This document shows positions 1 to 64,000 of a stretch of 64,000 bases of DNA, piece by piece. A model generated the notes under the pieces. The model had not been told where the DNA came from and did no database searches. It worked only from the letters and a program-made list of their open reading frames with translations. Source of the stretch: Verrucomicrobiota bacterium (lineage in GTDB: Bacteria > Verrucomicrobiota > Verrucomicrobiia > Limisphaerales > AAA164-E04). Positions within the stretch are counted from its first letter, which is position 1. The number at the start of each line of letters is the position of its first letter. The stretch lies in the NCBI GenBank assembly GCA_047947115.1, contig CP170459.1, positions 3,296,001 through 3,360,000 on the forward strand, given 5' to 3'. A program made the translations under genes and the position numbers.

Positions 1-782
1 CCAACGACGATCATGTGCTTGTCCTGGGGCGTGATTAATGAAAAAATACCACTGCTTTGATTGCGCTGGATAGGCACGTGTCGATCCAACCATGTTCTTC
101 CTCGATCGTGTGAAACCAGCAAGCGACTGGTGGTATGTGATTGACCATCCAGAGCACCGCCTGTTCCGATCAGTATGGTTTCCTTTCCTGCAGCGGCGAT
201 GCATGTGCCACTGGCCGCAAAACCGGCTTCACCAGGTAGCATATTCGGTTGCAACTCCCGATCCAGCTCTTTCCATGATTGGCCTCCATTATCAGTCAAT
301 AGTACGACTAATCGACCATCGATAGGGTCCCCGAATGCGACCCCATGCCGATTATCCCAGAAATCCATGGCGTCGAAGAAAATGTCTTCGCGCAGATCGT
401 TGTAGACACGTGACCAATTTTTCCCCCCGTCCGAAGTTCGAAAGAACACACCTGGCGACCCTGCGTTCATGACGATGGCCGTGTTGGCGTCAAAGGCATG
501 AACATCACGAAAATCCCGTTCTGTCGCATCGGGGACAGAGGCATTCGCGAACGTTTTCCCTCCGTCAATGGTTCTGAGAACTGTTCCGTTTGAACCGCTG
601 ATCCAGAATACCTCGTCACTGACAACACACAGTCCACGAAAACTCGCCTCTGTGTTTGTTGACAACTTTTTCCAGGTGAAAGTTGGGGGTGAATTTCTCT
701 CTATGGAGGATTCGGATCGCACCGTTGAGACAAAACAGGTCAACAGCAATGCGATGGTGATTAGGCAATTTCTGATATACAT
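1..782 (-). CDS. Secreted BNR/Asp-box repeat protein (Ycf48/YVTN-like beta-propeller), runs off the window start
   Basis: Not in the ORF track because there is no stop inside the window. Manual translation from ATG 782: MYIRNCLITIALLLTCFVSTVRS...SFRGLCVVSDEVFWISGSNGTVLRTIDGGKTF...DFRDVHAFD...RTSDGGKNW...FFDAMDFWD...LTDNGGQSW...VSHDRGRTW. It has a signal peptide and four S/TxDxGxxW Asp-boxes. Confidence 0.85.
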   Translation of the reverse strand, partial: MYIRNCLITIALLLTCFVSTVRSESSIERNSPPTFTWKKLSTNTEASFRGLCVVSDEVFWISGSNGTVLRTIDGGKTFANASVPDATERDFRDVHAFDANTAIVMNAGSPGVFFRTSDGGKNWSRVYNDLREDIFFDAMDFWDNRHGVAFGDPIDGRLVVLLTDNGGQSWKELDRELQPNMLPGEAGFAASGTCIAAAGKETILIGTGGALDGQSHTTSRLLVSHDRGRTWLDRHVPIQRNQSSGIFSLITPQDKHMIVV

Positions 783-1037
783 GTCACATTTGCAATTGGA
801 TCCTGTCGGGCACTTTTGTCATAGGGCTGTCATCTGGAACAGATTTTTAATCCACCACGAAGCCAAGCGCACGAAGATTCGATGTTTTCTTCTTCTCCGT
901 GTTCTATGGAGTTTGCTGTTTATGAGCTCGCTTTGTAAAGTCTGGCTTGCCGTCGATGCATGGCTGCGCTTAACCTTACCGTTGTTAATGATCTCAAAAT
1001 TGAGACGGTAATAGTAATCCAAAATCAAGAACACACC

Positions 1038-1400
1038 ATGGCGACCCAAGATACCTGCTGCACCATTGTTCCTTACTTCAAAATCCATGAAGGACAACTC
1101 GACCATTTCAAAAACCTCTGTGAGGCATTTGTCGAGCGCACCTCCACCGAAACAAAATGCTTATACTATGGTTTCAGTTTCGAAAAAGATCAGGCGCATT
1201 GCAGGGAAGGATATGAAGACGCGGAGGGGGTTTTGGCCCATCTCAAGAATGTTGAAGCTTTACTAGGTGAGGCTTTGAAGATTTCCGATATCATTCGTCT
1301 CGAGATTCACGGCCCTGAAGGAGAAGTGGCTAAACTTCGCCAACCCCTTTCAGCATTAAAGCCTCAGTTCTTTGTCCTGGAATACGGTTTTCGGCGTTAG
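1038..1400 (+). CDS. Dimeric alpha-beta barrel protein (ABM / quinol monooxygenase-like)
   Basis: MATQDTCCTIVPYFKIHEGQLDHFK...E.KCLYYGFSF....HCREGYEDAEGVLAHL; start taken at ATG 1038 rather than 960. Confidence 0.7.
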   Translation: MATQDTCCTIVPYFKIHEGQLDHFKNLCEAFVERTSTETKCLYYGFSFEKDQAHCREGYEDAEGVLAHLKNVEALLGEALKISDIIRLEIHGPEGEVAKLRQPLSALKPQFFVLEYGFRR

Positions 1401-1439
1401 ACGGAACCCGTGCCGGCATTGCAGCGACGCACTCCGCGG

Positions 1440-2246
1440 TTATTCCATCGACTTAAGAAATTCATCCAGGGCTTCATCCTTCATCTCGACCAGGTGTTCA
1501 TTGGATGGGAATGCGCCTTCGTTGACGTCCTGGACGTATTCCTTGAATGCGGCGATGCGCTCTTGCTGCAGTCTATCATGCTCGGCCTTGAAGTTACGGT
1601 AGGCTTTTGCATGTCGGGGCAGGCGTTCATCGTAATCACCGAGAATGTCATCCGAGAACAGGAATTGGGTATCGCAACCGGAGCCCGATCCGAGGGACAT
1701 CAGGATCATCGGAGTCCTGGAGGACAGCCAGCTTGCGAGTTGGTGAGGTACGCATTCCAGTTCCGCCGCATAGGCGCCCGCGTTCTCAAGCTCCTTCATT
1801 TGAGTGTATAGTTTCTTTGCCTCCTCTGCCGTTTTCCCTATCGCTCGATAGTTGGTCCAGGTGACATGCCGTGGAATCATTCCAAGATGGCCGACCACCG
1901 GGATTCTCTCACGCGCCATGCCTTCTATGATATGAGGGCTCGCCGAGCAGTAGACGGAGCTTGCGCCCATCTCAAGCGCTTTGAATGCGATGCGTATGGC
2001 TTCTTCCTGCGTGGCCATTCCGTGGGGCGTGGCACAGGACAGAAAACTATTGGGAGCGGCGGCGACCAGTCGAGGCAATCTTGCCTGTGCCTCTGGAGAG
2101 TCGAAACTGCAACTCATCAGATCAATTCCCGCCTCTTCGGCCGCAGCGGCTTCTTCCGGAGATTTGACATGAATATGGGTCAGGCAACGTTTGCCCTTGA
2201 GTTTTTGCAGTTCGTAGACCGTGTATTTCTTTCGAGGACGGAGCAT
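1440..2246 (-). CDS. Divergent ketopantoate hydroxymethyltransferase (PanB-like) protein
   Basis: The C-terminal half matches PanB (VVGHLGMIP, LENAGAYAAELECVP, LGSGSGCDTQFL..DDILG, YVQDV..GAFP..EH). The N-terminal TAYD, LVGDS, DMPF and VKLEG motifs are absent. Confidence 0.75.
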   Translation of the reverse strand: MLRPRKKYTVYELQKLKGKRCLTHIHVKSPEEAAAAEEAGIDLMSCSFDSPEAQARLPRLVAAAPNSFLSCATPHGMATQEEAIRIAFKALEMGASSVYCSASPHIIEGMARERIPVVGHLGMIPRHVTWTNYRAIGKTAEEAKKLYTQMKELENAGAYAAELECVPHQLASWLSSRTPMILMSLGSGSGCDTQFLFSDDILGDYDERLPRHAKAYRNFKAEHDRLQQERIAAFKEYVQDVNEGAFPSNEHLVEMKDEALDEFLKSME

Positions 2247-2364
2247 GGGGGGCAGCGTAATGATCTCCGGTCATCATTCAAGTCCGATTAGGAAAATATC
2301 GAGTATTGCCAGGAATCTCCTTGGGAATCTGGATTCCAGTTTTGAGCTGAAACTTTCTAATTGA

Positions 2365-3678
2365 TTAATATTTAGGGAAGATGTCAGGTGTCGGGAATCG
2401 GTCTTCGTAGCTGGAATTGAACAGGTATTCTTCGCGGGGTATCTGCATCTTGGGCCAGTTCTGCGGTCGGATACGGATGACTCTTCCGGGACGAATGCCT
2501 TCGATGATCAGATCGGTGTCAAACTGGATCTGAATGCCGCTGCTGCCGATGGGGACTTTACCCGTAGCACGTGTGATATTCAGAATGGTGCCATTGGAAG
2601 CCAAGTGCCCCGGACCGTAGTGGCCGGCTGTGTGCTTCAGGGTGTTTTCAGCTCCGTTCATTTGTGCTGCGACTCCTTTGCGGAAGTCGTCGTACAGCGT
2701 GGGATCCATTCCTCCGAAGAGCGTGGCGCTGACGGTGGCGCGTCCGAATTTGCCATACTCGACGGCATCGACCCAGCCCGGCATCCAACGGCTGCGGATG
2801 AAGGTTTTGTGTGTTTCGGTCTGAAATTCGGCGGCGTTATGGATGGCTGCTTCGTCCAGCCAGATATCCGAAATGTGGAAGCGCGTGAAGGCTCCACTCA
2901 GTCCATCACCCGGCGCCGGTCTCCAGGTGATCCCTAGTAAGACTGCTTGCCCGTCGAGATCCCTTATGCCAGTGGCTGGCCATGTGCCTTCGGAGATCAT
3001 GTCCCTGACCCGAATTCGCTCTCGTCCCCGCCAAATACGAGTGGCGGCGTCGAAGGTCAAATTTTCCTCGTCTACGTTGTTGTCACCTCCGGTTTTCCGT
3101 TCACGGCGGGCGATGATCTTGCCCGCGTTGTTCTCGATCTCCAATGTTTTCAACTTCCAAACTTTGCCTTCGCGTAGGCAGTGACTGGGCTCGTCTTCAA
3201 GAAGGAGTAGGTGGTTCTCGGCCGGCGCGGTTCCTGTTCCACGATAATGTCCGACGTCTTTATCTTTGTGGTCGACCGGTAATACGGGAACGACGGAGAT
3301 CTTCGGGTCCGGTGGGAGAAATCCCCGGACGTGCATCACGGTGCCGAGCGGGACGTCGCGCAGATCCGCCGGTGCACCGTGATACCGGATGATGCCGTAG
3401 GGGAGCATGGCGAAGGGTTGCGGATCATTTCGGTAGAACTTTCCATCGCCCGCCACACGGAGGCTTCCTCGGCGGTTGGGGTGATCCACGAATACCAGTT
3501 CACCGCGGTAGGCGTGTGCTTTTTCCATCGGAGGGAAGACTCCGGTTTTGGGGCGAAAAATCTCCGGTTTTGGCTCCGTGACCGGCTCGGCCGCGGTGGT
3601 GTTCACTTGGAGGATGACCGAAAAGGCGAGGGCGATTCGCCATCGATTCAAAAGTGATGGAATTGGATTCATGAGCAT
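2365..3678 (-). CDS. Secreted hypothetical protein, tandem paralog of 3687-4937
   Basis: 437 aa ORF with a signal-peptide-like N-terminus; shares long motifs with its neighbour ([48 protein letters not shown]). Confidence 0.85.
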
Positions 3679-3686
3679 TTAATGCA

Positions 3687-4937
3687 TTAGTATTTCGGAA
3701 AGACGGCTGGGGAGGGGAAGCGGTCCTCAAGTTTGCTGCCGTCGCCGATGTATTCTTCGCGGGGAATGTTGACCTGAGGCCAACTGGCGGGGCAGATGCG
3801 AATGACTCGTCCGGGACGAATGCCTTCGATGATCAGATCGGTTGAAATGGTAACCTGGATGCCGCTGCTGCCCATAGGCGGCTCTCCCTCGGTTCTTGTC
3901 ACTTCGAGGATGGTTCCACGTGAAGCCATATGGGCTGGACCGTAATCTCCACCCGCGTGCTTCAGGGTGTTTTCGACGCCGTTCATCATGGCGGAAATAT
4001 CCTTGTTGAAATCGGCGTAAAGTGAGCCGTCCATGCCGCCAAACAAGGTAGCTGTGACGGTGGCTTGACCAAATTTGCCGTAATCGACCGCATCGACCCA
4101 GGCAGGCATCCAGCGACTGCGGATGAAGGCGTTGTGGGTTTCGGTCTGGACTTGCGTGGCGCGCTGCATGGCCACGTCATCCAGCCAGATATCCGAGATG
4201 TGAAAACGGGTGAAGACTCCATCCGGTGTGGGTTTCCAGGTGATCCCGAGCAGGACGGGTTGGTCTTCCAGGGATTTCTTGCCGCTGGCGGGCCAGGTTC
4301 CCTCGGCGATCAGATCCGCGACGACAAGGCGTTCACGTCCGCGCCAGAAAAGTGTGGCCGCGTCAAAGGTCAGTTTTTCCTCTTCGCTCTCGTCGCCGCC
4401 TCCTTGTATGGTTGAACGGCTGGCGATGATCATTCCCTTGTTGTTTTGGATGTCCACTTCCTTCAGTTTCCATACCTTGCCTTCGCGCAGGCAGTGACTC
4501 GGTTCGTCTTCCAGAAGCAAGACATGGTTTTCGGCGGGGAAAATGCCCGCGCCTCGGTTGTGGTCGGCATCCTTCTTTCCACTGTCCACCGGCAACACCG
4601 GCACGGCGGAGATGCTTGGGTCCGGTGGAAGAAAGGCGCGGACGTGCAGCACTGTGCCCAGGGGGATATCCCTAAGATCGGCCGGTGCTCCGTGATAGTG
4701 AATGATACCATAAGGCAACATGGCGAAGGGATGCGGGTCGTTGCGGAAGAACATGCCGTTGCCTTGCACCCGGATGCTACCACGACGGTTGGGGTGATCC
4801 ACGAAGATCAGTTCGCCCCGGTAGGCGTGTGCTTTTTCCAGTAGGGGAAATTCTCCTGCCTTGGGGCGGAATGGAGATTCCGCGGTGAGGGTGAGGGTTG
4901 TTAGGAGGGTTAAAATCTGAATCTTACTCTTAATCAT
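3687..4937 (-). CDS. Secreted hypothetical protein, tandem paralog of 2365-3678
   Basis: 416 aa ORF, 8 bp upstream of its paralog, with the same conserved motifs. Confidence 0.85.
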
Positions 4938-4941
4938 AATC

Positions 4942-5100
4942 CTAATCGCTAACTACTAACTACTAAATACTAAATACTAATAGATAAATACTAACTACTA
5001 AATACTAATAGATAAATACTAAATACTAAATACTAATATCTAACTACTAACTGCTAATAACTAATAGCTAATAAATAATAACTAATAGCTAAAAACTAAA
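4942..5100. repeat. Degenerate heptamer tandem array (CTAA-NNN; about 23 units in unbroken 7-nt phase)
   Basis: Units CTAATCG, CTAACTA, CTAAATA, CTAATAG, ATAAATA and others fill essentially the whole intergenic gap between the DUF1552 stop (5101) and the next ATG (4937). Confidence 0.95.
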
Positions 5101-6474
5101 TTAAACCCCAACCACCCCATTACTATCCCCAAACCGATCCGCCTCAACCCCCATGCGTTGCGCCATCAAAAGCAGAAGATTGCTCATATGGGCACCCGTA
5201 TTCACAGGCCGACCGCAGATCTGATAATGTGCGGAGGTGAGCGCACCGTCAGGATCCAGGGAATAACCCTTGAAGTCCTTGGCCTCACGGTTGAAGTCGA
5301 GATGGCTGCCATGCTTCAGACCGAGATCCGAACCACCTGCGAGCACCAAGGGGAGATTGGCATTGCCATGGCTGTGACCGTAGCACATGCCACTTCCGAA
5401 GAGTGACATGGTGGTGTCGAGCAGCGGTTTGCCGTTGAGATCCTTTGTTTCGCTGAGTCGCGAGAGGAAGTAGCTGAACTGCTCGACCGCAAAGGTGTCG
5501 TAATTCGTGAGCTTTTCCATGTAACCGGCATCGCCTCCGTGATGACTCAACTGATGGCGAGACTCCGTGATGCCGATTTCGGGAATGGAGAAAGCATCCC
5601 CTTCGCCGCCCAGACTGAAAGAGGCCACACGGGTCACGTCCGTTTGAAAGGCGAGCACCATGAGATCGTAAACGGTGCGGAAATACTCGCCAGCCTGGGT
5701 TTGGGGAATGTCGCGGTTGGTGCGCTTGCGGTCGGCTTGGGAGATTTCGGGAAGTGGTGTGTCGAGCCAGGCATCGGCGCGTCGGGTTCGGATCTCCGCC
5801 TCACGAACGGAAGTAAGGTATTGCTCAAGGCGACCCTTGTCTTCGACTCCCATCTTTTTCTCCAAGCGACGCACTTCGGCCAGGTTGTCATCGAGTATGC
5901 TGGCTTTGCGACGCAGCGATTTCCTTTGGGCTTCGACACCGCCTTTCGGTTCTTCAAATAAAGTGGCAAAGATCTGACTGCAACGCCGCAGAGCGGGTAA
6001 TTGCACCCCATCTGCGGTCCAGGCAAGAGATCCCTGTGTGAGGGCGATCTCCATGGATGGATAACGGGTGTGTGGCGCGGTGACTTCGGCCATTTTTTGG
6101 TCCACTGAGATGGTGTTGCGATCCGAGGGACCTAGTTTTCCTCCAGTGAGAAAGACATCGATGCAGTTGTGATGATGCCCCAGGGCGCCGGGATGATGCA
6201 GGCCGCTGATGGGGGTGATGACATCACGGTGCTTTTCCAGAGGTTTGAGTGACCTGGAAAACTGGTAGTCCTTCCCTGGTGTCAGGATCTGGTAGTTCAG
6301 CGAATGAACCCCATTGGCCAGGTAGACGAAGGCGCTGCGTTTAGGGGAAGCCGTGTCTAGCTCAGCCGCCCGGAGCGGAATCATGCATTCCAACATGGGG
6401 AGGGAGATGCAGGCGCCCATGGCGCGCAAGGCGTGACGGCGGTCGATCCGCCAGGATTGGGAGAGGATATTCAT
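5101..6474 (-). CDS. DUF1552 (HXXSHH) domain protein, Tat-like N-terminus
   Basis: [55 protein letters not shown]. Confidence 0.9.
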
Positions 6475-6548
6475 GGGGTTAGTTGTTAGCTTTTAGTTGT
6501 TAGTTGTTAGTTGTTAGTTGTTAGTGGTTGGGTTTTGGCTCTTAGTTT
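6475..6548. repeat. Heptamer array, left arm (GGGG, then TTAGTTG/TTAGCTT/TTAGTGG units)
   Basis: Seven clear units at 6479-6527 plus three degenerate in-phase units to 6548. It overlaps the 3' end of the four-helix-bundle gene, whose stop lies inside the array. Confidence 0.9.
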
Positions 6549-6887
6549 TTGGATGTAGGTGTTGAGCATGCGTTTGATTTGGATGAGTTCATTGTTTGTT
6601 GTTTTGTATGCGTTTGGTGGAAGATAATTCAGGTCGTTTGCCAGGAGGAGCTGATATTCCAGTTCGGAGGCGGAACCCATGGCGTTGTCGAGGAATCTGG
6701 CGAAGTCCTTTTCCGTGTTCCGACCGCTACCTTCCGCGATATTGGTTGGAATCGAAGAAGCGGACCGACGCATCTGACGGACAAGTCCATAGCATTCGGC
6801 TTCGGGAAAGCTTTGTGTGATCCGGTAAATATCCAGAGTAAGCCCATGCGACCGAACCCAAATCTGCAATTTCCTAAAATCTCTCAT
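6507..6887 (-). CDS. Four helix bundle protein (TIGR02436 / 23S rRNA intervening-sequence protein family)
   Basis: MRDFRKLQIW.RSH.LTL.IY.IT..FP..E.YGL..QMRRSASSIPTNIAEGSGR.T.KDFARFL..A.GSASELEYQLLLA.DL.YL is the family signature; ATG at 6887. Confidence 0.93.
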   Translation of the reverse strand: MRDFRKLQIWVRSHGLTLDIYRITQSFPEAECYGLVRQMRRSASSIPTNIAEGSGRNTEKDFARFLDNAMGSASELEYQLLLANDLNYLPPNAYKTTNNELIQIKRMLNTYIQKLRAKTQPLTTNN

Positions 6888-6900
6888 CCAACAAAACAAA

Positions 6901-6992
6901 CTAAAACCTAAAACCTAAAAGCTAACAGCTAACAGCTAAAACCTAAAAGCTAACAGCTAACAGCTAAAACCTAAAAGCTAACAGCCACCCCC
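6901..6992. repeat. Heptamer array, right arm (CTAAAAC/CTAAAAG/CTAACAG x12, then CCACCCCC), inverted relative to the left arm
   Basis: Twelve units at 6901-6984 with a higher-order 28-bp period (CTAAAAC CTAAAAG CTAACAG CTAACAG). Confidence 0.95.
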
Positions 6993-9422
6993 TCACCGCC
7001 TCCTCATCAATTCCGATACAGCCACCACCCGAATGATATCCTTCACACGGTAATTGTTCTTTTCCGCTTCGGCCTGGATGTCTTTGAGGTCGTCCTGATC
7101 GTCCACTGTCAGCACACGGCGCAATGCATAGGTGCACAGGTGCTCGATAAAGGCTTGGGCGATCCGATCGCGATCATTGAGCAGGATCTGTTTGAACTCG
7201 TTGGCGCCATTGAAGGCACGTCCATCCGGCATAACGCCGGTTGCATCAACCAGGGGATCCTCGCCTTTGCCCTTGGGAACCCGCTCGCGTTCGCGCCATT
7301 GACCGATGGCATCGTAGTTGTCCCAGGCAAAGCCCAGTGGATCGATGTTTGCATGGCATGAGGCACAATTCACATCGGTTGCATGCACCTCCAGTCTTTG
7401 GCGGACGGTTACTTTGTCACCATCAGGCGGAACGGGTTCGATTGGATTGACATTTGCCGGTGGTGGTGGCGGTGTTTTATTGAAAATCACTTCGCTGAGC
7501 CAGACTCCTCGGTGGACCGGACGGTGGCGGGTGCCGTCCGAGGTTAATCCGAGCACAGCGCCCATCGTCAGGAGGCCGCCGCGACGGTGTTCTGGTTGGA
7601 GCGATAGGCGTTGGAAGTCGCCGGTCTGTGGCTCGGGCAGTCCGTAGAAATCACACAGCCGGGCGTTGACCACGGTCCAGTCGGAATCAATAAAATGGTC
7701 GATCGACAGATTCTTCGCGATCATCTCGCGAAAAAACTCCACCGGCTCGGCCCGCATGCTCGTCTCGAGCCAGTCGTCGTAGACCGGGTAGAGTCCCCGG
7801 TCAGGCGGGAACATGCCGACTCGGTGCAGTTGCAGCCATTGGCGGGAGAAGTCGTCGATGAAACGGTTGATTCGATCGTCCGTCAACATTCGATCCACTT
7901 CCTGCAGGAGTCCGTCGTTGTTCAAGGTTCCTTCTCTTGCCGAGGCGAAGAGTTCATCATCCGGCATGGAACTCCAAAGAAAATAAGAAAGCCGTGAGGC
8001 AAGTTCCCATTCCGTGAGATGCTCACGCGTGACGGGGGCTCCTTCGACCAGATAGATGAAATGTCTCGATGTCAGGACACGCAGCATCGCTCCGCGCCAG
8101 GCATCGCCCATTGTCTCACCTGCTTTGCGGTCGGAGCGATACGAATCCAGGTATCCTTGCAGTTCCTGCATCTGGACCGGTCGCCGCCAGGCGCGTTCGG
8201 CGAAGCGCTGCAGATGTTCGGTGACCACTTCGTCGCTTGCGTTATCAGCCGGGATCACGCCTTCGCGCCGGGCTTGTTCTGATTGCGACACCAGTGGGCC
8301 TTCCCATTCAATCCAGTCGAGAAGCACCGTGGAAAAAATTCCATTCCCGTTGCCATCGAACATTTGTGGTGCGTTGGGATTGAGGAGCAGGGTTTCGCTG
8401 CTGTGTGTAAAAGTGTAGCCACGTCCGAACGCATTGCGAAAGGCGGCACCACCTCTACGGTCAACGACATCCGTTGCTACCACGGCGAAATGCAATCCGG
8501 TCGGCATCTCGAGAAACACTTCGAACTCGTAGACACTGGGATCATCCTCCGGCGCGGTGATGTCAAACTCAATCAACCCATCCACGGTTTCCTCACTGGT
8601 TCTCAAACCGATGCTGAGATGGGCCGGTTGACCGCCGGGCGGACGGATGCCACTGGCTTGCAGTCGGAGACGGTAGAGGCCGCTTTGTTCCGGACCTGGT
8701 CTTCCAAACCAGTGGGCCTGGAAGGCACTCTGAACACGACCGGGAAAAAGAAGATACCGCAATGGACGCTTGATGCCAAAACGCTCCAGAGCTTCTATCT
8801 CCTCCTTTCCACCACCATAGCCCAACTCCGCCGCCGTCTTCCGAACCTTGCGTGATTCGCCAGAAACGGCGGGAAAGGCGCGATCCAAAACCAGTTTGGC
8901 GGCCCTGTAGTATCGATCCACATGCGATGGCGAGAGAGACAATTCCGAACCAATGCGCTCGAATCCGTGCCAAAGCGTGTCCTCATTCAATTCGCCCGGT
9001 TTGGTGGGGTCGTATCGTACGCCGAGCAGGTCGTAGACCGTGTTCTGGTATTCTTTCCGGCTCAGACGGTAATGTGCCACCGGTGGCCGAGCCGCCATGC
9101 GCGCCGCTTTGCCTGCTTTTAATTTCGTGTCGAGATCTGTAACGAATTTGGTGATTTCGTCTTGCTTGGGTTGAGGTTCTCCTTCAGGGGGCATCTCGCC
9201 GCTATTGATCTTCTCGATGACCTCCGCCCAGATATGTGAGTCCTCACCCAAGCGAAAATTGCGAGAGATCTGATCGATCCGAAGGTCGCCTTTCATCTTA
9301 TCCGGGCCGTGACAGCTCAAGCAATGCGTTTGTAGAAAAGGTTCAAACGGTTCAGATGCTGGTAGTACCGTGGCTACAGCCAAGGATGCAAGCATGACAA
9401 AACAATGACGCTCAATAATCAT
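6993..9422 (-). CDS. Planctomycete-type cytochrome c protein with DUF1587/1595/1592/1588/1585 domains
   Basis: N-terminal CLSCH heme motif, [43 protein letters not shown]...PVHRGVW, second heme motif CASCH, IDPLGFA. Confidence 0.92.
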
Positions 9423-9521
9423 AGCGGAATGAGAAAGGGATATACTGCGCGATTTTTAGCAACGGCTCAAGCCTGCTATTTCGGGTTGGATGCTTGATAG
9501 ATGAGAGAAAAATGGAAATTT

Positions 9522-9564
9522 ACTTTGCAATGCAAAGTTGGAATGTTACTTTGTGTTGCAAAGC
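9522..9564. promoter_or_regulatory. Two tandem palindromic operator-like sites (ACTTTG-N5-CAAAG)
   Basis: Perfect 8-1-8 palindrome ACTTTGCA-A-TGCAAAGT (9522-9538) and degenerate copy ACTTTGTGTTGCAAAGC (9548-9564), in a divergent promoter region. Confidence 0.6.
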
Positions 9565-9632
9565 GAGTGAGGTTATCTAACCCGGAACTTTGGTGTTCAT
9601 CATTTTCGCATTGAAATAATTTCCAAATAACA

Positions 9633-10733
9633 ATGAAAGACAACAGTCGAATCCGTAAAAATCTACTCCTGATGTTGACCATGACCCTGTTCATGATCTC
9701 CATCTTGCTGGAACCGCAAGCTCAGGACAAAGGACCTGAAACTTCGCTGACTTGGAACGATCTGGGTTTAGGTGGCGTACCTGAAGGAGTTTCAACCGAC
9801 GAGCTTGTCATGATCGAAAGCCTTGAGGAAGGGCGGGGGACATGGGAATTTGAAGGCAGGATCATGCAGGACCGGGGCCCGATTCCGATTCAGGGAAAAA
9901 TGGATATCACGGGCTCTCTAAAGGGCGGTATGCTTCCTATGTGGGCGCTGACCTTGAATTGGCCGCGAGAGGATCCCGAGCATGCCATTTTTTATTCGAT
10001 CATGGTCGCGCCTGAAAACAAACAGATCGAATTGATGCTTTTCCGCATAGGCCCCGTCAGAGTCGGTGCTGAAGGCAAACCTACCAAAGATGACTTGGTG
10101 AAAGCACAACGCATCCCGTTCAAGGGGGACTGGGATTTGGAACACAGAAGAATCCTTTGGAAACAGAGCAGGTTGCCCGGAAAAATGGGTGTAAAAGATG
10201 AGCCTGATCAGTTAAAATCTCAAACTTTGGAGATGGAATCTTTCGAAATGATCCTGGCAGACAACGGATCGGTAACCATTCAAAATACAAAGAGTGACGT
10301 TGGAGGATTCGAAATTTCAGGAAAAACAACAGCCCGCATGGGCGACCCGGTGGTAAAGGAAACCCTGGCTTATAACAGAGACATGCGCTTTGCGACCAGA
10401 GACGATGTTTCGGAAGCTCATATCAAGCCGTACATTCCTGGCGCGGCAGTGGACATTACTCTCAACCTGCAGAGGAACGGTCATTACGCTCTTTACAAAA
10501 TCGGCGAAAAGGATTTTCTCAAATTTTTGGATGACCTGTGGCAAGGAAAAGAAAGAGAAAAGGGCGTGGCCGTCAACCAACGAGAAATGGCCAAGCACTT
10601 TGAGCGACTCGGATGGGAACCTTTTGAAAACGCCATCTCATACAACAGCCCCAGCAAGCCTAATGGCGCTATGAGTAACTATTACTACAATGCGAAGACT
10701 GGCATGGTTTTTGAAAATACTGGATACTGGTAG
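9633..10733 (+). CDS. Secreted hypothetical protein
   Basis: 366 aa ORF with a signal peptide; no recognisable family motif. Confidence 0.75.
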   Translation: MKDNSRIRKNLLLMLTMTLFMISILLEPQAQDKGPETSLTWNDLGLGGVPEGVSTDELVMIESLEEGRGTWEFEGRIMQDRGPIPIQGKMDITGSLKGGMLPMWALTLNWPREDPEHAIFYSIMVAPENKQIELMLFRIGPVRVGAEGKPTKDDLVKAQRIPFKGDWDLEHRRILWKQSRLPGKMGVKDEPDQLKSQTLEMESFEMILADNGSVTIQNTKSDVGGFEISGKTTARMGDPVVKETLAYNRDMRFATRDDVSEAHIKPYIPGAAVDITLNLQRNGHYALYKIGEKDFLKFLDDLWQGKEREKGVAVNQREMAKHFERLGWEPFENAISYNSPSKPNGAMSNYYYNAKTGMVFENTGYW

Positions 10734-10759
10734 AATGATTCCGGAGGCTTGCTTTTTTG

Positions 10760-10876
10760 GTAGCTGTTAGCTGTTAGCTGTTAGTGGTTAGTGGTTAGTG
10801 GTTAGCTAATGGCTGATGGCTAATGGCTAATGGCTAATGGCTAATGGCTAATGGCTAATGGCTAACCTCTTTTAGC
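10760..10876. repeat. Inverted heptamer array (TTAGCTG-type x3, TTAGTGG x3 | CTAATGG x8) between convergent genes; possible bidirectional terminator
   Basis: The arms meet at palindromic TTAG|CTAA (10802-10809); a small GCTAA...TTAGC hairpin abuts the DUF1501 stop. Confidence 0.9.
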
Positions 10877-12280
10877 TTACCCGATGATCTCATTTATGGG
10901 CCCGTTGCCTTCTTCGACCAAAAGTGAGACGGGCCCGAGTTCGGGGAGGAACATTTTGGTGTGATCGATGCCGAGTTGGTGGAGGATGGTGGCATGGAGG
11001 TCGCTGTAGTAGTGACGGTTTTCGACCGCCTCATAACCCACTTCGTCGGTGGCTCCGTGGACCACGCCACCTTTGATGCCGCCACCTGCCATCCATGAGG
11101 TGTAGCCTTTGGGGTTATGATCGCGGCCGGTGGTGTTTTGCGACCAGGGCGTGCGTCCGAATTCACTCGTCCAGACGACCAGTGTGTCGTTCAGCATTCC
11201 ACGCTGCTTGAGGTCTTTGATCAGTCCTGCGATCGGCTTGTCCGTGGCTCGGCAATGTGGCGCGTGTTCCTTCATGTCGCCATGGGCATCCCATCCACCG
11301 TTGCCGCCGCCTGCGTGGCAGATTTGAATGAACCGCACGCCTCGCTCGGCCAGGCGGCGCGCGAGCAGTAATTGTTTTCCAAATGACTGCGTGTGATCTT
11401 GGTCAATGCCGTAGAGTGATTGTATATGCGCCGGTTCACCGTTGAGATCGACCGCCTCGGGTGCGGATAATTGCATGCTGGCTGCGAGTTCGTATGCTTT
11501 GATTCTGGCTTGGATATTCGAGTCAATCGAGTAGCGGCGGTGAAAATCGGCGTTCATCTTTTCCAGCACTTGCATTTGACGGTCACGTTCGGTTGCCGAT
11601 CCTGTCTTGGGAGGGTGAAGGTTTGGTATGGGCGTTTCATTGGCCTGAAAAGGCGTCGCGGAAACGGAAGCACCCAGGTAGCCTCCGGTGAGCTGCACTG
11701 GTGACGAGGGGCGTCCGATGTTGACGAAGCTCGGCAGGTTCTTGTTCGCGCTGCCAAGTGCATGGGTTACCCAACTACCGAAGGATGGGTGATCAAATGC
11801 TCGGCCTCGGTGACCGGTGGTGGTTTCGATCACGGCAGGAAAATGATTACCTTCGTGGCCCCACATGGACCTGACAACCGCAATCTCATCGATGACGCTT
11901 CCGACATGTGGGAACCAATCCGAAACGGGCGTTCCGGACTGACCGTAGCGCGTAAAAGTGCGAAGACAGGGGATGACGGGACGCCGCATCTCGGCAAGGT
12001 TGTCCCCAAATCCGATGGCGTCGATGAATTTGCCGGCGTGTTCGTTGCCTTTCGGATCAAATGTGTCGATATGGCTGACGCCACCGCACATGAATAGAAA
12101 AATAACCGATTTGGCTTTCGGTTGAAAATGGGGGCCCAGCATGGCGTCCTTGATGTCCCCTCCTTCCGCCCAGATGCCGCCCAGTGCTGCACCGAGAAAA
12201 CCGCCACCCGCGCGATGGAGAAAATGACGTCGTGAAATTCGCCTGTGTGGAAGTGAGTATGGATTCAAATCAGCGGACAT
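10877..12280 (-). CDS. DUF1501 domain protein (Tat-exported)
   Basis: SRRHFL, KAKSVIFLFMCGGVSHIDTFDPK, LLARRLAERGVRFIQI, WDAH, SEFGRTP, GRDHNP; start taken at ATG 12280, overlapping the upstream stop. Confidence 0.92.
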   Translation of the reverse strand: MSADLNPYSLPHRRISRRHFLHRAGGGFLGAALGGIWAEGGDIKDAMLGPHFQPKAKSVIFLFMCGGVSHIDTFDPKGNEHAGKFIDAIGFGDNLAEMRRPVIPCLRTFTRYGQSGTPVSDWFPHVGSVIDEIAVVRSMWGHEGNHFPAVIETTTGHRGRAFDHPSFGSWVTHALGSANKNLPSFVNIGRPSSPVQLTGGYLGASVSATPFQANETPIPNLHPPKTGSATERDRQMQVLEKMNADFHRRYSIDSNIQARIKAYELAASMQLSAPEAVDLNGEPAHIQSLYGIDQDHTQSFGKQLLLARRLAERGVRFIQICHAGGGNGGWDAHGDMKEHAPHCRATDKPIAGLIKDLKQRGMLNDTLVVWTSEFGRTPWSQNTTGRDHNPKGYTSWMAGGGIKGGVVHGATDEVGYEAVENRHYYSDLHATILHQLGIDHTKMFLPELGPVSLLVEEGNGPINEIIG

Positions 12281-14477
12281 AGATGAATTCGTCGAGGTTG
12301 AAGAGGAGCCAGGCAAGCTGCTTGAGGCGCTTGGAATCGTTTTCGAGATAATGCATTGCCACTCTTGTTTCCGTTTCCGTTGGTGGCCTTGCGACGGTCA
12401 GCCGATAGCCGAGTTCTACCGCTTTGTTCAGGTCGCCATCCGCCATTCCGTGGACCCGGTCGGCGAACTGGATGGAAGCGTCTTCGATTTCCGGACTGTT
12501 CATCAGGAACAGGGACTGCGGTGCAGTGACTGTTTGCGTTCGGATGGGGCAGGGCTCTCGTCCGTCGTCCACATCGAAGGTTTGCAGGAAATTGGGTGTT
12601 ACGTCCCGACTCGCCGAATAACCACGCGTGATATAAACGCCTCGCCGTTGCTTCGCTGTGTCATCGCTCGGGGTAAAAGACGAGCCGCCCACGGTCAGGT
12701 CAAGATGGTCCGCCGCAGAGTGGATGGAATCCCAGATTACTTCGGCTTCAAGTCGTTGCAGCGGGAAGTGCCAAAGGTGATCATTGCCCGGATCGATTGC
12801 CTGCGAATCAGCGAATTCAGGTCCAGTATCCGACGCCATTTGGTATGCCTCTGAAGTCACTATGAGTCGGTGCATGTGTTTCATGCTGTATCCGCTGCTT
12901 ACGAATTCCGCGGCCAGCCAGTCGAGCAATCCCGGATGCGTTGGTCTGCCTGCTTGATTCCCGAAATCGCTGGTCTGCTTGTGTAATCCCTTGCCAAAAT
13001 GCCACTGCCATATTCGGTTTACAGCGACACGGGCGAAAAGTGGATTATCTGGGGCGGTGAGCCAGTCTGCAAAAGCCTCGATACGGCCTTCGCGAAAGTC
13101 AATATCGCCTTCTGCAAAAGGCCAGCCGGGCTTTACCTCGTTCTTCAATTCAGGGCGCGCCGGATCAGCACTGGTTAGAACGTAGCTGGGTTGCCTTTCG
13201 CGAATACGATCCGTTTCCACGGTATAAAAGACCGGAATGCGCGGGGCGGGACGACGATTTTTGTTTGCTTCACTAAGACGCTCTTGCAGCGCGCGGGATT
13301 GATTGCGCACCTCTTCGGGGAGAATCTCGTTGATTTTGCCGCCGTCGATTCGGAGGATCGGGAAGTAGTCGTCGGCGATCTTCTGTTCTTCGATGGTGCG
13401 CTTGCTTTCGGGCTTGAGAATCACAGTACGCACTTCCGGCGGCAGCATCTCGACGCGTTCATCATAGAGACGTTTCTTGAAGGGGGCCAGGAGCTCCTCT
13501 AATTCCCTTTCCAATGGAGCGCGCGCCTTTTGCGATTCTGCAATGACCTTGCCGGCTTCGAGCAGCGTTTCCGCGCTTGCCAACGTCACCTTTCTTAAAA
13601 CCAGAGGATCAAACAACGCCTTCATGGAGTAGTAGTCTCTCATTGAAATGGGGTCAAACATGTGATCGTGGCATTTGGCGCAGGCAACGGTCATCCCCAT
13701 GAACGCGGAAGAAATGGTGTCTACTGCGTTGATCGCCAGATTGCCCCCACTGCCTCGTGCAAGAAATCCCAGCGCGAACATGTCGCCGGGCCGTGGTTCC
13801 TTTTCCGAGCGATAGCCGGTTGCCGACATGCGTGTACGTTCGTTAGCACGCCTTCCTGTCAACTGGATCTGAACAAAATCGTCGTAAGGAAGATCGTCGT
13901 GTAACGCGCCGATGATCCAGTCCCTCCATAGGTAAATTCCAGGGGCGGCCGTCATGCCAGTATCCGTATCTGCATATCGTAACACATCCAACCAATGACG
14001 CGCATAACGCACGGCGTGTTGTTCGCTGTCGAGCAGTTTGGTGACGACTTTTTCGTAGGCATTCTCCGATGTGTCCGCGAGGAATGCCTGCTGCTCTGCT
14101 GGAGATGGCGGTAGCCCCACCAGATCAAGATAAACCCGGCGCAAAAGAATCAGTTTATCGGCCGGATCAACGGTTTTCAGTTCAAGGGCTCGACGGCTTT
14201 CCGCAAGGAACCGATCGACCGGATGCTTGGAACCCCCGTCGCCCTGAGGGATTTTCGGAGTGACAATGGGTCGTAACGACCATAAAAGCTCCGTTGAAAT
14301 CTTGCTTTGACGTTCCTGCGCTTGGGCGACGAGCAAAAACCATGAGTTGAAATAGGCACAGGAGACAAACAGCAACAGGCTCGAAACCATGTTTCGTCTT
14401 CGGTTGCTCCTTCGAACGTTCCTGGGATTCCTGTTGAATGGCCTCATCATTTCGAGTGGACAAATCCAGATCGTCAT
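12270..14477 (-). CDS. DUF1549/DUF1553 (PSCyt2/PSD1) protein
   Basis: HPVDRF, LLRRVYLDLVGLPPS, RHWLDVLRYAD, CAKCHDHMFDPIS..DYY, NPLFARVAVNRIWQWHFG.GL, HP.LLDWLA, LFNLDEFIYV; the true start may be 14390. Confidence 0.92.
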   Translation of the reverse strand: MTIWICPLEMMRPFNRNPRNVRRSNRRRNMVSSLLLFVSCAYFNSWFLLVAQAQERQSKISTELLWSLRPIVTPKIPQGDGGSKHPVDRFLAESRRALELKTVDPADKLILLRRVYLDLVGLPPSPAEQQAFLADTSENAYEKVVTKLLDSEQHAVRYARHWLDVLRYADTDTGMTAAPGIYLWRDWIIGALHDDLPYDDFVQIQLTGRRANERTRMSATGYRSEKEPRPGDMFALGFLARGSGGNLAINAVDTISSAFMGMTVACAKCHDHMFDPISMRDYYSMKALFDPLVLRKVTLASAETLLEAGKVIAESQKARAPLERELEELLAPFKKRLYDERVEMLPPEVRTVILKPESKRTIEEQKIADDYFPILRIDGGKINEILPEEVRNQSRALQERLSEANKNRRPAPRIPVFYTVETDRIRERQPSYVLTSADPARPELKNEVKPGWPFAEGDIDFREGRIEAFADWLTAPDNPLFARVAVNRIWQWHFGKGLHKQTSDFGNQAGRPTHPGLLDWLAAEFVSSGYSMKHMHRLIVTSEAYQMASDTGPEFADSQAIDPGNDHLWHFPLQRLEAEVIWDSIHSAADHLDLTVGGSSFTPSDDTAKQRRGVYITRGYSASRDVTPNFLQTFDVDDGREPCPIRTQTVTAPQSLFLMNSPEIEDASIQFADRVHGMADGDLNKAVELGYRLTVARPPTETETRVAMHYLENDSKRLKQLAWLLFNLDEFIYVR

Positions 14478-14709
14478 CGACCTCCGGTTGAATTCCGAAT
14501 GCTAATGAGCCCATTTTGATTGTCGAGTAGATTTCCATATCACACTTCATGGCTAACAAGGGTATGCGGGGCAGGGTGATGGTATCTGGGATTTGGAAAT
14601 CACATTCAGTTGGGTAACGTGAGCAATGAGCACGTTTATAGCAGTTCCATATTGTTGAACCAGGATAATGGAGCTTGCTTAATTATGCATAGGAAGACTA
14701 CTGTGATGG

Positions 14710-15285
14710 ATGTTGAATGCCGTGTTGGTTGTAATTCGCCCTGAGATTGGATGGGCAAGAGTCGCTAGGAGAGAAGAAAACTTTTTGGTGGTCGCGTTGA
14801 TCGAGTGGGTGCTACTTGCCTTAGTGACGATGGGGTTTGAAAGTTGGGGCATGATTGAGCTGGGGGCGGGGAAAAACAGCATTGGAGGCGCTTACAACTT
14901 GTCGTTAGGCAGGATTCTTAATTATCAGATTGTCTACCTCTTATTATTCTCTTTGTTTGTTTGTGTTGCATCTGTGTTGATATATTTTTCAGTTAAGAAA
15001 GATATTATTCAATGTGGTTTTTATTACTTGGCTGGTGTGGTTGTCTATCTTTCATGTCCTGTGCTGCTCATGAAAATGCTGGATGCTTTTCCTGGGGTAA
15101 ATACCTGGGTTTGTTTTATGATGGCGATAGTTTTGATTGTGGTTTCCACGTATGCTGCAATACCTAAGATTCTGTTTCCGAACGTAACGGATGGCTTTTC
15201 AATATTTATTATAATATCATTAATTTTATGTGGAATGCTTTTTTGTTGTCACTTCATTAATGTTATTAAATTGAAAATTGGATGA
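14710..15285 (+). CDS. Yip1-like multi-pass membrane protein (AT-rich gene)
   Basis: 191 aa with about 5 hydrophobic segments and an N-terminal 'IRP..GW..V' pattern typical of Yip1; low GC. Confidence 0.55.
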   Translation: MLNAVLVVIRPEIGWARVARREENFLVVALIEWVLLALVTMGFESWGMIELGAGKNSIGGAYNLSLGRILNYQIVYLLLFSLFVCVASVLIYFSVKKDIIQCGFYYLAGVVVYLSCPVLLMKMLDAFPGVNTWVCFMMAIVLIVVSTYAAIPKILFPNVTDGFSIFIIISLILCGMLFCCHFINVIKLKIG

Positions 15286-15312
15286 AGAAATATAAAAATT
15301 CAATTTAATTAT

Positions 15313-15660
15313 TTAATGGCATACAACCATCTGTTTTAATTTTTTTAATTTTTTTTCCGAAAGTCGTATATTTAATATTCGCTTTATAAAGTTGGCATCC
15401 CTGTGGTGCAGATAGTTCAAACTGCATAATTCCGAGTGAAATTCTCTGTCGCTATTTGTATTGGCAATTGAAAGGAGTGCGTTCTTCTCAGCTCTGACAA
15501 AATTCGGGTGGATCAACGCTATTATCTTGAAAAAGAGCGTCAAAGGAAAAAACCACCAATGGCAATTCCACAAGACTTGTTCATAAAATTTCGTTTCATT
15601 GCATTTGTAATATTTGCAATATGCATCTATAAAAGAATCGTTCCATGATGTAGTGAACAT
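15313..15660 (-). CDS. Hypothetical protein (AT-rich gene)
   Basis: 115 aa ORF in very AT-rich DNA, where an ORF of this length is unlikely by chance; convergent with the Yip1-like gene. Confidence 0.65.
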   Translation of the reverse strand: MFTTSWNDSFIDAYCKYYKCNETKFYEQVLWNCHWWFFPLTLFFKIIALIHPNFVRAEKNALLSIANTNSDREFHSELCSLNYLHHRDANFIKRILNIRLSEKKLKKLKQMVVCH

Positions 15661-15989
15661 ATTAATTATTTATTTTTGTTATGCTTCTGTCAGGCCTGTG
15701 ATGCCCGGTCGCGCGGGTAAGGTGAAACTGAGTTCTTTTGAACATGCATTGGAGAAAACCAGCCTTATCGGATAGTCGCACGCGTGGCGAATAATGCAAG
15801 TTGTATTATTTTTTGATTGTTCCGGGCGGGAGATGTTCCATCTTGAATGTCTTCTCAAGCTGTTGGTAAGCTAACGCCCGCATGGGGGCGGTCTCGTCAA
15901 TCAATGAGTGTATCCGTTTAAGGTCGTGTGAGTCTCGAAGGTTTGAATGCCAAGGTTTACCTGATCATTGGTATCTCCACAACCCTTCG

Positions 15990-17177
15990 TGTGGTGCTTC
16001 TGTCATCAAGTGTGAATTCGATCAGCGATGCCTAAGAAATCCAGTTCATTTTTCAGTCTTGAGTCCAGTTGCTTCATCCAGGTTAAGACGAAAAGAAAGG
16101 TAAACACATCTCGGAATGAAAGTCTGCGTTTTGCCAGCCCGGCTTGCATGGCAGGGGTGCGAGTTTCTGGACCAAACTTCAAAGCTCGATGTGGTCTCAG
16201 AAAGTTGTAATGACACCGAAGAATGTCCAATTGCTTTTCGAGGAATTCCTCAAACCGAGCGAAGCAGGTTGTTCGTATGGTCAGGAATGAAGTTGATTGC
16301 CGGATGGTCAAATTAAGCCTTTCGATAAAGGAGGTGTTGAGGATTTCTGAGTCTTCTGAATTCTGCAGCGCTTTTTCAAAACCCCGTTTGTCACCAATGA
16401 TCATTCTTCGGTCGACTTTGGTGACGCGATCATTCCTGCGAGTCTTGATCACTTGTCCATACAGGCATTTACCAAAGCACTTGCGAATAGCGCGCTCATA
16501 AAATTTATATCCATCGGTGGTAATGAGCGGAATTCGTTGTGGATCTGTTAGTTTGGATATCGATCGTATGACGAATTTGGTGTTTTCGTAATTCCTGGAT
16601 CCAATGACTGTTCCAGGCCAAAAGCGCGACCAGACATCCATTGTGGCAAAAATCCAAGAGGCCTTCCTTTTGTTTCCAGTGAAAGATCGGATTTCATCAG
16701 CTTGGATCTCCCTGATATCCATATCCCGAGTATTGTCCCTATTAAATTGTCGGCAGGATTTTGCGGCCTTTTACAACCATCGATGAACCGAATTCCAGCC
16801 GATGGATTGGACTCTGGAGATAGCTGATTTGTTTACACCTTCGACGCTCAAGCTGGCCACTTGATCGAACTTGGATCTGGGGTGTTGTATCCGGAAATAA
16901 GGAGTCCCGACAGTCGATGAGAAAGTGGTCCGGCAGACTTGGCATCGAAAACTTCTCCTCTTTCCGGATTTGGTTTTGTAGTACCCATACGGGGAGATTT
17001 GGGCAGCGGAATTGCCTTTACGGCTCTGACAATTATGGTTGGGGCAAGTTCGATTCATCTTAAGAGATGTTGACAATAGATCTGTTTTTCGTTTGATCAA
17101 TGTCCAACCTCCTCAAGTGGAGTAGGGTGCGTTGCCAAAATTGGGCTGTTTTCACAGTCGATGGCAGAAGCATCACA
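15990..17177 (-). mobile_element. IS1-family insertion sequence with 27-bp imperfect terminal inverted repeats
   Basis: TGTGGTGCTTCTGTCATCAAGTGTGAA (15990-16016) versus the reverse complement of 17151-17177, TGTGATGCTTCTGCCATCGACTGTGAA (23/27 identical), enclosing the transposase. No target-site duplication was found. Confidence 0.85.
16006..17058 (-). pseudogene. IS1-family transposase interrupted by an in-frame TAA at 16771-16773
   Basis: The zinc-ribbon/HTH part (CPNHNC...FRCQVC...WNSVHRWL*) continues in the same frame as KAAKSCRQFN...IQADEIRSF...ITTDG...NTSFIERLNLTIRQ...HYNFLRPH..L...TPAM.AGL (DDE domain). Confidence 0.85.
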
Positions 17178-17189
17178 ACGAGTTAGTAG

Positions 17190-17278
17190 TGGTACCGGTG
17201 GTCGGACTCGAACCGACACGAGGTTTAACCCTCCCAAGATTTTAAGTCTTGTGCGTCTGCCAATTTCGCCACACCGGC
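17190..17278 (-). tRNA. tRNA-Leu (anticodon TAA), CCA encoded
   Basis: GCCGGTGTGGCGAAATTGGCAGACGCACAAGACTTAAAATCTTGGGAGGGTTAAACCTCGTGTCGGTTCGAGTCCGACCACCGGTACCA; cloverleaf with a long variable arm. Confidence 0.97.
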
Positions 17279-17510
17279 TTGTGTGTGTCTAAGAGTGCTG
17301 TTGGCTGCAGCGGGGAAACGCTAGCAGATTAAAAAACGATGAGGCAAGCTCCCTTTTGAACTGAATGTAGGGTGGGATTTTCGAAGCTGTTGGCTGGCCT
17401 TTTTGAGCTTACAATCACGGCTGGTAGCCCTGAGGGGCGCCTCGGGGACGACACGATCTACCTATTTCCTCTTGGAACGCCTCAAAGTTCCCTTCAAATG
17501 CCCCGCTGAT

Positions 17511-17864
17511 TCAGACATCGAAGGATTTGCCACATCCGCAGGAGTGTTTGGCGCGGGGGTTGGTCAGTTTGAATCCTCCCTGGTTGAGGCTGTCGGAGAA
17601 GTCAATGACGGATCCCTGGAGGTATTCAGCACTGATTTGGTCGATGATCAGGTCCACGTTGTGCATGTTCCATTGGGTGTCTCCGTCGCGGACTTCGTCA
17701 AAGACCAGCCCATATTGCATGCCCGAGCATCCGCCTTTCTCTATGTACACACGCAATGGTTTGCCCTGATTTTCGGGTTGGTTTTGTTGCATGTCCCGAA
17801 TTTCGTCGGCCGCTTGTTCGGTGATGGTCAGTATGGGGCGTTCGGTTGAAACTGTCTCACTCAT
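17511..17864 (-). CDS. Fe-S cluster assembly accessory protein (IscA/ErpA/HesB family)
   Basis: LRVYIEKGGCSGMQYGL, GFKLTNP.A..SCGCGKSF. Confidence 0.95.
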   Translation of the reverse strand: MSETVSTERPILTITEQAADEIRDMQQNQPENQGKPLRVYIEKGGCSGMQYGLVFDEVRDGDTQWNMHNVDLIIDQISAEYLQGSVIDFSDSLNQGGFKLTNPRAKHSCGCGKSFDV

Positions 17865-17876
17865 AATTTTGGGGTG

Positions 17877-17905
17877 AAGCTATCGTGACTTTGGCTGGGT
17901 GTCAA
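17877..17905 (-). promoter_or_regulatory. Sigma-70 promoter for the IscA/ErpA gene
   Basis: TTGACA-17 nt-TAGCTT on the minus strand, ending 12 nt before ATG 17864, which implies a very short leader. Confidence 0.55.
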
Positions 17906-18089
17906 ATGTCGTAAACTCACCTTGACGATAGCGATGGTGGAATGCTTGCCGAAAGCAAGTTCGATTTCCTCAATCCAGGTTTTCGCAAATAGAAGATCGC
18001 CAAGGACGCAAAGTCTATTTTTCTGAACTTTTGATTGTTGATCTGTCCGCTGACGAAGTAGGGGCTAAGCCTTTGAGGGTTCGAATGAT

Positions 18090-19511
18090 TCAGGGTTGTG
18101 AATAGTTTGCAATGTCGGGAATGCTCTTGATGCCGAAGGGTGCTTGGTTGATGGTTCGGGTGGAAATGAGACCGTCTTCAATGCGCAGTGTCGGCCATCC
18201 CTGGGGGGCGGGGTGATAGACATCGCCATGATGTCGCAGCATTTGTTCCCGGACATTTTCGGGGTGGCTTGAGAGTCCGGCGCAGTAGTGGTGTCCGTTG
18301 CGTTCCACTGATTCGATGCCAAGTGCGGCGGTAACGCATAGGTCCTGCATCACGGCCACAGGGCCTTGATTGCATAAATCTTCTCCACTCATGATGCAGG
18401 GTGCGGTGGGATTGGAACGAGATAGACTGTGGAACAAGGCCCGATTGGCGATGCTTTTGATGACTCCTTTGCAGTTTTTGTGACTTGTTCCAGCGTATCC
18501 CATCCGGATGGCATCTGCTGCACTGGTCAAGGTGCCATCGCTTTCGTCGATGATGATCCGAGGTTTATCGTTCCAGGCATGAAGTTCGCTCGACACTGTC
18601 TGGTCGAGCGCCACATCCCGCTTGATTGGTTGTTCCGTAAACAGGAGGTGTTTCATGAACGATTGCAACTCCTTGGTGGTTATTAAACGGTTCCAAAAGT
18701 CTCTGAATTGTTCGATGGATTCAAACTGTTCGTTGCCATCCAGTGTGAAAGCAAATCTGTTCGCCGTGGTCTGTGAGACGATTTGGGAGATGTCCAGAAG
18801 GCGTTGACGGTCGGTGGCGAAATCGCCGCAGATTTTGATTTTAAGATGCCTGATACCATAAACATTCATGCAAGCATCGAGCGATTGGGGAAGCCCGTCC
18901 TGTAATCGATCGTTCGGATCAATGTCGGATTCTGTGAGAGGATCTGACAGACCGACAGTGTGTCTGGAGATGATGCTTTTTAACGGGGCCTTTGGCAGCG
19001 CGGTTATCAAGGACGAATCATTCAGTCCGGGATGAATCGCATCCAGGTGCAGTCCCAAGGCGTTTGCTTTCAGTGCGTGGAAAAAGGTCATTTGGGAGTG
19101 GCGGCAAAAGCCATCGATCAAGGCGCGTTCGACGAGTGATGATCCAAAATGAGTGAGCAGGGGAGGGTGGGACTGGCTGTGTCCCCATGCATCTTGTTCA
19201 TTGTAGATTTGCTGCCAGCATTCGAAAACGGTCTTTCCTTTGATTCCGCAGCTGATGTTGCAGGCATGTTCGATGATGTCCCTTAGTTCCCTCAATTCTG
19301 CATCCGGCGTCTGGTCCGGATTTTTCTTGAACCATTTGGGGGGGAGTAAATCCGAGGATATTCCCATTGCTTGTTGTCCGTTGATTTCACAATCCAAGGT
19401 GACGAAGACCAAAGGGAAGGCGGTCATCGTGGCGATGCCATATTTGAAGGGCATGCGCGTCTTCAGGTCGACAGATGAGATCCGGGCTGAATGGAGCTTT
19501 ATATTTTGCAT
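18090..19511 (-). CDS. Enolase-superfamily (mandelate racemase/MLE-like) protein
   Basis: RMPFKYG, HLKIK, TLDGNEQ, EQP, IIDESD, SHKNCKG, SGEDL, ERNGHHY; start taken at ATG 19511. Confidence 0.75.
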   Translation of the reverse strand: MQNIKLHSARISSVDLKTRMPFKYGIATMTAFPLVFVTLDCEINGQQAMGISSDLLPPKWFKKNPDQTPDAELRELRDIIEHACNISCGIKGKTVFECWQQIYNEQDAWGHSQSHPPLLTHFGSSLVERALIDGFCRHSQMTFFHALKANALGLHLDAIHPGLNDSSLITALPKAPLKSIISRHTVGLSDPLTESDIDPNDRLQDGLPQSLDACMNVYGIRHLKIKICGDFATDRQRLLDISQIVSQTTANRFAFTLDGNEQFESIEQFRDFWNRLITTKELQSFMKHLLFTEQPIKRDVALDQTVSSELHAWNDKPRIIIDESDGTLTSAADAIRMGYAGTSHKNCKGVIKSIANRALFHSLSRSNPTAPCIMSGEDLCNQGPVAVMQDLCVTAALGIESVERNGHHYCAGLSSHPENVREQMLRHHGDVYHPAPQGWPTLRIEDGLISTRTINQAPFGIKSIPDIANYSQP

Positions 19512-19668
19512 TTGGAATAAGGATATGAAGGTCGATTGATTTGCTCGCAAGGTTCGGCGGGCTATCCTGAGAGAAAAACGCTGCGAAAGCCACATCAATC
19601 AGGAGAGTTTTCTTGGTTTATTTACTTGATCGCTGGCATGAATTTCTTAACCATGCTTCGCATCGCGA

Positions 19669-20727
19669 ATGTCTACGGAAAAACCCACATCGGATTCTAT
19701 TGTGCCCGTTCCTGAGGAGTTGAAGTCTCAGGAACTGGATTCGCATGTCCTGGATGATGATGAAACCGGCACGGAGGCCTTTCGTGATGATACTGAGGAA
19801 TGCTATTCGGATGAAGATGAGATTGATCCGTTGGATGATTTCGAAGAAGCCTCTGTTCCTCGGGATGATTCAGCTGCCGAAAGCAGTGTTCCCACGCGTG
19901 AACGCTATGACGGGGATACGGCTTTCAAACTGTACCTGCGTGAAATCGGGCAGGTTGCCTTGTTGAAACCGGAAGAGGAGATCGAGTTGGCCGTCCGGAT
20001 CCAGCAGGGTGATGATGAGGCGCGTGACCAGATGATCAAAGCCAATCTTCGACTGGTGGTTAAAATTGCGCATGATTACGAAGGTCTGGGATTGCCCTTG
20101 CTTGACCTGATCAATGAGGGAAACATCGGCTTGATGAAGGCGGTGGAGCGTTTTGATCCTACGAAAGGAAGCAAGTTGTCCACCTACAGTGCATGGTGGA
20201 TCAAGCAATCGATCAAGCGTTCCCTGGCCAATCAGGCCAAGACCATCCGTTTGCCGGTGCATTTGGTGGACAAGATTTCCAAATTGAAACGCACGGCACT
20301 CAAGCTTCAGGAAGCCATGGGGCGTGAGCCCACTGATGAGGAGTTGGCAGAAGAACTTGAGATGGCCCCGGCCAAAGTCGCCCGATTGCGGCGTGCGGCT
20401 ATTCGGCCTGCTTCTCTGGACTCTCCCATTGGTGAAGATCACAGCACCTTTGCTGAAATCGTCAGTGATGAGAAGGCTGAAAATCCTTACAAACAGCTGG
20501 AGGATAAAACGGTCAATGACATGTTGTTTGATCTGATCAAATCATTGCCCCACCGTGAGGCCACTATTCTCGAATATCGATTTGGTCTGGATGGGGGACC
20601 GGAAAGGACACTGGAAGAAGTCGGCGAACATTTCGGTGTCACACGTGAACGTGTCCGGCAGATTCAAAATCTTGCACTCTCCAAACTGCGCAAGATGATC
20701 GAAAAGCTGGAATCAGTGAAGAAATAG
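19669..20727 (+). CDS. RNA polymerase sigma-70 factor, RpoD/RpoS family
   Basis: LYLREIG, ANLRLVVKIA, DLINEGNIGLMKAVERFDP, STYSAWWIKQSI, TIRLPVH, TLEEVG..FGVTRERVRQIQ; short acidic N-terminus. Confidence 0.95.
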   Translation: MSTEKPTSDSIVPVPEELKSQELDSHVLDDDETGTEAFRDDTEECYSDEDEIDPLDDFEEASVPRDDSAAESSVPTRERYDGDTAFKLYLREIGQVALLKPEEEIELAVRIQQGDDEARDQMIKANLRLVVKIAHDYEGLGLPLLDLINEGNIGLMKAVERFDPTKGSKLSTYSAWWIKQSIKRSLANQAKTIRLPVHLVDKISKLKRTALKLQEAMGREPTDEELAEELEMAPAKVARLRRAAIRPASLDSPIGEDHSTFAEIVSDEKAENPYKQLEDKTVNDMLFDLIKSLPHREATILEYRFGLDGGPERTLEEVGEHFGVTRERVRQIQNLALSKLRKMIEKLESVKK

Positions 20728-20741
20728 GGCGTTTTGCTTTT

Positions 20742-21272
20742 ATGGTGACCTCTACGGAAACATTGGCGGCGGCGGTCCGCAATATTCCTGACTTTCCAAA
20801 GCCCGGGATTCAGTTCAAGGACATCACCCCCATTCTGGCAAATCCAAAGCTTTTTGAGGCTGCCATCCATCATTTGACCGCACCTTATCAACCGGGAGAT
20901 GTGGACGTGATCGTGGGAGTGGACGCGCGCGGATTCATCTTTGCCGCGGCAGCAGCGCTTCATTTGAAAGCCGGGTTTGTTCCCGTTCGTAAGAAGGGAA
21001 AGCTTCCCTTTGACACACATGAGGAAAGCTATGACCTGGAGTATGGATCCAACACAGTGGCGATCCACACCGATGCCATTCACAAAGGCAGCAGGACATT
21101 GTTGATTGATGATTTGCTTGCAACCGGAGGGACGGCAGTAGCCGCGTTGAATTTGTTGAACAAGCTGGAAGCAAACATCCTTGAAGCTGCCTTTTTGATC
21201 GAGTTGGAATTTTTGAATGGTCGTTCGCTGCTGGGAAACGTCCCTGTTCGCTCCATCATTTCCTATTCCTAA
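20742..21272 (+). CDS. apt: Adenine phosphoribosyltransferase
   Basis: PDFPKPGIQFKDITP, ARGFIF, VRKKGKLP, YDLEYG, IDDLLATGGT. Confidence 0.97.
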   Translation: MVTSTETLAAAVRNIPDFPKPGIQFKDITPILANPKLFEAAIHHLTAPYQPGDVDVIVGVDARGFIFAAAAALHLKAGFVPVRKKGKLPFDTHEESYDLEYGSNTVAIHTDAIHKGSRTLLIDDLLATGGTAVAALNLLNKLEANILEAAFLIELEFLNGRSLLGNVPVRSIISYS

Positions 21273-21290
21273 TGTCTCGCCAACCATCCC

Positions 21291-22187
21291 GTGAAGGCTC
21301 TTCATTTTTCGGTTCATGATTATGACCTGAGGAAAACCTTGGAATCGGGCCAGACCTTTCATTGGGATCAGGTGTCTGCAAATAGTTGGGAGGGAATGAT
21401 AGCAGGACGTTGGGTTCGGTTATCGCAATTTCGACCTGATCGGATCACAGCACAAGGAGTTCATGGCATCGGTGAGGTAAAAGAAGAAATCGTTCAGTTT
21501 CTGCAATTGGATGTCGATATTCGTTCCGTTATCAAAGGTTTTCCTGATGATCCACTGATGAGAGCCGCCGTTCAGGCTCGTACTGGACTGAGATTGCTTC
21601 GGCAGGACCCTTGGGTTTGCCTTGCCTCTTTTCTATTGTCTTCCAATAAACGCATTCCCCAGATCATGGAAATTGTCCGACATTTATCGAAGCGGTTGGG
21701 GGCGCTTGTCGAGCATCCCGAATCCGGCTTGACTCTTCATGCGTTTCCAGGTCCCGAATCCATTGCTGCTAGTAGTGAAACATTGCTGAGAGAATGCAAG
21801 GCGGGCTACAGAGCCAAGTATTTATATCAGAGCGCTTCATTGATTGCTTCGGGGGCTTTTTGTTTGGATGCGGTTCATGATCTTGAGCTGGACGAAGCCC
21901 GGGCCAAACTGACGGAACTGCCCGGTGTGGGCAACAAAATCGCAGACTGCGTGTTGTTATTTGCCTATGGATTTTCAAGAGCATTTCCGGTAGATGTATG
22001 GGTGTATAGAGTTTTGAGTGACTATTATCTCAAAGGTAGGAAAACCTCGCCCCGGGCTCTTGGAATGTGGGTTCAAGACTATTTCGGGGAGCAGGCCGGA
22101 TTTGCGCAGCAGTACTTGTTTGATTATATCCGGCACCTGAAGCCCGTTGAGTGGAACGAATGGGTCACCTTGGGGCGGCCAGGGTGA
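21291..22187 (+). CDS. 8-oxoguanine DNA glycosylase (OGG1-like, HhH-GPD)
   Basis: TLESGQTFHW, GLRLLRQDPW.CL.SF..SSN, GYRAKY, LPGVGNKIADCV.LF, FPVDVW, AGFAQQYLF. Confidence 0.92.
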   Translation: MKALHFSVHDYDLRKTLESGQTFHWDQVSANSWEGMIAGRWVRLSQFRPDRITAQGVHGIGEVKEEIVQFLQLDVDIRSVIKGFPDDPLMRAAVQARTGLRLLRQDPWVCLASFLLSSNKRIPQIMEIVRHLSKRLGALVEHPESGLTLHAFPGPESIAASSETLLRECKAGYRAKYLYQSASLIASGAFCLDAVHDLELDEARAKLTELPGVGNKIADCVLLFAYGFSRAFPVDVWVYRVLSDYYLKGRKTSPRALGMWVQDYFGEQAGFAQQYLFDYIRHLKPVEWNEWVTLGRPG

Positions 22188-22214
22188 TTTCATTGGAACA
22201 AATCGTATATTTGT

Positions 22215-22556
22215 ATGGATCGAAGCATGCTTGTTTATAGCGGGCCGGGAGGGGGCACTGTTGGGGTGGTGATGCATGGGCCGCCCTGCAAGCCATCATT
22301 CGAACGCGCATTGCACGTGGCTCAAACAGCTTTGGAAGTCTCGTGCGAAGTTTATGTGTATTTGTTGGACGATGCAGTTGATGGGGTCATGCAGCCTTCG
22401 CTTCTCGCTTTGATTGCGAAAGGTGCAAAAGTTTCCGCTTGTGGTTATGCAATGGAAAAACGGGGCTTGGATTGCCCGGAAGACGTTTGTCCTGCGGGTT
22501 TGACGACTTTATCGGATATCCTTTTTTATTCGAACTGTGTTTCGGTTTACAACTAA
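22215..22556 (+). CDS. DsrE/TusD-like sulfur relay protein
   Basis: RAL.VA..AL....EVYVYLLDDAV, conserved ACGYAM.KRG cysteine, GL..LSD. Confidence 0.65.
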   Translation: MDRSMLVYSGPGGGTVGVVMHGPPCKPSFERALHVAQTALEVSCEVYVYLLDDAVDGVMQPSLLALIAKGAKVSACGYAMEKRGLDCPEDVCPAGLTTLSDILFYSNCVSVYN

Positions 22557-22577
22557 ACAATTCAACGGAACCGTGTC

Positions 22578-22946
22578 ATGCTTACAAAAGGAGTGATGGA
22601 CCAGGAAAAGACCAAATCGCTACTTCTGAAAATCTGCGGGAACCCGGCGACGGATCCAGGGGCCCGTGAAGGACTGAGATGTGCTCGGGGTTTTGCCGTT
22701 GACGGACGTTGGGAGGTTGCGGTCCAGTTGTGCGGGGAAGGGGCTAATTGCCTCCATGGGTGCACGGGGTTCGATCCTGAGGCTGATGTGGCTGCTTCTC
22801 TGGAGGAATTGGCTGCAAAGGCGCAAATAATCGTGGCTCTGGAAGATTCAAATCCCGGGAATTCTTTTCCTGAGTGGATACTGATAGTATCTTCCGATGA
22901 AATGGTGGAACGTGGTTTGTCTGCCGAGGTGGTGCTCGTTTTCTGA
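22578..22946 (+). CDS. DsrF/TusC-like (DsrE family) protein
   Basis: AREGLRCA.GFA, V.L.GEG..CL, ends with 'AEVVLVF', typical of the DsrE/F fold. Confidence 0.55.
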   Translation: MLTKGVMDQEKTKSLLLKICGNPATDPGAREGLRCARGFAVDGRWEVAVQLCGEGANCLHGCTGFDPEADVAASLEELAAKAQIIVALEDSNPGNSFPEWILIVSSDEMVERGLSAEVVLVF

Positions 22947-22983
22947 CCCATTATATGGACAAGGCGTTGTGCCCTACGCAGGA

Positions 22984-23691
22984 TTACCTTTGGTTGAGCA
23001 TTTCCTCCAGAGTTCCCTTGCTTCCGATCATCATGATTTTACCGTCTTTCACGGTAAGGTTGCGCAAATTACCAAATTGCTTTTTCACCTGTCCTGCAAA
23101 ACGGGCATCCTTCAGCAGGTCCACATTCTTCAATCGATTCAAGTATTCGTCCGGAATTTTCTTGTCACCGGCCATATCCAGCGACATCAAGTAGATGGCC
23201 AGTTCATTCCTGACCAATCTCAACTCCACAACGGCACTTGCATTGAAATACCGGTTCTGAATCATACCAACGTTCGGTATGTTGGGGAAAACCTCTTTTA
23301 CCATGCTGGCAGGAATACTGATGTCGGTTCTCACGGTGGTGTCCTCAATCTGAACATGCACTTTGTCTTTCAAGGCTGAAAAATCCGGGTCGGTTCGAAT
23401 CAAATGATTGAGCTGATCCGCATCGAGTTCCATGGGGTCGGTGGGGAGCTCCAAACTTTTCTGGACTTTGAAATTGGACCACTTTTCCTTCAGTGTTACT
23501 TCCTCCTCCGTGGATAACAAAGTTTCATTGAAAACGATGGGTTTTGAATCAGTGAAATCGTCCAGATAGGAATTGATCAGGAAGTATCCGCCGACAAGTG
23601 CGACCACCACAACCAGGACAAGTGCTGCAACTGCTCCGAGGCAACCCGTGAAGAAGCAACCGAATTTTGACTGTGATTTTTTTTCGCTCAT
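22984..23691 (-). CDS. Hypothetical single-pass membrane protein
   Basis: MSEKKSQSKFGCFFTGCLG plus a TM helix, then a soluble domain; start taken at ATG 23691. Confidence 0.75.
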   Translation of the reverse strand: MSEKKSQSKFGCFFTGCLGAVAALVLVVVVALVGGYFLINSYLDDFTDSKPIVFNETLLSTEEEVTLKEKWSNFKVQKSLELPTDPMELDADQLNHLIRTDPDFSALKDKVHVQIEDTTVRTDISIPASMVKEVFPNIPNVGMIQNRYFNASAVVELRLVRNELAIYLMSLDMAGDKKIPDEYLNRLKNVDLLKDARFAGQVKKQFGNLRNLTVKDGKIMMIGSKGTLEEMLNQR

Positions 23692-23811
23692 GGTTCTCCC
23701 GGTGGTTTGTTGTGGAATAGATGCAAATATGCGTATGTTTCCTCCTAATGGCAATGCTGTTTTATAATTATTATTTTAAAATAATTGATATCAGTGACTC
23801 CCGTTCACTTG

Positions 23812-25542
23812 TCATGGAGCGGTCTTTATCCAGTCCAACACACTGCTGACCGCCTCTTCCGCCTTCACTTTGAACATCTCGCCTTTTCTAGGTTTGATTT
23901 CAACTTCTCCTTCAGCCAGGGAGCGGTCTCCTATACCGATGCGGATAGGGAATCCTATCAGCTCTGAATCCTTGAATTTGACACCCGGTCGTTCATCTCG
24001 GTCGTCCAGAATCACGTCCACTCCCGCTTCCGTCAGTTGCTGGTAAATGGACTCTGCCGTTTTCATGACGGGACTGTCCGGTTTGTTGCCCAGTGGCGTG
24101 ATGCATACCACGTAAGGGGCGACTGATACAGGCCAGGCGATGCCTTGTTCGTCGTGACATTGTTCAATCACGGCCTGGAGAGTGCGTGTCACACCGATTC
24201 CGTAACATCCCATCACGCAAGGATTTGATTTGCCGGATTCGTCCAGGAACATGGCGTTCATGGCTTCACTGTATTTGGTGCCCAGCTTGAAAACATGTCC
24301 CACTTCGATGGCCGTCTGGATTTTTAAAGGTTTGCCGGTCACCGGGCAGGGTTCGCCTTCCTGGACGGTGCGGAGGTCGACAAAGGATTTGACGTTGATA
24401 TCACGTTCCACGCAAACATTCCGCAAGTGAAACCCATTTTCGTTGGCACCTGTGGTCAAATCATAACCGCCTTCCAAAAATGAATCTGCATATACGGGGA
24501 TATCTTTGACTCCGACAGCTCCCAAGCTTCCTGGGTGCGCACCAAGCACGCGGTGGATTTCCTCCGCTTCGGCGGGCCGCAATTGCATTGTTCCCAGGAA
24601 GCCCGCCATCTTGGATTCATTCAACTGGTCACTACCGAGAAGCAGCAGGATGACCGGTTTTTCATTGATCATGTACACCAGGGTTTTGATCTGGCGATGG
24701 GCGGGGACATTGTATGGATCCTTGGTCAATGCTTCGATGGTTTTGACCCCGGGGGTTTCGAATTTCTCGGGAGCTGGCAACTGACTCAGGTCCGGATTGG
24801 GCATCTCCGCGAGTGGGCTTTTCAACGCACTCGTGGCCTTTTCGACGTTGGCCGCGTATTCGCCCGTCTCCACGTAAACAACATCATTTTCTCCCACTTC
24901 AGCCGGAACCATGAATTCGTGCGAGTATTTTCCGCCGATAACACCTGTATCCGCCTCAACCGGAAGCGCTTTGAGGCCGCAGCGTTCAAAAATGCGCACA
25001 TATGCGTCAAACATCCCCTGGTAGCTTGCCTGGGATGACTCGTCGGATACGTCGAAACTGTAGGCATCTTTCATGATGAATTCGCGAGCCCGCATGAGTC
25101 CGAATCTGGGGCGAATCTCATCTCTGAATTTGGTTTGGATCTGGTAAAAATTCTTGGGTAATTGACGGTAGGAACTCACCTCAGACGCCGCCAGGGTGGT
25201 GACGACTTCTTCGTGGGTGGGGCCCAACACCCATTCACGATTGGCTCGATCCTTGGCCTTGAACAAAACGTCGCTGGCCGTTTCATATCGACCGCTCTCC
25301 TTCCATATTTCCGGTGGTTGGAGGGCTGGCATGAGGATTTCCAACGCGCCGGCCCGATCCATTTCTTCGCGAATGATGCGGGAAATTTTTTGCAGGGACC
25401 GTAATCCCATCGGCAGGAAGGAGTAAAGGCCGCCCGCCAGTTTTCGGATGAGTCCAGCCCTGAGCAACAGTTTGTGAGAAGCGATTTCAGCTTCGGCTGG
25501 AGTTTCTTTGAGTGTGGGTACAAACGCTTGAGACCAACGCAT
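23812..25542 (-). CDS. proS: Proline--tRNA ligase
   Basis: PTLKETPAEAEIASH, LGPTHEE, QIQTKFRDEIRPRFGLMRAREFIMKDAYSF, editing insertion, IEVGHVFKLGTKYS, MGCYGIG, DDRDERPGVKFKD. Confidence 0.98.
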   Translation of the reverse strand: MRWSQAFVPTLKETPAEAEIASHKLLLRAGLIRKLAGGLYSFLPMGLRSLQKISRIIREEMDRAGALEILMPALQPPEIWKESGRYETASDVLFKAKDRANREWVLGPTHEEVVTTLAASEVSSYRQLPKNFYQIQTKFRDEIRPRFGLMRAREFIMKDAYSFDVSDESSQASYQGMFDAYVRIFERCGLKALPVEADTGVIGGKYSHEFMVPAEVGENDVVYVETGEYAANVEKATSALKSPLAEMPNPDLSQLPAPEKFETPGVKTIEALTKDPYNVPAHRQIKTLVYMINEKPVILLLLGSDQLNESKMAGFLGTMQLRPAEAEEIHRVLGAHPGSLGAVGVKDIPVYADSFLEGGYDLTTGANENGFHLRNVCVERDINVKSFVDLRTVQEGEPCPVTGKPLKIQTAIEVGHVFKLGTKYSEAMNAMFLDESGKSNPCVMGCYGIGVTRTLQAVIEQCHDEQGIAWPVSVAPYVVCITPLGNKPDSPVMKTAESIYQQLTEAGVDVILDDRDERPGVKFKDSELIGFPIRIGIGDRSLAEGEVEIKPRKGEMFKVKAEEAVSSVLDWIKTAP

Positions 25543-25581
25543 AAGTGTGTCGTTTAAAAAAATGATGGGCAGGTTCAGCCC

Positions 25582-26337
25582 TTATTTGACGGTGTTGACC
25601 AAGGGGGCCATGCCTTGAATCCGCACTTCCAGTTTGTCGCCCGATTCGATAGGGCCTACGCCACTGGGGGTGCCGGTCAGGATGACGTCTCCTGGCAGAA
25701 GAGTGATGTTGGTAGAGATGAAGCTCACCAGCTCGAAACAATTGAAGATCAATTGCCCGGTCAGTGAATTTTGCCTCAATTGGCCGTTTTGAAACAATTG
25801 AATGGTGAGCTTGTGTGGGTCGATTTTGGTTTCTACATAGGGCCCGAGTGGGGTGAAGGTGTCAAATGATTTGGCGCGAGCCCATTGGCTTTCGGAATTC
25901 TGGATGGTGCGATCACTGATATCCTGCGCCGATGTGTAGCCAAATATGTAACGCGCAGCGGCGTTGGGAGTCACATTACGTACTCGGCGACCAATAACGA
26001 CAGCCAACTCCGCCTCGTAATCCACCCGATGATCCTGAAAGGGAATTTCTATTTTACCGCCATCCGGAATGAGGGACGTCGGGGCTTTTAACCAGAATAA
26101 CGGGGTCTTGGGCAATGGTTTGCCTGATTCCCTGGCATGATCTGCGTAGTTTAATCCAACCGCAATCACCTTGGAAGGGGCCACCGGGGTTAGCGTTTTG
26201 ATGCCCTTTGGGTTGGTGGCACGTTTTTGGAATGAAGGAGAGCCGAAGACATCGCCCTTCAGCTTGTAAAGTTCGCCATCAACTACTTTTGCATAGAAAA
26301 TGTCGTCACCCTTCTGGAATCTTCCGATTGCTGCCAT
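25582..26337 (-). CDS. Fumarylacetoacetate hydrolase family protein
   Basis: KVIAVGLNYADHA, DYEAELAVVIG, D.SDR, AKSFDTFTPLGP, TLLPGDVILTGTPSGVG. Confidence 0.93.
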   Translation of the reverse strand: MAAIGRFQKGDDIFYAKVVDGELYKLKGDVFGSPSFQKRATNPKGIKTLTPVAPSKVIAVGLNYADHARESGKPLPKTPLFWLKAPTSLIPDGGKIEIPFQDHRVDYEAELAVVIGRRVRNVTPNAAARYIFGYTSAQDISDRTIQNSESQWARAKSFDTFTPLGPYVETKIDPHKLTIQLFQNGQLRQNSLTGQLIFNCFELVSFISTNITLLPGDVILTGTPSGVGPIESGDKLEVRIQGMAPLVNTVK

Positions 26338-26625
26338 AAAGCCTGAAGACGTGATCCTAAATGGAATCCCGATCAGACCGCAAGACGAAAGTCTAAATCC
26401 ATCAACAGATCAATGAGTTTTGACGTCAACCCGCATCCTTTTTTGGAAAAATAAACTCATTTTGAAAAATTTTTTACATTCATGTGTCCCCTGGAAACGT
26501 CCATCCTCGCAATGAAGGTCAAAGTCTGAAACGGATTGGATCGTCTGAAACAAATCAAAGAGTTGATTTTGATCGCCAAAGACAGACATTGAGTGAGACA
26601 TTAACCATCAAGTAAAGCGAACATC

Positions 26626-28902
26626 ATGAAAACGTTGATGCATGCCATGCGAGCCCCGATATTTGTCGGTCTGTTGATTATTCCGACGCTGGCCGGGTGC
26701 CAAACCAGAACGCAGCGCAGTGTTGTCCATCATCATTCCACACAACCATATGTGGTGCGTGAGGTGACGACCACGACCACCAAAAAGTCCGTGCCGGTTG
26801 ACCCTGCGCCCGTTACGAAGCCTGCCGTTGTGACGGAGTCTTCCGCTTTTTCTACTCCGGAGCCTGTCAAACTGACGCCGGCGGCCAACGATGTTGTTAA
26901 ATTATATGAATCGATGGTGAGTGAGGATGTGTTGATATCATTTGCCGAACATTCTCATTATCCGTTCAAACTGACCGCTGATCAAATTGTTTACATGCAG
27001 GATATTGGGGTAAGTGATGCGGTTTTGAACGCCATGATTGAACGGGATGCCTTATTGACCGGGCAACCGGCGCCGCAGATGCTGGTTCAAAACGATGACG
27101 TTGCTCAGGAAATGCAGGTGGCCGCCGCAGCATCAGAAGTTCAGGCCCCGGTATATGCGGGTAATCCGCCGCCTGCCACCGAACCTGTTCCCCAGACAAC
27201 CGTAACCGAAACGCGCGTGGTGACCCGGGAATACTTCCATGATCAACTTGCACCCTACGGAAGTTGGGTGCATGTGGACAATTACGGCTGGTGCTGGCGT
27301 CCGACGGTTGCCGTGACGAATATGCACTGGCAACCATACAGTGACAACGGGCGATGGGTTTACACCGACAATGGCTGGTACTGGCATTCTTACTACAGCT
27401 GGGGTTGGGCTCCTTTCCATTATGGTCGTTGGTCTCGTCATGGGAATTATGGATGGGTTTGGGTTCCGGACACGGTTTGGGGTCCCTCCTGGGTCACCTG
27501 GCGCTATTCCGATGCCTACTGCGGATGGGCGCCTTTGCCTCCGGCTGCCGTTTATCGTTCCGGATTTGGTTTCACTTACCACGGTAAAAACGTCTCCGTC
27601 GGATTCGGATTCGGCCTGACTTATGATCATTTCCATTTTGTTTCCCGCCGCAATTTCACGCATCATCACGTGGGACACCATCGACTGGGCAGGGATCAGG
27701 CAAGAAGTATCTACAATAGAACCACCATCGTGAATAATTACAATATCACCAACAACAACGTCGTGGTGAACAATGGGATCAGTCCGGAACGTATCGCGAC
27801 CGGAACCAGCCAGGAAATCAAACGGGTACCCCTGCAGGATGTTGATTCGGTGGAGGGTGTCAAACTGGCCAGTGGTGATGCCAGACAGCCCCGTTCGCTG
27901 CCTGTTTATCGTCCCAAATTGCCCGAACAATCCAGGGATGTGCCTCAAAGAATCCTGAGCAAGCAACAAAGCCGCCCGGCTTTGACCCGCCCCAATCGAG
28001 GTTCGGAAAACATTGCGTTGGCTCGAAGCGAGGAAAGCGCATCCAGACTGCAGACCTCATCTGCCAATACACAACGTCCAGGCACAAGCAGGTCCACCCG
28101 TACGTCAGGGAATCGATCCGGTGAAGCGAATTTGAAACGACCATCCGCTTCCAATTCATCGAGCGCCCAGGTGCGATCCAGTTCCCGTCCCGGACGGACG
28201 ACTGAGAGCAGTTCTCTATCGGCCAGGCCTTCGACGTCAAACCAGTCTCGATCCGTGACCGGCAGCGCCTCTGCTGCCAGACCGTCAACAACGAACAGTT
28301 CCCGTTCCGTTAGCAGCAATTCGAATCGAAACGAGCCGCGACGCCCGACTTATGCTCAACCGTCCGCTTCGACGAGGTCCAACACACGGTCACGAGATTC
28401 GATCTCCTACACACCGCGTCCCCGGACATCCTCCAGCAGAGTGAGCTCAAGTCCCAGGACCGTTTCTCCGAATACAATCAATCGACCCGACATCCAGAGT
28501 CAAACCAGTTCAAATATCAGGAGTCGTACCCCGGAGTCATCTGTGACCACCAGTCGTCCATCCATGAACACACGCAGCCGGCAAATGCCATCGACCACCT
28601 CAAGACCGACCTATTCGGTGCCCAGCACCAGGAACATGGCACCGCGTTCAACCCCGCAAGTGCGTAGTCGAAGCATTCCCGCTCCGCGCTCAACGCCATC
28701 TCGGAGTGTGACGCGTCCGGCTCCTCCGACCCGGAGCAGTTCAGGATCAGTCAGCCAAAGTCCCTCGTCGACGCCTTCGCGTTCGGTGCCGAGCTTCAGG
28801 TCTTCCGCTCCGGCCACGCGGAGTCAGTCTTCGAGTTCAAGTTCCGGATCCAGTTCCAGCTCTAGCTCCGGATCCAGTCGCCCAAGTCGTCCAGGACGTT
28901 GA
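26626..28902 (+). CDS. Lipoprotein with a Trp/Gly-rich DUF6600-like domain and a long Ser/Arg/Pro-rich tail
   Basis: LAGC lipobox; L.PYG.WV...YGWCWRP, WQPY..GRWVYTD.GWYW.S.YSWGWAPFHYGRW, WGPSWV.WR, GWAPLPP; about 300 aa of low-complexity C-terminus. Confidence 0.8.
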   Translation: MKTLMHAMRAPIFVGLLIIPTLAGCQTRTQRSVVHHHSTQPYVVREVTTTTTKKSVPVDPAPVTKPAVVTESSAFSTPEPVKLTPAANDVVKLYESMVSEDVLISFAEHSHYPFKLTADQIVYMQDIGVSDAVLNAMIERDALLTGQPAPQMLVQNDDVAQEMQVAAAASEVQAPVYAGNPPPATEPVPQTTVTETRVVTREYFHDQLAPYGSWVHVDNYGWCWRPTVAVTNMHWQPYSDNGRWVYTDNGWYWHSYYSWGWAPFHYGRWSRHGNYGWVWVPDTVWGPSWVTWRYSDAYCGWAPLPPAAVYRSGFGFTYHGKNVSVGFGFGLTYDHFHFVSRRNFTHHHVGHHRLGRDQARSIYNRTTIVNNYNITNNNVVVNNGISPERIATGTSQEIKRVPLQDVDSVEGVKLASGDARQPRSLPVYRPKLPEQSRDVPQRILSKQQSRPALTRPNRGSENIALARSEESASRLQTSSANTQRPGTSRSTRTSGNRSGEANLKRPSASNSSSAQVRSSSRPGRTTESSSLSARPSTSNQSRSVTGSASAARPSTTNSSRSVSSNSNRNEPRRPTYAQPSASTRSNTRSRDSISYTPRPRTSSSRVSSSPRTVSPNTINRPDIQSQTSSNIRSRTPESSVTTSRPSMNTRSRQMPSTTSRPTYSVPSTRNMAPRSTPQVRSRSIPAPRSTPSRSVTRPAPPTRSSSGSVSQSPSSTPSRSVPSFRSSAPATRSQSSSSSSGSSSSSSSGSSRPSRPGR

Positions 28903-28923
28903 ACATCTAAGAAGGGGACCGTT

Positions 28924-29922
28924 ATGCTCGAAAAAAGGAAATGGGTGGCTCTGTTGGGATGCCTTGCAACGATTGGTCACATGCAGGCCCAGACCGATAC
29001 GAAGACGGCAAAGTTGATATACGAAACTCATTTTGAGGAGGATGAGGGTTATTCGTTCGATGTCGACCTGATCGGGCAGAACGGCTGGATTGGATTCGGT
29101 GGTGGGGATTCGTTCCTAGAGCAGTCCAATGACGGTTCCACCGGGTTGGTGACCGATTTCCTGGAAGGGCAGGGACAGCAGGCGTATATCGGGTTTGTGA
29201 AACCAGAGCATGAAACGGACATCGAGTTCCTGAGTTTGCTGCAACCACTCGATTATGCTCCGGCTGACGGAAGCGGAGACATCCTTCGATTCACAGTGAG
29301 CATGGGGATCATCGATTCCACTAACGGTGAACGAGATAATTTCCGATGGAGTGTTTACAACACGGAAGGATTTCGTTTGTTTTCGCTGGATTTTGACAAT
29401 GAAACAAAAGTCATCTCCTATGCGCTGGACGATGCGGAGCCCTTGCAACCAACAGGGTTTGAGTTTGATAATGACACTTTCTATCGGATTCGATTGGATA
29501 TCGATTTTGAAAACAACAAATGGTCGGCTTACGCCGGAGAAGTGGTGTTGGTAAAGGATTTGCCGGTCAGTACCCAGAATCTAAAGCGTGATCTGAGCGA
29601 TATAGATGCCGTATGGGCCATCTTCAATCCGGAAGCGCCGGGCGACAATTACATGGTCTTTGACAACTATCGCATCGAAACCTGGGGTGATCCGCCTGCG
29701 CCACCGTCACTGCGTCCATTGGGACGGCTTCCCAATGGAGATTTCGTGATTCGAATTGAAGGCCCTGCGGGAGGACAATATCAGGTGGAAGCTACTACAG
29801 ACTTTCGACAGTGGGTTGTGGTTCAAGACAAATTGGAACTGAATCAAACTGGTAAACTGGATTGGGTGGACGATTCCGCGTCCGCCGATACGGCCCGGTT
29901 TTATCGTCTCAAGAGCCTTTGA
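28924..29922 (+). CDS. Secreted protein with a lectin-like beta-sandwich and a C-terminal 'RFYRL' domain
   Basis: Signal peptide; FE..EGY...LIGQNGW; YMVFDNY; C-terminus G.FVIRIEG..G..YQVEATTDF.QW......RFYRL. Confidence 0.75.
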   Translation: MLEKRKWVALLGCLATIGHMQAQTDTKTAKLIYETHFEEDEGYSFDVDLIGQNGWIGFGGGDSFLEQSNDGSTGLVTDFLEGQGQQAYIGFVKPEHETDIEFLSLLQPLDYAPADGSGDILRFTVSMGIIDSTNGERDNFRWSVYNTEGFRLFSLDFDNETKVISYALDDAEPLQPTGFEFDNDTFYRIRLDIDFENNKWSAYAGEVVLVKDLPVSTQNLKRDLSDIDAVWAIFNPEAPGDNYMVFDNYRIETWGDPPAPPSLRPLGRLPNGDFVIRIEGPAGGQYQVEATTDFRQWVVVQDKLELNQTGKLDWVDDSASADTARFYRLKSL

Positions 29923-29999
29923 TTGCTTGTGGATCTGGTTTTAGGCCACAGCGCCTGCAGACTGGAGTGATTTCGAGGATGGAAGCAGACAAAAGGCAA

Positions 30000-32900
30000 T
30001 CATTGAGGATGGGAAAAGCTCCATTCGTTGTTACGGTCAAACATTTCAACCTTTTGCCCATCGGGCCATTCAATGAGAACGCCTTTTACTTCCGGTCCAT
30101 GTCCCAGGATCTGACGATTCGGGGATTGCGACCAGTAACCGTCGCCGAGGTGTAATTCTCGAGCGGGGCCTTTGGAATCGTCTGCATAGATGAGCCTCAT
30201 CTTGGTTCCGATGGCTTGAAGGTTGTGAGGAGATCCAGTCAGGCGAATGGCGATTCCCGGTTTTCCGCTTTGGTTTTGATAGAGCAAGGTGGAAGCGTTG
30301 TTTTGAACAGCCACAAAATCAGGACGACGGTCGTGATTGAAATCAGCCACCGCCAGGCCTCGACCTTCTCCTCGAAGACGGATGCCGCTCGTTTGGGCGT
30401 CCTGGTATTTGAATGAACCGTCACCCTGACCGAACAACAATGCCCCTTGACCTGCGTCCTGCCGGCTGTCGAGTGCTGATACATCGAAGAAGTTTTGACT
30501 TAAAATCAAGTCTTCGCAGCCGTCTCCGTTGAAATCGCCCACTCCGAGTCCAAACACGGGCGCATATTGCGCCTCTTTGGGTAGAGGCTTGATGATAAAG
30601 CTTTCGCCACGGTTCAGGAGAAGGGTTGATTCGAAAAAACCTGCCTGAACAGATTCGAGTTTGAAGGGGAAAACGCTCAAAATCTCCTCCAGCGATGCAT
30701 CAGCAAATGCGCCAAAGGATGTGTAGGATTGCGAAAGCCAGGGCATCCAGGCTGAAAGGGTACCCCAATCGCGTATCGGCACCTGTTGCCCGGATGGTGG
30801 ATCAAAGCATGATTCCAAGACCGTCATTCCCCCTGGTCCTGAAGGTCCTCCGAAATGGATTTGTAACGGCTGCCGCTCGCGGGCGGCGTGTTCGTGATTG
30901 CAGCCCCAGTTTCCCGCGACAATGTCCATGCGCCCATCCCCGTCCGCATCCATGGTCGTCAGACTGGTCCACCATCCGGTTAATGCATCCAATGTGTGGG
31001 CATGATTCAAAGGAGATGTGTCATGGGGCCATTGGACGGTGATGTTGCTGGTTTTGTAAACTCCCTGTTCGTTTTCGAAAACATGGATGGTTCCCCAGTC
31101 ACACGCCACGATTAATTCAGGCAAATGGTCTCCCAATAGATCACTGAACCCAGCGGCGCTGACTTGTCCCAATCCTTTTAAAAGTTCGCTGGTGGAACGA
31201 TCCAAGATCCAATTGCCACCGTCATTGCGATAAAGAAAACTGTCAGGTGGGTCGGGAAAACGTCCGGGTTGCATCCTGCCTCCCACAAACAAATCCAGGT
31301 CTCCATCTCCATCAACATCCGCCATGCTCATCGGTCCAATACTTGTCTGATCATTGCCATTGATGGTTTTTGTTTTCCCGGTAACCATGGAAAAATGAGT
31401 GAAAGCCGGAATGCCGAGTTGTGTTGCTTCGGTTGAAGATTGTCCCATGATCAGAGCGATGTTGTCTTTATCATGTTTCCACGCGAGAACGGTGGTTTGA
31501 TCGTGAGCCAAGGGAGTTTCGAAGGCCTTGGCCCGCTGTCGTACAAACCGTTGCCCGCTGTCGTTTCTGTATACGCCCAGTTTCCCGCCCTTGCTGCCAC
31601 CGATAAACAGATCTTCCCATCCATCCTGATTGAAATCAAACCAGGCGATCCCGGGCCCCAGTCGACTCATTTTTCGAGGCTGCAATGCCTGGCGTTGAAA
31701 GTCATCATGGGGAGCTTCGACATGTTGATGATTCAGTTGGCTGGAGACATCTTCAAAAAAGGGTGCAGGTTCGGAGGACGGGTTGGTGTTGTGTGGTCCT
31801 TGATGGCTGCCCGATGCCTGTATGATGTTGTAAATGCGGTTGGCGGCGAGGTTTTCGATGCGCTGGGAAACTCCATTGGGCCAGAGCACCTCGATCGAGG
31901 CCCGGGCCGAAGAGGATTGTATCGCAAAAGTTCGGGTGGCTTGATCGCTCGATAAATAGCGTCCTCCTGCCATGATGGTTTGAGTTTGGATTGGGAGCCC
32001 GGGTGATTGAACGGTCATTTTGGCTCCAATCCCCTGGGTGTTAGGAGACGTGCCCTTGAGCTGTATGCGGATGCGCGCCTGCCCTGCGTTGTTGCGGTAG
32101 ATCAGGGGAGCATGGTTCAGGCAGTTAACCACCGCGTCGAGATCCCCGTCATTGTCGAGATCGGCCAGCGCCATGCCATGGGATACTTGTGTGGCGTCAA
32201 ATCCCCATTCACTTCCCAGTTCGGTGAAGGTCCCGTCTCCATTATTCCGAAATGCCACGTTGGGTGTGTAAAGGATAGGGAACTTTTTGCGTAAGGCGAT
32301 TTGCTCCGGGTGGGAGAGATGCTGACTTTTGGTGGCTTCATCCAACTGTCGCGCGACATCCGCGTTTTGGGCGTCGCGCCAGTGTCCGGTGGTGATCAGT
32401 AAATCTTCGTAGCCGTCCAGATCCACATCCAGAAAGACCGGACACCACGACCATTCAGACGCTTCCACCCCGGCGTAACGGGCCAGCTCGGCGAAGGTGC
32501 CATCGTTTTGTTGCAACAGGAGTGTGTTTCGGGGGGATTGAGGCCGGCCGGAAAGGCTGTCACGAAACTGGCTGAACGCGGTTCCGTCCATGACCTGCAC
32601 CATGCGGCGCTTGTGCGATCGGCTCAACATGTCTGCCACAAAGAGATCATCCAGCCCGTTGCGATCGATGTCTGCGAAATCGAGTCCCATGGAGAACAGG
32701 CTTGTCTGACGAAGCGTGGTGTTGTCGGCTTCCTTGAACCGTCCCTTACCCTGGTTGATCCAAAGCCGGTCGGGCGATTGGAAATCATTGCAGACATACA
32801 AATCCGGAGCGCCATCCCCATTTGTATCCCGAAACATGGCCGAGAGTCCCCAATCAAAGGGCGTTGATGCGGGGTTTCCATCGACGTCCAGAAAACTCCC

Positions 32901-33731
32901 CGTTTCCCATGAAACCGCCTCGAAACCTACCTTTCCAGTGTGTAAGTATAATTGATCCGGCTGACCATTCTCAAGCACACCATTTGTCCGGTCAAAAGTG
33001 AACCTTCCTTTTAGTTCGGGACTGTCTGAGGGTTGCCCGTTGAAGGAAATGAGTTTGTAGGCCCCGTTTTCCATGCGGATGTCGAATTGACCCGGCGGCA
33101 TGTCGCGCATGGTTTCGTTGCGGTAATGAACAACATAAAGATCCAGCCACCCGCTGCCGTCGACGTCGGCCAAGGCCATGGAGGCTCCGGCTTGTGTGCC
33201 TTTCAGATGCCAGGTGTCGGTGTTTTCGGTAAAGGCTCCGGTTCCGTCGTTCAGAAAAAGTCGAACACCACGGCGATGTCCTGTGACCAATAAGTCCAGA
33301 TCCTGATCCCCATCCATGTCGGCCAGCATGGCTCCGGTGGAGGATTGGTCAATGCATGCAGCACCTCCGGCATTGGGCTGTTCCTTGAAATGCCAGTTTC
33401 CTTCTCCCAAAAACAGCTTGTTCGGACTGTCCAAACAGCAAAAATAAAGATCACACCAGCCGTCACCGTTGACATCGCCTGCTGCGACTCCGGAACCGTT
33501 CAGGAGGATTTGATTTTGGATGCCTCGCTCTGCATCAAGGTTGTTTGTGAAGTTGACACCTGCCGTTTCACCTTTGATCAGGCTGAAACCGACTTGTTTA
33601 TCTGGCTGAGGTGGAATGGGTGCCCAATCGTATCCTTCTTCGTGGGACCATGATTGTCCATAGCTCAGGATGCTTGTTTTGCATAAAAGCAAAACGAAAC
33701 CAAGCAATGCTGTTCTCATCCATCCGGGCAT
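30000..33731 (-). CDS. FG-GAP/VCBS repeat protein with two ASPIC/UnbV modules (CRTAC1-like)
   Basis: Many DxDGDGxxDL repeats; NTQGIGAK...GGRYLSS and NLQAIGTK...GDGYWSQ, WPNG/WPDG. Confidence 0.9.
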   Translation of the reverse strand: MPGWMRTALLGFVLLLCKTSILSYGQSWSHEEGYDWAPIPPQPDKQVGFSLIKGETAGVNFTNNLDAERGIQNQILLNGSGVAAGDVNGDGWCDLYFCCLDSPNKLFLGEGNWHFKEQPNAGGAACIDQSSTGAMLADMDGDQDLDLLVTGHRRGVRLFLNDGTGAFTENTDTWHLKGTQAGASMALADVDGSGWLDLYVVHYRNETMRDMPPGQFDIRMENGAYKLISFNGQPSDSPELKGRFTFDRTNGVLENGQPDQLYLHTGKVGFEAVSWETGSFLDVDGNPASTPFDWGLSAMFRDTNGDGAPDLYVCNDFQSPDRLWINQGKGRFKEADNTTLRQTSLFSMGLDFADIDRNGLDDLFVADMLSRSHKRRMVQVMDGTAFSQFRDSLSGRPQSPRNTLLLQQNDGTFAELARYAGVEASEWSWCPVFLDVDLDGYEDLLITTGHWRDAQNADVARQLDEATKSQHLSHPEQIALRKKFPILYTPNVAFRNNGDGTFTELGSEWGFDATQVSHGMALADLDNDGDLDAVVNCLNHAPLIYRNNAGQARIRIQLKGTSPNTQGIGAKMTVQSPGLPIQTQTIMAGGRYLSSDQATRTFAIQSSSARASIEVLWPNGVSQRIENLAANRIYNIIQASGSHQGPHNTNPSSEPAPFFEDVSSQLNHQHVEAPHDDFQRQALQPRKMSRLGPGIAWFDFNQDGWEDLFIGGSKGGKLGVYRNDSGQRFVRQRAKAFETPLAHDQTTVLAWKHDKDNIALIMGQSSTEATQLGIPAFTHFSMVTGKTKTINGNDQTSIGPMSMADVDGDGDLDLFVGGRMQPGRFPDPPDSFLYRNDGGNWILDRSTSELLKGLGQVSAAGFSDLLGDHLPELIVACDWGTIHVFENEQGVYKTSNITVQWPHDTSPLNHAHTLDALTGWWTSLTTMDADGDGRMDIVAGNWGCNHEHAARERQPLQIHFGGPSGPGGMTVLESCFDPPSGQQVPIRDWGTLSAWMPWLSQSYTSFGAFADASLEEILSVFPFKLESVQAGFFESTLLLNRGESFIIKPLPKEAQYAPVFGLGVGDFNGDGCEDLILSQNFFDVSALDSRQDAGQGALLFGQGDGSFKYQDAQTSGIRLRGEGRGLAVADFNHDRRPDFVAVQNNASTLLYQNQSGKPGIAIRLTGSPHNLQAIGTKMRLIYADDSKGPARELHLGDGYWSQSPNRQILGHGPEVKGVLIEWPDGQKVEMFDRNNEWSFSHPQ

Positions 33732-33843
33732 GTGGATATGTTATGAATTTTTTTTGCCAGGGAACCAGCAAAATGTATTTGAGCCAACGCTTGTCGAATC
33801 AGGACTCGACTTTTATGCGGGAATGATTTTTCTTAAAACAACC

Positions 33844-35781
33844 ATGTCCCACTTTCAGATCAATCCCTCTAAAATTCTGTCCATTGCATCCTTGATCCCT
33901 GTTGGCTGTTTCGGCTTGCCCAATGGAACGACCGCACAGGATGTTTCAGCGGAACATGCATATGCCATCAATCGACTGGAAGCCCGCCGCGTTTATCAGG
34001 AACAGTTGGCCCGGCAGATGAAAGCAAAGCACGACTTTGGATTTGTGGATGCGGTTCTATCCAGTGGCGTAAACTTTGAGCATCATGTGGTGGATGATGC
34101 GGGATTGACATACAAGGCGGCGCATTATGACCACGGCAACGCGGTTGCGGCGGCTGATGTGGATGGTGACGGATGGGTGGATCTCTACTGGACCACACAA
34201 GGCGGAGAAAATGAACTGTGGCGGAATCTTGGGAAGGGTCGCTTTGAAAACATCACTTCAAAGGCTGGGGTGGGTTTGAAGGATCAAATATCAGTAGGAG
34301 CCTCCTTTGCGGATGTCGATAATGATGGCGATGTTGATTTGTTTGTGACCACCGTTCGTTTTGGGAATTATTTGTTTCAAAACAAAGGTGATGGGACATT
34401 CGAAGACGTTACGAAGGCATCCGGGTTGAGTTACACGGGGCATTCTTCCGGAGCAGTCTTTTGGGATTACAACCGGGATGGATGGTTGGATCTTTTTGTG
34501 ACGAATGTCGGGAAATACACCATGGAGAGTCAGGGAAGGGGAGGTTTTTACGAAGCCTATCCGGATGCTTTTTCGGGGCACCTTTTTCCTGAGCGAACTG
34601 AAACCAGTATTTTGTATCAAGGGATGGGAAACGGGAAATTTAAGGATTTCACCGAGGAGACCGGGCTTAAGGACGGTAGTTGGAGCGGTGATTGTTCGTT
34701 TTCTGACGTGAATGGGGATGGCTTTCCAGACCTTTATGTTGTCAATATGCAGGGAGACGATCACTTTTATCTGAATCAAGCCGGGAAAACGTTTGTTGAA
34801 AAAGGTTCAGAATATTTTCCCAAAACACCGTGGGGTGCCATGGGAGTAAAGTTCTTCGATGCCAATCAGGATGGGAAACTCGATCTTTACATCACCGACA
34901 TGCATTCGGACATGAGTCAGGGGCAGACTGTTGAAGCGCTGCGGTTCCATCCGGACGCTGAAAAGGCCAAGAGTGAGGGGTTTTGTTCCGTGCAGTGGAC
35001 CGACGATTATTTGCAGGGTGCTTCCAATAACATTTTTGGCAACGCCCTTTATTTGAGTCAATCCAACGGCCGATACGCGGAAAGATCATCCTCATTCAAC
35101 GCCGAGACCTATTGGCCCTGGGGGTTCAGTGTGGGAGATTTGAATGCCGATGGTTTTGATGATGTGTTTGTCGCCGCAGGGATGGGGTATCCCTTTCGGT
35201 ATGGAATCAATTCCGTTCTTTTGAATGAAGGTGGTCGCCGGTTTTTCGATAGCGAGTTCGTGTTGGGTGTGGAACCGCGGGGAGACGGACGGACGGAAAA
35301 GGTTTGGTTCACCGTGGATTGTGACGACAAGGACAAAGACCACCGGGAATGTCAGGACCAAAGCGGGATGAAACCGGTGCTCGGCACCTTGAGCACTCGA
35401 TCATCCGTAATACTCGATGTGGATAAGGATGGTGATCTGGATATCGTGACCAATGAATTCAATGATCGCCCACAGATTCTGTTGAGTGATTTATCCAACA
35501 AATCACCCGCCAATTACCTTCAAATCAAGTTGCTTGGTAAAACCTCCAATCGGGATGCGTTGGGTGCCATGGTGACGGTGACAGTTGATGGAAAAGAGTT
35601 TGTTCAGTTACATGATGGCAAATCTGGTTATCTGGCGCAAAGCTCCATGCCGTTATATTTTGGTTTGGGACAATCAAAACAAGCAGAACGAATAAAAATA
35701 GTCTGGCCATCCGGCAAGGTGCAGGTGTTGAGCAAGGGGTTGAAAGCCGGGAAGACCTTAACCGTTGAAGAATCTGAATAG
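33844..35781 (+). CDS. CRTAC1-family ASPIC/UnbV protein
   Basis: DVDGDGWVDL, DVDNDGDVDL and DYNRDGWLDL repeats; SNRDALGAMVTV, GKSGYLAQSS.PLYFGLG, WPSG; start taken at ATG 33844 (33823 possible). Confidence 0.9.
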   Translation: MSHFQINPSKILSIASLIPVGCFGLPNGTTAQDVSAEHAYAINRLEARRVYQEQLARQMKAKHDFGFVDAVLSSGVNFEHHVVDDAGLTYKAAHYDHGNAVAAADVDGDGWVDLYWTTQGGENELWRNLGKGRFENITSKAGVGLKDQISVGASFADVDNDGDVDLFVTTVRFGNYLFQNKGDGTFEDVTKASGLSYTGHSSGAVFWDYNRDGWLDLFVTNVGKYTMESQGRGGFYEAYPDAFSGHLFPERTETSILYQGMGNGKFKDFTEETGLKDGSWSGDCSFSDVNGDGFPDLYVVNMQGDDHFYLNQAGKTFVEKGSEYFPKTPWGAMGVKFFDANQDGKLDLYITDMHSDMSQGQTVEALRFHPDAEKAKSEGFCSVQWTDDYLQGASNNIFGNALYLSQSNGRYAERSSSFNAETYWPWGFSVGDLNADGFDDVFVAAGMGYPFRYGINSVLLNEGGRRFFDSEFVLGVEPRGDGRTEKVWFTVDCDDKDKDHRECQDQSGMKPVLGTLSTRSSVILDVDKDGDLDIVTNEFNDRPQILLSDLSNKSPANYLQIKLLGKTSNRDALGAMVTVTVDGKEFVQLHDGKSGYLAQSSMPLYFGLGQSKQAERIKIVWPSGKVQVLSKGLKAGKTLTVEESE

Positions 35782-35937
35782 TTTTTTAGACAGCCACTGC
35801 AGTCGCGGGATCTGCGAGATAGACAGGATAAACAGAATGGCTTCACAGAGTGCTGTGCTGGTTCTGAACCTAAAGTGTTCCTATGTCCTGACCTCACCCT
35901 CACCCCCTCATTCACTATTCACTATTTTTTATTCACC

Positions 35938-35973
35938 ATTTAAAAGGCCGGTTTCCCAAGGGAAACCGGCCTT
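35938..35973 (-). terminator. Rho-independent terminator of the 35997-40178 gene
   Basis: Perfect inverted repeat AAGGCCGGTTTCCC-AA-GGGAAACCGGCCTT (35944-35973); on the minus strand the GC stem runs into TTTTAAAT. Confidence 0.85.
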
Positions 35974-35996
35974 GCAGTTTTCAGATTGAGTATCGA

Positions 35997-38900
35997 TTAC
36001 TGAGCAATAAAGAATCGGTTGCCGTCTCCGATCTCGATGCTTGAGCTGGGCGGTGTAGCGCCTGCTACGGGAGTGAACGGCCCGGTGACCGTTGAGGATT
36101 CCAGTAACTGGTTGCCTGTCCATTCGATGACCAGATTGCCTTCCTGAACGGAGAAGCTGCTGATCTCGGCCGCTGCGACAAATGGGACGGATCCACCTTT
36201 GATCACGGCATTGTCGAAGTTACCAATAGTCTGGTTGCCCTGGATTTCACCTGTTTCCGGATCAGCGCCACCCACATTGTCAGCATAGGCACCGATGCCA
36301 AACTGCAATCCGCTGGAGAACGGGAAGTCAATTTCGACTCCGAACACGTCATCCAGGAACAATTTGGCGGTGGCACCGTTCAGGGTGATTTTCATCCGAT
36401 GATCGCCTCCATTATCAAAAGGAGGTCCATCGAAGGCGGGAATGTTGACACCGATGCCGGTCGCATCGTCGTCCGGAGCGCCCGTTACCTTGTTGTAGTG
36501 CCAGCCGTAGTTGCGTCCATCATGGGTGGTGTAATCGTTGAACAGGATGAAGTTTCCATTTCCATCGCGAACCCACAGACCGGTTCTTGATTCCGAACCG
36601 GTTCCTTCTTCAAGCACGAAGTCGACATTGGATCGGTCGATTTCGAAGGTCAGCGGTTCCGCAGAACTTGCGGAATAACTGTCGACCGTGAAGATGGCAA
36701 TACCCGGCCACAGTGCTTGTTCCACTTCCACATGAATAACCACTTCACCGTTTTCGAAACGAATTTCGGATTCGGGAGCAGGTTTCAGGATGCCGCTTGG
36801 GTCGAAGGGGGTTTCGTCCACTGTCCATTTGCTGCCGTCCAACGATGCCCCGGAGAAATCATCGGTGAGGAACGTTTCCGGCACCGACACAATCTCCACG
36901 CTGACGGAACCATCCACACAGGCGCCAGCGTCATTCGTGGCGGTGAACGATGCAGAACCGAGCCCGACGGCGGAAACACCCACTGTTTGCTTGTTGGATG
37001 AACCAGCAGGGAAGGTCAAGGTGAGCGATCCGTTTGAAGCCCCTGCAGGAACCGCGACGGCAGGATTGTTACTGGTCAGGGTGACTGATACATCCGCCGA
37101 ATCGTTCAGCAGGCGAGGCACCGTGACAGTGATTTCGCCTCGCTCGGCCAGTGTGAGCAACACATTTGACGGAGACAGGTCGATGCACGGAATCACGTTT
37201 TCGATTTTGACGTTGTCAAAAAGTCCGATCACATCATCGTCCGCATTCTGTGCATAAGCGCCCAGTTCAACGTGAATGCCGGCGCTGACTTCGAAGGCAA
37301 ATTCACCGCCGGAAACACCATCCACAAAGACTTCGACGGTGCTGCCGTTTGCCACGAGTTTCAACTGGTGTTCCCCAAAGTCCTCGAAAGGAGCAAATGC
37401 GGCGATAATCGTGCCTCCTCCGGTAGGTGAACCGGGATTGGTGTTCACTCGCCACGCGGCATTGTTGGCGTCATCCAGTTCCTGTGACAGGAAAACGAAT
37501 CGGGAGCGATCGTCGTTGGTGAGGAATACACCGGTTCGACCGGCGGTTCCGAATTGATCAATGGAAACTCGATCCACTTCAACAACGAGGTTCAGATCTT
37601 CCGTTGCGAGATAGGAATCCACTGTCTTCAGCGAAGCACCCGCCCAGTTGGCCGTATCGACGATGCCTTCGATCTGTATTTGACCACCCGAGGCTTCCAC
37701 GGTGAAACTGCCGCTGCCATTACCGAAGGGTTCTTCGGAGATCTGCCAATTTGAGCCATCAATGGAACCGGCGAAATCGTCTTCCAAGACCACACCTGGG
37801 TCGGAAATGACCGCGACACTCAGGCGATTGCCGCCTGCGATGTCACCCTGGAGACTGAACTCAGTTCCACCAAGACTCACGCCTGAAATGCGGAACGTTT
37901 GTGAGTTGTCGCCTCCGGCAGGGAAGGTCAAGGTGAGTTTGCCGCCTGTTCCGCCTTCCGGTGTGGCGATGCCTGGATCGGCGCTCACGACTGTCACGGA
38001 CACGGCTCTTTGGGAGTTTAATCCTTGAGGAATGCGGACAGAAACAGGCTGGCTGGTTCCGCCTTCACGAACCCCGATGCCTCCGGGTGAGAACGTTGCT
38101 CCCCCTTCGCTCTCGATGACCAGGTTGTCCCAAACAACATTGGCATTGTCGTTGTTGGCACGTGCATAAGCACCGAAGTGGAAAACAACTGGTGAAAAAG
38201 GGAAGGGAACTTCAGCTCCTTCGACTCCATCCAGAAGCAGTTTCACTGTTTGGCCGTTGGCCACCATGCTCATGTTGTGCAGTCCCGTGTCGCCATCCAA
38301 TGAATCGAAGGCTGCAATGTTCGCTCCACCGCCGGTCGGGGTATCGCCTTCCTGCCCGATTTTTCGGTTGAATTGCCATCCGTTTTCCCCCGCATTTTGG
38401 GCAAAGAGAACATAATTGGATTGAGATTCATCAAGGATCCATAAGGCACTACGCGTGGCAGTGCCGACATCTTCTACCGATACGCGGTCGATGGAAATGG
38501 TGATTTTTTCCGAATCGGAAGGAGCAAATGTCGGAACGATCTGCAAGGTGCCACCTGACCACCATTGTTGGGTCGTTGTGCCAACGAATCGCATCACTCC
38601 ATCGCCAGGTTCTCCACGAATATCACCTACACCGCCTTCGAAGAACGGGGAACCGGCGACGTATTTAGCGGGATTGATGTCATTTGATTCGAAGTCATCG
38701 GAGAAAACAATGTTGCTTTGTTGGGGCACTCCGACGATTTCCAAATTGTCCCAGGTAACGTTTGCCTGATCATTATTAGCCCGAGCATATGCTCCGAAAT
38801 GGAAGACCACGGGAGAAAACGGGAATGGAACTTCGGCTCCTTCTTCGCCGTCGAGGAGGAGTTTTACGGTGGAACCGTTTGCTACAATGCTCATGCGATG

Positions 38901-40178
38901 CAGTCCAAGGTCCCCGTCCAACGAATCAAATGCCGCGATGTTGGAGCCTCCACCGGTAGGGTTGTCCCCGGCCTGGCCTATTTTTCGATTGAACTGCCAG
39001 CCGTTTTCACCTGCATTTTGAGCAAATAGCACATAATTGGTTTCTGATTCGTCAAGAATCCATAGTGCGCTGCGAGCAGCTGTTCCCACATCGGTGACCT
39101 CCACCCGGTCAATGGAAGCAGTCACAGGAGCATCCTGGGTGGGGGCGAATGTTTCTTTGATGCGAAGCGTGCCGCCTGACCACCATTGTTGAGTGGTGGT
39201 GCCTGTGAAGCGCATGACCCCGTTTCCAGCTTCCGCATGGATGTCGCCTACACCACCTTCGAAGAAGGGTGCTGCAGGTTCAAATTTAGCTGCATCAATC
39301 GAATCTGATTCAAAGTCGTCCTCAAAAAGAGTGGTGGTTCTGACCACGGTTTCAATGGTTAGATTATCCCAGGTCACATTCGCGGCGTCATTGTTCGCTC
39401 GTGCGTAGGCGCCGAAATGGAAGACCACGGGAGAAAACGGGAATGGAACTTCGGCCCCTTCTTCGCCGTCGAGGAGGAGTTTCACGGTGGAACCGTTTGC
39501 CACAATGCTCATGCGATGGAGTCCGAGATCACCGTCCAGCGAGTCAAACGCAACGATATTGGAGCCCCCACCGGTGGGATTGTCCCCGGCTTGGCCTATT
39601 TTTCGATTGTATTGCCAGCCGTTTTCTCCGGCATTTTGAGCAAAGAGCACGTAGTTGGTTTCCGATTCATCAAGAATCCAGAGCGCGCTTCGCTCGGCAG
39701 TTCCGACGTCTGCTATTTCAACTCGGTCGATACTTGCTGTTACCGGAGTGTCAGGTGTGGCATCGAACGTTTCCTTGATTCGGAGTGTTCCACCTGACCA
39801 CCACTGCTGGGTGGTGGTGCCGACAAATCGCATGACACCATCTCCCGCTTCCGCGTGAATGTCTCCTACACCACCCTCAAAAAAGGGGGAAGCCTCCTCG
39901 AATTTGGAGCTGTCAATGGTGTTCGATTCGAAGTCGTCCTGGAAGACAACCGTGGATACTTGTGCGTTTGCTTTCTGGATTTGACCGACAAATCCAACCC
40001 ATAGTGCACACACAAGTGCGAAACTGAGCTTGCCGTGATGCCGCCAGAAGGCGTTTTCACGCAGCTCATTCATGTGGTTTGCTTTTATGTCCATGTGTTT
40101 GTTTAGATTAAGGTTGTGCGCCGGTTGGTACACAACCACCTTTTTGGGGCACAATTCACCCCGGTTAATGGTTAGCAC
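35997..40178 (-). CDS. Large secreted protein: five approximately 205-aa 'DDF' lectin-like repeats, two Ig-like spacers and a C-terminal 'RFF' domain
   Basis: Repeats start FxDDFES/DDFAG/DDFSG; the signal peptide ends near KANA-QV; the true start is probably downstream (about 40094 or 40073). Confidence 0.85.
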   Translation of the reverse strand: MLTINRGELCPKKVVVYQPAHNLNLNKHMDIKANHMNELRENAFWRHHGKLSFALVCALWVGFVGQIQKANAQVSTVVFQDDFESNTIDSSKFEEASPFFEGGVGDIHAEAGDGVMRFVGTTTQQWWSGGTLRIKETFDATPDTPVTASIDRVEIADVGTAERSALWILDESETNYVLFAQNAGENGWQYNRKIGQAGDNPTGGGSNIVAFDSLDGDLGLHRMSIVANGSTVKLLLDGEEGAEVPFPFSPVVFHFGAYARANNDAANVTWDNLTIETVVRTTTLFEDDFESDSIDAAKFEPAAPFFEGGVGDIHAEAGNGVMRFTGTTTQQWWSGGTLRIKETFAPTQDAPVTASIDRVEVTDVGTAARSALWILDESETNYVLFAQNAGENGWQFNRKIGQAGDNPTGGGSNIAAFDSLDGDLGLHRMSIVANGSTVKLLLDGEEGAEVPFPFSPVVFHFGAYARANNDQANVTWDNLEIVGVPQQSNIVFSDDFESNDINPAKYVAGSPFFEGGVGDIRGEPGDGVMRFVGTTTQQWWSGGTLQIVPTFAPSDSEKITISIDRVSVEDVGTATRSALWILDESQSNYVLFAQNAGENGWQFNRKIGQEGDTPTGGGANIAAFDSLDGDTGLHNMSMVANGQTVKLLLDGVEGAEVPFPFSPVVFHFGAYARANNDNANVVWDNLVIESEGGATFSPGGIGVREGGTSQPVSVRIPQGLNSQRAVSVTVVSADPGIATPEGGTGGKLTLTFPAGGDNSQTFRISGVSLGGTEFSLQGDIAGGNRLSVAVISDPGVVLEDDFAGSIDGSNWQISEEPFGNGSGSFTVEASGGQIQIEGIVDTANWAGASLKTVDSYLATEDLNLVVEVDRVSIDQFGTAGRTGVFLTNDDRSRFVFLSQELDDANNAAWRVNTNPGSPTGGGTIIAAFAPFEDFGEHQLKLVANGSTVEVFVDGVSGGEFAFEVSAGIHVELGAYAQNADDDVIGLFDNVKIENVIPCIDLSPSNVLLTLAERGEITVTVPRLLNDSADVSVTLTSNNPAVAVPAGASNGSLTLTFPAGSSNKQTVGVSAVGLGSASFTATNDAGACVDGSVSVEIVSVPETFLTDDFSGASLDGSKWTVDETPFDPSGILKPAPESEIRFENGEVVIHVEVEQALWPGIAIFTVDSYSASSAEPLTFEIDRSNVDFVLEEGTGSESRTGLWVRDGNGNFILFNDYTTHDGRNYGWHYNKVTGAPDDDATGIGVNIPAFDGPPFDNGGDHRMKITLNGATAKLFLDDVFGVEIDFPFSSGLQFGIGAYADNVGGADPETGEIQGNQTIGNFDNAVIKGGSVPFVAAAEISSFSVQEGNLVIEWTGNQLLESSTVTGPFTPVAGATPPSSSIEIGDGNRFFIAQ

Positions 40179-40542
40179 ATTGCTGTTTATGTTCTGGAAT
40201 CGGACAGATTTACTCAGAAAAGGCTGAGCTTGTCAAATTTTCCTTACACAACAAATCAAGCTCAATCGAGCGCCTTCAGAGCATTCCGTGGCAGAGGTTC
40301 CCTCTGCCGGGGGATTGGGCTATCGCTTTCCAAAAGCGCTTCCAAATCATCGCCGCGTTGAGTGGTTTTTGTGTGTTTTCCGGCCGCCTTACTGGATGAG
40401 TTAAACAGCAACATCCCAGATTGATAGAGTTTCATGGATAATGTTTGCATTATATCAAAGACTCCACAGGTTTTTTTCGAAATGCCATTCCAACAATTCT
40501 TCCGATGCATCAGTTGATGTTGACTTTCAAATCACTTTTCAT

Positions 40543-40560
40543 ACTGTTCAAAAAAACAGT
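40543..40560 (+). promoter_or_regulatory. Putative LexA (SOS) box immediately upstream of lexA
   Basis: ACTGTTCAAAAAAACAGT contains TGTTC-N4-AAACA, one mismatch from the reported Verrucomicrobia LexA motif TGTTC-N4-GAACA, and abuts the ATG. Confidence 0.7.
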
Positions 40561-41202
40561 ATGAAAAGTGATTTGACGCAGCGCCAGCAGGAGGTGCTGA
40601 GCTTTATTATCAGACATCAACAAACGAATGGCGCGCCACCCAGCCAAAGGGAGGTGGCGCTCGAATTCGGCTTTCGCAGTACCACGGCGGTGGCGGACCA
40701 TTTGAGAGCCCTGCGACGCAAGGGTTACCTGGATCATCGACCACATCAGGCGCGATCACTCAGAGTGTTGTCCCGGACTGATTCGACAGAGCTCTCCCCG
40801 ACTCGTCCTATGATTGTCGATATTCCCGTTTTTGGATGTATTCCGGCCGGGTTTGCGGATGAGAGACGGCAGGATGCTTCCGAGGGTTGCATTTCGGTAG
40901 ATGTGGAAACACTTGGGGTCAAATCAACCGCACGGACCTTTGCGCTGGAAGTCAGGGGGGATTCCATGATCGGTCGTCACATCATGGAAGGGGATTACGC
41001 TGTTTTGGAACATGGGGTGGATCCGCGACCGGGAGATGTGGTCGCAGCATTGATCGACAATGAGTCGACCCTCAAGACATTCGTGAAACAAGGCGGAAAA
41101 CCCTGTCTCAAGGCAGAAAACCCGAAGTATCCGAACTTGATTCCGGCACAGGAACTGGTCATTCAGGGTGTGATGGTGGCGCTCATAAGGAAGTATCGAT
41201 GA
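40561..41202 (+). CDS. lexA: SOS transcriptional repressor LexA
   Basis: LTQRQQEVL.FI...PPS.REVA..FGF.S...V..HL.AL..KGY; IPAG cleavage site; VRGDSM (catalytic Ser), TLK (catalytic Lys); ATG 40561. Confidence 0.95.
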   Translation: MKSDLTQRQQEVLSFIIRHQQTNGAPPSQREVALEFGFRSTTAVADHLRALRRKGYLDHRPHQARSLRVLSRTDSTELSPTRPMIVDIPVFGCIPAGFADERRQDASEGCISVDVETLGVKSTARTFALEVRGDSMIGRHIMEGDYAVLEHGVDPRPGDVVAALIDNESTLKTFVKQGGKPCLKAENPKYPNLIPAQELVIQGVMVALIRKYR

Positions 41203-41239
41203 GGTTCGTGTGAATGATGCTATCCTCAATGCTATCTTT

Positions 41240-41286
41240 TTGACAGGTTCCCAGCTAGTTGTTAGGTTCGGCTACTGTTTGAAACA
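41240..41286 (+). promoter_or_regulatory. Sigma-70 promoter with a downstream palindrome, upstream of the methyltransferase
   Basis: TTGACA-17-TAGGTT with an extended TG, followed by TGTTT-G-AAACA (41276-41286). Confidence 0.55.
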
Positions 41287-41343
41287 ATAACTTTTGGATT
41301 CTTGATGGAAGCTATTGGCGAAACGGTTCTGTAATTGATCACT

Positions 41344-41937
41344 ATGACGAACAAATCAACATCGGGCTTGGCGTCGGCTGCCTTGTTTTTCAAGGAAATA
41401 TTCGCCAATCAGCGAACCGTTGGCGCCGCCGCGCCCAGCGCTCCGGCTTTGGGTAAGCATATGGCTTCCAAAGTGCCAGCCTTGGCAGATGGGCAATATG
41501 TCGTGGAATTGGGCGCCGGCACGGGGGCCATCACCGCACAGTTGTTGAACAGCGGCATCCAGGGTGATCAGCTTGTTTCCGTCGAACGATCCGAAGTCAT
41601 GTCCGGGCATTTGCGTAAACGATTTCCCGATATCAAGGTGGTACAGGGGGACGCGTCCCGGCTCAAGTGTCTGCTGGAGGATGATCATGGCATCTGCAGC
41701 AAATCCGTTTCCTGCATCGTATCGGGCCTTCCGCTTCGGTCACTACCCAAAACAGTCGTTAAGTCCATCTTGTCCGAAGCGCAGGAGATCCTTCCCTCCG
41801 GTGGACGATTTATTCAATTCACCTACGATATCCGTAAAGGGGCCAATCCTGCCTTGTCGGCATTCAGTCGTCGGGATACTCAGGTGGTCTGGATGAATTT
41901 TCCTCCTGCCCGCGTGGATGTTTACATCAAGCCGTAA
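41344..41937 (+). CDS. Phospholipid N-methyltransferase (PmtA-like, class I SAM)
   Basis: VGAAAPS...L...MA, VVELGAGTGAIT, GDA, IVSGLPL, L..GGRFIQFTY, VWMNFPPARV. Confidence 0.88.
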   Translation: MTNKSTSGLASAALFFKEIFANQRTVGAAAPSAPALGKHMASKVPALADGQYVVELGAGTGAITAQLLNSGIQGDQLVSVERSEVMSGHLRKRFPDIKVVQGDASRLKCLLEDDHGICSKSVSCIVSGLPLRSLPKTVVKSILSEAQEILPSGGRFIQFTYDIRKGANPALSAFSRRDTQVVWMNFPPARVDVYIKP

Positions 41938-41995
41938 TGTTCAGGCCTGGACTCATTCGGATCGATCATTTCGAACTTTAGCAATTATCCTAATT

Positions 41996-42301
41996 ATGAT
42001 GGAATCACTCACCGGGGCACAAAAGCGTCAACTGAAATCCATTGCCCAACGACTGGAGGCGACTGTCCGGGTCGGAAAAAATGGTTTGAGCGATGGATTC
42101 TTCAAAGAGTTGAACGATGCGCTGGAACGTTCCGAACTGGTGAAAGTGCGCTTTTCCGATTTCAAGGATGAAAAGAAGGAGCTGGCACCCCAAATTTCCG
42201 AGAAATCGGGAAGCCATTTTGTCACGCGCGTAGGAAACGTTGCTGTGTATTTTCGGCAACAACCCGATCCTGAGAAGAGACGGGTCAAGTTCAGCTCATA
42301 A
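41996..42301 (+). CDS. yhbY: CRM-domain RNA-binding protein YhbY
   Basis: LTGAQKRQLKS.A..L...V.VGKNGL, AL..SELVKV, VGNVAV.FR. Confidence 0.92.
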   Translation: MMESLTGAQKRQLKSIAQRLEATVRVGKNGLSDGFFKELNDALERSELVKVRFSDFKDEKKELAPQISEKSGSHFVTRVGNVAVYFRQQPDPEKRRVKFSS

Positions 42302-42353
42302 ACTCCGCTTCTCGATGTTGCCAATGCCTTGCTTTGGCAGGTAGCATCAGGGA

Positions 42354-43778
42354 ATGAAATCATTCTGGTTCTCGCTGCTGTGGTGCTTTTTAGCCTCCGT
42401 TGCTCTCCGTGCCGAATCTGCCCAAAAGAACAACGTTGTCCTGATACTCGCTGATGATCTCGGGTGGAGCGATCTGGCGTGTTATGGGAGCGATCTTCAT
42501 GAAACACCGCATTTGGATCGCCTGGCGGGAGAACAGATTCGTTTTAATCAGGCCTATGCGGCGAGTCCTGTTTGCACACCGACCCGTGCGTCCATATTGA
42601 CCGGACGTCATCCTGCCCGGCTCAACATGACCATCTGGCGTGAAAACGCCTTGAACCGAGGCAATCGGCGCTTGTTGGAACCCGTGACCTTGGATGCCTT
42701 GCCTCTGGAGGAAACCACCTTGGCAGAGGTCTTGAAACAGGCGGGCTATTATACGGCACATGTTGGAAAGTGGCATCTGGGATCTGCGGAAGCCTATCCG
42801 CAGTCGCATGGATTTGATGTCAACATTGGAGGAACCTTGTGGGGAGCTCCCCAGAGCTTCTTTTATCCATTTAAAGGAGATCAGTATTTTTCAGACTGGC
42901 GTTATGTGCCGGATCTTGAACCGGGTGAGGAAGGGGATTATCTGACGGATCGACTGACTGATAAAGCCATTGAGATCATGGACCGATGTGCAGGAGAGCA
43001 GCCCTTTTATATCAATCTCTGGTATCATTCGGTTCATACCCCCATTGAGGGTAAACCAGCCCTTGTCCAGAAATACAAAGACAAAATCAAGCGAGTGCGT
43101 CCCGTGAACCATCTGAATCCGGACTACGCGGCGATGGTGGAAAGCCTCGATGAAAACGTGGGGCGGGTCTTAACCCGACTGGATGAACTGGGTCTTCGGA
43201 ATCAGACGCTGGTCGTTTTTCTTTCCGACAACGGAGGTTTCATCAACGGTTCTCGTTTGCAGAACGGGATGCCCGTGACTTCCAATGCGCCTCTCCGATC
43301 TGGAAAGGGTTCCTGCTACGAAGGTGGCATCAGGGTGCCGATGATCATTGATCTTCCAGGTGCGAACCAGAAGCCACGCGTGGTCGAGACCCCCGTGACG
43401 ACCTGTGATTTGTTTCCCACCATTTTACGTTCGCTCGAAGTGGCGTGGCCGGAGGATTTGGTGTTGGACGGTGTGGATGTCCGGTCGTTGTGGTCCGATG
43501 TCCATGCCAATTTGGATCGTCATGCGTTGTATTTTCATTATCCTCATTATTATCCCACCACGACTCCTGTTTCATCCATTCGACAGGGTCCCTGGAAGTT
43601 GCTGGAGTATTATGAAGACCAGACGCTCGAACTTTATCATTTGACAGATGATCCGGGTGAGATCCGCAATCTGCTTGACAGTCAACCGTCGGCTGCCGAA
43701 CGCCTGCGCACACAATTGAAATTATGGCGCGAATCGGTGTCGGCATCCATGCCAGAGAAAAATCCTCATCAGCCATAG
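42354..43778 (+). CDS. Formylglycine-dependent sulfatase (arylsulfatase A-like)
   Basis: ILADDLG, CTPTRASILTGR, GKWHLG, SDNGG, GKGS.YEGGIRVP. Confidence 0.95.
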   Translation: MKSFWFSLLWCFLASVALRAESAQKNNVVLILADDLGWSDLACYGSDLHETPHLDRLAGEQIRFNQAYAASPVCTPTRASILTGRHPARLNMTIWRENALNRGNRRLLEPVTLDALPLEETTLAEVLKQAGYYTAHVGKWHLGSAEAYPQSHGFDVNIGGTLWGAPQSFFYPFKGDQYFSDWRYVPDLEPGEEGDYLTDRLTDKAIEIMDRCAGEQPFYINLWYHSVHTPIEGKPALVQKYKDKIKRVRPVNHLNPDYAAMVESLDENVGRVLTRLDELGLRNQTLVVFLSDNGGFINGSRLQNGMPVTSNAPLRSGKGSCYEGGIRVPMIIDLPGANQKPRVVETPVTTCDLFPTILRSLEVAWPEDLVLDGVDVRSLWSDVHANLDRHALYFHYPHYYPTTTPVSSIRQGPWKLLEYYEDQTLELYHLTDDPGEIRNLLDSQPSAAERLRTQLKLWRESVSASMPEKNPHQP

Positions 43779-43838
43779 CCGGGCGAACAGTTTTTCGAGG
43801 TTGATCAGAGGTCTGTCTTGGTGCAGATTCGCTTCCGT

Positions 43839-44894
43839 ATGCAATCTCGTTTCTCAATGCTACTGTTCGTGCTGTTCACAGGCAGTCAATGGCTCCTGTC
43901 CTCAGCGGAGACTCCTGCTCATTCGGCTGTCACACCTGCTCCCCGCGAAGGTGGATGGATGAATCGACATGAGTCGTTCAATCAAAAAGTCCAGGCTAAT
44001 CAGGGCAACATTGATCTGGTGTTCATCGGTGATTCCATCACCCAAGGATGGGAGGGGCGTGGCAAAATGGTTTGGGAAACATATTACGGACACCGCAAAG
44101 CATTGAATCTTGGGATCGGCGGTGATCGCACACAGCATGTTCTATGGCGTTTGGATCACGGCAACATGGATGGGATTCAACCCAAGGTGGCCGTGGTAAT
44201 GATTGGCACCAACAACTCTGGCGACGACCGCAACACCGCCAACGAAATGGTGGATGGCGTGACGGCGGTGGTGGAGAAACTGCGTGCCAAAAGTCCCGAC
44301 ACCAAGATCCTGTTACTGGCCATTTTTCCGAGAGGAGAAACGTTCAACGATCAACGCGGCAAGATTCTTCAGGTTAACCAGGCCATCCGGAAATTGCAGG
44401 ACAACAAGCATGTTTTCTTTTTGGATATTGGCCATCGGTTCATGGACAAAAATGGGGTGATTCCGAAGGCCATCATGCCTGATTTTTTTCATTTCTCCAC
44501 AGCGGGGTATGGTGTGTGGGCTCAGGCGATAGAATCCAAGCTTGCTTCTTTGCTGGGAGACGAAGCGGTCAAAGCAATCGCGGCCGAGTTGAATGGAACG
44601 TGGACGTTTTCGATCAATGGTCCTGACGGGCAGGTGGATTCTGAAATGAAACTACGCCGCAAGGGCGCGCAATTGTTTGGTTCAATTGTCATGGGCAATG
44701 ATCGTGAATTTCAATTGGAGCAAGGAGGTGTATTCGGGAATCGGGTTGAATTCACTATCCGCCGCGACCGTCCTCAAGGCGGGGAGGCAGTGTATCATTT
44801 GGTTGGAGAAATAAAAGGAGGCAAACTTGAGGGAGAAGTCACCGCCACGCTGAATGACGAAAAGACCACCCAACCCTGGTGGGCGGTGAGATAG
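43839..44894 (+). CDS. SGNH/GDSL esterase (PAF-acetylhydrolase-like) with an extra C-terminal beta domain
   Basis: FIGDSITQGW, NLGIGGDRTQHVLWRL, IGTNN, MPDFFH. Confidence 0.9.
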   Translation: MQSRFSMLLFVLFTGSQWLLSSAETPAHSAVTPAPREGGWMNRHESFNQKVQANQGNIDLVFIGDSITQGWEGRGKMVWETYYGHRKALNLGIGGDRTQHVLWRLDHGNMDGIQPKVAVVMIGTNNSGDDRNTANEMVDGVTAVVEKLRAKSPDTKILLLAIFPRGETFNDQRGKILQVNQAIRKLQDNKHVFFLDIGHRFMDKNGVIPKAIMPDFFHFSTAGYGVWAQAIESKLASLLGDEAVKAIAAELNGTWTFSINGPDGQVDSEMKLRRKGAQLFGSIVMGNDREFQLEQGGVFGNRVEFTIRRDRPQGGEAVYHLVGEIKGGKLEGEVTATLNDEKTTQPWWAVR

Positions 44895-45094
44895 TTGGTG
44901 GAAATACAATATCCTGGTTAGTGCATAGGTGATCGCGCAGGTTAATGCCGGTAGATTCCCAACGAACTGGTATCTGTTGTGCCCGCTGGCATCAGCCATC
45001 TGGATGTGGGGTGTTGGGTGCGGCAGGGATTTCCACTGGGAGATGAAATGCGGGTTTTGGATGTCATGCTGTTTACGCGCCGAGACAACACACT

Positions 45095-45421
45095 CTACCT
45101 TTGGTGGTTGTCGATGTGGAATACTTCGCGGCAATCGGTCGATTGAGGGCTTTTGTCCGGATTTGTTTCCATAAGGAGGCTCATATGTTGCCACCATTTT
45201 CGACAGATGGGGGTTTGCGCGATGCTGTTCCATCTGGCTTCATCTTCGATTTCTGCGTAGGCAAAGAGTTGGCGTCCGTCGGGGTGTAGAAAGATGCTGT
45301 AGGTGGTCACTCCGTGTTCGAAAAGGACTTGTTCGAGTTCCGGCCAGATGGGGTTGTGACGCGTTTCATACTCGGATTCAAATCCGGGTTTGAGAGTCAT
45401 GACAAATGCTTTGCGGATCAC
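45095..45421 (-). CDS. rhaM: L-rhamnose mutarotase
   Basis: MIRKAFVM.LKPG...EY..RHNPIWPEL, YSIFL, LFAYAEIE, C.KWW.HM..LM..NPD.SP, EVFHID. Confidence 0.93.
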   Translation of the reverse strand: MIRKAFVMTLKPGFESEYETRHNPIWPELEQVLFEHGVTTYSIFLHPDGRQLFAYAEIEDEARWNSIAQTPICRKWWQHMSLLMETNPDKSPQSTDCREVFHIDNHQR

Positions 45422-45426
45422 GGTGC

Positions 45427-45921
45427 TTAAAGAGGGAGGTCCACTCGTTGAGGGGTTTTTGTGTCAGTGTTGTAAATGACCAGTGTTGAGTTTCCGGTCA
45501 GGCCCCCGTAAACCTCACCCGGATTGATCAGCTGACAGTCGCCGGTTTGGGTGAGTTCAAATCGGTGGTTATGACCAAAGCAGACGACGTCGTATCGTCC
45601 GGATTCAGCGAGTACGCGCGCGATATTGTCGAAATGATTCATGCCAAACCTTACATCATTGAATGTCAGCTCCGCCAATTCGCCGTGGAGTTGGATCTGG
45701 GGGTAGGCTTTGCTGTTTTGGGTGATTCGGAACAGATCGCCGTCGTTGTTGCCGAAGACCACATGAATCGGTTTTTGATATCCTTCCCCAAGTGCTTTGA
45801 TGACAAAGGGGGAGCATAGGTCGCCACAACAGAGCAGGGCGTCCGTTTCTTGAATGGCAACCAGCGCCTTCTTCAACTGGGGCAACTGGTCGTGGATGTC
45901 TGATAGGATGCCTATTTTCAT
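45427..45921 (-). CDS. YfcE-family metallophosphoesterase
   Basis: ILSDIHD, CGDL, VFGNND, FGHNH, INPG. Confidence 0.9.
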   Translation of the reverse strand: MKIGILSDIHDQLPQLKKALVAIQETDALLCCGDLCSPFVIKALGEGYQKPIHVVFGNNDGDLFRITQNSKAYPQIQLHGELAELTFNDVRFGMNHFDNIARVLAESGRYDVVCFGHNHRFELTQTGDCQLINPGEVYGGLTGNSTLVIYNTDTKTPQRVDLPL

Positions 45922-45931
45922 GTTTTGATTT

Positions 45932-47320
45932 CTATTCTTTAGTGGTTTTCATCATGCGTTGAACCGCTTGGGTTATCTGAAATTCAACATCCGAGGACCA
46001 TCGTGTAGGTTGCCCGTAATAGACCATCGAACCTCCGCCCTCATAACCACCTTCCGTCCAGACACGCTTGGATGGAATGTATCCCATGATGTCGTGAGAG
46101 TAACCTGCGACCCAGACATGTGGACCGTATTCCTTTTTGAAACGCAGGGCGAAATCCACCACGACTTCCCCGCCCAAAGTGATCCATTCAATTTGATCAC
46201 CCAGCCGCCAAAGTCCGACCGGGTAGTCATAGGTTTGCGGGATGGATTCTCCGGATTCCAGATGTTTCAACCATTTGTTGGCTCTGGAAGCTGCGTAACG
46301 GTTTTCCGAACTTGCTTCCTCCTCAAGCGATTCCTTGCTTGGGAGACTGTCGAACCGTAACGGGATTTCATTGTAATCGGTCTCGAGAGAAGCTTCGACC
46401 TCTGGCAAGGCTCCTTCGATGCCACGGATGACGGCTTCTCCGAGAGCTTTTCCATAAGCTTCCGCCAGTTCGACTTTTCGGCGTGGAAGGGGATTGATAT
46501 CCGCTCCACAGCCGGCCCAGAACATGGCTTGGACACCCTCGTACGCATTTTCAAGGTAGGCTTGTGCGTAACCCGGATAATCACCCGACCATTGATAATC
46601 ACTCAACACCGTTGCATGGCAGGCGTAGCCAAAGATCAGGCCTTGAAGTTCGTTGTCTTGATTGCGAACCTCCAGGATGGGGACGGAATAATCCACCGGA
46701 CCCAGCAGTTTACCGGCTGCACGCCATGCTGGAACGTGTGACTCAGGGTTTTGCCTTCGGTTGGTGGCGAAGGTGGCGTGGGATTGACCAGCTCTCAATC
46801 GGGCGGTTTGTCGGTTTTGAAAGGCTTTCTTGCCCAGTTCAACGAGTTGTGATTTCAGTTGAACCGTGTAGGTTCGAATGAGCTTGGAGTCCGTTTCTTC
46901 GAGAATGTACATGGTGCGGAGATTCTCCCCCACCACAGGACCGGTATGTGTGTGTGAACAATTGATCAGAATATCGCCGAGGGTTAATCCGAGATCTTCC
47001 GCCAACTGCCTGCGCACAGGACCGGTCACATCTGCTGAAACTCCAACCAGGTCCAAGGTGATTAATAGCGCCTGTGAGCCCGACGCATCTTCAAGAGCCA
47101 TGGCTTTCGCCCAAAGGGGGGTGCGGGTTCCTTCGGCTCCCCGGTCTCGGGAGGCGTAACCACTCATCCAGACCGATGCCTGCGGTGTGATTTCCTTTCG
47201 GGCAAAACCGATTTTCCACCCTGCGGAGGTGACAAGTTGCCATGAGATCAATCCTGACAGGTACACAGTGACAAGCATTGCTCGTGGTACAAAAACTCTC
47301 TGAAATGACAAGGATTGCAT
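45932..47320 (-). CDS. Neutral/alkaline ceramidase-like hydrolase
   Basis: ITP...WMSGYA.R, SHTHTGP, NRR, YACHAT, SGDYPG, G.GADINP, GEVV, GYIP...EGGYE. Confidence 0.85.
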   Translation of the reverse strand: MQSLSFQRVFVPRAMLVTVYLSGLISWQLVTSAGWKIGFARKEITPQASVWMSGYASRDRGAEGTRTPLWAKAMALEDASGSQALLITLDLVGVSADVTGPVRRQLAEDLGLTLGDILINCSHTHTGPVVGENLRTMYILEETDSKLIRTYTVQLKSQLVELGKKAFQNRQTARLRAGQSHATFATNRRQNPESHVPAWRAAGKLLGPVDYSVPILEVRNQDNELQGLIFGYACHATVLSDYQWSGDYPGYAQAYLENAYEGVQAMFWAGCGADINPLPRRKVELAEAYGKALGEAVIRGIEGALPEVEASLETDYNEIPLRFDSLPSKESLEEEASSENRYAASRANKWLKHLESGESIPQTYDYPVGLWRLGDQIEWITLGGEVVVDFALRFKKEYGPHVWVAGYSHDIMGYIPSKRVWTEGGYEGGGSMVYYGQPTRWSSDVEFQITQAVQRMMKTTKE

Positions 47321-47660
47321 GTGTCGAATCCTACCTTGAACGGCACGGATTGAAAAGAAGATCTGATTACGTCACCTGATAAAATGGCCGTTCAGTTGAT
47401 TCCCGGTCAGGAGTTGACATGGGAGCTGTCCGGCTCCGAGTCATCGTCATGCGGGATACGGTGTGAATAAGGAAGAGGTAATCGGTTGTCATGGTTGGGC
47501 GCCCCCAGCATTAGAAATGGGATGGTATCGGCCTGAGTAGGAATCGCTGCATGTGCTGGCGTATCCAAAGAGGTGTCGAGCCACTCCAGACCACAACCAA
47601 GACGCTCCCATGCATTATCTTGAAGGAAACACAGAGGATGTTGTGAAGAGTAATGGCTTG

Positions 47661-50600
47661 TTACCTGGTTTGTTTTAACTGCATGACATCGCTGCGCCGG
47701 TTTTGAAAGAAAACCCTGTAAAAGTAGTTGTTCATGTTTGTGTCCGGGTTGTTGCTTTGGGATTCCTCGAACATCCAGGCTTCCATGCGGCTGTCGGGTT
47801 CATACGTAAATGACACCAGTTGGTCGAGGTATTGAGTGAGTCTGGGGAAATTGTAAGGCTGATTGACCCAATCCTTGAATTGTTGGGAGCCTCCATAGAA
47901 TCCGTTGTAGGGTCTTGTGCCAAAGGATAGGTCGGCATCCCATTGCAGAAACTGGAAACGATGATCGTTTGGACGCCGATAGAAGTAGGCGTTCTTTCCG
48001 CGCGACTGGGTGAATGTGTCCCAATCGGCAATGAAACCCAATACCGCCGTCATTTTCAGTATGGCCTCCGAATCGAGAATGGCTTCCACTTTGTCCTGAG
48101 TGTAGTCGGGCCGGTTGATCAACTGAATGAAATCGATGAACGCCGTGTAATCGTCATCTTCCTCTCGGGAACGTTTCATCCAGGAATGTCGATAATGGGC
48201 GGGATGGTCCGGGCCGAAATTGTGCCAGCTAGCGTCCCTGGGCTGTTGTGACCAGTGGTCCGACATCCACCAATCGTCGTCAACGCGGTAGAGTTCCCCC
48301 TCGTTGCCGTTTTTGAAGTTTCGGTTGAGATAGTCGGAATCCACGGGTTCAACGTCTTCTCTCACATGAATCCCTCCTGCATTGATGATGACATAAACGA
48401 ACTCGTTTTGACCGCTGACATGTCCCAAAAGGTAGAGCCGATACCGTGCAATGCGATTGTGGTGGCGATAGGCGCCTCCGTTGCGGGTGGGATCGTTGTC
48501 GAATGCAAATTTTCCGTGGTCGCGGAATCGTCGGTCATTCGGGAGTTTCCATTTGCCTCGATCCATGCTGTTTCGGCGTGTCCAGGGACTGCCGCTTGGT
48601 CTCAGAACGGCACCTGTATAGATATCCCGTTCGTTGGAGATGAAAGTTGCATTGAAGTATTGGTTGGAAAGTCGAGGGTAACGGAATCCGTATGCCTCGC
48701 TTTGCTCCCGGTAAATGGCGTTCAGATGGTTGTTGGAAATCAACAAGCGCACCACTCGCAGATCTGAAGGGATAGGGCGGCCGTCAAACACGCACAAGGC
48801 CGGGGCGGCAGCAGCGCCTCTTGGCAAGGTGGTGCGCGGTCCTTTGGTAGGGATGGTTTCGATGTAATACTGGATTAATTCACCTTGCTGGTATGTGTTT
48901 TCCAACTGGATTTGATAAGTGGTGAGTGCTGTTGAAGATGGGCTGCCAGGTGCCAACGGTGACATGGGGGCCCGTTTCCACGGTTCCTTGTAATCACCAT
49001 CCAACCGATAAACCAGATTCACCAAGCCGGGTTCGCGGTGCCATCCAATGTCAGCCTCAATGGTCAAAGTTTCTCCGGGTGCGGGGACGGCCGGAGATTG
49101 ACGGAGTGCTTCCACCAGAGCAGGTGGATCGAGGTGCCACCTGGAATTTTGCTTGCCGGGTGTGCCGATGTCTACGGGGACCGAAAGGAGAATGGATTCT
49201 GAAAGGCTGTTCTCCCAGGTTCGGGCGATGAGCCTTGGGGAGCCATGCACCCAGCGGGCTTCAAAGGACAGTTCGTAATCGGTGTTGCGCTTCAGTTCGG
49301 TGATGTCTATCTCTGCGCGGTTGGCCCGGTTGTCCCCGTGACCGTTGGAAATGAGGTGAAGACGTCCGTTCTCCACGTAACTGTCCGCATGATTGCCCTG
49401 GATCAACCAACCGGTGGAACCGTCGCCTTCAATGGACAGCCGATCCGGATGTTCCAACAGGTTTTTGGAACTTCCTTTTTCCCGTAGTTGAATGTTTTGC
49501 AGGATGACATGACTCTCCCCGACCAGATACAAGTGCAATTCCTGATGATCCATGGGATGCCAGTATTGCTCATGTGCGAAATAACGGTTGGAGAAGGAAA
49601 AAGACTGGAACTCGGTGGTGCGGGATTCGCGGCTGTCTTTCCATGCGGAAGAATGGACGTTGTCCATATATGGATTGATCAACTCCATGCTGCTGCCTTT
49701 GCCTTGTGCCAGAGTGGGCCAGTCGCCTTCGGTTTGATAATCGATTTCGTCGGCGAGGTTGCCCTGAGCGTCGAGGAGCGTGATGTGTTCTCCATCATTG
49801 CTCAATTTTCCTTTCATCGGTCCGAGCGCGTTTAGATCCGGATGAGCGGTGTTCAATGCCTCAGGGTGATCTGCGATCACCAGGAACCCCCCAGGCTCTA
49901 TGGAAGTGCCTTCCGGAAATGTGTATTCAATTCCGCCGGCGAGTTTCCATCCATGCAAATCGATTGCCCGATCGCCGCGGTTGAATAGTTCGATGAATTC
50001 AAGATCCGGCTGGCCATAGGGTGGGTCATACATGATTTCGTTGATGACCACGTCCTCGCTGCGTTGGATGATGTTCGGCTGGTTCCGGGTATTGTCGATG
50101 GTCGTAAACCATTGCTTGCCTCCATCCGGGAACCGTTGGATGGAGGCATTATCCGGGACACTCAGTTTCTGTGCGTCCATGACAAGACCGGTGTTGCGAT
50201 GGATCAGAAAGATGCGAAATGTTTGGTCAGACGTTTTTTCCATCGTCAACTTGAAGGTGGCAAAACTGAACGGGGAAAGAGCCCCTTGGATCGGTAATGC
50301 GTTTTGAAATTTCGTTCCCATCGAAAGAGCCAGCTCATCGAGTTGCAAGATTCGGTCCGTATTGTTGAATAATTCAATGTCCAGAGTGTCGGAATGCCTT
50401 CGAGTGATCTCATTGAGGAAGATTTCTCCTCGTGCTGCTATTCCGCTTTCCGGGAAAGGAGCCGCTCCCGGTGTGCCTCCCGGGTGCTTGCTCGCTTTCC
50501 AGTTGCGCCCATCATTGATGCGGCGATCAGGGTGGCGAACCACCATGCTGTAACCGGCTCCGGCTGCCTCAATCGGCCAGGGAGGATCGTTGTCGAATTC

Positions 50601-51104
50601 GATTTCGCACAGCACGATGCCGTTCTTGTCGGATAGTTGCAGGCGCTCTTTTTTATGGTTCAATGTTCCCGTCCATGGCCCCCAGATGCGTGTGTGCGGG
50701 GGGATGGTATGAGCTTTTCGGAATGTTTCCGGTTCAGATTCGGTAAGGATGATCTGTTCAAAGGGACGGATAAAACTTGCGCGGGGCTCTTGGCGATCAA
50801 AGTCCGGAAAGGTGAATGTCAGGTCCCTGCCTTTTAATTCCCATTGAGCACAATCCATGGGGGTCGCAGTCAGGTTGGTGATCTCCACCCAGGCGGCTGC
50901 TTTCTCGTCCTGCGGGTGATACATGATTTCCGTGAAAATGACCTGATCCGCCATGAGGAGACCATTGGGCGTCAGGGCGCAACAAAGGAGCAGGCAAACA
51001 AGAAAGTTCCTTCCCGCCTTGTATGGACAACTTTGGCCGCTTCGTGTCATGTGCGTTTTCCTCCGGGGTCCTGCTCCATCCTGAAAACAGCGATTGGCCT
51101 CCAT
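47661..51104 (-). CDS. Lamin-tail-domain / CotH kinase family protein
   Basis: Two LTD starts (VIFTEIMYHP; VVINEIMYDP..EFIELFN); CotH C-terminus (GELYRVDD, WDTF...KNAYFY, WDADLSFG); start uncertain. Confidence 0.85.
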   Translation of the reverse strand: MEANRCFQDGAGPRRKTHMTRSGQSCPYKAGRNFLVCLLLCCALTPNGLLMADQVIFTEIMYHPQDEKAAAWVEITNLTATPMDCAQWELKGRDLTFTFPDFDRQEPRASFIRPFEQIILTESEPETFRKAHTIPPHTRIWGPWTGTLNHKKERLQLSDKNGIVLCEIEFDNDPPWPIEAAGAGYSMVVRHPDRRINDGRNWKASKHPGGTPGAAPFPESGIAARGEIFLNEITRRHSDTLDIELFNNTDRILQLDELALSMGTKFQNALPIQGALSPFSFATFKLTMEKTSDQTFRIFLIHRNTGLVMDAQKLSVPDNASIQRFPDGGKQWFTTIDNTRNQPNIIQRSEDVVINEIMYDPPYGQPDLEFIELFNRGDRAIDLHGWKLAGGIEYTFPEGTSIEPGGFLVIADHPEALNTAHPDLNALGPMKGKLSNDGEHITLLDAQGNLADEIDYQTEGDWPTLAQGKGSSMELINPYMDNVHSSAWKDSRESRTTEFQSFSFSNRYFAHEQYWHPMDHQELHLYLVGESHVILQNIQLREKGSSKNLLEHPDRLSIEGDGSTGWLIQGNHADSYVENGRLHLISNGHGDNRANRAEIDITELKRNTDYELSFEARWVHGSPRLIARTWENSLSESILLSVPVDIGTPGKQNSRWHLDPPALVEALRQSPAVPAPGETLTIEADIGWHREPGLVNLVYRLDGDYKEPWKRAPMSPLAPGSPSSTALTTYQIQLENTYQQGELIQYYIETIPTKGPRTTLPRGAAAAPALCVFDGRPIPSDLRVVRLLISNNHLNAIYREQSEAYGFRYPRLSNQYFNATFISNERDIYTGAVLRPSGSPWTRRNSMDRGKWKLPNDRRFRDHGKFAFDNDPTRNGGAYRHHNRIARYRLYLLGHVSGQNEFVYVIINAGGIHVREDVEPVDSDYLNRNFKNGNEGELYRVDDDWWMSDHWSQQPRDASWHNFGPDHPAHYRHSWMKRSREEDDDYTAFIDFIQLINRPDYTQDKVEAILDSEAILKMTAVLGFIADWDTFTQSRGKNAYFYRRPNDHRFQFLQWDADLSFGTRPYNGFYGGSQQFKDWVNQPYNFPRLTQYLDQLVSFTYEPDSRMEAWMFEESQSNNPDTNMNNYFYRVFFQNRRSDVMQLKQTR

Positions 51105-52613
51105 TCAGGTCAGTGACGCTTTGGATTCTTTCGGATTGCGGCAAAGGATCAAGGACAAACCGACGGCAACTGTCAGGTTGGCGGCCAATCCAAAAAGGCC
51201 CTGGTGAAAGCCGGTTGATTTGATCCATGCGTTGCCATACAGCCCGAAGGTGACGACGAGTCCGGTTATCAATCCCCAGAAGACCGCTGTTCCGGTCAGA
51301 CGACGCCAGTGGAGCCCCAGCATGAATCCCGGAGCCAATTGAACAAGCATGTCGAATTTAAGGTCCAGCAGCTTGACCAGTGTGGGTTTGGTTTCCAGTG
51401 AATTCATGTAGATGGCGACCCCGGCGAGCAGAGCCACCACGATCCAGGAGAGCCATTTTCCGAGCTGGGTCAACCGTTCTTCGCTGGCATTTGGTTGGAT
51501 GAATCCCAAATAAATATCCTTGGTGACCATCGATGAAATGGTCAGCATGCAGGAATCGGCGGTGGACATCAGAGCACCCAGAATGGCCGAGAACAAAACC
51601 ACCACCAACCAATAACCCAGCAGGGAGGATTGCTGCACTTCACGACACAAGATGGTGAGGATGCGGTCGCTCTGCGCTCCATCCAGTCCCGGCACGTACG
51701 CTGCACCGGTGACACCCACCAGCACTGCTATCCAGGCTGTTGTGAGTGGCAAAAAAGCCATGAATATCAAACTGGTTCGTAAAGCTTTGGCGGATCGCGC
51801 GGCGTAGATCCTTTGAACGGCCTGAGGATAAAGAGAAGCACCCAGACCGAAAATGATGACATAACTGAGCCAGTTGCGAGCGCCCATTCCATCTGGTGGC
51901 AGCACTTTTGCCCGATCCGTGTCCGATCCGGCTAGCAGTTTTTGGGTGGTTTCAGCGATCCCTCCGTATTGGGTCCAGATGAGGATGATCAGGACCCCGA
52001 ATCCGATCATCAGGATGGTGCCTTGCAGCACATCCGTCCAGGCCACTGCGCGAAATCCGCCGAGTGTTTCGTAAACCACCATGATCAATGCCAATAGCAC
52101 GACTCCGACGATGTAGGCAGTTTCCGGCGGCATCGTGGTGAGCCCTTGCAGGGCGCGGCCCATGGCCATCAGTTGCGCCAGTAGATAATTGCCCAAAGCC
52201 AGGACCATCAGGATGGGGGCGACGATGTTAATCCCTTTGTGGCGGTACCGGTGGTTCAGGAAATCATTGGGTGTAATGAAACCGTGCCGATGGCTGAGGT
52301 GATGCAGTTGCGGGGCAAAAAGCAGGTAGCCCACTATGATGGCCGTCATGAAATGCACCGACGTGAGCCATGAAAATCCGATCCGGTAAGCTTTGCCGCT
52401 GAACCCGAACATGGTGTTACCGCTGTATTGGGTGGCATACAGGGTCAACAACAGCACCACAACGCCGACTCCCTTGCCGCCCAGATAAAAGTCGCGCAGG
52501 GAATTGTCCTCTCTTGCTCGGCGTCCCATCCAACCGATGCAGAGCAGTCCGAAGAGGTAAAAGGCGATGAAGGTGATCCCCCCCCATCCGAATGGCATCA
52601 CGCTGTCATTCAT
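51105..52613 (-). CDS. Sodium:solute symporter (PanF/PutP family)
   Basis: ATQYSGNT..G..G.AY..G, GGFRAVAWTD.LQG, A.MSTADS; about 13 TM segments. Confidence 0.92.
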   Translation of the reverse strand: MNDSVMPFGWGGITFIAFYLFGLLCIGWMGRRAREDNSLRDFYLGGKGVGVVVLLLTLYATQYSGNTMFGFSGKAYRIGFSWLTSVHFMTAIIVGYLLFAPQLHHLSHRHGFITPNDFLNHRYRHKGINIVAPILMVLALGNYLLAQLMAMGRALQGLTTMPPETAYIVGVVLLALIMVVYETLGGFRAVAWTDVLQGTILMIGFGVLIILIWTQYGGIAETTQKLLAGSDTDRAKVLPPDGMGARNWLSYVIIFGLGASLYPQAVQRIYAARSAKALRTSLIFMAFLPLTTAWIAVLVGVTGAAYVPGLDGAQSDRILTILCREVQQSSLLGYWLVVVLFSAILGALMSTADSCMLTISSMVTKDIYLGFIQPNASEERLTQLGKWLSWIVVALLAGVAIYMNSLETKPTLVKLLDLKFDMLVQLAPGFMLGLHWRRLTGTAVFWGLITGLVVTFGLYGNAWIKSTGFHQGLFGLAANLTVAVGLSLILCRNPKESKASLT

Positions 52614-52891
52614 GAGGGATCCGAGCTTGGTTCATTGCCGTCCTCGCACTCTGAAGGCCAATGGGTCAGGATCAGCCAGGTGGTCAACAAGGAAGCGCCC
52701 AGAGATGCGAGTAGTGAAACACAAGTCCAGGCCGGCATTCCCAACAGTTGTGAGGCATGATCCTCAGGCCAGTACCAGGGAATGCCGATGACAGTCAACA
52801 CGGCATACATCGTCCAAATGCGCCAACAGAGAAATGTTTTCTGCCGTGTGCAACACTCGACTGCCGGTTTTTTAGCCGACAACTCAGCCAT
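52610..52891 (-). CDS. Small membrane partner of the SSS transporter (YhdT/DUF3311-like)
   Basis: IPWYWP....LLGMPAW with two TM segments; ATGA overlap with the symporter; start uncertain. Confidence 0.65.
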   Translation of the reverse strand: MAELSAKKPAVECCTRQKTFLCWRIWTMYAVLTVIGIPWYWPEDHASQLLGMPAWTCVSLLASLGASLLTTWLILTHWPSECEDGNEPSSDPS

Positions 52892-52936
52892 ACCAGTTGA
52901 TGAATTTGTCCAATGTGACTTCGATACCAAAAGGTC

Positions 52937-53734
52937 TTATCTTGCCACCAGTTCCTGGAAGTCGGTGTCGGGTTTGTCGAGGTCCAGCTCTTTGATCCAG
53001 ATGTTGCGATAGCGCACGTCGTGGCCTTCACATTGGAGCTTCAATCCGCCGGGACGATCGGTGATGCCGAGACCGTCGTTGTTGCCGCCGTCGATACCGG
53101 AATTGGGGCCGCCCCAGACTTTGTTGATGGGGAAATTGGTGTGCACTTTCTGCCCGTTGAAGTACATGGTGACCATGGCTTTTTCGGTGCGTTTATTGCC
53201 GTCGAACCGTGCGGCCCGAAAGGTGATGTCGTAAGCGTTCCATTTACCGAGTCCGTTGTAGGCGTGGTAGGGGGATTCGCTCTCGTTGATCACTGCCGCC
53301 ATGCCGTGCTTGGTCTTGTCGCCGTCCAGAACTTGGATCTCGTATCGGTTCTGGAGATAGACTCCGCTGTTGCCGCCCTGGTTGGGGATGAGGAATTCGA
53401 TGTGCAAACGGAAGTCTCGAAATTTCTTTTTGGTGACTATGTCTGCCGTGCCGTACTTACCGCCAGCAGCGACAGGGTCGTCGGTCATCATTGCGGTGCC
53501 GGGATCCACCGGGTCATCGACGATTTTCCATTTGATGGGAAGGCTGGATGCAAAGCGGGGGCCTTCCCAATAGGTCCATTTTTCGTCCAGCATGGAGCGG
53601 CTTCCGTCAAAGTAGATTTCCGCGCCTGCAACAGGTTTGGCGCCCACGCCGATTTCGGCACGGGCCGAGGAGGAGAAGACTGACAAAAGGACGATGCAGA
53701 TCGCTGGTTTCCAAATCAAATAATGTGTTTTCAT
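52937..53734 (-). CDS. DUF1080 (3-keto-disaccharide hydrolase-like) protein
   Basis: F.DFRLHIEF, GNSGVYLQ.RYEIQVLD, WN.YDI.FRA.RF, G.LKLQ.EG..VRYRNIWIKEL. Confidence 0.9.
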   Translation of the reverse strand: MKTHYLIWKPAICIVLLSVFSSSARAEIGVGAKPVAGAEIYFDGSRSMLDEKWTYWEGPRFASSLPIKWKIVDDPVDPGTAMMTDDPVAAGGKYGTADIVTKKKFRDFRLHIEFLIPNQGGNSGVYLQNRYEIQVLDGDKTKHGMAAVINESESPYHAYNGLGKWNAYDITFRAARFDGNKRTEKAMVTMYFNGQKVHTNFPINKVWGGPNSGIDGGNNDGLGITDRPGGLKLQCEGHDVRYRNIWIKELDLDKPDTDFQELVAR

Positions 53735-53818
53735 AAGTTTGAGCGAAAAAATACTGAGGGCATCATTACGCTGAATGCGCCCGGCAGCAAGTAAGATTCT
53801 TGATCGCTGTTTGTGAGA

Positions 53819-53995
53819 CTAAAATTCGCCTCTAAGCACCAGAGCCTGACAGAAGACCAGATCGGCTCCTTTGGTCTGCATGCCCGGGATGCCGTGCAGT
53901 TCGTAGCCTTTTTTCAGCAGTTCGTTGACTTGGGATTCCAAATCATCACCTGAGTTGGTGACGATCATTTTGTATTCCTGGATTTTGTGACTCAT
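53819..53995 (-). CDS. Small DUF1737-like protein (58 aa, below the ORF-track cutoff)
   Basis: Manual translation: MSHKIQEYKMIVTNSGDDLESQVNELLKKGYELHGIPGMQTKGADLVFCQALVLRGEF*. Confidence 0.7.
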   Translation of the reverse strand: MSHKIQEYKMIVTNSGDDLESQVNELLKKGYELHGIPGMQTKGADLVFCQALVLRGEF

Positions 53996-54166
53996 GAGCT
54001 TGTGTGGGTTAACCGTGTCTCTCTTGCTTTAACAAATCCAACGGGGCATGTTTCAGGAAATCCTGTTGCCTAACCATTCCCCTTGTTTTGACGGATAGAA
54101 CAGTCCAGACTTGTTTGATCCTGATATTTTTCCTGAATGACTGCAGTATGCCCCTATTTGAGTGCA

Positions 54167-56473
54167 ATGAGCAAGTATTTCGTTAAGATGGTCCTTCTTC
54201 TGGCATGGTTGATCTTTTCGGGTTGTGACGCGCCTGTGCCTCCTCTGATCGAACGATCCGGCGGAGGCAAGCAGAATGCTGAAGCATGGCCTCTTTCTGT
54301 GGATCATGCTGCAAGACGCGCCGAATTGGATCGTGGCCCCCTGGTATCTGAAATGGAATCGGCGATATATGAACAATTCTTGAATGCCATTTGGGATGAT
54401 TTTAACCGGACGGTGGGACAATGGCAGACCTTTCGCTCGATACACATGCCTTCTCTCAGTTTCGGAACTTGGGGAATTTCACGGGAATTGGAACACCATA
54501 TTCAGCAGTCTGTCATGAACGATGCATCAAAAGTCCATTGGGGGGATGACCAATGGAAAGTCTGGTTGGATGAGCTGGAATCGAACAATATCCGGCTGGA
54601 ACAGATGCAGTGGCGTCATGTCGGGTTTGATCCATCGCAAAAGAACCGTCCTGTGTCTCGAGTGAGATTCGAATTTCACGCCCGCCGAAGCGAACCTCAT
54701 CGTCGCTGGATTTTGCGAGGTTTGCTTGGAGTGGCGTGGATTCCGCCTGTTGGCCAGGGAGCATTTCCCGAAGTATCCCGCGTCGAAGTGTTGGATGCGG
54801 AATTGTTGCAGCGCGAAGGTCTGCCTCCTTTTGAGCACGTCGTCGCGGCCGACATTTCTCCTGCCGATCAAGATTTGGTCCTGGAACCGAATTTACAGGC
54901 TGTGGATTTGAACGCAGACGGATTGTCCGAACTGATGGTGTCCCGCATCAATCGGGTGTTTTGGAACAGTGGGCAGGGGAAGTTCCGCACAGGCAGCATG
55001 GTCGAGTTTCCAATCGAGCATTTTCATCAGGGAGTGTTGGCTGATTTCAACGGGGATGGGTTGCTGGATTTTCTGGCGGTGTCAACTGAAGGACTGGGGC
55101 TTTACGCCGGTGACGGGAAAGGAGCCTTTTCCGAAGCCCCCATGCGACAAGCTCTTTTTGGGGATGCGCTCAAGAATCCTTTCGTTTTGACGGCCGGAGA
55201 TATCGATGGAGACGGGGATCTGGATGTTTGGCTTGGTCAATACAAAGTGCCTTATCAAAACGGTCAGATGCCAACTCCCTTTTATGACGCCAATGACGGT
55301 CACCCGTCCTTTTTGTTGCGGAACGACGGACTTGGGAGATTCACCGATATAACGTCCGGTTCCGGTTTGGAGGCGAAACGTTTTCGGCGCACTTACAGCG
55401 GTTCCCTCGTGGACCTGGATCAGGATCGTGATTTGGATCTTCTGGTTGTGAGCGATTTTGCAGGCGCGGATGTTTACCTCAATCAAGGAGACGGAACCTT
55501 TGAAGACGTCACCGCCCCCTGGCTGGGAGTAAGTCAGGGATTCGGGATGGCGCATGCCTTCGGGGATTGGAATGAGGATGGTTATCTGGATTTTTTAATG
55601 ATTGGGATGCATTCCTCCGCCGCCCAGCGCATGCAAACGCTTGGAATCCGGCTGACCCAAGACCCAAACGAAGTTTCCATGAAAGAGGCAATGTCCTTTG
55701 GTAACCGCGTGTTCTATGGTGCCCCAGATGGATTCAGTCAACAGGGCGGGTTTTCTCCCGTTCACCAAACCGGGTGGTCTTGGGGGGTGGCGAGTTTGGA
55801 CTTTGATTTGGATGGAGATGAGGACATTTACATCGTCAATGGGCATATATCCGGTGCCCGAACGCACGATTATGAAGCTGAATTCTGGCGCGAAGACCTA
55901 TTCATGGGGGATTCGCAGGATGACCCTGCTCTCAATGATTACATTGAATCCAAACAACTTCGTTATCAGCAATCCGGCGCGTCCTACGGGGGCTATGAGC
56001 GAAATCGTTTTTTCCTGAATCTTGATGGCAGGGAGTGGGTGGAAGTGGCTTATCTTTTCGGACTTTCGATGGGAGAAGACTGTCGAAATGTGGTGAGCGC
56101 TGATCTGGACGGGAACGGATTGCCGGATTTGGCCGTGACCACCTTCGAGCTATGGCCAGATGAAAAACAGGTCCTCCATTTGTTTCCGAATTTCTATCAA
56201 TCAGAGCATGAGTGGGTTGGGGTGAATCTGCTGCACGATAAAGAATTTCCGCCATTGATGGGGGCGCAGTTGAAGATTGAGACCAACCGGCGTGTACATA
56301 CGCATCACATTGTCTCAGGAGATGGGTATCGTACCCAGTCACCTTATCAGTATGTCCTTGGATTGAGAGATTCAGAGCATGTTCAAACAATGGTTGTGGA
56401 ATGGCCGAACGGTCAATCAGTTGCTGTAGATCGTGTGAAAGTTAATGAATATAATGTGGTTGGGACGAAATGA
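54167..56473 (+). CDS. CRTAC1/ASPIC-UnbV lipoprotein
   Basis: FSGC lipobox; DxDGDGDLD repeats; GWSWG, NGH, SGDGYRTQS, WPNG. Confidence 0.88.
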   Translation: MSKYFVKMVLLLAWLIFSGCDAPVPPLIERSGGGKQNAEAWPLSVDHAARRAELDRGPLVSEMESAIYEQFLNAIWDDFNRTVGQWQTFRSIHMPSLSFGTWGISRELEHHIQQSVMNDASKVHWGDDQWKVWLDELESNNIRLEQMQWRHVGFDPSQKNRPVSRVRFEFHARRSEPHRRWILRGLLGVAWIPPVGQGAFPEVSRVEVLDAELLQREGLPPFEHVVAADISPADQDLVLEPNLQAVDLNADGLSELMVSRINRVFWNSGQGKFRTGSMVEFPIEHFHQGVLADFNGDGLLDFLAVSTEGLGLYAGDGKGAFSEAPMRQALFGDALKNPFVLTAGDIDGDGDLDVWLGQYKVPYQNGQMPTPFYDANDGHPSFLLRNDGLGRFTDITSGSGLEAKRFRRTYSGSLVDLDQDRDLDLLVVSDFAGADVYLNQGDGTFEDVTAPWLGVSQGFGMAHAFGDWNEDGYLDFLMIGMHSSAAQRMQTLGIRLTQDPNEVSMKEAMSFGNRVFYGAPDGFSQQGGFSPVHQTGWSWGVASLDFDLDGDEDIYIVNGHISGARTHDYEAEFWREDLFMGDSQDDPALNDYIESKQLRYQQSGASYGGYERNRFFLNLDGREWVEVAYLFGLSMGEDCRNVVSADLDGNGLPDLAVTTFELWPDEKQVLHLFPNFYQSEHEWVGVNLLHDKEFPPLMGAQLKIETNRRVHTHHIVSGDGYRTQSPYQYVLGLRDSEHVQTMVVEWPNGQSVAVDRVKVNEYNVVGTK

Positions 56474-56642
56474 ATGTCTGAGCCCGCTCGATTTGGTAAG
56501 GGGTTTATCGTGGACGGAGCCGAGTTCAGAAATCGGGTTGATAGCCGCGTGACTGTGACTGAAGCCGGTGGAGATGCGCTTGAAAGGGGTTTCAAATAAA
56601 ATGACGCTTTCCTTCGGTATGCCAGATGGTAAGATCCTGTGC

Positions 56643-57893
56643 ATGACAGAGGTTGCAGCAACCAAACCCAAAAAGATCAATTTACGACGTCCGGACGTTA
56701 TGAAAGAGGTGCAGGCGGAAGTGGTGACCCATTACCGAAGCACCTTGGTGGAATACATTCGAGAACATGACAATCGGGTGGTGGTCCCTGGTCGGATGAC
56801 CATTCGTCTGGCAAAGCAATTTGGCTTTTGTTACGGGGTGGAGCGGGCGATTGATCTTGCTTACGCGGCTCGGAAGGTGTTTCCGGAGCCCAAACGGATC
56901 TTTTTGCTGGGCGAAATTATTCATAATCCCGAGGTTAATGAGCAGATAGAGCAAATGGGCATCCGGGCCATTGCCAGTCGTCCATCGCAGGAGGAATTGG
57001 AGGATTTGACGGCGGATGATGTTGTGATCATTCCCGCTTTTGGCACCGAAGTCAGCACGCGTCAGGCCATTCAGGAAAAGGGGTGCTTGATGGTGGACAC
57101 AACCTGCGGGGATGTGATGAGCGTCTGGAAACGTGTGAAGCAATATTCCAAGGACCAGGTCACCAGTATCATTCATGGAAAGGCCTGGCATGAAGAGACC
57201 AAGGCGACCAGTTCCCAGGCCACGGCTGCCAATGGACATTATCTGGTGGTCTTTACCCTCGAGGAAACAGAGCGCATCTGTGATTACATTTTGAATGGAG
57301 GCGACAAGGAAGCCTTTCTGGAATCGTTCAAAGGAGCTTATTCGGATGGGTTTGATCCTGATGTTCATCTCAATGCGGTGGGAGTGGCCAATCAGACCAC
57401 CATGTTGCGAGGGGAGACAGAAGAGGTGCAGCGACGATTGAAAGACGCTCTCGAAAAAAAATACGGAACCAAGGATCTGGATCAACACTTCCGTTACTTT
57501 GATACCATCTGCAGCGCGACGCAGGATCGTCAGGATGCATTAGGCAAATTGTTGAAAGAGCCCATGGATCTTTTGATTGTGGTGGGTGGATACAACTCCA
57601 GCAATACGTCTCATCTGGCTGAAATGGGTGAGGCCAAGCTGCCTACCTATTTTATTAAGAATGCCGCCAAGATGGAATCGGCAGAAGTGATCAGTCATTT
57701 CAATCAGCACAAACAGGAAGAATTGAGGACCAGAAACTGGCTGCCAGAGGGCGACATCGTCATCGGCATCACGGCAGGCGCCAGTTGTCCGAACAATTTG
57801 ATTGAAGATGCGATTCGACGATTGTTTGAGTTGAAATCGGTGCCTCTTGCAATGGCGTTTCCCGAGGAAGTGATCAGCATTTCCAAGCCTTGA
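56643..57893 (+). CDS. ispH: 4-hydroxy-3-methylbut-2-enyl diphosphate reductase
   Basis: FGFCYGVERA, EIIHNP, DTTC, DTIC.ATQDRQ, VGGYNSSNT, GITAGASCP. Confidence 0.96.
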   Translation: MTEVAATKPKKINLRRPDVMKEVQAEVVTHYRSTLVEYIREHDNRVVVPGRMTIRLAKQFGFCYGVERAIDLAYAARKVFPEPKRIFLLGEIIHNPEVNEQIEQMGIRAIASRPSQEELEDLTADDVVIIPAFGTEVSTRQAIQEKGCLMVDTTCGDVMSVWKRVKQYSKDQVTSIIHGKAWHEETKATSSQATAANGHYLVVFTLEETERICDYILNGGDKEAFLESFKGAYSDGFDPDVHLNAVGVANQTTMLRGETEEVQRRLKDALEKKYGTKDLDQHFRYFDTICSATQDRQDALGKLLKEPMDLLIVVGGYNSSNTSHLAEMGEAKLPTYFIKNAAKMESAEVISHFNQHKQEELRTRNWLPEGDIVIGITAGASCPNNLIEDAIRRLFELKSVPLAMAFPEEVISISKP

Positions 57894-57898
57894 TCCCT

Positions 57899-59137
57899 AT
57901 GCCCTGTGATCGGCTGGAATTGGAAAAACGGGAGCAAGGGATTCTTGCTCCGTATGCGCAGCTCAGTTGCGAAAGTCTGGGGCGTGTCCATCCCGAGGAT
58001 TCGCCGGAGTGGCGTACCGAGTTTCAACGCGATCGGGATCGAGTGATCCATTCGCGTGCGTTTCGTCGTCTGGAATACAAGACCCAGGTATTTCTGAACG
58101 GAACGGGGGATCACCTGCGGACCCGCCTCACCCATACGATGGAAGTCGCCGGTATTGCCCGGAATATTGCCCGAGCCTTGCGGCTGAACGAGGATCTATG
58201 CGAGACAGTGGCTTTGGCGCATGATCTGGGCCATGCTCCCTTCGGGCACAAGGGGGAGGAAGCGTTGAACCAATTGATGATCGATCACGGCGGTTTTGAA
58301 CACAATGTGCAGAGCCTCCGAATCGTCGAAGAGCTGGAACAAAAGTATCCGGGTTTTCCCGGTCTCAACCTTACCTGGGAAACCAGAGAAGGCCTGGCCA
58401 AACACTACCTGTTCAAGGGAGGAGTCAAACCTGAGATGACCGGCTCTTTCAAACAACCTTCCCTTGAAGCACAGGTGGCTAATCTGGCGGATGAGATCGC
58501 TTATTACAGCCATGATCTGGACGACGGTTTGGAATCCGGTCTGATTAACGAATCCCATCTCAATCAACACGTGGAAATCTGGAGACTCTCCTGTGATCAG
58601 GTGCAAAAGCACACCTCTTCGCTCAGTAAGGAGGGGCGGCGATATTTCGTGATCCGGTGTTTGATTGATGACATGGCAAAAGATGTGGTGTTGACGACCG
58701 AGCAACGCATTGAAGCGTCCGGTGTTCGGCATGCCAACGAAGTCAGATGCCTGACTGGAAAACTGGTGGATTACAGCTTTGAGCGCAAGCGCTGGAATGC
58801 CGAGTTGCGCGAATATCTTTACCGAAACCTTTATTACAACCCCATCGTACATGAACCCAATTTGAAGGCGGTTCGGATGTTGGTTCCTTTGTTTCATTAT
58901 TACATGGAACATCCGGATCAAATGGGGGCACAATTCGGCAGGCAGGATGTGGAGCAGGGGCGTCCGCGGGCGGTCTGCAATTACCTTGCGGGCATGACCG
59001 ATCGTTTTGTCATGCTTGAATGTCAGCGCCTCTTTGGTGCCGAGACCGAGCAGGGGGAAGGGGTGGGGGGATTGCCCCATCCGGTTGAGACTCTCAAATC
59101 TAAACAGGCAACGCACAGTGGCAATCAGCCATCTTAG
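57899..59137 (+). CDS. dgt: Deoxyguanosinetriphosphate triphosphohydrolase
   Basis: RTEFQRDRDRVIHSRAFRRLEYKTQVF, RTRLTHT.EVA, AHDLGHAPFGH.GE, ADEIAY..HDLDDG, AGMTDRF. Confidence 0.93.
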   Translation: MPCDRLELEKREQGILAPYAQLSCESLGRVHPEDSPEWRTEFQRDRDRVIHSRAFRRLEYKTQVFLNGTGDHLRTRLTHTMEVAGIARNIARALRLNEDLCETVALAHDLGHAPFGHKGEEALNQLMIDHGGFEHNVQSLRIVEELEQKYPGFPGLNLTWETREGLAKHYLFKGGVKPEMTGSFKQPSLEAQVANLADEIAYYSHDLDDGLESGLINESHLNQHVEIWRLSCDQVQKHTSSLSKEGRRYFVIRCLIDDMAKDVVLTTEQRIEASGVRHANEVRCLTGKLVDYSFERKRWNAELREYLYRNLYYNPIVHEPNLKAVRMLVPLFHYYMEHPDQMGAQFGRQDVEQGRPRAVCNYLAGMTDRFVMLECQRLFGAETEQGEGVGGLPHPVETLKSKQATHSGNQPS

Positions 59138-59151
59138 AACGATGAACAAAA

Positions 59152-60798
59152 ATGAAACGGGAATTCAATAAACAGTGGATTTCATGGGGCGCTTTCGTCC
59201 TGACTTTTCTGTGGGTGTTGCTGCCTGAAAGTTGGCAGGGGCCGGCGGTGATATGGCCCAGTCTGATTGCTGTTGCCCTGGCTTTCCTAACCAGGGACAT
59301 ATACATTTCCCTTTTTGTGGGCGCTTTTTCAGGGGCCATCCTTTTGAAGGACGGTCATGTGATCAAAGGTTTCATAGCCTTGTTTGCCGAGCATTTGATA
59401 CCGGTGCTGGCAGATCCCTGGAAGGTTTGTGTGATTTTGTTTTCCTTTATGATGGGCGGTTTTGTGGAGGTGCTCAATCGCAATGGCAGCATGCAGGCAT
59501 TGGCGCATCGGTTTCTTGGTCAGAATGCTTCCCGGCGTCGGGCGGGCATGGGAGCTTTCGCCATGGGTTGGGTCGTGTTTTTTGATGGTTTGGCCAATTG
59601 CATGCTCGTCGGTAAAACCATGCGTGCCGTGACGGATCGAGCGGGTATCTCAAGGGAAAAACTGGCCTTCATTGTAGATTCCACGGCTTCTCCTATTGCC
59701 TCCTTTGCACTGGTCTCGACCTGGATTGCCACGGAGATGGGATTGATTCTTGCCGGATTCGAGAATGCCAATGTCACCTCCATGACGCCCGAGATTTCTC
59801 CCTACAAGTTGTTGATAGAAAGTCTGCCTTTTCGGTTTTATAACTATTTTGCCCTGATCATGGTTTTCCTGACCATATGGCTGGGACGTGAATATGGTCC
59901 GATGCTTCAGGCAGAACGCCGAAAGAAAACATCCGGTCCTGTACGATCGACGCCCCGGCAAGTGCCTCTGGACAACAAAGGGATCGCTGTTGCGGTGGTT
60001 TCATTACTTGTATTGGTGCTGGGGGTTTTCGTCGGCCTTTATGTCGAAGGGGGCGGACTGCAGGAGTCCTTGAGTGTTTCCGGGTTGATTCAGGTTTTTG
60101 GGCGGGCGCGGGCGGATGTCGTGTTCATTTGCGCAACGGCTCTGGCGGTCATCGTGGCGCTTTTATTGACCCGGTTTGTGCTTCCGGACCGAAGCAAAGG
60201 ATCACCCGTTCAGGCTTTTTTCGAAGGGATGCAACACATGTTCATGCCTATGTTGATTCTCATTTTCGCCTTTATGCTGAGTGATGTGATCCGGGAACTT
60301 GAAACCGCCCAATGGCTGGTGGGCATGTTGGGTAGTTGGCTTCCGGCGGCCACCTTGCCGGTGCTGGTTTTTCTGCTTGCAGCCTTGATGTCGTTCAGCA
60401 CCGGAACCTCCTGGGGCACGATGGGAGTGTTGATGCCTTTGGCGATTCCGATTGCTTTGAGTTTGACCGGCTGGGAACCTGGTCAATCGGTGAATCAAGT
60501 CGTGATAGCAACGATTGGATCCGTCCTGGCGGGATCGGTCTTCGGGGATCACTGTTCACCTATCAGTGACACCACGATTGTGTCTTCTTTCTCCAGTGGG
60601 TGTGATCCCATGGACCATGTGCGCACACAGATGCCTTATGCTTTGGTGGCGGGTGGAATGGCTGTTGTGTTGGGCTATTTGCCTGCGGGGTTTGGCGTGA
60701 GTGCATGGATTTTGTTGCCTCTTGGAGTGATGGGTTGCTGGGCTTGGTTACGGTATCAGGGCGAACCGGTCACCCCTGAAACCACAAGAGATTCATGA
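59152..60798 (+). CDS. Na+/H+ antiporter NhaC-family protein
   Basis: SREKLAFIVDSTASP, SFSTGTSWGT.G, G.VFGDHCSPISDTTI.SS..SGCD..DHV.TQ.PYA. Confidence 0.92.
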   Translation: MKREFNKQWISWGAFVLTFLWVLLPESWQGPAVIWPSLIAVALAFLTRDIYISLFVGAFSGAILLKDGHVIKGFIALFAEHLIPVLADPWKVCVILFSFMMGGFVEVLNRNGSMQALAHRFLGQNASRRRAGMGAFAMGWVVFFDGLANCMLVGKTMRAVTDRAGISREKLAFIVDSTASPIASFALVSTWIATEMGLILAGFENANVTSMTPEISPYKLLIESLPFRFYNYFALIMVFLTIWLGREYGPMLQAERRKKTSGPVRSTPRQVPLDNKGIAVAVVSLLVLVLGVFVGLYVEGGGLQESLSVSGLIQVFGRARADVVFICATALAVIVALLLTRFVLPDRSKGSPVQAFFEGMQHMFMPMLILIFAFMLSDVIRELETAQWLVGMLGSWLPAATLPVLVFLLAALMSFSTGTSWGTMGVLMPLAIPIALSLTGWEPGQSVNQVVIATIGSVLAGSVFGDHCSPISDTTIVSSFSSGCDPMDHVRTQMPYALVAGGMAVVLGYLPAGFGVSAWILLPLGVMGCWAWLRYQGEPVTPETTRDS

Positions 60799-60855
60799 AA
60801 GGTTTCTGAGTCGTCTTTTCAGGCAAGCCTGGTGTATCAATAGAGCCAAATAAAC

Positions 60856-63800
60856 ATGGACATCGTTTTTACAGAGCTGACATTGAATTACCTGACGGTG
60901 ACTCTGCTGGCTGCTGCGTTGTCTGCTTTTGCCCTGTTTGATTTGTGCAAAGGTCCTTTGCAACCTCTCCGAATCTCGTTTGCGGGCATGTCCTGCAGCA
61001 TGTTCATGCTGGCAGTCTCGTTGATGGGGGATAGCTTGTTTTACCAAAAATGGAGTTACTGGTTTTTGATTTCTCAGACAGTGTTTCTTGTTCCGATTGC
61101 AGGTTTTTTCCTGATATTTGCCTATCATTTTCCACGAAAACTGGCCACGCGCTCAAGGGAGTTGCCTTTCTGTATCCTGCTGGCCAGCCTGATTGAAGTA
61201 CGTGAAATTTATATTTTTTTCCATCGTGCCTGGGTGGCACATCAGGATGTCACTATTTACTGGCGCTCCCATGTGTCAGACGTGTTCATTTCTCTTTTGT
61301 TCTGTTGGGGTGTTATTGTGTTGCTGCGGCAATCGGCTCGTCCAGCTGAAGGGGAAGAGTCTGCGGGTGCGATTCGACGTCTCATCAAACCTGTCAGTCA
61401 TTCCGAACGACGGGCAAGAAACATGGGAGTGGTCTTTCTTTTCCCAACTTTGTTCACAACACAGCCGACCGACTATCCTTTGATGTCCTGGGTGGTGCTT
61501 GTTGTGTTGAGTCTCTTTGTATTGCTGTACTTGAATGAATCGCCGGAGAAGACCTCCTTCATGGTGAAGTTGACCGGTGTGTTTTTATGTTTCAATCTGC
61601 TGGTGTTGAGCGTCTGTGGAGGTCTCCTGATCATGAATGACCGGCGGGCCTCTCTAGAACCGGATCAGCAGGCGTATTCTGTTCATACAAGCAAACAATG
61701 GTTGGTTCAGGAGAATCAAAGTGTTGTGTTTACGCCTCTGCAGGGGCAGCCGGGATATCAGTTAGCGAAAACCTCGTTTGATTGGCACGCATCAGAAGGG
61801 GAACCGGTTTTCCCGCATGACGAGGAAGAAGGAGGGCAAAAACGGGTCATCTTGCCCTTCCTCTTCCCTTATTTCGGCCATTCTTTTCAGGAAGCCTTTG
61901 TCGCTTTGGACGGTTACCTGTCCTTTGATAAATTCGTCAATTTCAAGGTTTTTCGGTATGCTTATGGGAATGCCCCCCTGATCATACCTGCCCTGATGGA
62001 TGTTGGGGAACGGGATATGCAGCCCGGAGGGGGTGTTTTCGTGGATCGATCTACTGATCAGGTGGTGATCACCTGGCTTGAAATACCTTCGGATCGTCGC
62101 CCCGAATTAAAACATTCCTTTCAGCTTGTCCTGTTTCCGGATGGTCGGGTTCGCATGAACTACCGAAACTTGGATTCATTGAATGCGCTATACTATGACG
62201 CTCATTATCCGGTGGATATCCAGATGGCCGGTTTGGTGTCAGATGGTATCCGCGCAAGGCCGGAGAGACTGCATCAACGTCGTTGGAATCTTGAAGATCG
62301 ATTGCTTGTCGGGGTGGAAGGCCTGGTGGAGGACAATACCTTGATGCTGCTTCAGGCAGGTTGGTTTCATGGGCGGACTTTTACCTGGACGCTGTTGGCC
62401 GTTTTCTTTCTTTCACTCATCGGGTTGCCTCTGTTTTTTTATCACACATTGATTCGACCACTCCAGTCCCTGGTGGCGGGAGTGGATACGGTGAATCGTG
62501 GCAAGTTTGATGTGCAGGTGCCGGTGGGGTTCATGGATGAAATTGGTTTTCTGACCAAATCATTCAATCGTATGGTTCAGTATGTATCTCAAAGCACACA
62601 GCTACTCCATTCCTATCGAACCCAACTGGAAGACAAGGTCAAGGAACGCACCAAAGCACTTGAGGCGGCCAAGGCGGAAGCCGAACGGGCCAACGATGCA
62701 AAAGCTGCCTTTCTGGCAAATATGAGCCATGAGCTGCGCACACCGTTGCACCCAATCATTGGTTTCAGCCGGTTGGTGGCCGAAGGCAACAACCTGAACG
62801 ATGAGCAGTTGGAATCGTTGAACATCATCCATACAAGCGGTAATCATCTGCTCAACCTGATCAGTGACATCCTCATTGTCAGCAAAGCCGAGGCAGGAAA
62901 GGATCGGATCGTTGAATCAGAATTTAACTTGGTTGAGCTTCTGGATGATTTACGAGGGATTTTAAGCATGCAGATCAAGGAGCGGAATATGCCGTTGGAG
63001 TGGCACATTCCCACGGACATGCCGCTTCGCTATCGCAGTGATGCCAACAAAATCAAGCAGATCCTCCTGAACCTTGTCGGGAATGCGTTGAAGTTCACAT
63101 CCCATGGTAAAGTGGAGGTGAGTGTCCAATGGAACGATGAACCTCGCCAGATCAGTTGTTCACATATGGACCGTAAGATTCACCTGCAATTCATGGTGTC
63201 GGATACAGGGGAAGGCATTGCACAGGAGGACCAGAAGGATCTCTTCAAACCGTTTTTTCAATCCCCTCATTCCAATCGCAGGCACAAGGGAACCGGGCTT
63301 GGTTTGTCGATTTGCAAGCATTTTGCAGACATTCTCGGTGGTTCCATTCGCATTGAAAGTGAATTGACGGTTGGGACGACGGTGTATTTTGATGTCACCC
63401 TTAACGCGGTTGGTGAGCAAAAGATGGAATTCAAGCAGTCTGGTTCACAAGACTTGGTAACATTGGATGCAGTTGATCTGGAGCCGGCTTCCGTTCGCAT
63501 CCTGGTGGCCGAAGATGACCCGATCAATGCCAAGCTGATTCGATCCATGTTGGCTCCAGCGGGATTCCAACTAAAGATCGTTTCGGATGGTTTGCAGGCG
63601 TACGAGACTGCCAAGGATTGGAAACCACATTTGATCTGGATGGATATTCGCATGCCGGTCATGGACGGGCGTGATGCGACTCGAGCCATTCGCCAGTATG
63701 TTGAGGATGAAAAGATCGTGCCGAAACCCCTCATCATTGCTCTGACCGCTGATGTCAACCAGATTGAGAAGGAGGAGAAATTGTTGTCGGGATTTGATCG

Positions 63801-63894
63801 GGTGATGGTCAAGCCCAGTTCCAAGCAAGATCTAATGAACGCGATTCATGAACTGGTACCGCAAGCTGGTGATGCATCGATTTTTTGCGCGTGA
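60856..63894 (+). CDS. Hybrid sensor histidine kinase (multi-TM, NIDO-like domain, HAMP, HisKA, HATPase, REC)
   Basis: H-box FLANMSHELRTPL, QILLNLVGNALKFT, DTGEGI, GTGLGLSI; REC domain ILVAEDD..N, MDIRMPVMDG, IIALTA, KP. Confidence 0.93.
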   Translation: MDIVFTELTLNYLTVTLLAAALSAFALFDLCKGPLQPLRISFAGMSCSMFMLAVSLMGDSLFYQKWSYWFLISQTVFLVPIAGFFLIFAYHFPRKLATRSRELPFCILLASLIEVREIYIFFHRAWVAHQDVTIYWRSHVSDVFISLLFCWGVIVLLRQSARPAEGEESAGAIRRLIKPVSHSERRARNMGVVFLFPTLFTTQPTDYPLMSWVVLVVLSLFVLLYLNESPEKTSFMVKLTGVFLCFNLLVLSVCGGLLIMNDRRASLEPDQQAYSVHTSKQWLVQENQSVVFTPLQGQPGYQLAKTSFDWHASEGEPVFPHDEEEGGQKRVILPFLFPYFGHSFQEAFVALDGYLSFDKFVNFKVFRYAYGNAPLIIPALMDVGERDMQPGGGVFVDRSTDQVVITWLEIPSDRRPELKHSFQLVLFPDGRVRMNYRNLDSLNALYYDAHYPVDIQMAGLVSDGIRARPERLHQRRWNLEDRLLVGVEGLVEDNTLMLLQAGWFHGRTFTWTLLAVFFLSLIGLPLFFYHTLIRPLQSLVAGVDTVNRGKFDVQVPVGFMDEIGFLTKSFNRMVQYVSQSTQLLHSYRTQLEDKVKERTKALEAAKAEAERANDAKAAFLANMSHELRTPLHPIIGFSRLVAEGNNLNDEQLESLNIIHTSGNHLLNLISDILIVSKAEAGKDRIVESEFNLVELLDDLRGILSMQIKERNMPLEWHIPTDMPLRYRSDANKIKQILLNLVGNALKFTSHGKVEVSVQWNDEPRQISCSHMDRKIHLQFMVSDTGEGIAQEDQKDLFKPFFQSPHSNRRHKGTGLGLSICKHFADILGGSIRIESELTVGTTVYFDVTLNAVGEQKMEFKQSGSQDLVTLDAVDLEPASVRILVAEDDPINAKLIRSMLAPAGFQLKIVSDGLQAYETAKDWKPHLIWMDIRMPVMDGRDATRAIRQYVEDEKIVPKPLIIALTADVNQIEKEEKLLSGFDRVMVKPSSKQDLMNAIHELVPQAGDASIFCA

Positions 63895-64000
63895 AGATTC
63901 TAATTGTTCATAACAGCCTGAATGACGGCACTTCCATGTCGGGAGTGCTGAAGCACTATTTGTTGATGGCGAGGGCATGGTCGCAAAGGGGGAATCAGGT

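Follow-up and report, generated by a model that had tools for sequence, protein, structure and literature searches.

A repeat-armed four-helix-bundle gene cassette at operon junctions of Verrucomicrobiota encodes a protein that likely binds its own heptamer

The junction between the DUF1592 and DUF1552 genes of a Verrucomicrobiota bacterium holds a cassette in which the gene for a four-helix-bundle protein lies between inverted arrays of heptamer repeats. What is observed is how the cassette is built, that the same junction is empty or differently filled in relatives, that the gene has been lost from between repeat copies, and that repeat type tracks protein type. The reading that we favour, with some reserve, is that such repeat-armed cassettes come and go at operon junctions, that the protein forms a predicted five-subunit ring which likely binds the core of its own heptamer, and that the cassettes spread likely by homologous recombination and not by splicing. 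The window is the whole stretch of DNA that was analysed, 64,000 nucleotides long, and positions are those of the window unless a genome or locus is named.

Results

Anatomy and predicted fold of the cassette

Inspection of the sequence gives a gap of 518 nt from the DUF1592 TGA (6995-6993) to the DUF1552 ATG (6474). The features of the region are:

6993..9422, minus strand: upstream host gene, a DUF1592/1588/1585/1595/1587 cytochrome-c-domain protein of 809 aa whose stop is the 5' edge of the cassette (profile search)
6900..6992, minus strand: 5' arm, a GGGGG clamp followed by about 12 TTAG(C/G)NN heptamers with a 28-nt super-period (sequence, repeat search)
6507..6887, minus strand: four-helix-bundle gene, 126 aa, TIGR02436/PF05635, start ATG at 6887 (profile search, structure model)
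6561..6563, minus strand: codon of helix-4 residue Asn109, which varies in step with the second base of the T-N-A-G core (alignment)
6475..6550, minus strand: 3' arm, CTAACAA/CTAAAAG heptamers and CCCC, overlapping the end of the ORF and covering the DUF1552 initiation region (sequence, fold)
5101..6474, minus strand: downstream host gene DUF1552, 457 aa (profile search)
4942..5099, minus strand: single-arm TTAG array without a gene, filling the next operon junction and of strain-variable length (repeat search, strain comparison)
10754..10871, no strand assigned: TTAG/CTAA heptamer hairpin without a gene, between convergent genes, of the same repeat family as the cassette (repeat search)

The inverted arms (6475-6550 and 6917-6992) are 76% complementary and their arrays have a period of 7; the last codons of the four-helix ORF overlap the 3' arm, and no promoter-like site was found within the cassette. 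The first-pass annotation had the cassette filling the gap with no spare base, which is true of this strain but not elsewhere, as the sister genome, conspecific strains and relatives differ. Its account of the outer 22 nt stands, with 19 Watson-Crick pairs, one G-U pair and two mismatches by hand count, although the perfect 13-bp block has three candidate partners within the 5' arm. The stable long-range stem that it expected is also predicted: the mRNA-strand fold reaches -161.6 kcal/mol (z -3.62), which 0 of 100 shuffles equal, and the outer register pairs with a probability of 0.99, but the GGGG/CCCC clamp with only about 0.5. Its proposal of register-specific pairing was upheld in part: in the outer register, matching at unit position 7 exceeds that of shuffled units (0.43 versus 0.32; 0/500 shuffles), as one of 8 tests. 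Hairpin template switching could also yield such a match.

In the predicted stem lie the AUG of the cassette gene itself and the stretch from -1 to -20 of DUF1552. The idea that an upstream ribosome frees the DUF1552 start finds no support in the folding, in which melting the outer 15 nt of the stem leaves both starts buried (0.35 to 0.36). There was no Rfam match up to E 1 in window positions 4500-11500, and searches gave no match in phages and one in viral contigs.

Several neighbouring features were recorded. The array at 4942-5099, in which 49-102 nt are deleted or replaced among strains, could pair with the 3' arm of the cassette and so enclose DUF1552, at -37 kcal/mol as against -60.5 kcal/mol for the cassette's own arms. 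A 16-nt inverted match between the DUF1592 end (7027-7042) and the DUF1552 start region (6464-6479) is absent from the predicted fold and apparently lineage-specific. The minus-strand genes at 2365-3678 and 3687-4937 encode tandem, visibly paralogous, secreted-looking proteins without a Pfam or NCBIfam match, and a homologue of the latter comes next after DUF1552 in 75 of 80 relatives.

The same junction among relatives

Eighty loci were found via DUF1552, and the junction counts use the 77 that show both genes. An empty junction of 45 nt or less (minimum 6 nt) is present in 28 of the 77, in agreement with the earlier proposal of a transposase-less cassette, for which relatives should show empty sites, and profile searches detected neither a nuclease nor a transposase or integrase domain in it. 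Another 13 of the 77 hold a co-oriented four-helix gene, one with an internal stop and one decayed; these come from four clades and, with one representative per clade checked, carry clade-specific repeats of the TTAG, GTTCTTG, GGAGTGTT and AATG types. Of the remaining junctions, 31 are occupied by spacers 53-193 nt long that are in many cases heptamer hairpins, two by GxxExxY genes with other inverted arms and three by other genes. The next operon junction, after DUF1552, behaves in the same way.

On the DUF1552 host tree the presence of the gene requires 14 changes, against 14.7 with shuffled labels, and near-identical hosts carry different inserts (L099/L100/L102; L094/L096). Locus L052 shares arm and spacer with L049 and L058, the difference being the gene, which lies between direct AACCAAGAAC arrays, and the hairpin at L046 is a deletion product, because it retains the 3' end of the ORF. 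No target-site duplication is evident in the alignments of L052/L049/L058 or of L046 and the sister genome. Insert type tends to be matched by the final 45 nt of DUF1592 (8 of 2000 permutations, with hand-curated labels in place of automatic hairpin labels from a loose pattern), most clearly at L099; this hints that recombination in the flanks is the route of exchange. The operon is 70-96% identical in records labelled Verrucomicrobiota, Planctomycetota and Omnitrophota (L025-L104), which suggests frequent horizontal transfer.

Other armed elements were also seen. GTTCTTG/CAAGAAC hairpins lie just 3' of DUF1552 in L026, L028, L039, L046, L050, L054, L074, L080, L094, L096 and L102 and extend into the N-terminal codons of the next gene (the homologue of 3687-4937), apparently around its signal peptide. 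Genes for GxxExxY (PD-(D/E)xK-like) proteins also lie within inverted arms, at L293:1460-1910 (about 3.798 Mb in the source genome), L035 and L100, and two such armed genes occupy the DUF1592-DUF1552 junction as the four-helix cassettes do.

The four-helix protein

The protein matches TIGR02436 (130.8 bits against a cut-off of 24, E 2e-38) and PF05635 (132.6 bits against 33.8, E 8e-39). Its predicted structure (pLDDT 94) has four helices, at residues 8-24, 35-54, 59-85 and 91-119, and superposes on 2GSC, the XCC0516 fold, with a TM-score of 0.89 and an rmsd of 1.1, and on Avd with a TM-score of 0.75. By analogy with 2GSC, which has five chains and is a pentamer according to the available text of PMC4990558, the protein is predicted to be a homopentamer. 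Profile searches and the structure model found no catalytic domain in what is a plain four-helix bundle. The ORF is under purifying selection, with dN/dS of 0.09-0.21 in three pairs with relatives; three of the four listed strain differences within it are non-synonymous.

In the accessible parts of bioRxiv 2023.10.23.563531, PMC6182149 and PMC10053308, Avd is described as a related pentamer binding an RNA stem-loop, and its structures (4DWL, 8UB7; bioRxiv 10.1101/2023.10.23.563531) show the same fold, with five protomers contacting the RNA through flipped-out bases. Unlike the Avd of diversity-generating retroelements (DGRs), the window protein falls below the cut-offs of the Avd profile (26.1 bits against 80) and the bAvd profile (20.3 against 40), and it has no DGR reverse transcriptase beside it; the single PF00078 match of the source genome, at 1.378 Mb, is 1.9 Mb away and has a group II intron reverse transcriptase as its best hit.

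Repeat and protein vary together

A total of 202 unique family loci was reduced to 183 with enough flanking sequence and to 169 after de-duplication at 90%. Complementary arms at a z of at least 3 flank 112 of these 169 non-redundant genes, while 57 fall below z 3. Repeat units follow protein clades: when arms are swapped between loci the score climbs from 31 to 47 with protein identity, whereas own-arm scores are 51-58, and the own arm outscores the swapped arm in just 62% of pairs at 70-90% identity. In the clade of the window protein 41 of 60 loci have readable arms, and base 2 of the T-N-A-G core agrees between the two arms in 37 of the 41 (shuffle mean 16), while spacer bases 6-7 pair in only 43%. 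The arms of homologous cassettes thus co-vary, as the first-pass annotation had anticipated. Because the repeat changes together with the protein across relatives, the protein likely reads its own repeat.

The protein column that stands out is residue 109 of helix 4. Asn accompanies TTAG in 12 of 12 loci, Ala TCAG in 12 of 12, Thr TCAG in 8 of 9 and Ile or Phe TGAG in 3 of 3. Held-out loci gave Asn 5 of 5 readable (one more being without units), Ala 6 of 6, Thr 4 of 5 and Ile 1 of 1, and the held-out Asn matches include two cyanobacterial plasmids. The link is not one-to-one, as Thr occurs with TTAG in L169 and L308, Gly with four cores and Tyr with two, and Gly and Tyr are inconsistent in the held-out set. 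Since synonymous codons vary, the link sits at the level of the protein; a remnant of the repeat inside the ORF was considered as its source and is ruled out, given that the third base of Leu codons ignores the repeat and codons vary. On a FastTree phylogeny the independent residue-base pairs number one on starred branches and four on all branches, too few for a test, and as this tree is poorly resolved, co-evolution of residue 109 and base 2 is not proven.

Arrays across genomes

The source genome (G000) has two genes of the four-helix family, and the second (L002:1440-1870, at about 2.824 Mb) has ATGGTGA arms. The genome also contains nine TTAG loci without a gene, three of which are hairpins, and 24 further ATGGTGA sites, whereas control patterns give 0-4. 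By crude ORF calls, the outer end of the ATGGTGA repeat is the one nearer to a gene end at 22 of 26 sites. Among 61 genomes, arrays of the TTAG(C/T/G) type are abundant in G000 and G001, the only carriers of a close gene, and G018 and G041 have other TTAG-containing units. ATRGTGA arrays number 35 in G000, 86 in G001 and two in G024; a gene 74-100% identical is present in G000 and G001 only, and yet G024, with its two matches, has family genes that are just 47% identical. Six other genomes of the same genus (75-94% complete) lack the cognate genes and both the TTAG and the ATRGTGA arrays. Given that G000 and G001 are sisters, this co-occurrence of array and gene counts as one lineage. The cassette gene of G001 has an internal TAA and 34 array matches remain in that genome; no ORF remnants were found near orphan arrays.

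Other arrays were noted. GTTCTTA and AATTAGG arrays at about 2.479-2.480 Mb and 3.110 Mb of the source genome have no cognate four-helix gene found in that genome. A cassette of the TTAG clade lies between cas6 and cas4 on a Pseudanabaena plasmid (L309:986-1665), with an extra CTAA-type array just 5' of its own start. The many TTAGGGT arrays on contig C2 of G018 may be a different element or contamination, and these units resemble plant telomere repeats.

Intergenic heptamer repeats described in other bacteria

TAACTGA repeats precede starts, and MacGregor proposes an as yet unnamed repeat-binding protein as the mobile element (accessible text of PMC4679880); GGGAATC repeats obey the same positional rule (accessible text of PMC4692102). 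As far as these texts go, both repeats share with the cassette arms a period of 7, patchiness among lineages and inverted pairs, with one orientation following stops and the opposite one preceding starts. TAACTGA is the reverse complement of a TCAGT-core unit of the window protein's clade. In the accessible part of supplement 2 of PMC4692102, GGGAATC repeat 15 follows bccP at a distance of 6 nt and extends over the annotated start of XCC0516, the solved pentamer. This adjacency was looked up as a prediction, with a prior of about 6% (242 of 4240 genes), and the repeat has no partner arm in that listing. The searched text of the two papers names no four-helix protein, and a search that covered papers outside subscription found none linking the TIGR02436/PF05635 family to heptamer arms outside rRNA.

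Discussion

The cassette class is widespread, barely described and related to the ORF-bearing intervening sequences (IVS) of 23S rRNA (S23p/PF05635). The Coxiella IVS, as presented in the accessible text of PMC4990558, likewise has a protein of this family in a stem loop, a variable number of heptamers upstream and a decaying ORF, and its 28-bp stem is cut by RNase III. Complementary termini that form a stem around an ORF, a mark of an IVS, are present in the window cassette. However, unlike the 23S rRNA IVS, it lies between two protein genes, its stem is interrupted and relatives without the gene are dispersed in the genome; by its location it is not an IVS, and the assembled contigs gave no sign that it is spliced out. 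A version of the IVS idea for mRNA is that RNase III cuts the stem and frees the cassette RNA while the cut ends stay unjoined, so that only insertions between genes do no harm, and that the heptamers are stem material as in the 23S rRNA IVS. The Coxiella precedent, the position of cassettes between genes, the stable predicted stem and the register-specific match at unit position 7 all speak for this reading. On the other hand, interruptions divide the mRNA-strand stem into helices of 4, 2, 13, 4, 6 and 6 bp, whereas the antisense strand folds better (-194, z -6.3), with helices of 5, 15, 3, 19 and 13 bp, and wobble pairs favour the mRNA strand in 46 versus 56 of 112 cassettes, with no sense excess. 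The better antisense fold, together with one cassette (L310) that is placed antisense to its neighbours, counts against a role specific to the mRNA. Contigs from RNA libraries, which may include DNA and cannot show cuts, span both cassette edges in three of five runs (X16, X17 and X19; X15 and X18 cover the cassette patchily and contig depth was set aside), and the link between residue and base is left unexplained. We therefore regard cleavage of this kind as unlikely to be the main explanation, and it is compatible with a cassette that recognises itself.

It is also rather unlikely that the element acts on DNA, with rings that attach to the two inverted arrays as DNA, or to a cruciform, join the ends, promote recombination or insertion of the cassette and seed arrays in trans. 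REP/RAYT systems, MITEs and integron cassettes offer a parallel, combining one gene with many short gene-less hairpins or placing promoterless inserts at gene junctions; the window cassette differs from all three in having no nuclease, transposase or integrase domain, so the comparison would be with a REP/RAYT or MITE lacking its own nuclease. Pairing without strand bias, the antisense insertion at L310, gene presence or absence bounded by direct repeats and the confinement of arrays to gene-bearing genomes are consistent with action on DNA. For the last, at least two matches to the TTAG pattern or the reversed control occur in 24 of 37 genomes with the family and in 0 of 24 without it, a hand tally in which kin are not independent. 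Against it stand the plain four-helix bundle, the alignments with no evident target-site duplication and the RNA-binding described for Avd, the characterised homologue.

That the cassette is a neutral hitch-hiker, with arms generated by slippage and hairpin template switching that are merely linked to the gene, and with a residue-base link that reflects shared ancestry, is improbable for three reasons: first, the ORF is held by purifying selection; second, the core is conserved while the spacer bases are free; and third, the held-out predictions hold across phyla. The weak tree independence of the link, the rapid gain and loss of units between strains and the pseudogene and decayed copies are what such a hitch-hiker would leave behind.

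The first-pass annotation had further suggested that the stem joins stop to start and loops the insert out of the mRNA; in a splicing or bypass reading the insert would be excised and rejoined, or skipped by the ribosome. Although the stem in this strain begins at the stop and ends at the start, true splicing or bypass is very improbable: 0 of 77 orthologous gaps are shorter than 6 nt and no empty site reads UGA|AUG; none of the 15 other inserts with a gene reaches both the stop and the start; the ends are not kept, as the sister genome (L025) is without the CCCC clamp and conspecific strains have indels at 6474-6480 and of whole units; and no joint skipping the cassette was found in assembled contigs, where rare forms drop out, of five RNA runs (X15-X19, five of six listed) and three DNA runs (X1, X2 and X12, of 14 strong holders). 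Distances between outermost pairs are weak evidence here, as folding tends to bring ends together, and a genome-wide survey of abutment, in which the two ends each came within 3 nt in 1 of 76 cases, is left out of the argument, since its alignments extended beyond stops and made it noisy.

The favoured reading, a cassette whose protein recognises its own arms, suggests the following sequence of events. The cassette gene would ride on the transcript of its host operon, and the arms would pair and bury both the cassette's own start and that of DUF1552. The pentameric ring would then bind TTAG(C) cores, perhaps one per subunit, with residue 109 of helix 4 reading core base 2, and by competing with the stem it would tune translation. 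The TRAP attenuation ring, which is unrelated and serves as an analogy only, reads short cores with 2-nt spacers and competes with a stem. Homology with Avd makes RNA a slightly likelier ligand than DNA. Hairpins without a gene and single arrays elsewhere in the genome would have arisen from sites of this system by decay or expansion.

On the strength of these sequence comparisons, the window protein likely binds its heptamer, and the four-helix protein would likely be the missing partner of the unexplained heptamer repeats of bacteria. A broader and more tentative proposal, which we think possible but would not yet back, is that PF05635 proteins are programmable pentamers that read repeats, each clade using helix-4 residues to recognise a 7- or 8-base unit of its own, travelling as a selfish cassette armed with that unit, and seeding and maintaining the heptamer arrays spread over the genomes of Verrucomicrobia, cyanobacteria, Xanthomonas and Beggiatoaceae, which would give them a post-transcriptional regulon; the 23S rRNA IVS would then be one landing site and Avd a domesticated member. 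The cassette offers a cheap and concrete test of two old puzzles, namely the role of the '23S rRNA IVS / four-helix-bundle' family outside rRNA and the identity of what binds and spreads intergenic heptamers. For a swap of specificity, a single residue and a single base can be pointed to, and the two cassettes of this genome, with their different repeats, control for one another. Should the code be real, it would provide a small modular nucleic-acid reader and a means of gene mobility without a transposase.
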